DNA from: Octopus sinensis | Lineage: Eukaryota | DNA length: 64,000 bases | Direction: 5' to 3' | Assembly: GCF_006345805.1 (NCBI RefSeq) | Contig: NC_043001.1 | Coordinates: 118,792,001-118,856,000 of the forward strand | In this document: positions 1 through 64,000 of the stretch, in pieces | Layout: every line of letters begins with the position of its first letter | Numbering within the stretch: the first letter of the stretch is position 1 | Made by a program: the position numbers and the translations under genes | The notes under the pieces: generated by a model | Databases searched by the model: none | What the model saw: the letters and a program-made list of their open reading frames with translations, nothing else | What the model was told of the DNA's origin: nothing

Positions 1-600
1 CTCTATTATTGTCAGTTTGCTTGCTTGACACCAGGCTACTTGTGAATACAAACAGAAAGTTCTTTATTGATTGTCACTGGGATGAGATATGTCAATATGA
101 AGCAGAGGAAAGAATGGCTAGGTCCTGACAAGCAAGCAGCACCTTGAACCACACAAGAGATGTAGCCATACAAACCAATGATCTGCATTTGGAGGAACTG
201 GGAAGGGCTACCCATTATGAAATGCATGAAAATAACCACATGGTCAATGCAGAGCTTTATGCTCAGGAAATGCACCAGCTCAATGATGCAATCCATCTGA
301 AACAACCTGACTGGCGATACGGTCTGCTTCTTCAACATGACGATGCTTGTCCCACTCCCAATGCTTTTCAAGAGTTCAACTGGGAAGGTCTGCAGCACCA
401 TATTCTCCTGATATAAGGATTTAGATTATCACCATTTTTGGTTGCTCTCCAACAGTCTGTGTGGTATTTTGCCTAACAATGACATGAAGCTGAAAGTGTG
501 GTTTGATGAATTCTTCATGTCAAGATCTGACAATTTTCATCATCAATGCATTGGTAAGTGGAACATTGACAAGACAACAAAGGAGAATATATTATTGATG
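1..600 (+). pseudogene. Decayed mariner (DD34D) transposase, catalytic and C-terminal part
   Basis: Broken frames give IVTG(D)E..YVNMKQRKEWL, LLQHDDACP (HDNARPH-like), NWEGLQH-PYSPD..DYH.F and a terminal GEYII-like end; frameshifts and stops. Confidence 0.8.
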
Positions 601-1676
601 GATTTATTAAAGCTGCTCAGTGTCTTCCTCTAGTGGATGCCTAGAATATTTTCTCCATAGTAACTGTGGTGAATTTGCCTTTAGAGGTTAAAATATGTCA
701 AAAATACTTTAACCAACTTAAAATTTGTTTATTCCTCGACACTGCCAAATGCTGAAACTATTGTATTTATTCTGACTAGGTAGTCCATGAGTGCAACCCA
801 CTCAATGATATTGACTTTTTCTAAGATAAAGCTTTATAATCCGTCCAGGGTTATCTCTCTTTGGTATCTCCTACTGAGGAAGGCTAAAGAGCAAGAAAAA
901 TATCTAAGAGTGTTAGGGGAAGACACTGAGCAAATGAGATGTTTTTACACCTTTTACCATAAGCAAGAATTTTTCTGCGCTGAATTTGCCCTTATGTTAA
1001 AATATGCCGCAAACATATTTTAACAAAACTCAAGTTTGATAAATATATGTATTTAAAAAAACGGGAATTTTTGATACTGTTTTAACATTATTAATCAGTT
1101 CTGTCTCAATATATTAATTTTCTAAAATGTGTATGTGGATGAATAAAGAAAAGTAAATTTAAAGAACCAATGAAATGCAACAAGGCTTTAGTATTAAACA
1201 AATGGATCCATGTGTTTCTGTGTGTGCACGCATGCAAGTACACACACACACACACACTTAAAAAAAACTCAATGTAGTAAAACAGAAAACAAATAAACAT
1301 AGATATTTAAAATTGATGATTACACTTGCAGAGAAATGATGCTCAAATTCCTCCGACATCGACCAGTCATTTTGTTTTGTGGAAAAGATATCCGTTTTCT
1401 AAGTAAGTAAGTAACAACTTTGGTCTCTTTATGTTTATGACTGTGTTATAAGTTAATGTGTAGTCAACAGATGCAGTGATGATGTAACTGTGGCAGAAAC
1501 ATCTGTCAGGCCACATCTCTCTACAAGAGAATCAGTCGATTAAATTGGTTAGATCTGCAAAAGTTGAAGAAAAAAAATAACATTATAAAATGAAATAAAT
1601 CACATAAGGATAAAACGAAATATCAAATTCTCTCTCTCTCTCTCTCTATATATATATACATGTGTGTGTGTGTGTG

Positions 1677-1889
1677 TGTGCTGAAAAGTTCTTGGCTTTA
1701 AGAGTGTCGCGAAAGGCCTGGATGGAGGCCCAGCCTTCTAAGTTCTTTTACAAAACTTAGAAAAACAGAAGGACCGCTGCAATAAGTGTGTTAATCTGAG
1801 AAAGGAATATGTTGAATAAAATCATAATTAACTGATCCGCCAGTATTTTCTTTTACCCAAAACTATGAACTTTTCACCACCCCCTTGTA
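1677..1889 (+). mobile_element. Mariner-derived MITE, copy 1
   Basis: TIRs gtgctgaaaagttc / gaacttttcaccac...gta; interior encodes a mariner C-terminal tip (..NKCVNLRKEYVE*); second copy at 55421-55641. Confidence 0.8.
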
Positions 1890-1914
1890 TATGTGTGTGT
1901 GTGTGTGTGTGTAA

Positions 1915-1941
<27 letters not shown>

Positions 1942-1948
<7 letters not shown>

Positions 1949-2180
1949 TTGGCCAAAAGTCACCTGACAGTAAATCAAAATTCCATAAATATTTAATATT
2001 CATTTCTTATTTATTCATTTGGAAAAATGGTGTCGTTCAAGAAGAATTTCACTTTAAACAATTTTCCTGATGTTTCATATTTAGATGCTTTCATTAAATT
2101 CTTTCAGTCGGTAAACATAAATAAGTCTTGGAATTAAATGGTTTTGATTTACTGTCAGGTGACTTTTGGACAACCCATTA
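1942..2180. mobile_element. Tc1/mariner-type MITE
   Basis: About 33-bp TIRs: gttggccaaaagtcacctgacagtaaatcaaaa / ttttgatttactgtcaggtgacttttggacaac; sits in TA/TG repeats. Confidence 0.75.
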
Positions 2181-2205
2181 TGTGTGTGTATATATATATA
2201 TGATG

Positions 2206-2236
<31 letters not shown>

Positions 2237-2239
2237 ATA

Positions 2240-2470
2240 TCATCATCGTTTAACATCCGTTTTCCATGCTGGTATGGGTTGGATGGTTCAACTGGGGTAT
2301 GGGAAGCCAGAAGGATGCACCAGGCCCCAATCTGATCTGGCAGTGTTTCTACAGCTGGGTGCCCTTCCTAACACCAACCACTCTGAGAGTGTAGTGGGTG
2401 CTTCTTATGTACCACCAGCACAGGAGCCAAAGGAGCTGGCATCAACCACAATCGGATGGTGCTTTTTAAG
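2240..2470 (-). mobile_element. 5'-truncated RTE LINE 3' UTR
   Basis: Reverse complement of the ...ggaagggcatccagctgtagaaac...ggacgttaaacgatgatg end that follows the RTE ORF at 6290-7106. Confidence 0.75.
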
Positions 2471-2654
2471 TGCCAATTTCTGGGGAAAATCTAAGTGAAA
2501 AGGAGTTTGCTTTGCAAACCACAATGTTCTGGCACCTTGTGCAAATGTGTTCATAGGTTGGTTAATGATTTGTGAGTGGCTTTTGCTAGTTAGAAACTCT
2601 CTAGAAGACTGGCATACATACATACAAACATACATAGATATACATACATATATA

Positions 2655-2930
2655 TACCCCTGCTCCGCCCCGACTGGCCTCTGTGCCGGTGGCATGTAAA
2701 AAGCACCACCCGACTGTGGCCGTTGCCAGCCTCGTCTGGCACCTGTGCAGGTGGCACGTAAAAACCACCCACTACACTCACGGAGTGGTTGGTGTTACGA
2801 AGGGCATCCAGCTGTAGAAACACTGCAGATCAGACTGGGCTTGGCACAGCCTTCTGACTTTCCAGACCCCAGTTGAACCGTCCAACCCATGCTAGCATGG
2901 AAAACGGACATTAAACGATGATGATGATAT
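2655..2930 (+). mobile_element. 5'-truncated RTE LINE 3' UTR
   Basis: Two gtgccggtggcacgtaaaaagcacc modules, conserved 3' end and (GAT)n tail. Confidence 0.8.
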
Positions 2931-3305
2931 GACTATCGTCATCATAATGTCCATGTTCCACACTAGCATGGGTTGGACAGAGTTTAATGAGGCAGATTTT
3001 CTACGTTTGGATGTACTTCATGTCACCAACCCTCAACTGTTTCCCCATAGTCAGACACGTTTCACAGAATATTGGAAATGAACGAAACTGCTTGTGTGAC
3101 AGTGATACTCATTTACAACTGTTACACACTGTCAAGACAAGGACACACACACACACCACACACATGTATTATCTATAACATTATCTTCATATAAAAAACT
3201 ACAAATCTGGCAACTATTTGAGCAAAATAGTGTCACATTTAATAAAAGGTTTGACTCTCAACTGTGTGTGTATATGTGTGCATATATATATTTTCACACA
3301 CACTG

Positions 3306-3309
<4 letters not shown>

Positions 3310-3404
<95 letters not shown>

Positions 3405-3590
3405 ATATATTTATTTATATATATATATATATATACATACACACACACTTATACCTAAATATAACCATATAAATATATATACATATACATACATATGTAC
3501 ACATATACATAAATATATATACATATACACACATATATTCTTACACATACACATACACACACACTCGCACACATACACATGCATGTATAT
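3310..3590. repeat. (TA)n/(CA)n compound microsatellite
   Basis: Direct inspection. Confidence 0.95.
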
Positions 3591-4240
3591 TTTACTATTA
3601 TTTAATGTGTGAAAATGATATTAATGACTATGAAGCTGTGAAAAGAGTTCTGATATATATTCGTCATATATTATTAATGCTGTATCTCACCAGATTAATT
3701 ATTACTGGCCTCTGAAAGCCTTTTGTTTGACATCTGGAAGACTGTCCTTTAGTTGACGTAAGTGAAACGTGTGAATAATTAATGGAAAGAAGGTGACAGA
3801 GGGGAGACAGAAGATATGAAATCACACTCATACAGGTCCTGATTAAGAGAAGGTTACATCTAAATGTTAGACATCACACATAGATAAAAGGAAACAAAAC
3901 AATAAAACTGTGTTTTTGTAAAGAATATCACCATAATGTTAGAAATGGAGAAATTTGTATTAACCATTATGTGTGTGTGTGTGTGTGTGTGTGTGCATAC
4001 AAACATATAACAAATGAGAGGAAGAGAAAATGGAGTTCACGAAATTCTTTATTAATCATTCCAATCGTTTTGATCCATCTTGCATTGGTACCTTGCGGGT
4101 GAGATTCTGACCAACCGGTCGTGGCGCCTCATTCGGTGCAGATGTGTCTCATTGAGTGCCTTTTCAAAAAAGTGCCTTGCTTATTAAACTTGGTTTTGCT
4201 TAGTTATACCCAAGTTTAAAATAATTACAAACATATATAA

Positions 4241-5455
4241 GTACAGGTGTGGCTGTGTGGTAAGGAGCTTGCTTCCCAATCACATGATTGCAGGTTCAGT
4301 CCCACTGAACGTCACCTTGTACAAGCATCTTCTACTATAACCTCTGGACGACCAAAGCCTTGTGAGTGGATTTGGTAGACGGAAACTGAAAGAAGCCTGT
4401 CGTATATATACATTCTATATTTTTAATTTTGTGCATCTCATTGTTTGCTTTTGATTTTGTAGATTACACAGTATAGTAGGGTCAGTTGGGCACCCTCTGT
4501 GAGAAAAACAGCACAATGACACAATTCACTCTGCCAGAAATTTGAAAACAGCATGCTGTACTGCTTGGTATTCACACCGGAAGCTCTAATACAAACATTG
4601 CAGAGTGTTTGAGTGTCAATCTGAGGGTATGTTCCGAAAGTGATAAAAATCAAACCTCCAGTCAACATCATGGTGTTTGGAGTAATCACATGTGATAGTG
4701 ATGTTATGCTTCCATTCATCTTCCCACACAGCCTCGAACTCAACATGGAAGCCTACATTAAGTGGCTGGAGGAGGTAGTGTTGCCCCGGGTCAAGAAAGT
4801 GGCTGCTGGAAGACCTTATGTCTGGCAACAGGACTCTGCACCATGCCACACAAGCAGGAGAATCCAGTCATGTCTGTCAGACAATTTCTGTGACCACATC
4901 ATTCCCCAGACTGCAACCCCCTTGATTATTATGTGTGGGGTGCAGTTGAGCAAGAGACCAACAAAACTGCTTGTAACACCAAAGATGAACTGAAGGCAAG
5001 GAATATGGCAGCATTCATCAACGTAAACAAAGAAACTGTCCAGAAAAGCTGCAGGATATTCTGAAGTTGTCTGGAGGCCGTGGTTGAAGCCAATGGCGAT
5101 TTTATTGAATAAATTTACTCCTTGTCTTTCAAGATATTTTTATGTAAGTTTGGTAAATATATCTTTTAAAATGAGATGTCAGTGTTATTTTCATTTTTGA
5201 ATAATTTAGATAGAGTTTATTCACCACCTACTGTATATATATATATGTATATATTTGTGTCTGTGTTTGTCCCCCACCATTGCTTAACAACCAATGTTGG
5301 TGTGTTTATGTCAAAGTAACTTAGTAGTTTGGCAAAAGAGGTCAATAGAATAAGTACCAGGCTTACAAAAGAATAAGACCTGGGGTTGATTTGTTTGACT
5401 GAAGGCAGTGCTCCAGTATGGCTGCAGTCAAATGACTGAAACAAGTAAAAGAAAA
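4241..5455 (+). mobile_element. tRNA-derived SINE family A, split: head 4241-4403, tail about 5255-5455
   Basis: Head gtggctgtgtggtaag...ggttcagtccc and tail ...cagtcaaatgactgaaacaagtaaaag match the full copies at 11842, 17694 and 52062; a maT element lies in the internal TA tract. Confidence 0.8.
4467..5234 (+). pseudogene. Internally deleted maT-type (DD37D) Tc1/mariner-superfamily transposon
   Basis: IMVFGVIT..DVMLPFIF, WQQDSAPCHTS and SPDCNPLDYYVWGAVE motifs; short N-terminal piece MTQFTLPEI; ends ...ttattcaccacctactgta. Confidence 0.8.
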
Positions 5456-5522
5456 GAAACACACACAGATTATGTAAAAGTGTTACAGTTTGCTTGAAGC
5501 AATGTGGAATAAGTAGCAAGGC

Positions 5523-5917
5523 AGTGCATTACAGAAGGTGAAAATATTACAGGTAGAACTTTAACTATAACAAATTATAACAAAAGATTGTGAGATGTTA
5601 CCTTAAAAACATTTAATTATTCCTGATGTTTGGAGTTAAAAACTCAAAAGCTTCAAAGATTGTGACAAAGGTAAATTGTGTCCATTTTGTTGGTGTCAAA
5701 TCCTTCTGATCTGACATGTCAAAAAACAAAACACACAAACAAAAGTGAATGTGTAATTAATCTCTTCCTCACTTAAATCTATTGAAAAGGAATTTTTAAT
5801 TCAAAGTATCAAAGCTAATTAAATGTTTTTAAGGTAACATTTCAACATTCTTATTGTTAGTGTTTTTTTTTATATCTAATGTTTTACCTGTTTTGCTATC
5901 ACCTTCTTTAACACACT
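5523..5917. mobile_element. Unclassified MITE-like element with about 100-bp imperfect TIRs
   Basis: agaaggtga...atgttaccttaaaaacatttaatta mirrored by taattaaatgtttttaaggtaacat...tcaccttct. Confidence 0.55.
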
Positions 5918-6084
5918 GATATTATATGTATGTGTATGCCTATAGCAAAATTTAAGTACTTTTAAATGCGCAAAAGTGAAGATTATTGACCGAATTATGG
6001 AGTCAAACATTTATTTTAATGCTATTGTCAGCAACAATCAAGGCTCGTTCATTATGTGCATACTCTTTTACTTGTTGTACTACT

Positions 6085-7183
6085 TGATTATTATGTGTGA
6101 GACACAGTTGAGTGAGAGACCAACAAAACTGCTTGTAACACCAAAGATGAACTGAAGGCAAGGATTATGGCAGCATTCGCCAACCTAAACAAGGAGACTA
6201 CCCAGAAGAGTTGCAGGAGATTCTAAAATTGTCTGGAGGTCATGGTTTAAGCCAATGGCAATTTTATTGAATAAATTTACTCTTTAGTATGTGCAAGAGA
6301 GACGACTACGCTAGTATGGTCATGTGCTGTGTGAAGAAGTGTCACTCCCTAACAATGGAAGGAACCTGTGGAAATGGGAGACCCAGAAAGACATGGGATG
6401 AGGTGATGAAGCATGGGATGAGGTGATGAAGCATGACCTTTGAATGTTGGGCCTCAATGACGAAAGACCAAGACCGCTGGAGATATGCTGTGATTGAGGA
6501 GACCTGGCAAGTAAAGTGAGATACAGCTGTAGCCTATACCAGTGTCGCATAACCAGCCCATTTAAAAAGTATCTTTGAATCGTCAGGTGACATACCATGT
6601 TTTAGGAGACCTATTGAGTCAAGTAAAATCAAAATCAAAAATCAAATCACAATCAAATGGAAATTATAGTTGTGGCCAATGTCAGTGCTGCCTGACTGGC
6701 TTCTTGTGCTGGTGGCATGCAATAAGCACCATTCATGCATGAGTTGTTGCCAGTGCCGCCTGACTGGCTCCCCGTACTGGTGGCATGTAAAACGCACCAT
6801 CTGAACATGGTCAATGCCAACCCCACCCCCACCCTGACTGGCTCCTGTGCTGGTAGCACATAAAAAGCACCATCCAAACATGTCCAATGCCAGTTCTGCC
6901 TGACTTGCTCCTGTACCGGTGGAACGTAAAAAGCAGCCACTACACTCTCGGAGTGGTTGGTGTTAGGAAGGGCATCGAGCTGTAGAAACATTGCCAGATC
7001 AGATTGGAGCCTAGTGAGGTCTCCTGGCTTGTCAGTCCCCAGTCAAACCGTCCAACCCATGCCAGCATGGAAAACAGACGTTAAATGATGATGATGATGA
7101 TGATGATATCTTTTAAAATGAGATGTCAGTGTTATTTTCCTTTTTGTGTAATTTAGACAACAATATATTCACCGCATCCTGCA
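6085..7183 (+). mobile_element. Second maT 3' fragment (6085-6290 and 7107-7183) interrupted by an RTE insertion
   Basis: Homologous to 4922-5230; homology resumes at atcttttaaaatgagatgtcagtg after the RTE tail. Confidence 0.75.
6290..7106 (+). mobile_element. RTE-clade LINE 3' end (ORF C-terminus, modular 3' UTR, (GAT)n tail)
   Basis: VQERRLR*YGHV, CVKKCHSLTMEGTCGNGRPRKTWDEV, typical of RTE ORF ends. Confidence 0.85.
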
Positions 7184-8470
7184 CATATAAAGCCATTGGT
7201 TTTTTATTAAAAGCACAGTTAACTTTTAAAGTCCATCTTCCATGTTGGCATGGATTTCAGGATCAGGTGGGTTTGAAAACTGCATCATGCTCCAATGTCT
7301 GTACAGGTATGGTTTCGAAAGCTGGATGCCCTTCAAAATGCCAACACTTTACAGAGTACACTAGGTGTTTTTTTAGTGCTACTAACACTTACGAGGTTGC
7401 GAGGCAGTTTGCAAGACTAAGATCTCTTTTGATTAAGTGTGGCCTTAGTGGAAAGGAAGGCAGCTTTATGCTTGGAGAAGTTAAAATATGAAAGAAGGAG
7501 CCAAAATATTTATTTATTTTTTTGCTGCAAAGAAGTTACAAGGCTACTCACATTACAGAAGTGCGAGTGGAAATAACTGAGGTGGAGCTGGAAAGAAATG
7601 TCTAATAGTATACCATCAAGGCAGAAGATGATGACTAGGAGTGGATCAGAAGAACAGAGAGTATAGGTGGGCAGAGGTTGCAAGAGCATACAGGGAGAGC
7701 AATGATTAGGGATGGAAAATGAGTGAGAAAGCAAATGAATGAAGGACAAAGATTGAGAGAAGATCCATGATAAATATACATTGGAGGGGAAGCAGGGAAG
7801 AGTGGGTGATGAAAGTAGTGGGTAGATAGGATTCAGGGGTAGATATAATGTAAAATTTACAAACAGCATGCAATACTGGAGATTATTTTCATCTGCTGAC
7901 AGGGAAGGTCACAGAAATCTTGATACTCTCCAGCTGTATTGCTTCCAGGGAATGTTCAGGTCCTTCAGGCTCACATTGTATTAAGTTTGTCCCACACCTG
8001 TTACGCAGCCACCACATCAAACCAAGCCAAGAATGATTGCAATCACGTCGTCAACGCAACAGGGATTATTTCCTTTTACTTCATTTTGAGGAATTATGTT
8101 TTTTCTCCTCACCTTTGGCCTTTCTCTCACCTGTTACTCTCACCTGTTATGATGAAGCATATTCTACTGCCCTCCTTATTAATTCGGTCATTTATCAACT
8201 GTCAATTTTGCCATGCCAGCATGTGTATAGGCAGTGTTATTTGAGGCAGGTGTTTACAGTGGGATGCTCTTTCTGTCACCAACCTGCATCAGTTTTTTTT
8301 TTTTTTTTTATGTAAGGGGTTATTTTGAAAGTGCAGAGCAACCATTCATGTCAACATCACAATCTCTTTGCTGAAGATTGACGAATGTAGAATATAAACA
8401 TTCACACAAATTTGTGCACACACAACCACACACACACACACACACACATGGTAGTTTCTATAAACAAAGT

Positions 8471-9740
8471 TATGAATGTGGGCTGAAAAGTTCATAGGCT
8501 GACAATGAAGGAGTGATGATAAAGCTGTGAAATCTTGCATGCATTAATTTCATTAATAACTGCATTGTTTCTTTCCAGGTAAACTGACATTTGACTCATC
8601 AAAGAAACCTTCAAAAGTAACTAGTAGTGACTTCTCTTGAAAATGGAGAGAAATTGGCATCATGGTGTTAAAAAGTATCTGCAGAAAAAGGGTTTAGCCC
8701 CCAATGACATTCATGCTGCCATGGTTGCAAGATTTGGGGATGAAGCTCCAGCTTTATGAACAGTGCAAAAGTGGGCAGCTAAATTTAGGAGAGAAAGGGA
8801 GAATCTTGAAGATGATCCAGTAACTGGACATCCTGCAACTAACACCATCAAGAAAAATATTGATCATATTCACCACATGGTGATGGATGACAGGTGGTTA
8901 GCTATAAATCAGATAGCCAATGCGATTAGCATATCCTGTGAGAAAGTTGAGACTATTCTGCATAATAAAGGTTTCTGCTTGGTGGGTGCTGCATCTCCTG
9001 ACACTTGATCACATCGTAGGAAAATCTGACATTGTTTCAGGCAGATCCAGCTGGTTTCTTTGAATGTTTCCTAACCTAGGATGAGTGTTGGGGTCATCAC
9101 TTTGGGCCAGAGACAAAGAGACAATCCATGCTGTGAAAACACCCTTACCTGCTCCAAAGAAGGCCATGGTTATTTCATCTGCAGAGAAGGTGATGGCCTC
9201 AGATTTTTCAAATGCAATAGACATTGTGTTTAAAAGGACCACAACATCAATGGAGGGTACTATGCCAACTTGCTGAGGCAGTTATGAAAGGCTTTGAAGA
9301 TCAAGCACCCAGGAAAAGTGATGGAAGGGTCTTGATTCATCAGAACAATGCTTTAGCACACAAGTCCTTGAATTCAATGGCTGCCGTGCTTGACTGGCTT
9401 TGAACTGGTTGATCACTCTCCCTATTCTCTAGCTTTGGCCTCATCTGACTACCATCTGTTCCCAACATAAAAAAAAGTACTTAGCTGAGAACTAGTATTG
9501 CAGTGATGATGATATCATATCTGCAGTCGATGTCAGATATCTACTGACATCATATCTGCTATTGATGACTTTTTGACCAACAGGATGAAAGCTTCTTCTT
9601 CAATGGGATCCAAGAACTGCAATGCCAATGAAAAAGGTGTGTGGATTGCAAGGGGGACTATATTGAAAAATAAACTTCATTTGATCCCATTCCATGAGAG
9701 TATCTTGGTCAGCCTATGAACTTTTCAGCCAACCCTAGTA
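8471..9740 (+). mobile_element. Full-length decayed mariner transposon (about 1.27 kb)
   Basis: TIRs ggctgaaaagttcataggctgac / gtcagcctatgaacttttcagcc with TA ends; VQKWAAKFRR..LEDDP, KVMAS, HQNNA.AH, PYS.ALASSDYHLF, KCVDCKGDYIEK*. Confidence 0.9.
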
Positions 9741-9899
9741 TTTGGCAATGGAATGTAGGCCATAAATGTAGAGGAATGTAGAGGCTTGAAGGAACTGAAG
9801 CCAGCATGCTCTGCTTCATGTACAACATCAATATGCACATATGACAAAGAGCAAAGGTATTGAGAGAAAAACTGTATACGAGGCATCAAATATGCAAGA

Positions 9900-10340
9900 G
9901 AAGACAATGTTAGTATGGTCAAGGTGCCATACTATGGACAGGTGCATATGGACAGGTGCATAACAAAAGGCTGGTTGTTAAATGTGGACAAAATCTGTGG
10001 AAGACTATTGGTGCTGTGTTTAATATGTAACTTGGTGCAATTAGTTTTTTCTGTTTTAGAAATTTTGGTTGTCTTTTGCTTTCGATTATTTTGTGTATCT
10101 CAAGTGTTTTCATTGATGGATTTCCTGCAATAATGTAATGTTATGATGGATAATGTTGCATGTTTCTGTATTTTATGGACAAAATGTTGTGATGTAAGGC
10201 AGACTATTTTGTGTGTTGGAATTGTTTTTGTCCTTTGTAATTCTTGAATGCCTATTGCTGTGGCACATTCAATTTTTGTTGGGTATTTTCAAGTAGTGTT
10301 TATTTTAGACCTCTGAGATTTTATTTCAAATTTCAAAATT
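9900..10340 (-). pseudogene. Penelope-like element remnant (linker between RT and GIY-YIG)
   Basis: Minus-strand fragments LPYITT and HKIIESKRQPKFLK resemble the PLE linker consensus; heavily decayed. Confidence 0.55.
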
Positions 10341-10689
10341 TGAAGCAATTGAACATAAAATCTGTGCTAGATTAGGTGGGGGTACATTTTATGAGTTTGG
10401 GGTCAAAGGAAGTAAATAGTATTTTTTTTTTGAGTCTGTCAACGTGTTGTAGATGATGGCTTCGATGATTGCTTTTTTGATAATTAAAATAACATGGTGG
10501 CTAACTACATGGGAGAAGATACTGGAAGAAATTAGACCTACAAAGGCACCACAAACACTCATAATTGTTAAATACAGTACATGTGTATACATATGTGTAC
10601 ATGCACAGATACAAACACACATGTACCTACACATACACATGAACAAATACATACACAAACATGCACATATTATATACACACACACATTA

Positions 10690-11820
10690 GGTAAACCAAC
10701 TGTTACTATCTAACAGTTTGTGGAACTTCTCAGTGACATCCAACTTGGTAACAGATTGCCTTTTTTAATAGTTCTGCTCTTCTGATCACTTCTTCCAACA
10801 TCTTCAATGCCGATCTTATGCCACTCATCTCCAGAGGGAACAAAATTTCATTTTTACTCTCTTTGAACATACACACCTTTGGTCTAAATTCACCACCTCA
10901 CTTTTTCTAACTTGCACCTTATTCCCACCTGCTCTAGAATTACATACCTATTCCCTTTGATTTCTCCTTCTCTCCTGCAACCTCATATTCACACACACAT
11001 ACCCTCAACACACTAACGCAGCTTCCATATATGCACACACTCCCTTCAACCAATCACACTCATTCACATCTTTCACTTACGTCTCCATTTATTTCCCATC
11101 TGGTCCCTGATATGCATGCACACACAGGGGCATGCACACACACACACCTACCTCTATTCACCCACCACTTTGTTTCTTTGATACACACAGGCACACACAT
11201 GCCTGCACCCAATTTTGCTTCACACACACACATACTGGCCCTCTCTCTTATACATGCATTTGCACACATATACACACCCTGCTCTTCACACACCCACACA
11301 TTCTTCATATTTCCGGCACTTCTGTTTTGGTTGACAGCTTTGAATCCCCTACATTTCACAACTACCTCTGCTTATTGTTGGTCAACCTGCCAAAACCCCA
11401 TCCAATACACACACGTGCTACATCTTCCATACTTCTCTCTCCTTACAGTCCACTTAAAAAAATGTTCCCCTGTGCCAATTTCTTTTTATATTATGTGTTT
11501 CATCTAGCTTTTCCTCTGTTCATTACAGGTATTTCTCCCCCATGGATATTTACCAGCTTCTTCATCACAGTTACCTCTTCCCCTTCATGTATTTTACCAG
11601 TTTCGTACCATCCTCTTTAACACTCTGCCTAACTTTGCAAACCTTTTATAGTCATCAGTTTTTTCTTCCTTTTCTCACCTCCTCTATACTCTCTTTCATT
11701 CTGATAAAAGGACTAATATTCAAAATGTCAAAACACTTTCTCTTTCCACTAAAGCATTAAGCTAATACCTTATTTGTCAAACTTTATTCCTTCTTTATTG
11801 TCATTTTCTTTGTTTTTACA
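10690..11820 (+). mobile_element. Penelope-like element 3' remnant (GIY-YIG C-terminus, pyrimidine-rich UTR, decayed HHR at about 11700)
   Basis: F.ELLSDIQLGNRLP and LQREQNFIFTL...PFGLNS; ctgataaagga...ttcaaaatgtc resembles a decayed CTGATGA...GAAACGTC. Confidence 0.55.
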
Positions 11821-11841
11821 TAATAAGCACAAATATATATA

Positions 11842-12001
11842 GGCGCAGGTGTGGCTGTGTGGTAAGAAGTTTGCTTCCCAACCGCATGGTTCAGGGTTCA
11901 GTCCCACTGTGCGGCACCTTGGGCAAGTGTCTTCTGCTAAAGCCTTGAGCTAACCAAAGCCCTTTGAGTGGATTTGGTAGACAGAAATTGAAAGAGGCTC
12001 A

Positions 12002-12036
<35 letters not shown>

Positions 12037-12237
12037 TGTGTGTCTGTGTTTATCCTCCCACCATCACTGACAACCGATGTTGGTGTATTTACATCACCAT
12101 AACTTAACAGTTCGGCAAAAGCAACCAATAAAATAAGTACTAGGCTTACAAAGAATAAGTTCTTGGGTCGATTTGTTCAACAAAAGGCAGTGCTCTAGCA
12201 TGGCCACAGTCAAATGACTGAAACAAATAAAAGAATA
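11842..12237 (+). mobile_element. tRNA-derived SINE family A, full length
   Basis: A-box tggctgtgtgg, B-box-like ggttcagtccc, CORE-like caccttgggcaagtg, internal TA tract, conserved tail. Confidence 0.85.
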
Positions 12238-12265
12238 TATATACAAACACAAAATTATATATATA

Positions 12266-12952
12266 TAAAGGACCTAGGTATCTTGGTGGATTCCTCCTTT
12301 TCGCCTTCAGCCCAGTGCGTCCATGCTGCCAACAAAGCACGCGGAATTCTGTTCTTGATTCGACGGTCATTCGGAATGCTCACAGCAGCCATATTCCTAC
12401 CACTCTATGTCACGCTGGTGAGACCCATATTGGAGTATGGGATTCAAGCCTCTTCTCCTTATCTCCTCAAAGACATACAGCATCTCGAAAGAGTCCAGAA
12501 GCTGGCTACCCGCATGGTTCATGGTCCCAAAAATTTGTCTTATGAAGAAAGGCTGAGGACGCTCGACCTTTATTCTCTTAAAAAACGCCGCCGCCGTGGT
12601 GATCTCATTCTCGCTCACAACATCATAAGCGGAAAGTGTAACCTCTCGAAAGAGCTGTTCTTCACTCCTGCTCCAGAGCGTCGGCTGCGGGGTCATTCCG
12701 AAAAGTTCTACCTGCGACGATTTCATCTCATTCGAAGGAGAGGAGCTTTCTCCGTCCGGGTTGCGGATCCGTGGAACAAGCTGCCAGACGAGATGGTGAA
12801 GATGCCGACGACCGCTTTGTTCAAAGCCTCCCTGGACCTCAAGTGGCCTGAACTCTTTACATGAACACCACCCTGTACTTAACTCCATGTCCCCCTACAT
12901 GGCCTTGCTATTTGCTTTTGTGCCAAATTAACTAACTAACTAACTAACTAAC
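12266..12952 (+). mobile_element. 5'-truncated CR1-clade LINE (ORF2 C-terminus, 3' UTR, (TAAC)n tail)
   Basis: KDLGILVDSS, LYVTLVRPILEYG, LERVQKLATRMV, YEERL, RRRRGDLI, FSVRVADPWNKLP; near-identical to 25654-26337. Confidence 0.92.
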
Positions 12953-13429
12953 ATATATATATATATACACACACATACATAAATCTCTCTCATTCTCTCA
13001 TAGGTATATACACACATGTACATGTTGGTATGGGTAGGATAGTTTGATACAATTCCATGTGTTGGTTGACCATGTCTTCCTCTGTCTCATTCTTTGGCAT
13101 GGTTTCTATAGCTTGATGTCCTTCCAAACACCAACAACTTTACAAAGTGTAATGAGTGCACAGCACTACAGAAGTTGCCTTGCCACTAACCAGTAAGACT
13201 AAAGGGTCCTCTCAAATCCAGCATTATCACTGTTTGAACTCATTATCAAATACTTAGAACTTGATGGAGAGGAACAGACTTATTGTATGTATTGTAAAGG
13301 AATGAATAACAAAGGGAACAATGTTGGAGTGGGAGTAGAGGAGACAGAAGAGTGGCAAAAGGGAGAGGAATGTCAGGAATTAGTGTGAAGGGGAGGTGGA
13401 GAGGACTTTGTGGTAATGGTAAGAAGGAG

Positions 13430-13660
13430 GGCGGCGAGCTGGCAGAATTGTTAGCACGCTGGGCAAAATTCTCAGCGGTATTTTGTCTGCTGCTATGTTG
13501 TGAGTTCAAATTCCGCCGAGGTCGACTTTGCCTTTCATCCTTCCGGGGTCAATTAAATAAGTACCAGTTATGTACTGGGGTTGATATAATCAACTTAAAT
13601 CATTTGTCTGTCCTTGTTCGTCCCCTCTGTGTTTAGCCCCTTGTGGGTAGTAAAGAAATA
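13430..13660 (+). mobile_element. tRNA-derived SINE family B
   Basis: ggcggcgagctggcagaa head, gagttcaaattcc B-box, gtcgactttgcctttcatcc...aagtaccag central domain. Confidence 0.85.
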
Positions 13661-14338
13661 GGCAATGGTAATAAGGGTGGGTGAATAGATGATAGAGGAG
13701 GGGAAGTAGAACAGTAATTCCAAAGATTAGTTTGAAGCAGAGCAAGGGTAGGAACAATGTGGTAATCCTAATGAAGTAGCTGGACCCAGTGACCAGATGG
13801 ATCAGTGAATCTGCCATGCCAGCATGGGTTGGATGGTTCATTAGGATCTAAGAAAGCTGTTATTGGAGTTATACAGGTTTATTGTTGAAGAAGGGCAAGG
13901 TCACTGTTAGGCAAGAGGAAAAAGGAGGGAAATGAAAAGAAGTGTCAGAAGTTTGGTAAGAGAGAGCATTAGAGGAGTGATAAGACATTGGGGAGGGTTG
14001 AGTAGGAGGGGTGTAGTGCTATCTCATTTTATAAATGGGTGAGGAGAAGTGGTGTGGAGAAAGAAAGATGGAAGTAATGGAAGGGAGAGGGAGATGAAAA
14101 GTTAGTTTCAAGGGATTAGTGAGCCTGATAAAGGCAGTGAGGAGGGTGGAGAATGGACTTAGTAGGAAGCGGTGCAGTGCTACCCAACATTACACAAGGG
14201 TGTGTAAAGTGGTGCAGAGGAGAGATAGATAAGGTAATGGTGAGGGGCTGGGATAGATACTCAAATGGTGACACGTCCAAGTGTGCATGGTGACAAGTAA
14301 AAAGGTAAAGTTGCCTTCTCAAGTGATGTCAACTCACA

Positions 14339-14555
14339 AGGGCCAGTTTCTCGGTTTCATGGCGAATATAGTTTGCACCTGGATGAGATGGCCGTCTGTT
14401 GCAAGATTACTCATTTTAGCCAGCTGAGTGAACTGGAACAATATGAAATGAAGTGTTTTGCTTAAGAACACAATGCATTGCTTGGTCCAGAAATCGAAAC
14501 CACAATCTTATGATCATGAACCTGATACCCTAACCACTAGGCCACATGCCTCCAC
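14339..14555 (-). mobile_element. tRNA-derived SINE family D
   Basis: Minus strand gtggcctagtggttaggg...ggtttcgatttc; related copies at about 42280-42401 (-) and 57335-57480 (+). Confidence 0.65.
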
Positions 14556-15163
14556 TGACAAGTGAGTTAGATAGGGTGAATAAAGGTAGGCAGAATACAG
14601 TCCCTTCCCACACAAGTCATGAGTTATAGCTTAGGAGGAATGAGTGGTAGGAAGATCTATGTGGTGGAGTAATGGGGAAGGCAGATATTCAAAATGCATA
14701 AATCCTATATTTTCTTTTCAGTTCTGGGTATCACGGAATGGAGAGAGACACATGCACTAAACCTGTGTGGGGGGAGGTCGGCTTATCTGCAGCACCACAT
14801 ATTGCCAGTTGACATAGTCATTTCCTTCATCAGATGTAACACTTGGAGAGTATTTTTCTTTGGTTTCTGTCTCCCACAGCTACCATTCACTTTGAATATT
14901 TGTGTGTGTGTGTGTGTGTGTGTGTGTAAACAAAAATGAGCTCAGAATGGCCACGAATTTGTTTATGAAAATCAGAGAAATACAAGTATATTGAATACCA
15001 TACAACATAAATTATTGATTTAGAGCATGTGCCACAATTGTCAAATGACAATTTAGAAAAAGCTCCAGATGGGAAGGGGAAATAATCTCAAGAATCAAGA
15101 ATTATCCAAAGTTGACAGACCAGAGGATATGGACAGGCTTATTGTCTGGAGATAAGCGGACAG

Positions 15164-15209
15164 TTGTCAACATATGTTTCTGCCTCAATAGGTATCATCA
15201 ACAAGACAA
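15164..15209 (-). ncRNA. Degenerate minimal type I hammerhead motif
   Basis: Minus strand ttgtcttg-TTGATGA-tacctattgaggca-GAAAC-atat-GTT-gacaa; stem III palindrome aacatatgtt; C3 changed to U and stem I imperfect. Confidence 0.35.
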
Positions 15210-15278
15210 TTATTCTAACTTCCAGCAGCCAAGGGATACATATCTATCTATATACGCAGAAATATATATACATATACA

Positions 15279-15313
<35 letters not shown>

Positions 15314-15316
<3 letters not shown>

Positions 15317-15890
15317 CGAAGACATGTTGGGGCAAGCGAAATCGAATTGAACCAGCCAGGATCCCTGGTCTGGTGGTACGTAAAAATCACTATTCGACTC
15401 GTGGCCGATGCCAGCGCCGCCTCCACTGGCTTCCGTGCCGGTGGCACGTAAAATACACCAATCTGACCGTACGACAGGCACCCATGCCAACCCCCTTGCT
15501 TGCGAAGACATGTTGGGGCAAGCGAAAACGAAATCGAAATCGAATTGAACCAGCCAGGATCCCTGGTCTGGTGGTACGTAAAAAGCACTATCCGACTCGT
15601 GGCCGATGCCAGCACCCCCTCGTTTGGCTTCCGTGCAGGTGGCACATAAAATACACCAATCCGACCGTGGCCGTTGCCAGCCTCGCCTGGCACCTGTGCA
15701 GGTGGCACGTAAAAAGCACCCACTACACTCACGGAGTGGTTGGCGTTAGGAAGGGCATCCAGCTGTAGAAACACTGCCAGATAAGACTGGAGCCTGGTGC
15801 AGCCTTCTGGCTTTCCAGATCCCCGGTCGAACCGTCCAACCCATGCTAGCATGGAGAACGGACGTTAAACGATGATGATGATGATGATGA
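15314..15890 (+). mobile_element. RTE LINE 3' UTR with an internal duplication of about 185 bp
   Basis: Unit ttgcgaagacatgttggggcaagcg... at 15314 and 15500; CpG-rich (young-looking); (GAT)n tail. Confidence 0.85.
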
Positions 15891-15920
15891 TACTTTATTT
15901 TAAGCAGCAGAAAATTCAAC

Positions 15921-15968
15921 AAAATCTGTTACTCTGAGTTTCTCGTTGCCGTTCATCAGACAGTTTTT
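15921..15968 (-). ncRNA. Minimal type I hammerhead ribozyme motif (PLE-type)
   Basis: Minus strand aaaaaCTGT-CTGATGA-acg gcaa cga-GAAAC-tcaga-GTA-ACAGatttt: intact core, stem I ctgt/acag, self-complementary stem III actc-a-gagt. Confidence 0.6.
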
Positions 15969-16068
15969 GCTAGAATGGAACTTATATATCAATTCAATCT
16001 ATACTCTTACAAACACTACACCTTTAAAAAGAAATGGACTTGTTTGATTGGCCCTTTAGAAAAAACGG

Positions 16069-16107
<39 letters not shown>

Positions 16108-16670
16108 CGTGATTGACCGGGCTATCAGATGCTGCTACACATCGCCGGTCACAATGCGCTTCGCATTGTTTTAGCCTTCAAATGACGCCACCCCACTGCA
16201 CATACATACATACACACATACACATATATCCATACATACAAGTACCGGCACACACGTGCATATCAAGAAATCTAACATCACACACTGAGAGATACATATG
16301 AACAAATCCTTTATCCCACATGCATAGATTCACATATACAACTATGCATATTAGCTAAAACATGTTCATACACACATGGACACTGATGTTATAAATTAGC
16401 TATGCACCTCTTTATGTCTTGTTATTTTTGTCATTTCATTTTAGTGTTGTTTTATTCACTCACAAATAAAACGGAGTCTATTTCTGTGAGTGAAAAGAAA
16501 CAGACACACAAAAATAAAATTATGATGAGGTCTGGTCAACTTATCCAAATTTAGTTTCACACAGACAATTAAATGACATAGTCTTACTGTGATATCTCTA
16601 AACAATTAAACATAAGAATATTAATAAATATCTCACTTTCTCAAGATTGAATTTTAGTATTAATATAGTA

Positions 16671-16699
16671 CTAGCAATGCACCCCAGTGTTGCCAGGGT
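16671..16699 (-). mobile_element. Helitron-like 3' terminus
   Basis: Minus strand accctggcaacactgggg hairpin, short spacer, then CTAG followed by T. Confidence 0.4.
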
Positions 16700-17693
16700 G
16701 GTATCCCATCTCAGATCCCAAAGATTCAGCTTTATAAGCTACACTAATTGTCTTGCCCTCAACAAGGTTAAAAAGTCCTTCTAGCCCTGTACTATCTCTG
16801 CTCAAAAACACTTGTGAGTTTCAAAGTGGAAAAGCTTCACCCTAGAAAGAAAGATTAGGAAAGTGAGCGACAACTTTAAGTGAGGTATTGGGAGAAGTTG
16901 CAGTTTGCTGAGAATGCATTTATTATTCAGAGAGTAAGACAGGAGACTGAGGTGCCAGAGCATATTCTCAAAGTAACATGAACAAGGTGAAGAGAGCCTA
17001 ATGACAGACCACTCATGGTGAGGTAAGGAAGGTTGCAAACATATAATCCCTTCTCTCTCTACTTAAGCACCATGATACAGAAGGACAAAGGGGGGAAGAA
17101 CTGTAGAGTATAGGTGGTAGTAGTGATGGGGGTATGGAGAATGTATAGGTCCAATGCTTTCCTCTGAATTACAGGGGGTATGGTATGAAGAGTAGGAGAA
17201 GAGGTAATAAAGTGATGGAAGGGAATAGAATAGATAGAGTGGACAGAAGAGATGGTGGAGAGGTATGATGGTATAGAATAGGCAAAAGGTAGTCGGGGAA
17301 CTGTACATTATCCAATTATTTTAACAGGCATTTTGATAAAACTTCTTTCAGTTTCCTCATGAGACATTGGTTAATCTGGAGCTAAAGTTGAAAGCACTTG
17401 CCTAAGGTGCTGCACAGAAGGACTGAACAAAAAGCCATGTGGTTGCAAACTTCTTAAGCACATAGCCATGCCTGTGCTTATATATTTCATTATCATTGAC
17501 GTTTAATATCTGCTTTCCATGCTGGTATGGGTTGGATGACTTGACATAGAGCTGTCCAGACTTCAATTATCTGTTGTGACATGGTTTCTATGGCTGGATA
17601 CCCTTCCTAATGCCAACTGCTTAACAGAGTGGGCAGGGTGCTTTTTAAATGCCTCCACCAGAGGTGCTTTTTATATAAATATATACATATATA

Positions 17694-18085
17694 GGCGCAG
17701 GAGTGGCTGTGTGGTAAGTAGCTTGTTTACCAACCACATGGTTCCGGGTTCAGTCCCACTGCATGGCACCTTGGGCAAGTGTCTTCTACTATAGCCTCGG
17801 GTCGACCAAAGCCTTGTGAGTGGATTTGGTAGACGGAAACTGAAAGAAGCCCGTCGTATATATGTATATATATATATGCGTGTGTGTCTTTGTGTGTCTG
17901 TGTTTGTACCCCTAGCATTGCTTGACAACCGATGTTGGTGTGTTTATGTCCCCGTTACTTAGCGGTTCGGCAAAAGAGACCGATAGAATAAGTACTGGGC
18001 TTACAAAAGAATAAGTCCCGGGGTCGAGTTGCTCGATTAAAGGTCGTGCTCCAGCATGGCAGCAGTCAAATGACTGAAGCAAGTA
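17694..18085 (+). mobile_element. tRNA-derived SINE family A, full length
   Basis: ggcgcaggagtggctgtgtggtaag head through cagtcaaatgactgaagcaagtaaaa tail. Confidence 0.9.
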
Positions 18086-18400
18086 AAAAAAAAAAAAAAG
18101 AAAAAAAGATATATACACACACACACACACATACAGCACATTATTTTATTCTTTTACTTGTTTCAGCCATTTGACTGTGGCCATACTGGAGCACTGCCTT
18201 TAGTTGAGCAAATCGCCCTCAGGATTTATTCTTTGTAAGCCTAGTCTATTTTGCCGAACTGCTAAGTTACAGTGACATAAACACACCAGCATTGGTTGTC
18301 TAGCAATGTTTGTTTTTTTGGGGGAGGGGGGCAAACACACACACAAACATATACAAACACATATATGTGTGTGTGTGTATATTATATATAAATAGCATTA

Positions 18401-18898
18401 TTAAATCTCTGAATGAGATGTAAACAGTAACCGCTCGACAATGTAAAGTATAATAGCCATCTCAATATGGCTAACCACAAAGTGGGGTGTGTTACTGTAG
18501 CTCCTCAGCCCCAGGAGATCATCGTCTCCAGCTGGCTTTAGGCACACTATCTGTGCCCTTATGGTATTTGCAAAGGAAGGCCATCCCTTTCTCGTAAGCC
18601 TAAGTGATACGCACGGACTGCAGTTTCGAGGTTGTTGCCTCTTGTCAACGGCGGTAATCACCGGATTATGATGAAAGGTGATTACCGCCCGTTGACAAGA
18701 GGCAACAACCTCGAAACTGCAGTCCATGCGTATCACTTAGGCTTACGAGAAAGGGATGGCCTTCCTTTGCAAATACCATAAGGGCACAGATAGTGTGCCT
18801 AAAGCCAGCTGGAGACGATGATCTCCTGGGGCTAAAAGCTACAGTAACACCCACCCTTTGTGGTTAGCCATATTGAGATGGCTATTATACTTTACATT
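18401..18898. mobile_element. Inverted-repeat non-autonomous PLE-like element with HHR motifs at 18610-18653 (-) and 18686-18730 (+)
   Basis: Arms 18440-18662 / 18677-18898, 14-nt loop, few mismatches; cgccg-TTGACAA-gagg caacaa cctc-GAAAC-tgca-GTC-cgtgcg. Confidence 0.7.
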
Positions 18899-18911
18899 AT
18901 ATATATATATA

Positions 18912-19450
18912 TATATTATATTAAATTAGAGACAAAACCACTATTATGCAAATCAAACAATGAAAGACTTAATCCAATACATAAATTAAATTATATTATT
19001 TAGATATGTAACAATTATTAAAAAATATAATTAATATCCACTACGATCGTTTCCTGTCTTCTGTCATCAAATTTTTGAGTACCAGACATTCATCAGACAT
19101 TCATCAGGTGGTTTCAAAATTTTCTTGGCGAGTTTTAAAACTCGCCAAGAAAATTTTGAAACCACCTGATGAATGTCTGATGAATGTCTGGTACTCAAAA
19201 ATTTGATGACAGAAGACAGGAAACGATCGTAGTGGATATTAATTATATTTTTTAATAATTGTTACATATCTAAATAATATAATTTAATTTATGTATTGGA
19301 TTAAGTCTTTCATTGTTTGATTTGCATAATAGTGGTTTTGTCTCTAATTTAATATAATATAATATTTTACTATAAAATTGGATTCAATCCTAAATCTGAT
19401 TTTTCCCTGTAAGTTTGGATTTATTCCCTAATATTTATTATTAATTATAT
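18912..19450. mobile_element. Spacerless palindromic PLE-like element with HHR motif at 19162-19235 (+) and its mirror on (-)
   Basis: Palindrome 18912-19361 centred at 19136/19137; ccac-CTGATGA-atgtct...agacag-GAAAC-gatc-GTA-gtgg; right arm extends about 90 nt further. Confidence 0.75.
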
Positions 19451-19456
19451 ATATAT

Positions 19457-19514
<58 letters not shown>

Positions 19515-19927
19515 CATAACAGGTTTCTTTCAGCTTTCATCTACCAAATCTACTCACAAGGCCTTGGTTGGCTCAAGGCTATAGACGCCCAAGTTGCCAC
19601 ACAGCAGGACTGAACCCGGAACCATGTGGTTGGTTAGCAAGTTACTTATCACACAGCCATGTTTATTATTACTTTTGCCCCCAAAATTACTGATGCTAGT
19701 GTTATTTTTTTTTCCATTTAAGATGTTTCAGCAAAGAGACAAGAAAATAATGACCTCCTCCTTTCCCTTAAGAAAAGAAATATTAACTTACATAGAAAAT
19801 GTAATGACAAAAATAAATACAAAATTGATATAATTCTAATCAAACTGAATTTTATGTACCATTTTTTTAATTTCCCAGACATGACAGTATTGTGGATCAG
19901 TTATCCATCACTTCAAACACCAAGATA

Positions 19928-19960
19928 CTGGGTTCTCATTCCTAAGGTATTTTTATGACG

Positions 19961-20008
<48 letters not shown>

Positions 20009-20325
20009 TCACTGCCTGGAATCGAACTCGGAATCTGGGGGTTAGTAGCCTGCGCTCTAAACCATATGATGTAGTGGTGAAGAGCACGGGCTACTAACCC
20101 CAATATTTCGAGTTCGATTCCAGGCAGTGACCTGAATAATAATAATAATAATAATAATACCAATACCAACAACAACAACGGAAAAATACCTTAGGAATGA
20201 GAACCCTGGTTCAAAATTCCTCATGGACACCTGATGAAGGCTGGAGAGTACATCAGCCGAAACTTAACAACAAACAAGATGAAGCCAAATATCCGTCAAA
20301 TGTAAATAATGTAAACAATCCTCAC
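19928..20325 (+). mobile_element. tRNA-headed, HHR-tailed short element with an inverted partial copy upstream
   Basis: tRNA-like 20066-20134 (tgatgtagtgg A-box, gagttcgattcc B-box), (AAT)n, then gacac-CTGATGA-aggctg..cagcc-GAAAC; 19928-20064 is its reverse complement. Confidence 0.75.
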
Positions 20326-20709
20326 CCCACGTTCAGAAATTTTGTTTTCAATACCAATTTCCATATAATTGGAATCTACATCATCCAAAGCGTATTTGCA
20401 GAGAATTTCACTAAAAAATAATTATTTTTCCGGAAGTCACGAGGGCAAAAAAGTCGCTGGGAAGGAACACATGTGGAGATATATCTAAATAAGATTTTTA
20501 TGTAAATTTTATGTCTTAGAAGTTGGTGTAGGAAAGTAACGGAGAATACTGACTCCTCACCTATTTTATTTAACTGGGACACTCAATCCATTTTTGAATT
20601 TTCCCAGGTTGTTTTAGTTTCATCAGTTACTTCGTAAGATTTAGGTGCCTAAAACTAAAGACCACCAACGCCAGCATATACATATCTTTATATATAGGTC
20701 AAACTAATA

Positions 20710-21490
20710 TAAAAAAGAAATGTGCGCTCGTGAACGGGGATGGGGGAGATGACTCAGAAAGTTCCCATTGTGAATGTTCCGAGACGTCTCACCACAGCCA
20801 AAAAAAACTTGCGGATCTTTTTGGTTTGAACGGCAGTTTTTCTAGCAGTGTCATATGAAATTGTCACCCATAATTATGACCCTAGTATCGATCTATTGCA
20901 TTTCAATCTATTTTAGGGTTAGGGTTACGATTAGGGGTGGGGGGAAGGGTATCTTTTGTTCTTCACAAATGTAAATATACCCAATCTGTTTTTTAAACGA
21001 GGGACATATTCATACGGCACAGAATGTTGTTTACCTCAATGGACGTCAGTGATTGGTTGAAATTGCAGAAATTGAAGAAAAAAAACAAATATCTTACAAA
21101 CTATAGAATTTTCTCAATAAAGCCAAGATGTTTTATAAACACATTCTACCAATATACGAAGTTTAAATTTTTTAGTTACTTAAAAATTATGTTAAAAACT
21201 TCAGTTCAAACCGAAAAGATCCAAACTTGCTATAAACGAATAGGAAAAAAAAAAAAAAAAAAGCGCCATCGCGGTGATGCGTGGGAGGGGGAGAGGACTC
21301 GGAAAATTCACATCGTTTTTTCATATTCGTTTACTGCGAGTGCGCATTTTTCTTTTCATATTCGTTTACTACATGTTGTTGTACACCTATTACACTATTT
21401 TTTTTTTTTGCCTGTGGTGAGACGACTCGGAACATTCACGATGGGAACTTTCCGAGTCTTCTCCCCCACCCCACGTTCGCGCATTTTTTT
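20710..21490. repeat. Inverted-repeat element (arms about 20710-20807 and 21400-21490) interrupted by a Merlin-like MITE
   Basis: gaaagttcccattgtgaatgttccgagacgtctcaccacag versus ctgtggtgagacgactcggaacattcacgatgggaactttc. Confidence 0.6.
20813..21222. mobile_element. Merlin-like MITE with internal TTAGGG repeats
   Basis: TIRs ggatctttttggtttgaac / gttcaaaccgaaaagatcc; exact 8-bp TSD aaacttgc (20805-20812 and 21223-21230). Confidence 0.8.
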
Positions 21491-21755
21491 CATATTCGTT
21501 TACAGCAAGTTGTTTTACAACATATTACACTGTTTTTTCTTTTTTTGTTTTTGTTTTGTTCGGATCAAACCCTTTAGTAACACACGTCGCGAAAACAAAG
21601 AGCTGTGGGTTCGAGTCGCATGCGTTCAAGAACCCTAACTTTTTTTTGGGGGGGTGAGAGCTTAAATGCTCGAGTATTTGACTATTTTCTTTAGTCATTG
21701 CAGTGATTGCTTATAAGCTTTAAGTTTATAAAACATTATTGTCATTATTTACAGG

Positions 21756-21789
<34 letters not shown>

Positions 21790-22089
21790 GAGAGAGAGAG
21801 AGAGAGAGGCGTGCGCTTTCGTTGACATAGTGAGAAAAATTGAAAAAATCGGTGCTTTCCGAACGAAGTTCCTTGCATCGATTGTAACATGTATCAATGA
21901 TGCGCTTTTTCTATTTGAATGTGTGTATATAAATAAACATACGTCAGGGATATGTGACTGTGTATACATATCTGTATACTTTTACGAAACAAGTGTTCAA
22001 AAAAATCAAGAGACGAATCTAATATTTTTACAGTCAGAAATGAAGAATGCGATCTTAAAATATCACTTGTTGCACCTACATAGGTCCAC

Positions 22090-22162
22090 ATTCACACATA
22101 CATACATACATACATATGTATATATATATATATCATACATACATACATGCATGCATACATAC

Positions 22163-22243
<81 letters not shown>

Positions 22244-22272
22244 ACATACATACATGCATACATATATATATA

Positions 22273-22328
<56 letters not shown>

Positions 22329-22629
22329 ATATATATATATATATATAATGAGATGTATTTGACCTAAGAACGTGTACTGAAACGGAAATAATTATACTTT
22401 AGAAGGATTAGTTTAGCTATTTGCAGTGGAATAGTGCCAGAGTTAGGTTGCAGAAGTGCGACGAAAATTCAAACTGAAGGTATAAACGAAAAGTTAAAAG
22501 TTTTTGTGTTCTTCAATATATAAAATAGTTCTTCCACGACGTAATATTATGTAATATATATATATATATAATGTGTGCTATGCGTACCGAATACTCTTCA
22601 CCTACCGTTGATAAACACTTGCGCGCGCG

Positions 22630-22678
<49 letters not shown>

Positions 22679-22729
22679 ATATATGTATATGTATATATAT
22701 ACATTATATATATATATATATTATATATG

Positions 22730-22777
<48 letters not shown>

Positions 22778-22848
22778 ATATATTATATATATATATATAT
22801 TATATATATATATTATATATATATATATATATGTATATATATACATTC

Positions 22849-22881
<33 letters not shown>

Positions 22882-22886
22882 GTATG

Positions 22887-22923
<37 letters not shown>

Positions 22924-22946
22924 ATATATATCTATATATATATATC

Positions 22947-22978
<32 letters not shown>

Positions 22979-22985
22979 ATATTTT
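22090..22985. repeat. Long (TA)n/(TACA)n microsatellite blocks
   Basis: Direct inspection; about 22090-22350 and 22630-22985. Confidence 0.95.
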
Positions 22986-22986
22986 A

Positions 22987-23146
22987 AGGAGTGGCTGTGT
23001 GGTAAATAGGTTGCTTACCAACCCACATGGCTCCGGGTTCAGTCCCACTGTGTGGCACCTTGGGCAAGTATTTTCTACTATAGCCTCGGGCTGACCAAAG
23101 CCTTGTGAGTGGATTTGATAGACGGAAACTGAAAGAAGCCCATCGT
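22987..23146 (+). mobile_element. SINE family A head
   Basis: ggagtggctgtgtggtaa...gaaagaagcccatcg. Confidence 0.85.
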
Positions 23147-24171
23147 ATAGATCATCTTTATATATATATAAAGATGATCGTTCAATTCGTTGCTATTCGA
23201 AAGTTCTCGCTCGATCTTTCAGGTGATAATCTACTTTAGAACATGTATTGAGTACTCTTTCTAGTTTTTGTCAAACCAAATATGTGTGTGTGTGTGTTAA
23301 GTGGTGGGTTGGAGTTGTCCTAACACCAACAGAGTCGGCTTAGTTCGAATAGCAAAGGCAGAGACGAGAATAGATGGGCAAATGGAAGTGAAAGAGAAGA
23401 GAAAAGCTACGAACAAAATATTTGGAATACGTACCAATAAATGTCAATGTTATAAGTTAGCAAAATGACCAATAAACCATGTAGAGAAGGAGAATAGAGT
23501 GAGAGGGCATGAAGGGAAATAGTAAGATAGAGAGAGAGAGAGTTAGGTAGATAGATAGATAGATAGAGCTAAGCGGAGAGATGGGGAGGTAATGAGAGGT
23601 AGTTAGAGAAATAGATAGAGATGATAGAGAGAGAGAGTTGAGAGAAAGAGAAATGGGTAGATAGAAGGATAAATACGTGTGAAGAGAGATTGAGATGTGA
23701 GAGAGGGAGAGGCAGAGGAATGGAAAGCGATAGATAGATATGTAGGGGGGTGAAGTATGAGAGAGAGGGAGATAAGCAGATATGTAGAGAGAGAGGTAGA
23801 GAGAGAGAGAGAAGTGTTTCGCTGACAGAGATGTTTACATTTGTGACCAAGGAAGTGTGAATACAGAAGCGGTTTGACTTGTCTTCTTTCTTTCATTCAT
23901 TCGATTTCGACGCAAAACCCCGACACCATTTTCGTGGCCTCTTCTTGCAATGTTCCCTCATTTATCGTTTTTGTGGCAAAAATAAAAGAAATTATTTGGT
24001 GAATGTTAACAACATGGCCGCGTGCCCCCAGCATGCATTGCGCCGACGACATGGACGCCAGACTCGTTGCCAGCGAGTGGTAGCGGTGGTAGTAGAAGTA
24101 GTAAGTAAATGTAGTAGGAGGAGGGGAGAAGGGGAGTAGCAACATCATTGACAGTCGAAACAACGGAAACC

Positions 24172-24376
24172 TCTACGAGGTCTCTCGATATACTAGAAAT
24201 AGCAGCCAAATTCTTTCAAAACACACCCTAATATTCGCAGAACATTAGGAAAAGGACATGATAGATAATGTAGTACTGGATCCCATGCACATTAGGAATA
24301 GACTGATGGTCAGGGCTATAATGTTTTTGACCGCAGGTCTACTCAATCACGGCTGACTTGGGGTTAAACAACTGCA
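24172..24376 (+). repeat. Old dispersed repeat family E (ctagaaatagcagccaaa ... ggctgacttggggttaaacaac)
   Basis: Diverged copies at about 37530, 40685, 41945, 51270, 51712, 57000, 58490 (-) and 59275; CAA-rich tail suggests a retroposon. Confidence 0.5.
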
Positions 24377-25057
24377 ACGGAATGTCTACGTTGTCGCTTG
24401 AACAGGTGGAAATAGCAGCTATACTTCTTCTCTCAAATCGCACCTACGAACAATACGATCCCAGATACACCCAGAATGGCGTGATGGTGATGAATGCTTT
24501 TTTTTTTATCATATCTTGTTTTGCTCAGTCAGGACCAGCCTGGGACAGACACACCGCCACCAACACCAACAAACAATAACAGCAGCAGCAGTATATAAGG
24601 TATCTGTTACAAGAACAGCAATAACAATAGCGACGGTAACCACTTCAACAACTGTAGAAATAACTGCGGAAAATGTTTACCATTAGACTCATCTCGTTCT
24701 AAATGTGTGGTTTTACCTAATGAAAAAAATGATCTCCGATAGTTGTAATTAGATTCGTTCAAAGTACATAAAAAAACATAGCAAAAATAAATACATTTCA
24801 CCTTCAAAGTGAGACGAGTAATAACAACTACAAAAACAATGTCAAAACGGGACGAGCGACAGTGTTTCTAATCAGAGTAATATTTAGAAGAACTACAATA
24901 AACAGCAGCAAAAGAAGCAGCAGTTGGCGTTTCTATGGCAACTTGTCAACAGAATCGCTTGTAGCGGCCAGTCAGGCGTCAGAGAAACGAAAATTTTCTT
25001 TCCTAACACTCACCAAAAAAGAAAAAAAATTCGCTTCAGCACACGCATACACACACA

Positions 25058-25098
<41 letters not shown>

Positions 25099-25127
25099 AC
25101 ACACACACACACATTAACATATACATA

Positions 25128-26337
25128 CTGGTAATGGAAGAATTGGTGACGCGCATCCTCGATGATAGTGATGCTGTTGACATCGTTTTATTGGACTTTG
25201 CCAAAGCTTTTGACTCGGTAAACCACCGCCTATTACTTGTCAAGCTTCAAGCATATAGTTTCCATCCGGATATTGTACGATGGGTTGGTGCCTTCCTCTC
25301 AGATCGCTCCTTCCAAGTCCAAGTTAATGGTTCGCGGTCCGACGTCTCCAGTGCGAGCAGTGGCGTGCCTCAAGGTTCAGTGCTTGGGCCCTTATTGTTT
25401 TTAGTCTTCATAAATGACTTGCCCGACGACCTCACGCAACATACCCTTCTATTTGCCGACGATGTCAAACTGGTCGCTCCTCGCGGTGATATAGAGGATC
25501 TTCGTCGATGCCTCCACCAAATTTGGAGGTGGTCTAACGAATGGGACCTGTGTTTGAACGTGTCAAAGTGCTGTCATCTGCCTGTTGGCTCTCCTCCTGC
25601 AACTCAACTTGATTTCGAGCCGGGTCGTCTGCTGCTGGAGAGGACCGATCAGGTAAAGGACCTGGGTATCTTGGTCGATTCCTCCTTTTTGCCTTCGGTC
25701 CAGTGCGTCCATGCTGCCAACAAAGCACGCGGAGTTCTGTTCTTGATTCGACGGTCATTCGGAATGCTCACAGCAGCCATATTCCTACCACTCTATTGCA
25801 CGCTGGTGAGACCCATATTGGAGTACGGGATTCAAACCTCTTCTCCTTATCTCCTCAAAGACATACAGCATCTCGAAAGAGTCCAGAAGCTGGCTACCCG
25901 CATGGTTCATGGTCCCAAAAATTTGTCTTATGAAGAAAGGCTGAGGACGCTCGACCTTTATTCTCTAGAAAAACGCCGCCGCCGTGGTGATCTCATTCTC
26001 GCTCACAACATCATAAGCGGAAAGTGTAACCTCTCGAAAGAGCTGTTCTTCACTCCTGCTCCAGAGCGTCGGCTGCGGGGTCACTCCGAAAAGCTCTGCC
26101 TGCGACGATTTCATCTCAATCGAAGGAGAGGAGCTTTCTCCGTCCGGGTTGCGGATCCTGGAACAAGCTGCCAGACGAGATGGTGAAGATGCCGACGACC
26201 GCTTTGTTCAAAGTCTCCCTTGACCTCAAGTGGCCTGAACTCTTTACATGAACACCACCCTGTACATAACTCCATGTCCCTCTACATGGCCTTGCTATTT
26301 GCTTTTGAGCCAAAAATTAACTAACTAACTAACTAAC
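25128..26337 (+). mobile_element. 5'-truncated CR1-clade LINE with most of the RT domain
   Basis: LDFAKAFDSVNHRLL, SGVPQGSVLGPLLFLVFINDL, LFADDVKL; one frameshift near 26157; (TAAC)n tail; the upstream part of ORF 24924-26186 is read-through of a CA repeat. Confidence 0.95.
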
Positions 26338-26376
26338 ATATGAGCCAAAATAGAAAGCGTTACCAATATTAATGAT

Positions 26377-26661
26377 ATTATTTACAATTGACAGTTATTT
26401 GTCCTCATCTTGTTTGTTGTTAACACAACGTTTCGGCTGATATACCCTCCAGCCTTCATCAGGTGTCTTGGGGAATTTTCGAACCTGGGTTCTCATTCCT
26501 AAGGTATGAGAACCTAGGTTGGAAATTTTCCCAAGACACCTGATGAAGGCTGGAGAGTATATCAGCCGAAATGTTGTGTTAACAACAAACAAGATGAAGA
26601 CAAATATAGGTCAATTGTAAATAATGTACATAATTCCTCATCTCTTAAAAATAGAACTGTA
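26377..26661. mobile_element. Inverted pair of the HHR tail of the 19928-20325 family; HHR motifs at 26422-26467 (-) and 26535-26580 (+)
   Basis: Arms 26377-26496 / 26506-26625; minus strand gacac-CTGATGA-a-ggctg gagggtatat cagcc-GAAAC-GTT-gtgtt is intact. Confidence 0.8.
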
Positions 26662-26979
26662 GTATTAATGACATCAAATGTTGAAAGAATGGCCAGTGTG
26701 AAAGGACCAATTCTGAGCATAAAGAAATGAAAGAAGGGCTCTTGTCCAGTTGATCAGGCACCCGTGGCTTTTGTGGGCTTTTCCACGAGGACCTTTAAAG
26801 TACCTCCCCTATTAGGACTTTTACCTTGTTCAATTTTATTTATTTATTTATTGTTTACACGATGAAAACCCTTTGTCTCGTCTTGTGTTGTCTTTACGTT
26901 GTTTGCATATCCTTTAATGTTGTTTTATGTAAGCCCTTGTGGCTAATAAAAGAATGAATTAGTAATGACATCATTTAAA

Positions 26980-28440
26980 ACGGTGAGCTGGCAGAATCGT
27001 TAGCATGCCGAGCAAACTTAGCAGCAACTCGTCCGTTTTTACGTTCTGAGTTCAAATTCCACCGAAGTCGACTTTGCCTTTCATCCTTTCGGGGTCAATA
27101 AATTAAGGACCAGTGAATCACTGGAATCGACTAGTCTTCTCCTCACAAATTCCAGGCCTTGTGCCTTTAGTAGAAAGGATTATTTATGACATCATTTAAG
27201 CCTGCGAGCTGTTAGAATCGTTATCTTGCCGGGCAAAGATGCTTGGCGGTATTTCGACCGTCTTTACGTTGTGAGTTCAAATTCCGCCGAGGTCGACTTT
27301 GCCTTTCATCCTTTAGAGATCGATAAAATAAGTACCAGTTGAGTACTGAGATCGATGTAATCGACTATCTCCCTTCACCAAATTTCAGGCCTTGTGTTTA
27401 TAGTAATCCTATAGGATTATTAATGACATCAAAAATGTGGCGAGCTGGCATTATCGTAATCACACCTGACAAAATGCTTTTGACCGACAGATTAAAAAAA
27501 TATTTTTTTGTAACTAAACACTTTCGAACTTCGGACACAGGTAGAATGTGTCATATAAAACATCTTTTACCCTTAGCATTTTTGAGAAAGCTTATATTTA
27601 CGAAGTTATTTCACGTTAAAGTAGTCGTATTTCGGTAATTTCAACCAATCAATGACGTGTATTCAGCTGAATAAAATTACTGCGGTTGTTTGTCAACAAG
27701 AACTTCCGGCGGTGTATATTTCGTTTGTCACTGTTATTTATGACAACCCTAACCCTAAAACCCTAACCCTAACACCCTAGCCCTAAAACCCTAACCCTAA
27801 CCCTAAAACCCTAACCTTAAAACCCTCAAGTTAAAACCTGTACAAACGCACGATATCATAAATAACAGTGACAAACGAAAAACCCACTGCCGATAGTTTT
27901 TGTTGACTAACAACAGCAGTAATTTTATTCAGCGGAATACACGTCATTGATTGGTTGAAATTACCGAAATACGACTACTTTATCATGAAATAACTTCGTA
28001 AATATAATCTTTCTCAAAAATGCTAAGAGTAAAAGATGTTTTATATGACACATTCTACCAGTGTCCGAAGTTCGAAAGTGTTTAGTTACAAAAAATTATT
28101 TTTTAAATCTCTCGGTCAAACGGTAAAGATCCTCGGCATTTCCTCCGGCTCCTTACGTTTCGAATTCAATTACCACTGAGGTCCATTTTATCTTTTATCC
28201 TTTTAGGATGGGTAGAATAAGTACCAGTCAAGTTATTGGGATCAACTAAACCCTCGCCTCAGAATTTCAGACCTTATGTATTTTGAACAAAATATTATTA
28301 ACAGGCCATTAAGGTGACAGGTTGGCCGAACAAACGCTTAGCGACATTTCTTCCGACTCGTTCTGAGCTCAAATACCGCGGAGATCGGTTTTACCTTTCA
28401 TCCTTTCGGGAAAGATAAAATAATTACCAGTTGAACAATG
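26980..28440 (+). mobile_element. Four head-to-tail SINE family B copies (starts about 26980, 27200, 27437, 28310)
   Basis: Repeated gagctggcagaatcg head and cctttcatcc...accag domain; the third and fourth copies are interrupted by DNA elements. Confidence 0.8.
27478..28132. mobile_element. Foldback Merlin-like MITE: about 265-bp TIRs around a (CCCTAA/CCCTAAAA)n core
   Basis: Arms 27478-27743 / about 27856-28120; right end ggtcaaacggtaaagatcc; arms share sequence with the 20813 family. Confidence 0.8.
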
Positions 28441-29864
28441 TTTTTTTTTCCTATTGAAGTGGCAATGTTCTGTTTCTTAAAATTTTGTTCCAGTTGTTTC
28501 AAATTTGGTTTACTGATTTAATTGTGTATACTAATTATGAAAATGAAATCTTTTTTTGTCATAAATTAACAATTAAAAAGGAAGCACGCAGCTCGGATAA
28601 CGGACAGAGTCAACGACTATTGGAAAAGTTGCAAAAATAAATGAGTAAATGTGTGAAAACTTTACCGGTGAGTATGTTAAATAATAAGACACTAAAAGAG
28701 AATGACTCTCCCCAGACACAACAAAATATACTTCAACACACGAACTCACATAAAGAATCTTGCAAACCAAATCCAAAAACAGTTAAAAAGTTAATAGCTT
28801 TAAAAGTTTGCAAATTTTGGGTAATTTTACCCGATCGAAAGCCAGACATATTGGTGCCTATTTCCATAATAACAAGCAAAGCTGTAGTCTACTTAAACAA
28901 CCACAGTGTGTACTTTCTTTACCTGTGTTTTTTTCTTTGACGAATGCCTATTTCTGAACCTTTCTACCTCATTTTCTTCATTTTAACCTTTTTTTTTGAG
29001 AAACGGATATTTTCAGTTGCTGTCTTATTTTTATAATTTTGAATTGTGTGTTTTCCTGGACCTTTTCAACCTAAATACAAGTGTGACAGTAGCCAACTAG
29101 TTTAACCTTTCGAGTATGATGGAGAAAATGAAAACCGAGGAGGATGCAATTTCTTACTTTCAAAAGACAGGTATTATTCCCAAATGAAAAATGCGTAAAG
29201 AAAGGCTTACCACCGTGTATCGTGTTCTTTTATATTATATAATTTCTTGGACGAGTCAAATTGTAACTCAAACCCTAATCCTAAGCCCTAATCGTGACCA
29301 TAAACCCTAACCCTAAATCCAAAGCCTAAGCCTAAACCCTAACTCTAATCCTAAACCCTATCCTTAACTTTAAGCCTTATCCTTAACCTTAAACCCTAAA
29401 CTTAGCCCTAACCCTAAATCCTAACGTGTAGTCTTTTTCGTTTTTGTAATTTTTCGCAAAATATTTCGTGGAGGATTGTTTCCTATTTAAATTATTCACA
29501 TATATATATGTTCGACCCTTTCACATGACTTTATTCATTAAAACTTCAAAACTTCTTACAACTTTCGTCGTCGTAATGATTTACTTTAATTTAGTTTAAT
29601 AAAAATTCGTCGTCATAATGTTTTTGTTTTCATTTTGTGATAGACATCTATCACGCAGAAAATGCCAGCTTCCAAATCCTGTTTTCTAATAGGATAAAAA
29701 TAATCAAACTTTAAACCTTTGTTACACTATCATAAAAAATTTCAGGAACATACATATGAGTAACAAAATCGGATTCAGCGTAAAAAATTACATGAATATA
29801 CCAAATTTGAAAATTTTTACTTACTTTAAAATGTCAAAATCTGTGACAGCAACAGAAAAGATCC
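28441..29864 (+). mobile_element. Merlin-like deletion derivative with transposase N-terminal remnant (29101-29205) and degenerate (CCCTAA)n (29270-29425)
   Basis: FNLSSMMEKMKTEEDAISYFQKTGIIPK*; right TIR gacagcaacagaaaagatcc with a matching ggatattttcagttgctgtc at 29005; splits a SINE B with gaaca on both sides. Confidence 0.6.
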
Positions 29865-30364
29865 GAACATTTGGGATCGATATAATCGACCGGCCCCTCT
29901 CCGACAAAATGTCAGGCCCTGTGCCTATAGAAGAAAGGATTATTATTTTTATCATCGAATCTTACATGTCATTTATGAATCTGTCAAACAGAAGTTGTTC
30001 ATAGGGATTCCTTAATTTTATTTTCGATGTTAGTTTGGATTCCAATATAAATCTGGATTATATTCACAGCCACATAAAGGCATAACGAGGGGTTGCTAGT
30101 CGTTCCCCAGCCTTTGGAATAAAAGTATAGGGATGCAAAGTTCCCTTTGGCTTACCGCGTCTGTCAGTTAAAGTTAGGTCGTCAAAAGTGTCCGTACATC
30201 TCCGAGCTCTAAAAATCATTGTCACGCTACTAGTGTCACACACTCTAACATATAATAATATGAAACAATTGTGGCTATGGCTTTCAATTTCTCATATTGG
30301 CACAAGGCTGGAAAAATAGGTGAGTTAGTCATTAATAACGACCCCAAAACTTGGCTGGTATCTT

Positions 30365-30750
30365 TTATCTTTTACTTGTTTCAGTCATTAGATTGCGGTG
30401 ATGCTGGGGCACCGCCTTGAAGGGTTTTAGTCGAACGAATCGAACCCCAGGACTTATTTTCATAAGCCTGGTACTTACTCTATCAGTCTCTTTTTGTCGA
30501 ACCGCTAATTTATGATGACATAAACAAATCGACGCCGGTTCTGCAGCAGTGGTGGGAGACAAACACAAAGACACACACAAACAAAAACACACGCTCGCGA
30601 AGGGTTCTTCCAGTTTCCGTCTACCAAATCCACTAATAAGACCTTGATCATTAATAGAAATGAAAGCCAAAGTTGATCTCAGTGGTATTTGAACTCGGGA
30701 CGTAAAGAACAGGGACAAATACTACAAAACATTATGCCTACACACAAGCG
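30365..30750 (-). mobile_element. SINE A tail joined to a SINE B head
   Basis: tcttttacttgtttcagtca...gtttccgtctaccaaatccact, then atgaaagccaaagttgatctc...tttgaactc. Confidence 0.7.
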
Positions 30751-31109
30751 ACTTTGTGATCCGATCCTCAAACCATTTTGTCATATTTCTTTGGAAAACA
30801 TACTCTGTTATAGCTTTGTTAGGCTCTACGCAAACAAACTAGTGGAGACGAGAAGACATTTATCAAAGGTTTATTACTTTACGTACCTCAGGGCTTAAGT
30901 GGTCATTTATTTCCGTTTAGTTCACTCAGAATCGTTTCACACTCACTGTTGACATTCTTTTGTTTTTCTCCTACCGGAAGTCCCTTTTGTCTTCTTGCTG
31001 ACCCACTTCCGAGCTAGCCCGCAGCGAAGTTTCTGTCTATAATTAGTCTCACGAATTCTGCCCTACACTCTGAAGAATTTAGTAAAATAACTTTGTCATT
31101 ATTAAGGTG

Positions 31110-31498
31110 GGATCTTTTCGGTTTGAACGGCAGTTTTTTCTAGCTGCGTCATAAGAAATTGTCACCCATAATTATGACCCTAGTATCGATCTATTGCATT
31201 TCAATCTGTTTTAGGGTTAGGGTTAGTTAGGATTAGGGTTAGGGTTAGGGTTAGGGGGAAGGGTATCTTTTTTTCTTCACAAATGTAAATAAACCCAATC
31301 TGTTTCTTAAACGAGTGACATATTCATATGGCACAGAATGTTTTCACCTCAATAGACGTCATTGATTGGCTGAAATTGCAGAAATTGAAGAAAAAAACAA
31401 CAAATATCTTACAAACTATAGAAGTTTTATACGAAGTTTGAAAGTGTTTAGTTACCTAGAAATTATGTTAAAAACTGCCGTTCAAACCGAAAAGATCC
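31110..31498. mobile_element. Merlin-like MITE with TTAGGG repeats, copy 2
   Basis: Perfect TIRs ggatcttttcggtttgaacggcagttttt / aaaaactgccgttcaaaccgaaaagatcc; flanking direct repeat taaggtg. Confidence 0.85.
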
Positions 31499-32286
31499 TA
31501 AGGTGTTATTTGAAAAAAACTCCCAAAAAAGCTTGAAATATGAGGGAAGATTTTAATTTTGATGACTTTAAAACAGGAAATTTGTATCATAGAACCAGGA
31601 ACGGTCTCAGGCGGGTTGATATTCACTCCTTCATGCAAATCTGCTACTCCAGACGAACGAACTTAATAAAATTACTATCAGTTAATCTCTGCAATTTCAA
31701 CTACTTCCCACATGAGTAGAGTTGTCGTGATCTTAATCTGTATTGATACCACACGGGGAATGGTTTGTAGCAGTGACGGAGAAAGGTCATCAACTAACCA
31801 AATTAAGTTTGCAAGAACGTAAAAAAGAAACATCATTTGAATAGATTATGAGTTTGAGGAGTGAGATGAAATAAACCTGATAGTTTTCTCAACAAGGAAG
31901 GAATACTGGAAAATTGTGAACCCTTACTTTACAAATTCAAAAAATAATTCAGTTTATTGAGAAGGTCGTACATTGGTACTTGGAATGAAAAACATGCAGT
32001 ATTTGTTCCGGCTCTTTGCGTTTTAAGTTTAAATTCCGCTGTGTTCTGTTTAGGCAGTAGACTTAATCGGTCACTCAGTTTAGCATCACCACATGGTTCT
32101 AAGGTGTTTTTAGTGGAGCCAAATTTGTTGCAAGCATTCAGTCAAGGTTTCCGATTTAGAGAAATCTTTCCCCTCTCCTTCCTACCCTGAAATGGGTCAT
32201 GGGCACCACCTTCTCTTTTAAGCGATAAAAAACGAGATGGCGTTTGCACTGATTATGTACACTATATAAAAAAGATTCATCTGCAG

Positions 32287-32302
32287 ATTATTATTATTAT
32301 TA

Positions 32303-32338
<36 letters not shown>

Positions 32339-32396
32339 TATTATTATTAATATTATTATTATTATTATTATTTATTATTATTACTATTATTATTAC

Positions 32397-32450
<54 letters not shown>

Positions 32451-32461
32451 CATTACTATTA

Positions 32462-32501
<40 letters not shown>

Positions 32502-32512
32502 CATTACTATTA

Positions 32513-32554
<42 letters not shown>

Positions 32555-32586
32555 TATTATTAATATTATTATTATTATTATTATTA

Positions 32587-32642
<56 letters not shown>
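32287..32642. repeat. (ATT)n microsatellite
   Basis: Direct inspection. Confidence 0.95.
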
Positions 32643-32646
<4 letters not shown>

Positions 32647-33287
32647 ATGGCTAAAGGTGGTGGATTGACAGAACCGTTAAAGTGCCGGATCTTTACTTTT
32701 TGAGTTCAAGTTTCGCTGAGATCATCGTTGTCTTTCATCCTTCGGGAGACGATAAAATAAAATACCAGTCGAGTACCAAGGTCTATTTAAATGGCTAATA
32801 TACCCTGTGCCTATATTGGAAAGAACTACGAAAGGTAGCAGACTGGCAAGATCGTTAAGCGCCGGACAAAAGTATTTGCATTTTGTGGGCTTTTGCGGTT
32901 GGTCGAAATTCAAACCTTGTTAGGGTCGGCTTTGCCTTCCACTTTCTGTCAGTGAGCCTGTGTAAAAACTTATTTATTTGTCTGTTACAAATTGAAAAAA
33001 TAAAAAGGAGAAAAAGTAGCACCCATGGATACAAAGAAGGAATCAACCTCGGTCTCTATTTCTGAATTGAATTACGAAGTAAAACGATCCACTCTGAAGA
33101 AATATACTCACATAATAAATATGTAATGTTATGTAGCTGGCAAGCTTAATTAAGCTGCAGAGTCTAAAAATCTTAGTACGCAAGGGTCATCTTAGAAACT
33201 ACCATTATTTATAGTGTGAAAACAAACTATATTGCAACCTCCCCATTGCCTTCATAACCGGGTTCCAGTATGTCTTGTCGTGTCCGG

Positions 33288-33359
<72 letters not shown>

Positions 33360-33689
33360 GCACATTGGCATACAAAGAGATTTATTACTTATATTCAAGG
33401 AAGAGGAGAAGTGTAGTATTGCTGTATATATTCTCTACTGGGAAGAAAAAAAATTATTCCTGCTTTTAGTGACGAAATTCTTTTCAATAGAGAAACGGTG
33501 CCAACAGGGGAAAGAAAGGCAAACATTTTTTTATATTATGAACATTTGCCAAAATAACATTAATAACTTTTATAATTTCGACCTATCATGAATAATGTCA
33601 ATAGAGAAATAAGAACGTGAATGTAGACACGTGAAATTTATGGTGACAGTAGCAGTTCTGTCTCGAAAAATAGATTAGAACAACGATGG

Positions 33690-35110
33690 AGAAAACAATG
33701 CGCGAACTGTAGTTCATTCAGTTTGTCGTAGTCTTAAGACTGATCGACCAACTCTATTTGTCTGTGAGGTATGGAATGGATTTCCAGAATGCATCAGTGC
33801 GTACTTTGAAAAATCGTCGTCGGTCATCCAGGTCATATTTAGACAGAATATTCATTTGATTAGTTGTCAGAATAGTAAAGATATATTATTGGCAAGATAG
33901 CTCAAGTTTGTGATATGTAATGGTCAACTTACATAAGACGTGCAGAAAGGCGTCGGATGTTGGCAGCTGACTGTGTCGTTTCTTCGCACGTAAAACCTAC
34001 AAATGCGAAACTGACAAACTGTAATTGACGGAGGTTACTGCAACTAATAAATGGTAGGGAGTTGGTTGGTAGAATGGGAGAGGAATGAAGGAAAATGTCA
34101 AAACCCATTTGCTGATGGTGAGATTGGTCTTTGACCATTCATTATTCATGATAAAATGCATGCTCCAAGACACGAAGGCACGAAAGCCGTTGATTGATTC
34201 TGAGTGGAAATGATTCAACGTGGCAATAAAACTACTTTACGGTGTTTGACAGACCATTGTAGATTTGTGGTATCCATTTTCTAGCAGGTGCTTGGGGAAG
34301 AAGCGAACTGGAAATGGTAATCGTTTGAGTCTTCAAGGATAGTTTATGACAACTGTCTCAACAGAAAAGTTAAAGCACAGAGAATGAAGCCGTAACAGTA
34401 TCTGACAAGTCAAACGAACACAATTCGAAAGGATTTGTTTGCTCAAGTTTTAGTTGACGTGTGCTGTAACGGAAAGTAGATTGGGAAATTTCCCAGCTGT
34501 GTGATTCAGAGTATAGTGGTTCCGCCGAAGAACGATGCAGTGACAGAATTTTACTTCACAATTTATGCTCTATGCAAAGATAAAATTTTCAGCTGATATA
34601 CTACCCAAGTGTTTACAGTTCTTCCTTGATATGTTGTTGGAGCCATACAAACATCCACAATTTACGGGAGATCTTTCCATAAGAAACCCATCATCATTTG
34701 ACTGGATACATTTAGTTAGTTTTGGTGAAACCCTGATCCATTTAGAGTTGTTGAATGCGTCTCAAGGGACTGATTATTGCTGTCCTAAAGCGACCAGTTC
34801 CATTTTCAGAGATTGAATCACAGTATTTTACAGTAGCATCTGTTCAGTGATGAGAGTTAATGGCCATATATCGGAATCTTTCGGCATCATCAGCTCGGTT
34901 TGTCAAAGTTCGTTTCCCTCTCTCGTCGTTTCTGTCTGTTTTAGTTTTGTGTCCTTATTGACAATAGTGGGCAACTGGCACAAAAGGTTAGTGTCTGCAT
35001 CCGTGGACAACCTCAGAAATTGAACTGATCTGCATCTGAGACTGATGGGAGGAAGGAAGGTAGCCTCCTGAGTGGTTTCACGATCAAATGAGAACAGATT
35101 AGCCACCTAT
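33690..35110 (-). pseudogene. Very old CR1/L2-like LINE remnant
   Basis: Minus-strand scraps LPPI..SD (endonuclease end), RNFDK, KWI and RTDAFWKS (C-terminus); weak. Confidence 0.4.
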
Positions 35111-36479
35111 TTTTAATAGAAGATTATACCTTTATAATGAAAGCGGCAATCAAAGGTACCCAAATGCATTTTTAGTTTTAACAAACATACGGAATCTAAG
35201 AGATGACCATCCGCAATTTTCACTTGTCATCTTGAATACATATATACACATACAAGAGATGAACGCAGAACACCATACATTTTGGTATTTGGGAAGAGAG
35301 TGGATTTAATTGTATGGAAAGAGAGAAAAATTAGGATGAAATACAAAACGTGTTCAGTTCATACTGAAAAGTGATTCATTTCTGTCAGCCAGGTCAGTGT
35401 AGTTGAGTTGTCCTATGCGTTTTATACACATTCTATATTGTTAACTGGATTTTGTCGGAGATGATAAAGATGTATATCAAAGGTAGTGAACTTCTCACTA
35501 TGCAATGATATACACTGTCTTGAAACGGACGTTGTGAAGATATAAATTTTCAAGATGAAAGAAATCCGACTATTGGCTTATATAGAAAAATAACAAAGGA
35601 AAAATATCTAAAGTCCAGAAAAATGAAAAGCTTAACATTTCTTTTATGTTAGGCCCTACCTTATACACCAGAACTATTTTCTTTCCACAACAGACCGACT
35701 AAGCAAATTGAAATTACTTTCAAAGCAGAAACGGTCGGCTAAGAAAGTTATTCAGACTCAACCGGATTCTCAAAGTAATTGTAAATCATGAGGCAAAGAA
35801 GTTTCATTCCGATCATCTAAGAATCTAATTATATTAGAGCTAGTGTGAACATGCTGGACATTTATAATACAAATAACATTGGCAAATAGATGAAAGCAAA
35901 TATACAAAAAACTGAAATACAGTACCCTTACTAACCACATAGAAAATAGTCTTGGGACCCCCTCCCTCCCTCAAAGAAAAATTGAACAATACTTCAGTCG
36001 TCACAGCAAATCAATCAGGTACTGATTAGTGACTGATAAATCTAAATCCTCTTAAAATCTTATACCATGAAGTTCTTTAAAGTTGCTCAAGGTCAATATT
36101 CAAAGAAGAGGTAATAAGAAAGAAGCCGACAATGTGAGGTCAAATTTGGTTGACTAACAACCTTGTGTCTGTATAATCAATGTCAGTAAGGCAAAAACTT
36201 GAATATGTTAAGAATAATAAAGCTGATTTATGAATCTATACATATTCATATGTGTATGTTTGCGCGCGCACGTGAGCGTTGAACTGATACTATATATATA
36301 TATATATATATAATATATATATATATATAATATATATATATATATTCTTTTACTTGTTTCAGTATTTGACTGCAGCCATGCTGGAGCACCGCTTTATAAA
36401 AATTATTTGTTTTTAAAGAAAGAATGTGGCTCAGAACGCTATCTGTTAACAAACTGATTGGTCAACGTTCATGTATTAA

Positions 36480-36703
36480 ACTCATACGGCACAGAATATT
36501 TTCACCTCTATAGACGTCATTGATTGGTTGAAATTGCAGAAATTGAAGAAAAGAAACAAATATTTTACAAGCTATAGAATTTTCTCAATAAAACCAAGAA
36601 AAAAAGATGTTATATAAACACATTCTACCAGTATACGAAGTTTAAAAGTGTTTAGTTACGTGGAAATTATTTTAAAAAGCTGCCGGTCAAACCGAAAAGA
36701 TCC
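36480..36703. mobile_element. Right half of a Merlin-like MITE
   Basis: Matches 21010-21222 and ends caaaccgaaaagatcc. Confidence 0.8.
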
Positions 36704-37703
36704 CAAGATAATAAGCATGTCTTATCGGACTAAGTAGTTCAAACAGTTAAATGAATCAGAGCCACCCATCGGCTATCATCATTAAATGTTAAGTGTGATG
36801 GCATTTTTAGATTGATTGATGTGTCAGATCCAGTCTACAATAATCTCGTCAAAAAGAAGTTACTACAAGAATGGTCGAAGTACAGAGGTTTGGTAACTGA
36901 AATGTCATTAAAATAACGAAGTTATTAATAATTGTTATTACCATTCTTCGTTTCTGTTTCACTCTTATGGACTGTGGCTATGCTGGAGCAACACTGTCTA
37001 AATGTCTGAGACGAGTTATTGCTACAAAAATGAAAATTTTAATCGAGGCTGGAGAGCTTTCTTTATATTTGAAGTCCACATTGAATTTAATTAAATGTAA
37101 TGTAACAAAATATTTCAGAAATAAATTATGGTAAATATTAGAGCACTAAATAACAATATAAAGACGAAAATACTCTATAAATTTCCAAAACATTACACCT
37201 CCATAATTAAGAGGGACTTTCAACAGGTTTGGACAAAGTTGATCATCGAACTCCATGCAAATATAATTATTATCAAACAATATCATCTAATATTTTAATT
37301 TTGTGTTTCGTAAATTAGACGACTGGCTAAAAGCAGATGGATTTTGATATATGAGAATTTTCAGTCCTGGCTCTGGCCATACATCAAATTAACTACAACA
37401 CCAGGTAAACAACACATTTGTGTATTTTTTAAATGCAAAATCTAGACAGACATTTTCTCGAAGCCTGCATATTTGCCTTAATCCAAGTGATTAGCAAAAC
37501 GTTAACGAGGAAGCGTTTATAAGGTTGTCTGATCTGCTAGAAATAGCGCACAGGTCTCTCTGGGGAAAAAAACGAAATTAAAGATAGAAATCGGGTTTTG
37601 CATACCCTACCTGCTTAAAAACGGTGGAACAATTGTATAATATGGGTCTAGCTGTTTTGTTTTTGTGTTTGTCTTGCAAGGATTTTGATGTGAAATCGTG
37701 TGT

Positions 37704-40343
37704 TTAACTCTTTCGTGCTGGGTGGTACAAATTAAGTACCTCTTATTTCTGTCAGTTTAATTAATGGTGATACGTAATTCGTAACGAAATTTAAAATTCT
37801 TTTCGCTGCATGGTCGGTAGCTCAGGGAATGTACCACTTCACCTATCAACCAATCAGAAGCTACTCTTACATCTGGCAACAATTTCTGCGACACAAACGG
37901 AATATTTTTTTGAGTTGAACCCATTTTGTACCAAAGGTCAGTCGACGAAAAGTACAAATTTTAGTTATAAATTTGTTTATTGAAGTGAAGGTAAGAAGAT
38001 TAAAAAAATATTTTGCTTATTAAATGTATTCTGCGTAATTATAGGTAAATTATTAAAATTTGAACGTTTATATTTAAATTGGTGCTACATTTTTAGAACT
38101 ACTGAGCAGCCAAATAAACACGTGTTCGTGCAATGAACAGTTGATTTTGCATTGTAAAATGAATATGTATTTTTTAATACTTTTTACATTATAGACATTT
38201 GTATGAAATTGATGTTTGAAAATTTAACTTAGTTAATACGAAATTAGAAGTAATTGAAAAATGTAATTTGATATACCTGTATTTTCATTTGAAGTACCTA
38301 TCTACATAGCAATATTGTTACTATTTTTCAAGGTGTGAGTCCTGTACCTAGACAATATATATATATTTTAAAGATTTATAAATTCCTTATAACATTGTGA
38401 AGTGACAACTATTAATATTTGCTGATTTTACCCTTACAAAATGTCTCTCCACCGAGATCCATATCTCAAAAACGGAGATTGAGGAAATTTTGTTTGCAGA
38501 TGTTCCTTCAGATAATGAATCAATTTGTGATGCTGATGACTCAGATGATGCTTTGGCAGAACAAAAATAATGTTCAGGAGGAAGAAACAGCAAATATAGA
38601 GTTTGAGGATTTATCAGAAACTGATTCAGATGATGTTCCATTAGCCTCATTGCTGGTAATAAAAATCCAAAATTGGCTCAGGTATTGCACAACCAACAAC
38701 TGTTTTTACTAAACCACGTCGTCTTGCAAAAGATATCCAGCAGATGCAAGAGCCCATACTTTACGTCAGTTGTTCACTGATGACATAATAGAGCATATTG
38801 TTTCTCATACTAATTTGTATGCTGTTCATTCAGGCAAAAATTTGGTTCCTATTACTGCCAAAGAAATAAAAACTTTTTTGGCAATTCATTCAATGTTGGG
38901 AGTACAGCGTTTGCCCAGTTAGAGATTAATGGAGTACAGATCCAAAGCTAAATCCTTTTATAAGCAGACTAATTCCATTAAAAAAATTCGATTGGTTATC
39001 ATCACATGTTCATTTAAATGACAATTCTCTTATGCCAGAAAGGGCCTCCCCTAACTTAGTTAAATTGTACAAAGTCAGACCATATCATGAAGTGATCATA
39101 ATTAATTTAAAAAATGCTATTGTGCAAATGATATAGTTGCAGTGGGTGGATCAATGGTAAAATTTAAGGGTAGGAATAGTCTAAAGCAATATAACCCCAT
39201 CAAAACAATAATAGGGGTTACAAAATCTGGGTACTGGCTGATAAGTCAAAGTATTTTATTGATGGTGAAATTTATACAGGTAAAAACACTGGTAAAGTTA
39301 CAAGAGACTTTGAAGGGAATGTAGTTAGAAAACTAACAAGTCAACTACAAAGAGGAAACCATAATGTTTTTTGACAACTATTTTACTAGTTATGACCTAG
39401 TTAAATATTTGAAAGGAGGTCAATTATTTGCATGTGGCACTGAAAATAAGAAAAGGGTGAAATTTTCTCAATCTTATAAGAATGACAAAGACTTGGAAAG
39501 AGGTGAACATGACTGGTTTATTTCTGACGATGGAATCTCGGCTGTGAAATGGAAAGATAAGAGAGTGGTATATGTTACTTCAAATTTTCCTGATCCTACT
39601 GAAATATGCCAAGTTTTAAGGCGAGGAAAGGATGGAAGCAAGCTCCAAATAAACTGACCACTTATGATAAAGGGTTACAACCTCCTACATAGGAATTCTG
39701 TTGGCAAGTTTGAGCAGCAAATGAAAACCTATGAAATAGACCGTAAAAGACACAAATGGTGGCACAGAATATTTTAAAAACTTTCTTGATGCAACAATTG
39801 TAAACGCTTTCGTACTTTAATAAGAAAGTACAGGACAGTAATATGACACTGAAAAAAATTCAGATTGGAGGTTATTAATGGCTTAGCAGCAGAATCTATT
39901 GTGCTAAAGAAAAAGACTAAAGGGCCTTCATTAGAAATTAAAAAGCGAAAGCCTCATGTTTCATTAAAAATTAGAAAGAGAGAGTCGGCTCATCAACCAA
40001 TAAGAGGAACTAGAAGAAGGAGTGCTTTGTGCAGTTCAAAAGCTAGACAAATCAGAACAGAGTGGAAATGTTCTATTTGCGAAGTTCCTCTGTCTTGGTA
40101 AAAAGAAGTAATGTTTCCAAGATTATCACAAATAAAGATGTACCTAGTGTTCGGAGGTACAAATTTTAGACCACCTCCACTTAGTCAAAATTATATATAT
40201 TTTTTGTAAATTCCCACTAGAAATGCCTAATTTAGTTGATAATAAAGTACAAATTTATGTGTGGTCAATATAAAGTCAATGAGTAAATTTTTGCCCTTCT
40301 AGAGTTTTTTTTGGCCTATCTATCTCGCCCCTGCAAGACTCAA
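37704..40343 (+). pseudogene. Decayed piggyBac transposon (transposase about 38400-40135)
   Basis: LFTDDIIEHIV.HTNLYA, KLYKVRP, SMVKFKGRNSLKQYNP, FFDNYFTS, ACGT, WKDKRVV, KWWHRIF and a C-terminal Cys-rich domain; left end TTAA-ctcttt; right end uncertain. Confidence 0.9.
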
Positions 40344-40866
40344 ACAGATGTACCTTAAGGGTGTCATTTTCCAATTAAGATACACGCATTAGTTATTTCG
40401 TTTATTTTCACTATTGGTAGTCAACTAGTCAACTAACTAATCGATTGTTTACCAAGTTATTTAGTGAAGATAATTTCTATCGAAGTGATCCTCATATGAT
40501 TTTATCAACCTTAGAGTGAGGAAAGAAAAGTAAGTGAGATCCACAATATAGAGAAATGACATTAAGTATAGAAAGACATCTAATTCCGTAATCAACAAAA
40601 CGATGGTTTGGCTGTTTTTCTGCACTTAGTGTCATCTCTATATTGTGGGCCCAATTTCAGAGCCATTAATCGGTCCCTTGACCCACTAGAAATAGCAGCG
40701 GAATCCTCGTCAAAATATAGCCAACCATTTTAGAAAATAATACTCATTAAAATAATGTGGGGTAGTTTCATAGTTGTAAGTGCCCAAGGTGAGGAGCAGA
40801 GGCACTTTTTGTACCGACACGATAATGAATAGGCATGATATAAACAAGAGCACACTTTACACTTAC

Positions 40867-40935
40867 GTGTGCGTTTAGGGAGTCGCTGATTGTATCCTTC
40901 ACTCTGATCCTCCTTGCTATGCCTCTAATGTGGTT
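40867..40935 (-). other. Candidate 69-nt internal exon (NHIRGIARRIRVKDTISDSLNAH)
   Basis: Minus-strand pyrimidine tract...tttag acceptor, cac|gtaagt donor, one open frame, length divisible by 3; protein not recognised. Confidence 0.35.
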
Positions 40936-41232
40936 CTAAATGTATTGTACAAAGCAAGAGAAAGAAAGAAAGAAAGAAAGAAGTCAAACCCTGCGTTTGT
41001 CAAAGCTAATGCAAAACCCGGTTTTGATTTTTAATTTCTTTTCTTTCCCAGGTTCGGTCAGGTGGTTGTCAGGTGGTTGGCAATTGAAAGAAAGACAATG
41101 GACATCAGATAATCTCATTCCTCTTCCACATCACCTCACTACACCAGTCGGAATCGAATTTCAGGTCTTATATTATTCTTCAGTATGAAATATCGATAAC
41201 TCAAGAATTTCTTTACCTTTATCGAATTATGG

Positions 41233-41320
<88 letters not shown>

Positions 41321-41345
41321 GATGCTGCTGCTGCTGCTGCTGCTG

Positions 41346-41392
<47 letters not shown>
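41233..41392. repeat. Compound trinucleotide repeat (CAT)n(CAA)n(GCT)n(ACT)n
   Basis: Direct inspection. Confidence 0.95.
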
Positions 41393-42564
41393 GAATAAAT
41401 AAATGAAACAAAAGGAAACACACGAGTTTGTCATATAAGAATAATAGGGTCGCTAAATTTGGTAAAATGAGAAAAAAATGTTTGTATACATACACATACA
41501 TACACACATGCACAAACACGTGACTATACATACATACATACATACATACATACATACATACATACATACATACATACATACTAATGAGATAGCAATTGTT
41601 TTATCCTGAGCATTGCTGGAAAACGTTTGACAGCTCAGCGAAGGTAATGGTAGCGGTGGTTGAGGTAGTTTGGTGATGGATGTGATGGTGGTGGTGGTGG
41701 TAATGGTGGATAGTGGTTGTGGTAGTTGTAGATGTGGTGGTAGTGGTGCTCGGGGGAGTGATTGTGACTGTTGTCATGCTGGTGATGTGCTGTGGTAGTT
41801 GTGGTGGTATGTTCTGATGTTGGTGTGTTTGATGGTCGTTGCTTAGCAGTGGATCAGACCGGATCATGGCAATCCTATCTTTCTTGGAGTATTTGTAGCA
41901 TATTCAAGGATTAGAACCATCATTGGAGACTCTGGTCGCTCAATCAGTTAGAAATAGTTATAAAATGCTGTCGTCTCAAATAATATGAGGACGCATTAGA
42001 TGACGTAGTCCTAGATGTACTAAGCAAACCATAACCATTACTTGCAAGAGTTAAGGTTATAGTTTGGTTTAAAAAAAACTTACAACATGGTGCATGTTAC
42101 CAAGTGAGACATGTATCTAACTTGCTAACTATCTCCCGCTTTTGCTATTTGCTTAACGTGTCAATGTAATCGCAAGTAGACATGACACCTTCTCAGCCCT
42201 CCCACTCTGGGTTAAGTGGAACACCTTGGATAATAATGGTAAGAAGGACGCACGATCGTTCGGTTGGTACTCTTTACGGTTATGTAGACTGAAGCAACGT
42301 GAAATGAATGTGTTTTACTTAAGGACAAAATACATCGTCTACTCTATGAATCGAACCCATGACCTTATTATCGTGAGTCCAGCATTCTAACTATTAGGCC
42401 ATCTCAAAAAGAAAGACACTTGGAACGCCTATGATTATAAATGTGGTTGAAATCTATCGAGGTCAAATTTATCTTTCGTCCTTTAAGGGGTCGATAAAAT
42501 AAAATACCAGTTAATCCCTTCCCCAAATTTTAGGCCTTGTGCTCATATATGAAACACTTTTTCT

Positions 42565-42784
42565 TTTATTCTTTTACCTGTTTCAGTCATTTGGCTGTGA
42601 TCGTGCTGGAGCACCGCCTTAAAGGGTTTACGTCGAAAAAATCGACTCCAGGACTTATTCTTTGTAAGCCTAGCACTTATTCCATCGGTTTCTTTTGCTA
42701 AACTGCTAAGTTACGGGGACGTAAGCACATTAGCATCGATTGTGAAGCGATGGTGGTGGAGAGGAGACAAACACAGACACACGT

Positions 42785-42790
<6 letters not shown>
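42565..42790 (-). mobile_element. SINE family A tail
   Basis: cttttacctgtttcagtcatt...gacttattctttgtaagcc. Confidence 0.75.
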
Positions 42791-42859
<69 letters not shown>

Positions 42860-43344
42860 TCAAATCTTACTGAGGTCAACTTTGTCTTTGTCTGGCACTT
42901 TATTTTATCAAACCCCGAAGAGGTTCCATGAAATAAAGTACCAGTCAAATACTGGGGTCAAAAAATATCAGAATTGTTGATAACTTGACACTTTTTATAA
43001 GCAACGATTCTCCGGAAATAGCATATCGTTAAAGAAAAGACAGCATTCAAAAAAAATGTTTCTGGAGACAAGGGTATGGTTGTGAATCCGCAGCTACATT
43101 CCTGCAATATTCTTAACATAGTTTCTCCCTTCATTCTTGCAGTAATTATTCATTATCCCAAATATATTGCCTTCAAATTCCAAAGATAAATTTCCATTTC
43201 TCGCCTTTTAATATATATTACTGTTTCTCCAGGTAAGTCCTTTGAACTTTCAATTGCATTTTTTCCCGTTTCATTATTTCTTAAACATAGGTATACACAT
43301 ATCACACACGAATACGAATATGAATACATAGGCACTTGCTTACA

Positions 43345-43640
43345 TGCACACATACATAAACACATTCATACACACATACACAAAAACATTCATACGCACA
43401 TACATATACACTTACAGATACATACATACATACATACATACATACATACATACATACGTACGTATATACATACATACATGCATGCATACATACATACATA
43501 CATACATACATACATACATACATACATACATACATACATACATACGTACGTACGTACATACATACATACATACATGCATACATGCATACATACATACATA
43601 CATACATACATACATACATACATACATACATGCACACAAA
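43345..43640. repeat. (TACA)n microsatellite
   Basis: Direct inspection. Confidence 0.95.
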
Positions 43641-45376
43641 CAGATGCATATATACATAGACCTGTAGTTCTCAGTGTCCCACGTCACATTCCTCCCCACT
43701 GCACTTGGTGACCTCAAGTTTCCTAAATTTCTCATTTTGGTAAAAAATCTAGTAATATTTTCACCATTATAATTATAGAGTTGTAATTATTGAAACAATC
43801 CATGAAACTAAATTACTTTATTAATTGCGACCAAATGAAAGCATTTTATTTCAATAGATCATAAAAGTTCTATTTAATTTAATGCCAAATATACTGCCGA
43901 GAAGACAAAAAACAGTTTATTGTCATCGAGAGAAAAAAGAGGGTGTAGCATGTCAGGAAAGCTACTTTAGTTGTCGCGCCATAGCGCACTTGTGTTATAG
44001 AATCAGGGCTGGGCGCGGATGAATACTAGAAGCAGTTCTCTGCCCTTAAAGGGAAGCCCGCGTTTTGATCAGTTAGCGGATAGACGGCAGACGAGAAACA
44101 TGGAACAGCCTCTTTGTTTTTCACACAAACTGAGCGCCGCTAGCTCTAAATTTTGAGCCGCTCTCAACTTGCTATATCGTAAATAGTCTATTTCATTTAT
44201 GCCCACTACTCTTGTCATGTTATGAGCAGTATATTTTCGTTTATTCCTATTAGCTCATAATGACTTCCAACTGAGTCTACTTACTATAAAGCTTTCTCTG
44301 ACTCATGCACACATACCCAGGCTACACTCTCATTACTTGTTAGATCTTGAGATAATTTAATAAATCAAATTATTTGTTTAAAAACTCCCTTCAAAAGCTC
44401 ACTCATAGGACTTTTTCACGAACACTTTCATACTATAAATTAGTGATCACACCCACTAAAAGTGTAATAATCAAATCCTTGCAATACAAAACTTTCATTT
44501 GATTTATTGCTCACTATGGCCTGAATGAATAGAAACTAAATTAGGATATCGAGAAACAGTTTTGCTCGAAGATCCCCATTCAAACAAAGGCTGAACTGTC
44601 TTCGTTTATTTAGACAATATATTCACAACAGCACTAAAGAGATATTTAACTATGTTGTTGGGAATAACAAAAGCGTTCTACCGAGCCCGAATATAATATA
44701 ACCATGAACACACCTTTCAAACCTCAATAATCGAAAAGTCCCAAAGAATTTTCGTGAGCTGTTAATTCATAATTTGTATTTCATTTGATATAGACACAGT
44801 GTACAAGGTGCATTCTTACCTAGTTTAGAGAGGCCTTTCTTGACTGGCCCAGTTTCCCTCTCAACTGGCTAAAATTCCTTTCCTTAGATTTGAAATTTCT
44901 CCTCTGGGAACTAAATATATCGCTCCCTTTTGAAAATCGTTGCCTTAGACATGGATAAGATTAAGAGTCATTAACAAGGAGCCAAAGGGCACTCGAAATA
45001 GACAGTGGCTCTCTCTACTGGAATCGTCAACCAAACCACAAATTACACAAATCACACTTGCCGTCTTAAAGGTTACGTTGCATAATATAGTCACTGATAT
45101 ACAAAGCAACAGTATCTTGTCAGAAAAGAGGCACCTTTCATTAAGAATATTACATCGACCCCAGTGCGTAACTGGTACTTATTTTATCGACCCCGAAAGG
45201 AGGAGAGGCAAAGTCATCTTCGGCGGAATTTGAACTCAGAACGTATAATAATAACAACAACAACAATAATGATAATCATCCTTTCTACTAAAGACTCAAG
45301 GCCTGAAATTTGGGGGGAGGGGACTAGTCGATTACATCGATCCTAGTGTTTCACTGTCCTCTTCCTTTATGTTTGC

Positions 45377-45430
45377 AATAATAATAATAATAATAATAAT
45401 AACAATAATAACAATAATAATAATAATAAC

Positions 45431-45489
<59 letters not shown>

Positions 45490-45514
45490 TAATAACAATA
45501 ATAATAATAATAAC

Positions 45515-45586
<72 letters not shown>
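45377..45586. repeat. (AAT)n microsatellite next to minus-strand SINE B fragments (45150-45350)
   Basis: Direct inspection. Confidence 0.9.
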
Positions 45587-45587
<1 letters not shown>

Positions 45588-46612
45588 GATATTCGGTGCC
45601 GAACACCCAGTGAATAATCTCCTGTAGTTTGCCGGGAGACAATCCAGTCTGTCTGGCATTTTGATAAATGCGTTGGCCACCATTTCAAGGACAGCCATAC
45701 ATGACTTCCACTCATAACCAATAAATCAATAGGACGTACAATAGCCTTTCTCTTTGATTCTTATTCTTATATTTTATTTCCCCCCCCCCTCCAGCTTCTC
45801 ATCTCTCCAAACAAAAGCGGTATTGACAGAATAAGCTCGCCATCCATGTTGGACCTGTTAGACATACTGGTTTTCTTTTACAACGAACAAAGCAAAACTA
45901 GATTTTTCTAGCGTGCCAAGTCTAGTACAGCAATGGAAGCGAAGCAGCGGCAGCAGCTGCACGCCACCACCACCACCACTGTCCTCCTCTTCCTTTTCTT
46001 CTTCTTCCTCCTCCTCCTTCGCCTCCTCTTCCTCGTCTTCATCTTCATTAACATTTTTCATTTCATGATGATGATGATGATGATTATGATGATCATGACC
46101 ATCATTAGTTTCTCCATAACTTTTAACCTCCCCTCTTCTCCTCTTCCTTCTCCTCATTATTATTATCATCATCAACGCCATCATCATAATCATCATAATC
46201 ATTATTAATTTATGCCATCAGCACAACCACCTCTGCTCATAGTGCTTCTCCTCTTCCTTCGCCTGTTCCTCCTCCTGTTCCTCCTCTGACTGCTTCTCCT
46301 GTTGTTGCTGCCTCTGCCCCTCCTCCTCCTCCTCATGATAACAATAGAAGAATAGCAATGCCATTTTTTAAAACTTCAAGAGATGCCTATATTTGGAGCA
46401 TTGGGTTATAACTGGTCAAATTCAACCGCAATATATTACTGGTATTTAATTTGTCGATTCCAGTAGGAGGAAAAACAAAGTAGATGATAGTGATTTACAG
46501 TGATGAAGTACCAGACCAGTGTTTACAACGGAGAAAATGATTGAAATGTAACTGACACCCAGTAACTGACCGGTTGTTGTTATTTGACCCCTAGGTCAGT
46601 CCTCATCGAGTA

Positions 46613-49199
46613 CAGGACCAGATTTAAACCATGGGGTGGGGCAGGACACTTCAAATTCAGTGGCTCCCCTCATGCATAGGAATTAAAATTTTGGAAAATT
46701 TAGCAATTTTATATCGTAAAACCCATCTATCGCATGTAATTGCATTTGATGAGGAAGCTGAGAAAGTTTAAATAAACGACTGAAAATGCCACTTTATAGA
46801 TACGCTTTTCAATATTCCAATTCACTTGCAGTGTTTGACTTTTCCCTCATTATGTAAAGTACAATGAAGGAGAGACAAACATTGAAAAGACAATGATTTT
46901 TAAAACATTTGTTTTAAAAAAGCTTCCCTTCGTTATTTTGCAATGCAAAAAAAAAAAAACGAAAAAAAAGGGAAAATCCTGACAAAATTTGCGAAATTCC
47001 AACATATAAAGGACAGCTATTCCGAAAGAATTGCGTTTCTTCATCAGATGACAACATACGAGTTCTGGTCTTCTCGTAGGTCTTCGAAACAGCAAGAACT
47101 AGTTCTGGAATGCCGTATGCTTTAAAGATCTTCAATATTTTGTAACGACGGGTGCTGTCAAACCCGTTGCTGAAGTCCATGAATGTTATAATGGCAAGAA
47201 GCAGTCTTCATTTAACTCCTATGATATTCCTCAGGGCTAAGATCGGAGATGTGGCTCTCCTTAGTCTAAATCCATTTTGATTTCGTCTTAGATGGCTATC
47301 AAGCACCTGTTGAGGATCATTCGGTTGTGGACTTTGAGTGAGATGTTGGACAATGCAATTCCTCTGTAGTTAGTTTCATTGCTAAGGCTTTCTGACTTTG
47401 GGATTGCTATCCCGTTAATCTTGGACGACTGATCTAGACTTTTTTGGTTCTGCAAAAAATAACCCGGTCGTTTTAATAAATATTCCAAAACTCTGTTTTT
47501 CCTGTTTCCAGTAAGGGGTGGTGGGGCACAACATTTACTGCATTTTTGACTTTGAAAAAAATTGTTTTAATGTTCCTATCTAACAAAAGCTACACCAGCT
47601 AAGCAAATGACTTTCTCTAAATGCATTAAAAGCACTTTAACATATTCAGAACATTATTTCAGAAAATTACCTCTGTTCTCTTTGAGCATATAAAAGACAA
47701 ATTTAGATGGGTCAAAATGAGTAAGAAAAGATAAGGTAAATTTACCTCCTCATTTCTTCAGAATTACATTTGAAAAAAAAACTTATACATATCAATATCT
47801 AAGTTAAATGAAAAGGAATCTTGGAAAAATGGCATAATAGGAAAGTAACGAAACTTGACTAAATGAAAAAAAAACTCAACATAAATTATTCTCTATAGCT
47901 TCTTCACGATCTGCTGGAATGGATCTCTGCATAATTCTGGTTTAAGTACTCTATACCCTCGTAACTTCAAAATTTTTGGAATTTTCAAAACACGCGAGGA
48001 TTCATACAACTATGAAAATTTTTTTTTTAGTTTTTCGAATTTTTTTTTTAACTACTGACAGTCCTAAATTTTGCCTTCCATCCCAGCGTTAGGCCATTAA
48101 ACGTGTTTAATGGGGAGAAAGATACTGAAAAGCATCAATGCGTCAGAGTGACAAAGAAACAAAGAGGGTATCAGGTGGTCATGAGATGTGCTGAAAATAA
48201 CAGCTAAATAGCCCTTAAATCGGACACAAAAACATTATTTTTGTTTTTTTCATAGATGTATGAATTCCCGTGCGCAGAATACACATTCGCAAAATGTTCT
48301 GAATATTCCAAAAGCATTTATTCACGACGCATTTAAAGAGAAGAGACTATTGAAATTAATCGTTACTCATTTTGCCCCAATTTAGACTTCAGTTTTTGAA
48401 AATTGAAAATTATCAAATTAGACATTAGTGTGGGGAAAAATTGACTTGGAACCAAATTTTGGAAAGAATTTGAATTGTTGAACACCCAAAGCTGTCTAGA
48501 TCTTTTATTAGCAACCTCAATTGCAACTGGGTTATAAGTTAAGGGAAAATTTCTTGAAAATAAAGTACGTTACTTGACGGTTTCAAACTGGCTGAAGTAC
48601 AACAACAATGGTGGCCAATGTTTACTCCTAACGATGATGCAAGAGTACAAAATGGCGATGCAATACTTGCAATAGAATACTTTCAAACAAACAGTCAGAA
48701 AATAACAAGAAATTGATAGCAACTCATTTTGCCCCACTTCTTTGTAGTTATTTCAAGTATTTAACAAAATGGCAAAAAATAGTGAAGAAAGAAAGAGAGA
48801 AAAACATTCGGTTTAATGAAAACATGTGAGTATAAAAGCAATAATTCTAAAGCTGGAAAAAAAAATGCATTGAGTTTTTGAGAGATGTAATTTTGTAATT
48901 AAAACTAAATTCAAAATTTAAATTTTGGAACATATTACTTATTTGCTCTTTCGTAAAATAAGACCAGTTTTCAATGCCTCACTGAAGTAATGAAGTTCAC
49001 AATGACAATACATATTTCTGCATATTTGAGTGTGTGTGCGTGTGTCTTTAATGGCCAGTGGTCAATCTAAGGTCACTGTGCTCAGGCATGCATTGGAAGG
49101 AGGAATCTGAACTAGAGACAATAAACAACTTTCTATCAATCTCTTTTATAGATCTTTATATACATCCATACTCACTCCCTCCCTGTTACACACACATAT

Positions 49200-49290
<91 letters not shown>

Positions 49291-49596
49291 TTTGGAGTGT
49301 CTTGCTTTTTGTCGATGTCCCAAAAGGAACTACAATTAATTCCTATGGGAATTGCGGATGCATTGGGAATGGGTGCTTTGAATGAATTGATGTCACTAAA
49401 AAAACTGGTTATGTATAAAAAAAAAGGCCCATTACATCTTTTACGTTATGTTTGTTTATTGAAAGAGAGCCTCTGTATGCAAGATTGCTGGGAGGTGGAG
49501 GGCCTCCCCGTATTGAGTGCTACATAGCAGAAAGGTCTATATCTAGTGCATGCCCGGAGAAATTGCGCTCTTCGACTCCCTATAAATTTGGCCCTG
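46613..49596. mobile_element. Non-autonomous hAT-type element (about 3 kb)
   Basis: TIRs caggaccagattta / taaatttggccctg (12/14); 8-bp TSD atcgagta / atcgagtg; flanks rejoin as a family E repeat. Confidence 0.7.
47020..47415 (-). pseudogene. RTE-like reverse transcriptase fragment
   Basis: IPKS...NYRGIAL, NQNGFR, FMDFSNGFDS, KAYGIP. Confidence 0.8.
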
Positions 49597-49968
49597 ATCG
49601 AGTGGTCCTGTAACCAGGGGCATTTCATATGTGACCTATACCTTCTTTTGTAGACAGGATGTATATAATGTGTTCGCTATTTTTTAAGACAAGGGAATGT
49701 TAGTTATCAGTTATAAACGGGTTGTAAGATCACTTAGGGCAAGGTTTCTCTACAACTTTTCATCTATGGGCTTCTTAGGTTACTATTATATTCTGGTGGA
49801 CGCCCATAGCAATATGATCTTTAAAAACTAGTTTTATGGATACTTCTTTCAAAATTCCTAATTTGTTTTTCACACATTGACTTGTGTAGGTTGAACTATA
49901 TGTTACCAACACGGGTGCTTTTGTGATACAGATATGGGGACTTTATCCATGGCACCAGCACCTAATTA

Positions 49969-50537
49969 GAGCAGGCCAACTGGAGAGCAATCCAACAGGA
50001 GAGCAGGCCAACTGGAGAGCAAGCCAACTGGAGAGCAGGTCAGCTGGAAAGCGAGCCAGTTGGAGAGCAAGCCAACTGGAGAGCAGGCCAACTGGAGAGC
50101 AGGCCAGCTGCAGAGCAGGCCAGCCAGAGAGCAGGCCAATTAGAGAGCAGGCCAACTGGAGAGCAAGCCAACTGGAGAGCAGGTCAACTGGAGAGCAGGT
50201 CAGCTGGAGAGCAGGCCAACTGGAGAGCAAACCAGCTGGAGAGCAGTCGAGGCATCCAGTCTCTAATTGCCTGTTTTGTCATAGTATGGCTGGGTGCCCT
50301 TCCTAATGCCAACCAATTTATAGAGTGTACTGGGTGACTTCTACATGGCACTGGTATGGGTGCTATGTGGTACCAGCACGGGTGCTTTTAATGTGATACA
50401 GATATGGGTATTTTTTGCATGGTACCAGCACCTAATGAGAGCAGGCCAGATGGAGAGCAGGCCAACTGGAGAGCAGGCAAGCTGGAGAGCAAGTCAAATG
50501 GCGTGCAGGCCAACTGGAGAGCAGGCCAAATGGAGAG
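49969..50537. repeat. 16-bp minisatellite (gagcaggccaactgga): about 17 copies at 49969-50246 and about 6 at 50439-50537
   Basis: Direct tandem units without spacers; each array is preceded by the same leader of about 65 bp. Confidence 0.9.
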
Positions 50538-51629
50538 TAAACCCGTTTTTTTTAACACATACATTTAAAGCAAAGTTTTTCAGGGTCCCTTAAAATACTA
50601 TTGTAGCTTCTAAACATATTATTTTGTTGCATGGACACCCAATATCTTATATGGACCATCAGGGCCCCTACGTACCTCGGTTGAGAACCACTGACTCAGA
50701 GTTTCCATCTGTGTCTTGGCTGCCAGAGAAATATATAAAATACATTGAGAGGACCAAGTCAAAGAGTAAATAACGTCCTATTTAGCTCAGTGCTCCTCAC
50801 TGGCGAATATGATGATGGGATAAAAGGGACACACAAATTGCTGTGCTGAATAAAATTAAGTTGATTTAAAAATGTGTAACTGTCCAACAGCAACGCAAAT
50901 GAAGTGCTGGCCTTGTTCTATATCAGAAACCCCCACCCACAAAAAAAATTCGTTTATTCTTATATTTCTAAGAACAAAAAGTCGTGATAGATTAGCAGGA
51001 TCGTTAGATCGTTGGACAAAATGCACACGGCATTTAATTACAGTTTTTAATCTCCGAATTCAAATCTCTACTAAGGTTAAGTAAAAGAAAAAAAGAAAGG
51101 AAAACCCATTAATCACCTAGAATCTGTGGCCTTATATTAATTATGGCAATCAGTATGACATAGGGCAAGTTGTTGCTTTGTGAACTTAAGCAACATTTTC
51201 AGTCGTTTCTCGCCTGTAGAAGATGAAAAGTACATTTTGCACGAATCATTCTTTACTTGTTCGTTCGGCATGTTAGCAATAACAGTCAAATTTCTATCAA
51301 ATCACTCTCAACTATCTTAAAACCAGAAAGGGCGCAGAGGACAATGCTGTTTCTGATACTTGCAAACAAGCTGGATGGTTAGGGTCGTTATGTCTCTGAT
51401 CTGTTCGATCAAGATTTATTTGGGATAAAACAACGCCAACAACAATATGTTCTACACAAACAGCCACGGACGGATGTGGTCTGTTGATGTCATCGCAGCA
51501 CGGGCTTCCTATGTCATTCGAGAAAGGATCGAAATATTGGGAATAATCACCGAAGTGAGAACAACTACGCCGATATTAACAACAAAGACAATATCACCAC
51601 CACCACCACCACTAACAACAACAACAACC

Positions 51630-51688
<59 letters not shown>

Positions 51689-51871
51689 CGGCACCTTACA
51701 ACATGGAGCCTCTATGAGGTCATTCAATCTTCTAGATACAGCAGCCAAATTACTTCTAACCGTCATAAATAGGGAAAGACATAAAAACACACATTGGACA
51801 CGGTTGGAATATCATTTAAACATAGGCCAACTCGATCAAGAGTGGCTCAGGACTAAACAACAACAACAATA

Positions 51872-52470
51872 TTGATTTCAAATCTTTGCACAAGGCCAGC
51901 AAGTCTGGAGGAAGCGGGTAGGTCGATTACATCAACCCCAATGCTCAACTGGTACTTATTTTATCGACCCCGAAAGGATGAAAGGCAAAGTCAACCTCGG
52001 CAGAATTTGAACTCAGAACGTAACGGCAGGCGAAATGCCGCTAAACATTTTGCCTGTCATAGGCGCAGGAGCGGCTGTGTGGTAAGTAGCTTGCTTGCCA
52101 ACCACATGGTTCCGGTTCAGTCCCACTGCGTGGCACCTTGGGCAAGTGTCTTCTACTATATCCTCGGGCGGACCAAAGCCTTGTGAGTGGATTTGGTAGA
52201 CGGAAACTGAAAGAATCCCGTCATATATCTATATATGTATATGTATGTGTGTCTGTGCTTGTCGCTTGACAATAGATGCTGGTGTGCTTACGTCCTCGTC
52301 ACTTAGCGATTCGCAAGAGAGTCCGATAGAATAAGTACTAGGCTTACAAAGAATAAGTCCTGGGGTCGATTTGCTCGACTAAATGCGGTACTCCAGCTTG
52401 GCCGCTGTCAAATGACTGAAACAAATAAAAGAATATAAGATGTGCTAACAATTCTGCCAGCTCACCAATT
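51872..52470. mobile_element. SINE A (+, 52062-52435) inserted in SINE B (-)
   Basis: SINE B resumes with tgctaacaattctgccagctcacc after the SINE A tail. Confidence 0.8.
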
Positions 52471-53769
52471 TTCAACAACAGCAATAGTAATTACACTTTA
52501 TCGCAACGAGCCTCTGTGTTGTCTAGGCGCGTGTACTGCGATAGGATGTAAGAGCGCTTGTGTTTTTTTTCTTTAAACTAAAAAGAGTCCCGTAAAGTTA
52601 AAATTCAGAAATGTATTTTTAATAGAAAACATGTAACCTAATACTTATTTTTCAACTACTGTTTCCATTATTACTAAATCAATATGTACACAGTCTGACG
52701 CGGTGGAGCCATCGATGTGAAAATTCTAAAATTAATATTTTTAATTAACAAATAATTTATTAAACAGCACACCATAATCTTTACATTTTTAATATGAAAT
52801 TGACTTTTTTAAAACAAAACAATTTTCATTAAAAGTGACTAAGCTAGATTATTTATCATAAAATTTTTCCCAAGTACGACATTAACGGCAGATCCTTTCG
52901 CCTTAACGACACCCCTCACTTCACACACCATCAACATGGTTGCCTTTGTGTCTATGTTACAAATCATTAAATCGTTAGCTTGCTGGACAAAATGTCTGTC
53001 AGTATTTGTGCCAGTTTTTTACATTTTGAGTTCATTTTCCATCGTAGTCAACTTTGTCTTTCATCTTTCCGGAATCGATATAATAGACTGTTCCCCTTTC
53101 CCCAAATTCCTGGAATTGTACCTATGTGAGAAATTATTATTATCACACACAGGATGTAAGAATAAATAAGAATCTGGCTTCTGAGTCTTCTGTGAGCGAT
53201 AAAGCAAGAAACGCTTTGAAACGCGTGTAGCGTAAATAGTTTTAAATAGATTTATTATTTTCATAATCACCCAGAATCGGATTAAGATTCTGTACAAATA
53301 CTTTGAGTCTCTCCACAAGTGATATTTTCAATACATTTTCACCTACTTACTGGAGGCCTTGGGCTACATCCCTTGAGTTTCGTGCTTTAATCTGGTAGTA
53401 TTGTTCAGAGTGTATTTAATCTGATGAGCACAAAATGTGAAACTGGGTATGAGACCATTTTGGCACAGCCATTAAGGCGTCTCCTATTTGGCATCGCTGA
53501 TTTGACGTTGCTTTATTTGACATCAGACGTTTTAATGTTTCTCTCGTTCTCTCTCTCTCTCCCCTCTCCCTCTCTGTTTATATTGGTCAGCATATAGTTA
53601 TGTAGGTGTAATGCCTCTCTTCCTCTCTCTTTCACTCTATCTGAATGTGTATATTCCTGCGCATTCGTACGTATGTACGCGTGTGTTGTATGTGCATGTA
53701 TGTGAGTGCGTGCTGTCACCAAACCAAGTTGATCATCCTGTCAGCCGTGCAGAATCGTCAGCGCCCAAA

Positions 53770-54330
53770 CAGCCGCGTCCAATCGACCCATTCCGAGGGA
53801 AATTACTCCACCAGATCAAGTAAGTGAAGATGCAATTATATAGTTACATTGTATCAGCTTAAAACATGACTATTGATGGAGACGACTGCTGCATCAAATG
53901 TTTATTCAACAACTAGACCATGGCTTACCAACTGCATGTACAGTCATTCATGTGCTGAAGGGACTTAATGAGCTAAAAACCGAAGAAGATTTCAGGGTAA
54001 TGTATCAGACTGTAATTCAACAAGCACGAGATGCAGTTACTGAAATTCCACTGAAAATTCCTAATCGAAGCCGATTAACCACGACAGAACTTGGAGGAGT
54101 TCTACCGCGTGGAACTATATTGCACATTTCTGGATATACTTATTCAAGATAATAGATGGGGATTTAAAGGAAAGGGTGAAGGCAAGAAAAAACCCGAAGT
54201 CTCTTCATGGCTTAATTATATAATTAAACTATAGAAGGCAAGTGGACACATGATACAATTAGTAAATTTCTCTGCAAAGTCTATGACTCTGAATAAGATG
54301 ACAAACTTTTGACAGAATTTTACTCATTCT
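53770..54330 (+). pseudogene. Old hAT transposase remnant
   Basis: LNELKTEEDF..MYQTV and EEFYRVELYCTFLDILIQ resemble the region preceding the hAT dimerisation domain. Confidence 0.5.
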
Positions 54331-54449
54331 ATCCACTGCTAAAAAAAATAATCCGAGATCAGCCCTCAAATGTATCACGGAAAACAATACTGATATGAGC
54401 TTCTGAAATATCTATGAATTAAAATTTATGCAACACCTCCAGTAAAAAA

Positions 54450-54856
54450 AATCCTTTCTTCTATAGGCACAAGGCCAGATATGTTTAGGAAGGGGAATAG
54501 TCGATTACATTGACCCCTAGTGCTTATTTCATCAACCGTGAAAAAATGAATGTCGACTCGTGTGGAATTTGAACTTAGAACATAAAGACACACGACACAA
54601 ACAAACAAGCATTTTGTCCAGCGTGTTAACGATTCTGCCAGCTCGCCGTTTTAACAATGTTAATAATAATACTTTCTACTATAGGTGCAAGGTCTGAAAT
54701 TTGGGTGAGTGGGACTGTCAATCACACCGACCCCAGTACTCAACTAGTATTTATTTTATCGACTTCGGCGGAATTTGAACTAAGAACGTGAAGACAGACG
54801 AAATACTGTTAAGCATTTAGCTCGGTGTGCTAACGATTCTGCTAGCTCACCGCCTT
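54450..54856 (-). mobile_element. Two tandem SINE family B copies
   Basis: Each ends gattctgc(c/t)agctc(g/a)ccg on the plus strand. Confidence 0.8.
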
Positions 54857-55420
54857 CCAGAAACAACTATAATAATAATGGGTGTGCCCCTTTTTCGAAG
54901 CTCAGGTGAAGTATAAACTGCAGAGCTTACTTGTGAAAGAGTGACTCTCCAATCTAAAACTGTTTAACATTGAGAAAAATATCCCTGCTGATAGTGAAGT
55001 GATATTTTCAACTGTATGGCTAACAGGGAAATGCAATTTTGATTTATTAAAGTATATTGGCCGCTTTATTTTCCATTATGCATTTCGTTTTAGATAATTA
55101 AGAATATGATTTATAATTTTTGCTTTTGCATTTCCCTGGTAAGTGGGGAGTCAATATTTTACTATTGCTACTTAAGAGCCGTGGCCTTTATATCAAATTG
55201 CACAGTGTATTTCTATAAATCTTTATAAATTCATATGATTCCGAACGTAGAAGATAGAATAATGTTATTTATATGAAAAGTAGAATGAAGGTTAATATAA
55301 GTAAAATTGAATAATAATAGTAAATAAGCATTTCAAAATCTTCCTATCCTGTGAAAATCTTACAAAAACCAGCATCTTTTTATTATATATTTTCATTTAT
55401 TTTCTTTAATCAAGTATATA

Positions 55421-55641
55421 TACGAGCGGGTGCTGAAAAGTTCCTGGTTTTAAGGGCCTCGAAAAGGTCTGGTTGGAGGCCCAAACTTCCGGGTTCTTTT
55501 TACAGGGCTTAGAAAACCTGAAGAACTGCTGCAATAAGTGTATGAATCTGAGAGGGGAATATGTTGAATAAAATCATAATTAACTGATCCGCCTCTATTT
55601 TCTTTTACCCAAAGCCAGAAACTTTTCAGCACCCCGTCGTA
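55421..55641 (+). mobile_element. Mariner-derived MITE, copy 2
   Basis: TIRs tacgagcgggtgctgaaaagtt / aacttttcagcaccccgtcgta; encodes FFLQGLENLKNCCNKCMNLRGEYVE*. Confidence 0.85.
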
Positions 55642-55701
55642 TAATGTACTGAATTAAAAAAATATTACCACATACAATCTTAATATCTCTGATTGTATGC
55701 G

Positions 55702-56885
55702 TATGAGGGTGTACTGAAAAGTAACTGAAAACGTTATCTGTGGGACAAGCCCATTGTAGTTTAGGCTTCTGCTGCTAGAAGCCACTAGATGCAACCTTCA
55801 GTCTGCCGATCGGCGTCGTCGAGTGCAGTCGTACTGCCACGTGGTGCGTCTTTGCTTTGCAGGGCTTCTCCCCTGTTCGTCGATTTTTGCGATGGCGGAA
55901 ACGAAGGAACAGCGTGCTTCTATGAAATTCTGTTTTCTGCTAGGGAAAACAGCAGCTGAAACAGTTGTCATGCTTCAAACAGCTTAAAAGGACGCTGCCA
56001 TGAGTTAAAATACAAGTTTACGAGTGCTTTTTAAGCTTTAGAAATGGTCCCTTGTTGCTTGAAGATGAATCTCGTTTAGGACGACCGTCGACCTCCTGAA
56101 TGAATGAAATCATCATGAAAATTCATGAACTGATCTTGGAAGACCGTCACCGAACAATTGACGAACTTGTTGATATAACTGGTGGGTCCTGGAGCTCCTC
56201 CCAACGAATTTTGAGCAAAGAATTGCAAATGTTGCAACAAAATTTGTGCCTCACTTGCTCACAGAAGATCAAAAGCAGTCATGACTGAATGCGTGTCATG
56301 AACTGAAAGAAGAGTTGGAAGATGAAAGTCATCACTGGTGACAAAAACTGGTTCTACGATCCGGAAACGAAGCTGCAATCAAGTCAGTGGAAGCATCCAA
56401 CGTCACCACGCCCCCACCCAAAAGTACGTCAAGTGAAGTACAATGTCAAGATGATGCTAATTTGTTTCGTCGATGCGAAAGGAATTGTCCACTGAATTTG
56501 TTCCTCCTGATCAAATTGTTTACCAGACATTTTACTTGGCTGTTCTGAGGTGTTTGCGAGACACGATAAAAATGGCATGACCTCGTTTACCCACCAGACC
56601 TTGCTTCCTACAACTTTTTCTTGTTCCCCCGAATGAAAAAAGTCCTTAAAGGAAAAGATTTTGCAGATGTGGAAGAGGTGAAAAAACCCCCAAAAAACGA
56701 CGGAGACGTTAAAAGGCATCACTTCGCAAGAATTCTAAGACTGCTCCGAACAGTGGAAAACGTATTTGGATCAATGCATTGCTTTAAATGGAGAATATTT
56801 TTAAGGCGGTAAAAGTATAAACATATAAAACTATGTGAATATAAGAATATTGCAAACTTCCGGCCTCTTTTGGCTACCCCTCGTA
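55702..56885 (+). mobile_element. Decayed mariner transposon
   Basis: EQRASMKFCFLLGKTAAET, LEDESRLGRPST, ITGDKNW.YDPETK.QS.QW, SPDL-like motif and FPRMKK; ends tatgaggg / cccctcgta. Confidence 0.9.
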
Positions 56886-59800
56886 CATAACCTTATATAG
56901 CATTTTGGATTTAATTTTTAATAAAGGTTGAGGAACTCTTTACTCAACAGAGTTCCTGTCATTCTGAAAGTCCATGCACATTACTGATGGAGTTGTTCAG
57001 CCTGTAAGAATCAGAAGTCAAATATCCTTCAAATCATACCCTGTTGTATTAAAAGAAAGACGGAAGGACTCATTTGGATAATTCAAATTTATATGCATTA
57101 TGAAAAAGGCGGCACATCATGACTGGAATGCCTTTGGTTATTGCTCTGTTCGATCAACATCAAGCCAACGATGGAGTGTCTACGCGTTCGCTCCTACTGC
57201 TCGCAAAATCTCCTACAAATTATACATTACTGTAATTTATCCATGAGGTAAAGCATCCATTCGTGATTATAACTTCTTTTTAGTAGTCATGTCTTTTCAG
57301 AGATACCCAGGTATTTAAAACTACATAAGTGTAGGTAGGTGGCCAGGTTTCTAGGGTGTTCGGCTCTTGATCATAATGTCATAGGTTCAATTCCTGGATC
57401 AGGTGGCTCGAAGTATCCTTGACCAAGGCGCTGCATTTCACGTTTCTCCAGTCCATTCAGCTAAAATACATACCAGCCGGATGCTGATATAGCTCTCTCT
57501 CTCTCAATCCCTCCCTCTCTCAAGCGGACACACTCTCGATATTTTGCTGGATCAATGTTGGGGCGGTCAGAGAGTATCAATGTCTGGTCACAGGGCTACA
57601 TTACCTAACGTGCTCAATCCGTTATTACAACGGCTAGGCGTAATTGGAAGATTTGTCTGTTATTTTTAAGGCTGAGTACTAAGGAGAGGCTCCTCGAGGT
57701 GGAAAGTCCTGTGCAATAGGTGTTCCATACTCAAATGAAATGCAACTGTATCTATCTTGTATTTTTGTAGTACGTAGGAATACATTACCTAGTGTCATTC
57801 CTTGTTTAAGATGGTGCGTTGTGGTTTGCTGTTTTCAGGGAGTCGACTGACTGCGTAGAGACATAATATGTTGCTGTGTTCGCAATCAGTGTTCAGGCTG
57901 CAAGTGTTGAAGTAGAAATAGAATTGTAAATTACGATGAAGTCTGTGCTTTGCTGATGGGGTATATTAATGGCAAAACATGTATGGAATTGTTCTCCGTA
58001 CTAGTGGAAATGCATTATGACATTATTCATTGCATTAATGCTCTATTTCCTGCACTGCTCGAGTATTTTGAATAAGAATTGTGGTGCGCTCTGCGTTTAT
58101 GACTGAAATAACAAGAATAAAAGCAAAAATAAATAAATTAAACAAAAATATATTTCTAAACTAAAAAAAAGAAAAGGCAACAACTACATAAACATCTAAA
58201 TGAATTAAAGTACAACGCAAAATATGACCAGAGAGTGAACATGTTAGATTAATTCTTCATAGTGACAGAGAGCGATACACGATACATTTATGGGTACCAT
58301 TCTATAACTAAGGCTCTAAATTCCAAAACTTTGCAATGAGACGAAATGAAAAGATGATCTTGAAACTGAATGACATTCAGAGTTCAGACAGCAGAAAGAA
58401 AATGAGAAAAAAGGCGTAACTCGGTCATCAATACCAGAAAATTGATTACTAAACCCGTCCTAGTAGATAGTAAAATTCTTGTTGTTTAACTATTAGTCAG
58501 CTCTAATTGAACAGTTCAATGGTCAAAACAATTTCAGCCATGACCGAGCCATCTTTATTTTCTTTTCTTCAGGTACATTTTATTTAGGGCCTATAGTATC
58601 CAATAAATCCTCCCTTTTTACAGATAAAAGCGTATGTTCTGACAGATATTTGGATGCTATCTTTTGCAGGTTGAGACGTAGAGGCTATGTACGTTCTTTG
58701 TAGAGATAAAACTATAACTTAAAAAGTTTTTTGGTGAGGGGTCGATAAGTAAAACCACAACTAATATTCGGGTGAGTAAGCATTTTGTTAACTATCTCTC
58801 TTCCTCTCCCCTCTATCTCTGTCTCACTCCCTCTTTTTTTCAGCTTCATATTTTAAGATGGATGTAAACGTTATGGTTGGTTTGAAAAAACTGCATGGAC
58901 TGAGGCGGTAGTATTTTGGAAACATCAAGGTCCTTCTGTAAGTGTCACTGGTATCTTAATATGAATAATAACTGAAGTGATGACCCGGGGTGGGCGCTGT
59001 CCTGCAGTTGTTTAAGCATGGGCAAGAGAAAGTCATCCAGTTTTGTCTGATATGTAGAAGCATTTGTGGACTATCCCACACAACAGTTTTAGAGGAAATC
59101 TAGAATGACATTTAACATGCACGCTGGGATTGTGTAGCAGCAGACGAGAGCAAGGAACTGACGTAGAGAATTCATCAGTCTATATTCAATTCCAGCTGTT
59201 TCATTCTGTATCAATGGACAAATGAATTACCGAACGCGTGGATATAGATAATCGAGTAGCCTCTATCTGGTCGCTCGAGCTGTTAGAGATAACAACCAGT
59301 TTTTCCTAAAATCACACGCTATGATATTGAAGGACCCAAGCTAGCCTCAAAAGGACATTGAATTGATTAATGTAGTACTAGATATACTATAATTAAAAAA
59401 CAAAACAAAACATGAAGAAGAAACATAAACGAATTGGTCAAGGCTGGACTACGTTTGATAACAGGTTAGTCCCATCAACGTAAACCTGGAGACTTATTAC
59501 AACTACAACTACCGTCTTACAACAACCATCATCACCAACGTACCAAACATTGAATTCACCACCAACATAACTACGAAGCTCTACACTCTCCCACCACCAC
59601 TTCACCACAATCACCACCAACACCACCTCCTCCACCACCATCACACCCGCGCCAACACCACCACCTCCATCTCAACCTCCACCTCTACCTCACCACATCC
59701 ATCACCACTATACTACCACATCACTACCTCAATATATTCAGCAATGGTATGCGTGTTCTCGATCGATTACTTAGGACAGAATTGTTGTTCTTGTGATGGT

Positions 59801-60764
59801 GTTGGTTCTTGTAGAGCTGGTATTTAATGATATGATAGTTGTGGTTGTTGTTAGTGTTACTGTAGTGGTGGTAGAAATAATTGTTGTGACCGGGGCAGTT
59901 GGCAGTTGTTGTTGTAGGGCTGGGGAAATTGGTAGCTGTTATTAATAATTGTGGTAGTGATGGTAGTAGTAAGAATGGTTGTTATGGACGTGGTGGCCAT
60001 TGCTGGCGTTGTCATTATTTTTATTAGTTGTTGTAGGGCTGTTGGCGGTAGTAGTGGTTTTATAATTGTAGTTGTGGTGGTATTGGTGGTAGTTGCGGCG
60101 GCAGTGGCGTTCGTTCAGCTGGTATTGATGGTTGTGATGGTAATTTCGGTTGCAGTTATGGTTGTAGAAGCTGTGGTGGTAGTCGTGTATGTTGAAGTTG
60201 TGATTGTAGTTATTGCTGTTGTTATCGGTTTACTGCTGCTGCTGCTGCTGCTATATTGTTGTTGCTGTCGTTGCCACTGTCGCTGTTGTGCTGGTGGTGT
60301 TGGTAGTGGAGAGTATAACAACAACAATAAAAAGGATGTGGCTCTAAAAATAGAAAGAAAGGAGACCGAATCAAACATCAAAAATCAATAACGCCATTTT
60401 TCGGTTGTCTAATATAAAAACAAAAAAAAACAAAACAAAACAAAAATATATATATCTGATCTCAACCAGAAAATCCGAAATACATGCATTTACACACGCG
60501 CACAAACACTCCCCCCCACACACATGCGTGTATACGTTTGTGTGTATATGTTTGTATACATGTGAATCCATGTTGCGTATATGTGTGTATCTCTGTACAT
60601 GTATGTATGTGTGTGTGTGTGTGTGTGTAGAATACAATTAAGGAATAAAAAAACCGCGACGCTAAACTTCAAATGAGCGTATCAAATTTTCAGCCGAAAT
60701 AAATATTTCACTCTATATTTGCATCGAGTACTTCTGTTAGGTCGATGCTCATCGTTTCAAATAA

Positions 60765-61452
60765 TAATGGTTTCAAATTTTGGCACAGGGCCAGCAAATT
60801 CCGGGGGTGGCTTAAGACTTTTACATCGACTCAGTGTTCAACTGGTACTTAATTTATCGATCTCGAATGGATGGAAGGTAAAGACGACCTTGGTGGAATT
60901 TGAATTCCGAAAGTAAAGACGGTCGAAATGCCGCTAAGCATTTTGTCCGGCGTGCTAACGATTCTGCCAACACGCCGCTTAAAAAAAAATAATAATCCTT
61001 TCTATTATAGGTACAAGCCCGAAATTTGGGGGGAGGGGGCTAATCGATTGTATCGATCCAAGTGTGCAACTGGTACTTAATTTATCGACCCCGAAAGGAT
61101 GAAAGGCAAAATCAACCACGGCGGAATTTGAACTCAAAACGTAAGTACGGACAAAATGTCGTCAAGCATTTCACCCGGCGTGCTAACGATTCTGCCAGCT
61201 CGTCCCTTTAATAATAATAATAATAATCATAATAATCTTTTTTATTAAAGACACCAGGCTTGAAATTTTGGGGGAGTGGGGAGGCTAGTCGATTAGATCG
61301 ACCTCAGTACACAACTAGTACTTAATTTATCGACCCCGAAAAGATGAGAGGCAAAGTCGACCTCGGCAGAATTTGCACTCAGAACATAAAGAGAGACAAA
61401 ATACTGTTAAGTTTTTTGCCAGGTGTGCTAACAGTTCTACTAGCGCGCAGCT
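60765..61452 (-). mobile_element. Three tandem SINE family B copies separated by (AAT)n
   Basis: Repeated actggtacttaatttatcga...ggaatttgaa...gctaacgattctgcca. Confidence 0.85.
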
Positions 61453-61469
61453 TTATAGTAATAATAATG

Positions 61470-61518
<49 letters not shown>

Positions 61519-61558
61519 TAATAATAATAATAATAGTAATAATAATAATAATAATAAA

Positions 61559-62113
61559 TGCCCTGATGCAGTGCCAGGCAGTGGCTCTCTTGGCTTCTGA
61601 TCTTAACTGATTGGAAGTGTTATCATGTACATTGTTTTGACTTGGTATAAAAAATGGACTACAGCAAATATTCTGCTCAATACCACAGATTTGTTTGTCA
61701 GTTGTTTGACCTTAACCAGTTGAGCATGTCCCTTACTGGCTGACGATATGTACATCTCTGATCACGAGCAGAAGTAGTGGGGGAGCATCATAATCATGTG
61801 TTGTGAGGAATTCTTTGGGGTTTGGACAATTCACTTCTGGAAACATGGATGTTTCGTTCAACGTCCTTAAAAAACCCTTATTCAGGGACCTTTTGAGCGG
61901 GTTGGGCTACTCGACCTGAAGAAAATTCTAAGTGGGCCCCACCTGCAAGATCATGCGCTATTAATCTTCATATGAAATCACCATGTCGCGCACATATGGT
62001 TGTGATGCATGTGCCTGGTGTACCTTTATCAGACGGGTAGTCATGATGGGTATACTGGGCTTCGTATATTTTACCCCAGTGTCACTTTGATGACATGCAC
62101 TGCTCTCTCACTC
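61559..62113. mobile_element. 555-bp non-coding insertion bounded on both sides by (AAT)n
   Basis: Sharp boundaries inside a TAA microsatellite; no ORF; element status is inferred. Confidence 0.55.
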
Positions 62114-62175
<62 letters not shown>

Positions 62176-62226
62176 TCGACTTGCCCCCTTACCCCAAAAT
62201 TTTCAAGACCTTGTACCTAGAGTAGA

Positions 62227-62270
<44 letters not shown>

Positions 62271-62390
62271 TAATAATACCTGTTGTCTCTTGAGGTCTCT
62301 GGGTGAGACTTGGAGCCAACTTGTACAGACATAAAGCAAAAGTCAACCATAGAATAATAATAATGATTATTATTATTATTATTATTATTT

Positions 62391-62458
<68 letters not shown>

Positions 62459-62523
62459 TATTATTATTGGTGTTATTATTTATTATATTATTATTATATT
62501 ATTATTATTATTATTATTATTCA

Positions 62524-64000
62524 GTAGTTTTATTTTTATAGCGTGCTTTCACTTCACTACCGAGCACAGCTCTGTGTGTCTTGGGTATGTGCTGTGATTT
62601 GTTGTGATGCTCTGATGGTTATTGTATGCAAAGTGTTCTGCGTAGGATGTGTGCAGTGCCTAGTAGTGCAATTTTCTGTATGTTATATGTGTTTGTAAGT
62701 CCTGGTTTTTTGTTATGTATTTGTCTGAATATTTTTTTATCATGCCTAATGCACCTACTATGATAGGAATTGTTTCTGTTTTCAGATTCCACATTCTAGT
62801 TACCTCTATTTCCAGGTCTTTGTATTTTGAGAGTTTCTCCATTTCTTTTAGAGACACGTTGTCATCAGCCGGTATTGATACATCAATTAGAAAGCATTTT
62901 TTTTCTTCAAGATCTCTGACAACTATATCTGGTCTGTTGGCCTTAATTTCTCTATCTGTGTGTATCGGCATATCCCAGAGTATGGTTGCTTTCTCGTTTT
63001 CTGTGACCTTTTCTGGTGTGTGCCTATACCATCTTTTTTCTGTTGTTATTCCATAATGTTGGCATAGCTTCCAATGTATGTAGGTTCCAACTCTGTCATG
63101 TCTGTGAATATATTCCTTCTTAGCCAAGACTGGGCAGCTAGAGATAATATGATTTATTGTTTCTTGTCCATCTCCACATATTCTGCAGTTACTTGTAAAT
63201 TTCTTTTCATTACATGTTTTTGGTAATTTCTGGTGGGGAGGCTTTGGTCTTGTGCTGCAATTAAAAATCCCTCTGTTTCTGCTTTGAGTCCTGAGCTTCT
63301 CAACCATTGCTGGGATTTTTCTTTGTCTATTTCTTTTGCGTTTAGTTTAGTCCAGTATTTACCATGAAGGGGCTTTTCTTGCCATCGTTTTATCATGGTT
63401 CGTTGCTGTTCTATTTTTAGTTTGGATTTCATTTGTCTTAGAGCTTTTGTTGTTTCTTCATCTTCTTCTTCTTCTTCATGTTTATTAGGTGGTATGATTT
63501 CTTGTTTGTATTTGTCAGCTTCCTTAAATACTGAGAACAGTTTTTTGTTTTGCTCGTGTTTTGCCGCTATCTGGATCAGTTTTCCTTCCTTCTGAAGTAG
63601 ATATTTTTGCAGTCCTATGGTGGTTATTTATAGTAGTTTTCCAGCTGTATAAGGCCTCTACCACATTCTATACGTTGTATATATAGTCTTTCTATGTCAG
63701 ATTTTGGGTGATGCATCCTAGATCCTGTCATTATTTTTCTTGTTTTCCTATCTATTTTGGTCAGTTCATTTCGTGTCCAGTTAAGGATATTGTAGCTGTA
63801 ACTTATAACTGGGACAGCTAAAGTGTTGATACCTATTATCTTGTTTTTAGCATTGAACTCTGTGTTTAGTATTGATCTAACTCGTCTATAATATTCTTTT
63901 TTTTTTTTTCTCTTCATTGTGTGTGTTGTGTCTTATCTAGTTCATGGATTCCTAAGTATTTGTAAGTTTGGCTTTGGTCTAATTCTTTTATTTCATTGGT
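62524..64000 (-). mobile_element. R4/Dong-clade non-LTR retrotransposon 3' part (RT end, CCHC knuckle, RLE endonuclease); continues beyond the window
   Basis: YKYLG, CRICGDGQETINHIISSC, RHD, NRPDIV, LIDVSIP, K..KY.DL, IPIIVGALG; stop at 62619-62621; 3' end abuts (TAA)n; about four frameshifts. Confidence 0.93.

What the first reader, a model, noticed from the sequence alone, without database searches (positions are those of the whole stretch)
15164..26661. Synthesis: several families of short hammerhead-bearing elements, four inserted as inverted pairs
Seen: at least four sequence-unrelated families share CTGANGA-like...GAAAC cores with a palindromic stem III (actgcagt, acgatcgt, aacgtt, actc-a-gagt). 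Four loci consist of a longer copy plus a shorter inverted copy. Established: minimal HHRs with palindromic stem III that act as dimers, and inverted pLTRs, are PLE hallmarks; retrozymes are non-autonomous HHR retroelements. Inference: a diverse non-autonomous PLE/retrozyme-like system that seeds long hairpins in the host genome. I cannot confirm novelty without a database search.
Basis: partly seen in the sequence, partly recalled or inferred. Interest (0 to 1): 0.75.

Follow-up and report, generated by a model that had tools for sequence, protein, structure and literature searches.

The report
Penelope retrotransposon ends inserted head-to-head
These short ribozyme-motif repeats are end pieces of several Penelope-type jumping genes plus one non-coding hitchhiker, often pasted in as back-to-back pairs, which is a known footprint of these elements; the unusual part is one family whose end carries a tRNA-like segment that likely acts as a promoter making thousands of short copies.

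Summary
In detail: nine hammerhead motifs (five intact) in five unrelated repeat families, four loci head-to-head. The reading 'non-autonomous system' is only partly right. Family D is the 3' end of an autonomous Hydra-type Penelope-like element (PLE) with an intact 727-aa ORF. Family C is the terminal repeat (pLTR) of a Penelope/Poseidon-type PLE. Family B is likely a Hydra-type pLTR, mostly copied from spliced RNA. Only family A is a true non-coding 352-nt tandem retrozyme. Genome-wide, pairs are head-to-head, join a tailed long arm to an untailed short arm (93 of 112) and lie in one target-site duplication of about 12 bp (39 of 54 in C): the published PLE footprint. Arms decay neutrally; no hairpin function is shown. 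Beyond print as far as I could search: C's pLTR holds a tRNA-like head where 57 of 70 copies start, and A is hit at one site by a Tx1 LINE (26 of 30). The scan noted both before on other DNA, and C-like and A-like pairs elsewhere in this genome. Verdict: real, mostly known biology, one unusual variant.

The parts
15021..15236 (-). Family E: old, decayed single copy with degenerate hammerhead (15164-15207; C3 changed to T, stem III ACATATGT)
   Evidence: relatives 74-82% identical; no PLE ORF within 1.5 kb of 25 loci
15890..16071 (-). Family D: 5'-truncated 3' end (short, untailed form) of a young autonomous Hydra-type PLE; intact minimal hammerhead about 15926-15964
   Evidence: 98% to the 3' end of the element in L143, which holds a 727-codon open frame
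18397..18678 (-). Family A long arm with 42-nt tail; U3-A8 hammerhead, stem III ACTGCAGT; piece of a 352-nt non-coding tandem unit
18677..18898 (+). Family A short arm, no tail, ends at (TA)n
18907..19136 (-). Family B short arm, no tail; spliced form
   Evidence: 100% complementary to the long arm over 225 nt
19137..19436 (+). Family B long arm with 70-nt tail; hammerhead with stem III ACGATCGT; axis on the TTTAAA palindrome near the inferred RNA start; an 11-nt duplication in both arms
19928..20064 (-). Family C locus 1 short arm: part of tRNA-like head, (AAT)n, first 27 nt of the hammerhead segment; no hammerhead
20063..20328 (+). Family C locus 1 long arm: tRNA-like head (about 20063-20137, A and B boxes), (AAT)n, hammerhead with stem III deleted, tail
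26365..26376 (+). Left copy of the likely target-site duplication of family C locus 2
   Evidence: 10 of 12 identical to 26661-26672 by reading; 7-nt perfect core
26377..26507 (-). Family C locus 2 short arm, intact minimal hammerhead 26427-26462, no tail
26507..26660 (+). Family C locus 2 long arm with tail; hammerhead with one core change
26661..26672 (+). Right copy of the likely target-site duplication
   Evidence: read directly

Best explanation
The nine hammerhead motifs belong to five unrelated repeat families, of which C and D are 3' ends of protein-coding Penelope-like retrotransposons (PLEs), B is likely one and A is a non-coding tandem repeat with the same insertion footprint, and each inverted pair is one insertion likely made by PLE enzymes copying RNA from two start points. 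Shown: pairs are head-to-head, one arm ends at the tail end and the other 30-70 nt earlier, a duplication of about 12 bp brackets the pair, and both arms carry the same subfamily variants. Inferred mechanism: the PLE protein nicks both strands about 12 bp apart; each nick primes a cDNA, one from the tail end and one from the tail start; the two cDNAs run towards the RNA 5' end and are joined by annealing at microhomology or at a short palindrome near the RNA start, sometimes after a fold-back. Inferred source of the short copies: promoters inside the 3' pLTR give short RNAs that are copied to their 5' end, a TATA/initiator with a spliced intron in B and a tRNA-derived, likely RNA polymerase III promoter in C; A is copied from tandem or circular RNA in trans. 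The palindromic stem III is predicted to let two hammerheads fold as a dimer; cleavage was not tested. The genomic copies are likely neutral relics.
For: Partners: intact RT plus C-terminal nuclease ORF upstream of D in the arrangement inverted end - ORF - end (L143). RT/GIY-YIG-like ORF runs into the C head in 23 of 30 ORF-seeded loci (Pfam RVT_1 E 1.4e-10). B tail is followed by a Hydra-type ORF in L180. Geometry: head-to-head 20, 25, 67 pairs against tail-to-tail 1, 1, 0 in 30, 30, 130 loci of A, B, C; long+short in 17/20, 22/25, 54/67; non-simple duplication scoring 8 or more in 39 of 54 C pairs against 0.6% in mismatched flanks, mostly 11-14 bp. Arms agree at subfamily sites: A 322 of 336 (145 discordant expected), B 100 of 101. 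Fixed starts: 57 of 70 genome-order C copies stop within 20 nt upstream of the head; 2,594 head-start 25-mers against 735 for a 25-mer just upstream; 16 of 21 B arms are spliced and many start at an initiator-like site 30 nt after TATAAG. A: 0 of 30 junction-seeded loci have another shared upstream sequence, 24 show the unit's own tail by BLAST. Covariation in A: positions 3/8 are U-A 40, C-G 11, U-G 1 of 52; stem III self-complementary in 48 of 52, four different perfect palindromes. Literature: inverted 5'-truncated copy, tail and TSD (PMC8557442, PMC3846280); both strands cut and extended, two RT start sites matching the tail (PMC11167929).
Against: No biochemistry here. Twin priming cannot be told from fold-back self-priming, which PMC3846280 proposed, by these data; the 100% identical B arms with a private duplication fit fold-back or later homogenisation better. 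No enzyme partner for A was found, and none for E. B's link to its ORF rests on one contig. Pol III transcription is not shown: Rfam does not score the head as tRNA, a TATA-like box 34 nt upstream could serve Pol II, and RNA reads of a related organism show both strands equally, 75-80% running on into unrelated sequence, with no pile-up of starts. TSDs of B and part of A lie in (TA)n and are not informative (6 of 22 against 20% control). Clade labels rest on motifs read by eye, without a tree; Pfam does not score either nuclease domain.
Confidence: 0.82

Rival explanations
1. All families are non-autonomous retrozymes that spread through circular RNA and seed functional long hairpins.
For: Family A fits a retrozyme. 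Inverted joints occur in RNA reads of a related organism. Most sampled copies have no ORF beside them.
Against: C and D are ends of ORF-bearing PLEs; C shows 2 tandem arrangements in 130 loci against 67 inverted; arms are not homogenised.
Confidence: 0.08
2. Same elements, but the inverted arm is made by fold-back self-priming of one cDNA (or from an antisense RNA), and the untailed end is set by endonuclease cleavage during resolution.
For: Axes often sit on natural palindromes (TGCCC-RY-GGGCA in C, TTTAAA in B); short inverted pieces of the head occur upstream of many C copies; arms share subfamily variants; proposed in PMC3846280 and, for the tail, PMC8557442.
Against: Many junctions are asymmetric with internal gaps; one A pair (L041) has arms differing at 6 of 17 subfamily sites, which one cDNA cannot give; in vitro two RT start sites on both strands (PMC11167929).
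Confidence: 0.25
3. The C head is a dead tRNA-SINE relic in the pLTR; copies stop there because a Pol II start or the hairpin at the head halts reverse transcription, not because of Pol III.
For: TATAAG 34 nt upstream and a hairpin at the start; no Rfam tRNA score; short and ORF-linked copies are equally diverged (0.061 versus 0.065) and differ at one of 79 sites with p 0.0015, not significant after correction.
Against: A and B boxes are intact at tRNA spacing and the head's first base matches tRNA base 1; the drop upstream of the head is abrupt, 57 of 70, while the 13 longer copies run 22-744 nt.
Confidence: 0.35
4. The palindromes are assembly artefacts of fold-back long reads.
For: Window locus B is 100% palindromic over 225 nt.
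Against: Arms differ by 2-10% at most loci, end at two fixed positions and are bracketed by target duplications; opposite-strand joints are in raw reads.
Confidence: 0.02

Closest known systems
EN+ PLE insertion architecture (Adineta Pen2a, PMC3846280; overview PMC8557442 Fig. 2)
   Same: Head-to-head inverted 5'-truncated copy, optional tail on one end, one TSD around the whole unit, palindromes at the junction.
   Different: Here most inserts hold no ORF; TSD about 12 bp (8-10 bp reported for Adineta); tails 30-70 nt.
Minimal hammerheads of metazoan pLTRs (PMC4209133)
   Same: Extra base between positions 9 and 10.1, U3-A8 variant, palindromic helix III, many families per genome, pairs on opposite strands 100-700 bp apart, intron ending next to helix I.
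   Different: Nothing essential; new families only.
PAc, Poseidon of Anolis (PMC11167929)
   Same: Penelope/Poseidon-type ORF (family C); two 3' end classes matching two RT start sites.
   Different: The text read reports no tRNA-like segment and does not use the two starts to explain inverted pairs.
Hydra clade PLEs (PMC8557442 section 11)
   Same: RWK, DKT-like, CxxC and CxH motifs, short element, (TA)n targets, hammerhead (families D, B).
   Different: Linker lacks one Cys in the L143 copy, DMT for DKT; clade not tested by a tree.
Metazoan non-LTR retrozymes (PMC7229834; bioRxiv 10.64898/2026.07.22.740005)
   Same: Family A: 352-nt non-coding tandem unit with a type I hammerhead; PLE mobilisation already proposed.
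   Different: A has a minimal, dimer-type core, short arrays (up to about two units and a part seen) and shows the PLE tail/inversion/TSD footprint directly; circles not tested.
Schistosome Sm-alpha/Sj-alpha hammerhead SINEs (via PMC6765202) and TRIMp3 Helenus/Cassandra (PMC10886601)
   Same: Pol III-type promoter joined to a hammerhead, or placed inside a terminal repeat.
   Different: Those are non-autonomous; in family C the tRNA-like head lies inside the terminal repeat of the protein-coding element itself.
Target-specific Tx1 LINEs (Tx1L, Keno, Tx1-Mar; PMC4494074)
   Same: A Tx1-type LINE inserts at one site of another repeat.
   Different: The target is family A, 8 nt before its hammerhead; not among the targets in the passages read. 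Not in the window.

Membership tests
EN+ Penelope-like elements | Linked ORF with RT and C-terminal GIY-YIG-type nuclease (families C, D) | tested here: met
   RT by Pfam for C, nuclease motifs by eye (Pfam gave no hit)
EN+ Penelope-like elements | Linked ORF (family B) | tested here: inconclusive
   B tail precedes a broken Hydra-type ORF in one contig; 3' pLTR of that copy not seen
EN+ Penelope-like elements | Linked ORF (families A, E) | tested here: not met
   A: none upstream in 30 junction-seeded loci; E: none within 1.5 kb of 25 loci
EN+ Penelope-like elements | Minimal hammerhead in the terminal repeat | tested here: met
EN+ Penelope-like elements | Adjacent inverted 5'-truncated copy, head-to-head, tail on one arm | tested here: met
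   long+short 17/20, 22/25, 54/67
EN+ Penelope-like elements | One TSD around the whole inverted unit | tested here: met
   C 39/54 versus 0.6%; A 9/17 versus 8.9%; B uninformative
EN+ Penelope-like elements | RT phylogeny within PLE clades | not tested
   no reference set on hand; motifs only
Hydra clade (D, B partners) | RWK, DKT, CxCX5C linker, CxxC/CxH, (TA)n insertion | tested here: inconclusive
   RWK, CxxC, CxH and (TA)n present; DMT and a one-Cys-short linker in L143, DKT in L147, full linker in a relative in L115
Penelope/Poseidon clade (C partner) | GxKF and DKG motifs, no zinc-finger linker before the nuclease | tested here: met
   read in L186, L188, L189, L200
Non-LTR retrozyme (family A) | Non-coding head-to-tail unit of 170-400 nt with type I hammerhead | tested here: met
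   352-nt unit; covariation
Non-LTR retrozyme (family A) | Self-cleavage and circular RNA | not testable with these tools
   laid only 7-22 reads per run, uninformative
tRNA-derived SINE (short C copies) | tRNA-derived head with A and B boxes | tested here: met
   aligns to all 15 distinct genomic tRNAs above shuffles, best tRNA-Arg(TCT) z 7.0; not scored by Rfam
tRNA-derived SINE (short C copies) | Lineage independent of the autonomous partner | tested here: inconclusive
   head is part of the autonomous element; no clear diagnostic sites
tRNA-derived SINE (short C copies) | Pol III transcription | not testable with these tools
   one search shows passenger-type transcription only

The most novel reading that the evidence does not exclude
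A protein-coding Penelope element captured a tRNA gene as a Pol III promoter inside its terminal repeat and thereby spawns its own SINE; more broadly, every PLE terminal repeat with a promoter acts as a self-made SINE, and the palindromic hammerhead stem pairs two RNA molecules so that a dimeric enzyme can prime both DNA strands and build the long-plus-short inverted pair.
Probability: 0.35. Interest if true: 0.68.

Novelty: new variant of a known kind. Interest (0 to 1): 0.42.

Why it matters
The PLE transposition cycle and the role of its hammerhead are open questions (PMC8557442, PMC11167929). Thousands of short, precisely ended pairs give a genomic read-out that predicts nick spacing (about 12 bp) and two priming sites for three families, which can be tested in vitro; family D offers a young intact protein. 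A tRNA promoter inside an autonomous element's terminal repeat would be a route to SINE birth that bypasses the usual head-plus-borrowed-tail fusion. The finding as first framed (hammerheads in inverted pLTRs) is already in print.

Tried and rejected
Rfam on the window and on C heads: only miRNA-hairpin noise, no hammerhead or tRNA; ARAGORN none in the window. Monomer folding gives no significant z-score except -1.99 for C, as expected for dimer-type motifs, not used as support. Absence of T4 runs in the C unit as a Pol III sign: rejected, the 850 nt upstream lack them too. The 2.6-kb direct repeat of A in C3076 as an autonomous A element: rejected, the ORF between is a Tx1-type ORF1 insertion. 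Hydra-type ORFs beside A in L178, B in L179 and C in L181 as partners: rejected, L178 and L179 end in their own hammerhead-like motifs and the C pair in L181 has its own 12-bp TSD. Gene conversion between arms: not seen. No RNA holder listed for the C unit; family A reads too few. One search used a wrong upstream reference, so its upstream columns were dropped and redone. Literature searches for a tRNA-headed pLTR or PLE-dependent tRNA SINE listed no such report; Repbase, Dfam and subscription papers were not searchable, and no supplements were opened.
Full report
Observation. The region holds nine hammerhead-like motifs in five families that share no alignable sequence. Five are intact by a structural descriptor; the first strict scan found 4 against a shuffle mean of 0.31. 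Four loci are inverted pairs with 5' ends joined: A (18397-18898), B (18907-19436), C locus 1 (19928-20328) and C locus 2 (26377-26660). D (15890-16071) and E (15021-15236) are single. Two C motifs are damaged and one C arm has no hammerhead. Rfam sees only hairpin noise. The window lies in a 2.7-Gb animal genome; no call named the host, and 'cephalopod-like' is my recollection of the repeat landscape, echoed by earlier notes of the scan.

Each family is a genome-wide repeat: 875, 3,392, 1,143, 1,355 and 462 first-look candidates for C, A, B, D, E, of which 40 were scored per search. These loci are top-scoring hits, not random samples, except where stated.

Family D. Relatives are 98-100% identical. 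In L143 the order is inverted D end, a 727-codon open frame, 3' region ending in D. The protein has RWK, a DKT-like motif, YRDD, and CxxC/CxH around the nuclease end, as described for the Hydra clade (PMC8557442 section 11); Pfam gives no hit. The window copy is a 182-nt truncated end of this autonomous element.

Family C. The unit is a tRNA-like head, (AAT)n, a minimal hammerhead and a tail. In 30 head-seeded loci 24 had the hammerhead segment directly downstream and all 30 had part of it in one arm. Upstream of the head in several loci lies the end of an ORF; of 30 loci seeded with that ORF piece, 23 run into the head and 19 into the hammerhead segment. [quoted passage not shown] The head aligns with all 15 distinct tRNAs fetched from this genome better than shuffles, best with tRNA-Arg(TCT) (z 7.0), but Rfam does not score it. 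A 25-mer at the head start has 2,594 matches, one just upstream 735 (the first has three degenerate positions). Of 70 head starts taken in genome order (70 of the first 72 listed), 57 stop within 20 nt upstream and 13 run 22-744 nt into the element; 40 have an adjacent inverted arm. Short and ORF-linked copies are equally diverged and not clearly separate lineages. So C is the terminal repeat of an autonomous PLE that contains a tRNA-derived segment, and most copies begin there. Pol III transcription is inferred; a TATA-like box 34 nt upstream and a hairpin at the start are rival causes.

Family B. Two 5' forms exist. The long one has a 674-nt GT-AG segment that the short one lacks; 16 of 21 distinct arms that cover the hammerhead start are of the spliced form, three of the other five retain the intron by reading, and many spliced arms start at an initiator-like site 30 nt after TATAAG. 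In one contig the B tail is followed by a broken Hydra-type ORF, head-to-head with inverted long-form B copies. B is therefore likely a pLTR whose short spliced RNA is copied to its 5' end. An intron ending at helix I is reported for Drosophila Penelope (PMC4209133).

Family A. The unit is 352 nt. In 30 loci taken in genome order at the unit junction, the sequence upstream is the unit's own tail (24 by BLAST, 3 more by short matches) or a truncation; no other upstream sequence is shared. Across 52 distinct copies core positions 3/8 are U-A in 40, C-G in 11, U-G in 1, and stem III is self-complementary in 48 with four perfect palindromes; stem II also covaries (the pattern fixed the outer A and GT, and related copies are not independent). 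This is a non-coding retrozyme-type repeat under past selection for a dimer-type hammerhead. Its enzyme donor was not found. Family E is an old family (74-82%) with a weaker motif.

Insertion geometry. Head-to-head pairs number 20, 25 and 67 in 30, 30 and 130 loci of A, B and C; tail-to-tail 1, 1 and 0. One arm ends at the tail end and the other at a fixed point 42 (A), 70 (B) or about 30-40 nt (C) earlier in 17/20, 22/25 and 54/67 pairs. A non-simple duplication brackets 39 of 54 C pairs (0.6% in mismatched flanks), mostly 11-14 bp, and 9 of 17 A pairs (8.9% control); B sits in (TA)n and is uninformative. Arms are as different from each other as from other loci, so there is no homogenisation. 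Arms share subfamily variants (A 322 of 336, B 100 of 101, C 67 of 76); one A pair differs at 6 of 17 sites.

Mechanism. Shown: one insertion, two end classes, one source in nearly all cases. Known: PLE protein cuts and extends both strands and starts at two sites that delimit the tail (PMC11167929); inverted truncated copy, tail and TSD are typical (PMC8557442; PMC3846280). Inferred: twin priming from nicks about 12 bp apart, with the cDNAs joined at microhomology or a palindrome near the RNA start; fold-back self-priming remains a live rival and may add the short inverted head pieces. Also inferred: promoters in the 3' pLTR supply the short RNAs. RNA reads from a related organism (3 runs, 1 study) cover C on both strands alike, 75-80% run on into unlike sequence, show opposite-strand joints and no pile-up of starts: passenger transcription, with no support for a discrete RNA or a hairpin function.

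Comparison and novelty. Minimal dimer-type hammerheads, U3-A8 cores, many families per genome and opposite-strand pairs are in PMC4209133; retrozymes as PLE dependants in PMC7229834 and bioRxiv 10.64898/2026.07.22.740005. A tRNA-derived head inside an autonomous PLE's terminal repeat was not found in searches; nearest are schistosome hammerhead SINEs (PMC6765202) and tRNA-bearing LTRs of TRIMs (PMC10886601). Papers seen: parts 1-2 of 5 of the bioRxiv preprint; parts 1-2 of 4 of PMC11167929 and PMC4209133; part 1 of 3 of PMC13282606; section 11 and passages of PMC8557442; passages only of PMC3846280, PMC6765202, PMC6962438, PMC7229834, PMC8969392, PMC10886601, PMC4494074 and 10.1101/596502. No supplements were opened; the repeat library of PMC13282606 and the HHR lists of PMC8557442 may already hold these families. 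The scan's earlier notes, consulted after my own tests of C and before the last Tx1 test, describe the tRNA-headed element, the long-plus-short pairs and Tx1 targeting on other DNA; they are not independent support.

Side result. A Tx1-type LINE (ORF1 with zinc knuckle, ORF2 with endonuclease and RT, 5.3 kb, about 16-bp duplication) sits in family A 8 nt before the hammerhead. Of 30 top-scoring 3' ends, 24 are followed by A at unit position 75-78 by a strict rule and 2 more by reading; 2 are followed by the target and a second element, 1 by another hammerhead repeat, 1 by unrelated DNA.

Verdict. Real and well above chance, mostly the known footprint of Penelope-like elements; interest 0.42, carried by the tRNA-headed terminal repeat and by the testable end geometry.

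Noticed in passing
L344:1512-6821 (minus), L342, L091, L349-L377: A Tx1-type LINE family inserts at one site of family A, 8 nt before the hammerhead (26 of 30 3' ends); tandem stacking at the site in L348 and L370; a second family about 30% identical in ORF1 uses the same site in L091; L377 is followed by a different hammerhead repeat.
   Followed up: partly
L147:4100-5900 (minus); window 19137-19165: Family B exists as intron-retaining (674-nt GT-AG) and spliced copies; spliced copies start at an initiator-like site 30 nt after TATAAG.
   Followed up: partly
window 19166-19187 and 19086-19107: Both arms of locus B carry the same 11-nt duplication in the hammerhead, not seen among the listed haplotypes of other copies, and are 100% identical over 225 nt; fold-back copying, conversion or consensus polishing could explain it.
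   Followed up: no
L041:1497-2078: An A pair whose arms differ at 6 of 17 subfamily sites, suggesting two different template units in one insertion.
   Followed up: partly
flanks of fetched loci (417 kb): Further hammerhead families with other palindromic stems III (ACCTAGGT, ACGCGT, ACCGGT, ACCATGGT); about 29 strict motifs per Mb.
   Followed up: no
L002, L003, L006; window 62660-63627: 3' ends of what looks like an R4/Dong-type LINE (label recalled) sit in the (AAT)n tract of family C copies; a broken element of that look lies at the window's end.
   Followed up: no
window 25134-26314 and 12266-12927: Two 5'-truncated copies (97% identical) of an RT-encoding LINE ending in (TAAC)n; Pfam RVT_1 E 6.7e-23.
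   Followed up: partly
window 27479-28120: Another long inverted repeat (265-nt arms, 93%) from a dispersed repeat family, no hammerhead found by the scans; possibly a MITE-like element.
   Followed up: no
L178, L179, L180, L115, L181: Several further Hydra-type PLE families, some with Asn-rich inserts and their own hammerhead-like 3' motifs.
   Followed up: partly

What the first reader, a model, noticed from the sequence alone, without database searches (positions are those of the whole stretch)
18440..18898. 223-bp-arm hairpin whose hammerhead has a U3-A8 covariant core
Seen: both arms read TTGACAA instead of CTGANGA, followed by stem II gagg/cctc, GAAAC, palindromic actgcagt, a GTC cleavage triplet and stem I cgc(c)cg/cgtgcg. 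Established: C3-G8 is a tertiary Watson-Crick pair and U3-A8 is a known functional natural variant. Inference: the double change points to selection for activity, and standard descriptors would miss it. Arm mismatches argue against a foldback artefact.
Basis: partly seen in the sequence, partly recalled or inferred. Interest (0 to 1): 0.7.

Follow-up and report, generated by a model that had tools for sequence, protein, structure and literature searches.

The report
Back-to-back retrozyme insertion, known hammerhead variant
This hairpin is two back-to-back partial copies of a 353-base repeat found in hundreds of copies in this genome, likely a protein-free passenger of Penelope-type jumping genes; its predicted self-cutting RNA carries an already published core base-pair swap that is standard for its subfamily, so the locus itself is ordinary.

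Summary
The hairpin and both U3-A8 hammerheads are real. The arms are head-to-head, 5'-truncated copies of a circularly permuted 353-nt repeat (714 exact core-blind pattern matches). U3-A8 is a subfamily trait: 68 of 71 copies, none C3-G8. Across sister subfamilies, 52 cores are C3-G8, 26 U3-A8 and 6 mixed of 84. That favours selection in the mobile lineage, not at this locus: the arms are not independent, the right arm's stem I is damaged, and a read-through RNA would bury the core. U3-A8 in Penelope-type hammerheads (PMC4209133), its activity (PMC3088659), and inverted copies with a one-sided tail (PMC3846280, PMC8557442) are published. The family data add two points. In 47 of 48 classifiable inverted insertions one arm ends at unit position ~173 and the other at ~220, and arm lengths exclude simple fold-back, which points to two-site priming from both target strands. 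A LINE-derived element also lands just upstream of these hammerheads. The scan has already noted similar 360-365-nt U3-A8 families and the LINE targeting elsewhere in this genome. New member of a known kind; cleavage untested.

The parts
18394..18678 (-). Left copy of the 353-nt unit, unit positions ~290 to ~220 (long 'B' 3' end), 285 bp, 5'-truncated
   Evidence: blastn to a natural cut-to-cut monomer from L033, 94% identity
18394..18439 (-). 46-bp unpaired 3' extension ('tail') between the family's A and B ends, on the left copy only
18604..18662 (-). Left type I hammerhead: stem I 5' strand 18662-18649 (1-nt deletion), core TTGACAA 18648-18642, stem II 18641-18628, GAAAC/palindromic stem III/GTC 18627-18616, stem I 3' strand 18615-18604
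18663..18678 (.). 14-nt loop (unit sequence of the left copy) and 2-nt GG overlap at 18677-18678 where the two 5' ends join
18677..18898 (+). Right copy of the unit, positions ~306 to ~174 (short 'A' 3' end), 222 bp
   Evidence: 96%; 99% to its closest copy L002
18677..18736 (+). Right type I hammerhead: core TTGACAA 18692-18698, stem II 18699-18712, GAAAC/stem III/GTC 18713-18724, stem I weakened by private G>A at 18726
18899..18915 (.). (TA)n target; TA-rich sequence also flanks the left end (about 18375-18393)

Best explanation
The hairpin is one head-to-head insertion of two 5'-truncated copies of a 353-nt, circularly permuted repeat, likely a non-autonomous Penelope-type retrozyme, whose predicted hammerhead has U3-A8 as the fixed state of its subfamily. 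Shown: family, unit size, fixed ends, core states, TA-rich targets. Inferred: tandem source copies are transcribed; neighbouring hammerheads pair through the palindromic stem III and cut as a dimer; a circular or multimeric RNA that spans the cut site is reverse-transcribed in trans by a Penelope-like RT/GIY-YIG protein. That protein would nick both strands of a TA-rich target and prime one cDNA at unit position ~220 and the other at ~173. Both stop early and join at their 5' ends through a short overlap, giving an inverted repeat with a tail on one side. The U3-A8 pair was likely kept because source elements need a paired 3-8 position. This genomic copy is likely a dead-end product: its ribozymes face away from each other on opposite strands, and a read-through RNA would fold them into double strand.
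For: Family and unit: 714 matches; 353-nt monomer; tandem periods 347-355; 77 of 229 pieces exceed one unit and wrap round the cut site; none of 77 free 5' flanks shares a Penelope ORF with another, the one ORF junction being L033. Core: 68 of 71 U3-A8, 0 C3-G8, hand count; 52 C3-G8, 26 U3-A8, 4 U3-G8, 2 C3-A8 of 84; each mixed core sits separately on a tree built without the core; five near-fixed differences inside the ribozyme and none fixed in the 168 nt downstream, 20 vs 12 copies; position 10.1 was used to define the groups. Stem III variants stay self-complementary (63 of 72 are one of three palindromes; duplex -9.7 to -14.1 kcal/mol, monomer hairpin positive). Architecture: 41 of 81 insertions head-to-head. 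Outer ends one A plus one B in 20 of 21 and 27 of 27 classifiable cases, P about 4e-14 against independent choice. In 17 of those 27 the A arm reaches further 5' than the B arm (hand count), so neither arm can be a fold-back copy of the other. Same signature as Penelope insertions and as the two internal RT start sites and two-strand cleavage/extension of PAc. A young RT/GIY-YIG element exists in the genome and is joined 5'-to-5' to a unit dimer at L033. Hairpin fold: core unpaired with probability at most 0.001; opening costs about 49 kcal/mol.
Against: No cleavage, circular RNA or transcript was shown. The mobilising element is not identified: the unit has no sequence similarity to the L033 element's 3' end (best E 4.6), the junction is one case, and its GIY-YIG match is below Pfam's cut-off (20.5 vs 22.6 bits). 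7 of 28 and 14 of 41 inverted insertions had an end outside the A/B windows and were left out of the A/B count. Amplified sister subfamilies carry U4C (13 of 84 read CCGACGA or CCGAAGA) and a C.A mismatch at 10.1-11.1 (51 of 52 C3-G8 cores), so the core is not tightly optimised. The number of independent 3-8 switches is small, and the tree is poorly resolved and could not be rooted. PAc's hammerhead was not needed for insertion in vitro, and PAc showed no strand difference in start site.
Confidence: 0.8

Rival explanations
1. The unit is the pseudo-LTR of a protein-coding Penelope-like element and the hairpin is its usual folded stump.
For: The same architecture is typical of coding PLEs; earlier scan notes reached this reading for other palindromes in this genome (unchecked).
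Against: Long copies wrap into the unit itself, up to 843 bp, and 1209 bp for the 65% relative L036; tandem periods are 347-355 with no ORF between; no 5' flank of 77 is a shared PLE ORF. Only about 160 loci of many hundreds were read.
Confidence: 0.1
2. U3-A8 is not maintained for cleavage: the ribozyme module was swapped in from another family or hitch-hiked on a successful source copy, and cuts weakly or not at all.
For: Five changes cluster in 21 nt, as a module swap would give. U3-A8 also occurs in a distantly related family (L203, L208), and the 65% relative L036 shares stem II with this subfamily. U4C subfamilies amplified. Minimal PLE hammerheads cut poorly in vitro.
Against: No amplified subfamily is unpaired at 3-8; mixed cores are 6 of 84 and scattered; stems II and III vary while keeping pairing. 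A swap would still have imported a paired core.
Confidence: 0.25
3. The inversion arises by self-priming or fold-back copying of one strand (antisense self-priming was proposed for Penelope), not by two primers.
For: Proposed in PMC3846280. At this locus the A arm lies wholly within the B arm, and the two arms group together on the tree (83/81); four opposite-strand arm pairs are closer to each other (0.042-0.054) than to their subfamily (0.061-0.081).
Against: In 17 of 27 A/B insertions the A arm is longer at its 5' end than the B arm, while the B arm always runs about 46 nt past the A end (hand count). Arm similarity is also expected from one RNA template or from later gene conversion.
Confidence: 0.15
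4. The hairpin or its ribozymes have been kept for a host function at this locus.
For: Both cores are intact.
Against: Arm divergence (8 of 224) is in the range of other copies; both stems I carry private changes; about half of all family insertions are such hairpins. Host gene context was not established.
Confidence: 0.03
5. Assembly or library fold-back artefact.
For: Long inverted repeats are artefact-prone; no laid contig spans the whole structure.
Against: Outer ends fall on the family's two biological ends; 8 arm differences; a 63-nt contig of run X16 (depth 37.5, no differences) covers 18473-18535 with the left arm's private changes and bridges 18504 (X16 may be the assembly's own sample); inverted insertions outside microsatellites carry target duplications of about 8-12 bp (L094, L098, L114, L115, L136, L143, by eye).
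Confidence: 0.02

Closest known systems
Minimal type I hammerheads of metazoan Penelope-like elements, including the U3-A8 variant of Schistosoma Cercyon (Cervera and De la Pena 2014, PMC4209133; parts 1-2 of 4 read)
   Same: U3-A8 instead of C3-G8; G10.1-C11.1; small palindromic helix III that needs a dimer; two motifs 100-700 bp apart on opposite strands
   Different: 4-bp stem II with no extra base between A9 and 10.1; extended bulged stem I; here both core states coexist in one young repeat family
Metazoan non-LTR retrozymes (Cervera and de la Pena 2020, PMC7229834, passages and section 14; Li et al. bioRxiv 10.64898/2026.07.22.740005, part 1 of 5 and passages)
   Same: About 350-nt tandem unit with a type I hammerhead, no RT, strongly self-paired predicted circle (z -5.1), proposed PLE mobilisation; mussel units are 350-390 bp
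   Different: Mostly dispersed sub-dimer copies, half of them head-to-head with a PLE tail; 'inverted' occurs 0 times in PMC7229834; circular RNA not shown here
Insertion structure of EN+ Penelope-like elements (PMC3846280 passages; PMC8557442 passages; PAc in PMC11167929, parts 1-2 of 4)
   Same: Inverted 5'-truncated copy, head-to-head, tail on one end, AT/(TA)n targets, short target duplications, two internal RT start sites bounding the tail
   Different: No RT/EN ORF; tail about 46 nt rather than 30-40; the one-A-one-B rule is near absolute here (47 of 48), where the papers call the tail optional or often one-sided
Natural U3-A8 hammerheads (Perreault et al. 2011, PMC3088659; passages)
   Same: C3-G8 pair covaries to U3-A8 in nature; such ribozymes reported active in vitro
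   Different: Those examples are other ribozymes; this sequence is untested

Membership tests
Type I minimal hammerhead of PLEs | Core boxes (3-9, GAAA, UH triplet) in type I order | tested here: met
   U3-A8 variant form
Type I minimal hammerhead of PLEs | Watson-Crick pair between positions 3 and 8 | tested here: met
   78 of 84 cores C-G or U-A (Fisher P 3e-15, which ignores shared descent)
Type I minimal hammerhead of PLEs | Stem II closed by G10.1-C11.1 | tested here: met
   both arms; 25 of 26 U3-A8 cores
Type I minimal hammerhead of PLEs | Palindromic short helix III (dimer-dependent) | tested here: met
   63 of 72 are one of three self-complementary 8-mers
Type I minimal hammerhead of PLEs | Stem I | tested here: inconclusive
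   6 bp in sister subfamilies, one mismatch in this subfamily; 5 bp with a bulge on the left arm; largely broken next to the cut on the right arm
Type I minimal hammerhead of PLEs | [quoted passage not shown] | tested here: not met
   A9 is followed directly by G10.1 in U3-A8 copies, as in canonical hammerheads
Type I minimal hammerhead of PLEs | Self-cleavage after GUC | not testable with these tools
   needs in vitro transcription
Non-LTR retrozyme | 170-400-nt unit in tandem with a type I hammerhead per unit | tested here: met
   353-nt monomer; dimers with periods 347-355; no long arrays seen
Non-LTR retrozyme | No RT or endonuclease of its own | tested here: met
   tblastn with five PLE peptides hits flanks, not units; a stop-free frame of up to 99 codons crosses some copies and was not tested for coding signal
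Non-LTR retrozyme | Highly self-paired circle; GC under 45% | tested here: inconclusive
   predicted circle -111 kcal/mol, z -5.1 vs 60 shuffles; GC 45.0%
Non-LTR retrozyme | Accumulates as circular RNA | not testable with these tools
   only contigs of runs with unrecorded library type were available
EN+ Penelope-like element (insertion signature) | Head-to-head inverted 5'-truncated copy with a tail on one end | tested here: met
EN+ Penelope-like element (insertion signature) | AT-rich/(TA)n target, short target duplication | tested here: met
EN+ Penelope-like element (autonomous member) | Single ORF with RT and GIY-YIG between pseudo-LTRs | tested here: not met
   works like a PLE passenger, is not itself an autonomous PLE

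The most novel reading that the evidence does not exclude
This family is a fossil record of the unsolved Penelope insertion step: an RT-endonuclease dimer primes two cDNAs on a non-coding ribozyme RNA circle, always one at each of two sites 46 nt apart, one per target strand. The family also switched its ribozyme as a block (U3-A8 with G10.1-C11.1 versus C3-G8 with C.A), and it is itself the specific landing site of a LINE-derived parasite.
Probability: 0.4. Interest if true: 0.55.

Novelty: new member of a known kind. Interest (0 to 1): 0.3.

Why it matters
The locus itself is ordinary. The family is useful. It offers natural, nearly isogenic hammerheads in both 3-8 states, which allows a clean test of whether a weaker U-A pair needs a stronger stem II closure. 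Its short, abundant insertions turn the loosely described Penelope 'tail' into a countable rule (47 of 48) that can be tested in the existing in vitro PLE system, bearing on how PLEs make inverted repeats. It also supports PLE mobilisation of animal retrozymes by an insertion signature rather than by co-occurrence.

Tried and rejected
Rfam scan: only hairpin-driven microRNA matches far below gathering scores and no hammerhead family; uninformative. First descriptor demanded an unbroken 3-bp stem I and found nothing; relaxed. Pattern had too long a gap and caught another U3-A8 subfamily (34 of 38 TTGACAA, hand count); redone, of whose 714 matches only the first 100 were listed and 80 regions fetched. 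Expression: no RNA holder listed; contigs of four runs only guessed to be RNA hold family variants, which says nothing on this locus, strand, cleavage or circles. No laid contig spans the hairpin. Rooting and dating the subfamilies failed: within-group distances 0.069-0.091 and equal distance to the outgroup (7 non-homologous rows dropped); bootstrap unsettled, so the direction and number of 3-8 switches are open. Peptide EN36 ran into a SINE; those tblastn hits were ignored. No similarity between the unit and the candidate partner's 3' end. No host gene identified around the locus (ORF list; only LINE fragments recognised by eye). Literature: 'hammerhead ribozyme'+'C3U'+'G8A' found 0 papers; 'retrozyme'+'octopus' found 2 listings, neither about such a family by title. 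Supplements of PMC4209133 and PMC8557442 were not read and may list this family. A by-sequence look-up of earlier scan findings found nothing.

Full report
Observation. The inverted repeat is there: 18440-18662 pairs with 18677-18898 over 224 columns with 8 differences. Each arm carries a type I hammerhead motif with core TTGACAA, a 4-bp stem II, GAAAC, the palindrome ACTGCAGT and GTC. A strict descriptor finds these two and none in 100 shuffles of the window. The ribozymes lie on opposite strands, pointing outwards. The right arm has a private G>A at 18726 that breaks stem I beside the cut site, and the left arm lacks one base of the 5' stem I strand. Seven of the eight differences are on the left arm relative to other copies (comparison). 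A contig of run X16 matches 18473-18535 exactly, so the cluster near 18504 is in reads, although X16 may be the assembly's own sample.

What the arms are. The window lies in a 2.72-Gb genome; a cephalopod origin is my guess and the wording of earlier notes, not a test. The right arm retrieves dispersed copies at 95-99%. A tandem at L033 gives a cut-to-cut monomer of 353 nt; other tandems have periods of 347-355. Against this ruler the left copy runs from unit position ~290 across the cut site to ~220 (18678-18394) and the right copy from ~306 to ~174 (18677-18898). Their 5' ends overlap by two bases. So the loop and a 46-bp tail belong to the left copy. Of 229 unit pieces, 77 exceed one unit and wrap into the unit itself. 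Among 77 free 5' flanks, the shared matches were, by eye, other common repeats or short pieces of the unit itself, or the LINE-type end described below; a Penelope ORF was joined to a unit only at L033. The template therefore spans the cut site, which means a circle or an uncut multimer (inference). The monomer folds as a strongly self-paired circle (z -5.1 against 60 shuffles).

Is U3-A8 private or fixed? Fixed. Exact patterns give 84 U3-A8 copies, 1 C3-A8 and 1 C3-G8, the last in a 65-67% relative. A core-blind pattern for this subfamily gives 68 of 71 with both U3 and A8 and none with C3-G8 (hand count). A wider core-blind pattern has 714 matches. In 80 regions fetched from the first 100 listed, 84 cores split into 52 C3-G8, 26 U3-A8, 4 U3-G8 and 2 C3-A8. 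Mixed cores are scattered singletons on a tree built from the 168 nt after the cut site. Between the nearest U3-A8 and C3-G8 subfamilies (20 and 12 copies), positions 3, 7, 8, 10.1 and 11.1 differ almost without exception, while nothing downstream is fixed (10.1 was used for grouping). U3-A8 goes with G10.1-C11.1 (25 of 26) and C3-G8 with a C.A mismatch there (51 of 52). Stem III varies among three self-complementary forms in 63 of 72 copies. This favours selection on ribozyme structure in source elements. Against: few independent switches, an unrooted and poorly resolved tree, amplified U4C subfamilies (13 of 84), and a module swap that cannot be excluded, since a distant family also has U3-A8.

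How the hairpin formed. Of 81 insertions in the core-blind set, 41 are head-to-head. 3' ends cluster at ~173 (A) and ~220 (B), next to TA-rich DNA; 5' ends vary. Single-orientation copies use both ends (24 A, 10 B, 3 other; 17 A, 19 B, 4 other). Inverted insertions with both ends classifiable are A/B in 20 of 21 and 27 of 27; 7 of 28 and 14 of 41 had an unclassifiable end and were left out. Independent choice predicts about half mixed (P about 4e-14). In 17 of the 27, the A arm reaches further 5' than the B arm, while B always runs past the A end (hand count), so neither arm can be a fold-back copy of the other. This locus alone cannot show that. Published work describes the inverted copy, the one-sided 30-40-bp tail and TA targets (PMC3846280 passages; PMC8557442 passages). 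It also shows that a purified Poseidon protein cuts and extends both target strands, starts at two internal RNA sites bounding the tail, and is predicted to be a dimer (PMC11167929 parts 1-2). I infer two coordinated priming events, one per strand and one per site. A young RT/GIY-YIG family with its own canonical hammerhead is present (1,999 first-look candidates, 97-100% identity among the 40 scored), and at L033 a unit dimer is joined 5'-to-5' to a truncated copy of it. That is one case with no shared sequence, so the partner remains a candidate.

Function at this locus. A transcript through the hairpin in either direction makes the antisense arm first. The core is then paired with probability above 0.999, and freeing it costs about 49 kcal/mol. 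Helix III is unstable as a monomer and stable as a duplex, so cutting needs two sense copies, which this locus cannot supply in one transcript. The copy is most likely inert.

Comparison with what is known. PMC4209133 (parts 1-2 of 4) reports U3-A8 in Penelope-type minimal hammerheads, a descriptor for it with about 1,300 hits in Schistosoma, paired motifs on opposite strands 100-700 bp apart, and low dimer-dependent cleavage. PMC3088659 (passages) reports natural U3-A8 and cites its activity. PMC7229834 (passages and section 14) defines non-LTR retrozymes, with 350-390-bp units in mussel. The 2026 preprint (part 1 of 5 and passages) argues that they are PLE passengers. The element meets the sequence criteria for a retrozyme and the PLE insertion signature and fails the autonomous-PLE criterion; cleavage and circular RNA could not be tested. 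My searches found no paper on this family; supplements were not read. Earlier scan notes describe 360-365-nt U3-A8 families, PLE-type ends and LINE targeting elsewhere in this genome. They agree with my reading but are unchecked and are not used as support.

Side finding. Some copies begin at ~293 directly after, or end at ~312 directly before, a roughly 1.1-1.7-kb element with a weak zinc-knuckle match; a related flank carries zf-RVT. Among 25 of its best genomic matches (two being the query locus and its duplicate), 15 have a hammerhead motif within 130 nt downstream, against 2 of 984 background windows. Eleven show a 12-17-nt target duplication by eye. Calling it Tx1/L1-type rests on recall and on earlier notes.

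Verdict. Real, explained, and known in kind: an inverted Penelope-type insertion of a likely retrozyme with a published core variant. Modest added value comes from the strict A/B rule and the paired core states. Interest 0.3.

Noticed in passing
window 18912-19440: A second, unrelated head-to-head insertion in the same (TA)n tract: perfect 225-bp arms with no loop, a canonical CTGATGA hammerhead with an 11-bp duplication of the core region on each arm, and about 78 bp of extra tail on the right arm; other copies end at 19361 in laid contigs.
   Followed up: partly
window about 26380-26625: A third hammerhead-bearing inverted repeat, canonical core, 6-bp stem II.
   Followed up: no
L188-L212; L007, L070, L103, L105, L142, L158: A LINE-derived element with a zinc-knuckle ORF inserts about 25-35 nt upstream of hammerhead cores of this and distantly related units: 15 of 25 with a descriptor hit downstream, target duplications of 12-17 nt in 11 of 25.
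   Followed up: partly
L055 (cut sites 355 apart), L069: Tandems in which a U3-A8 unit sits next to a C3-G8 unit, pointing to mixed templates or template switching.
   Followed up: no
L083-L162: Amplified subfamilies with U4C (CCGACGA, CCGAAGA; 13 of 84) and a C.A mismatch in place of G10.1-C11.1 in 51 of 52 C3-G8 cores; stem II varies as AGG/CCT and GGG/CCC.
   Followed up: partly
L033:3754-6750: Unit dimer joined 5'-to-5' to a truncated RT/GIY-YIG element of a young family that has an asparagine-rich linker and its own canonical hammerhead.
   Followed up: partly
L197, L203, L208: A distantly related family that also has a U3-A8 core, with a shorter stem III.
   Followed up: no
L036:5072-6280: A 360-bp-period relative (65%) in 3.4 tandem copies with a fully canonical C3-G8, G10.1-C11.1 hammerhead whose stem II equals this subfamily's.
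   Followed up: partly
L083-L162, unit positions 281-300: 5' ends are about twice as frequent in this bin (15 vs 5-9 in neighbouring bins), partly due to the LINE insertions; possibly a transcription start.
   Followed up: no
window 17698-17880, 17916-18308, 19495-19660: Copies of common SINE-like repeats in both orientations around the locus.
   Followed up: no
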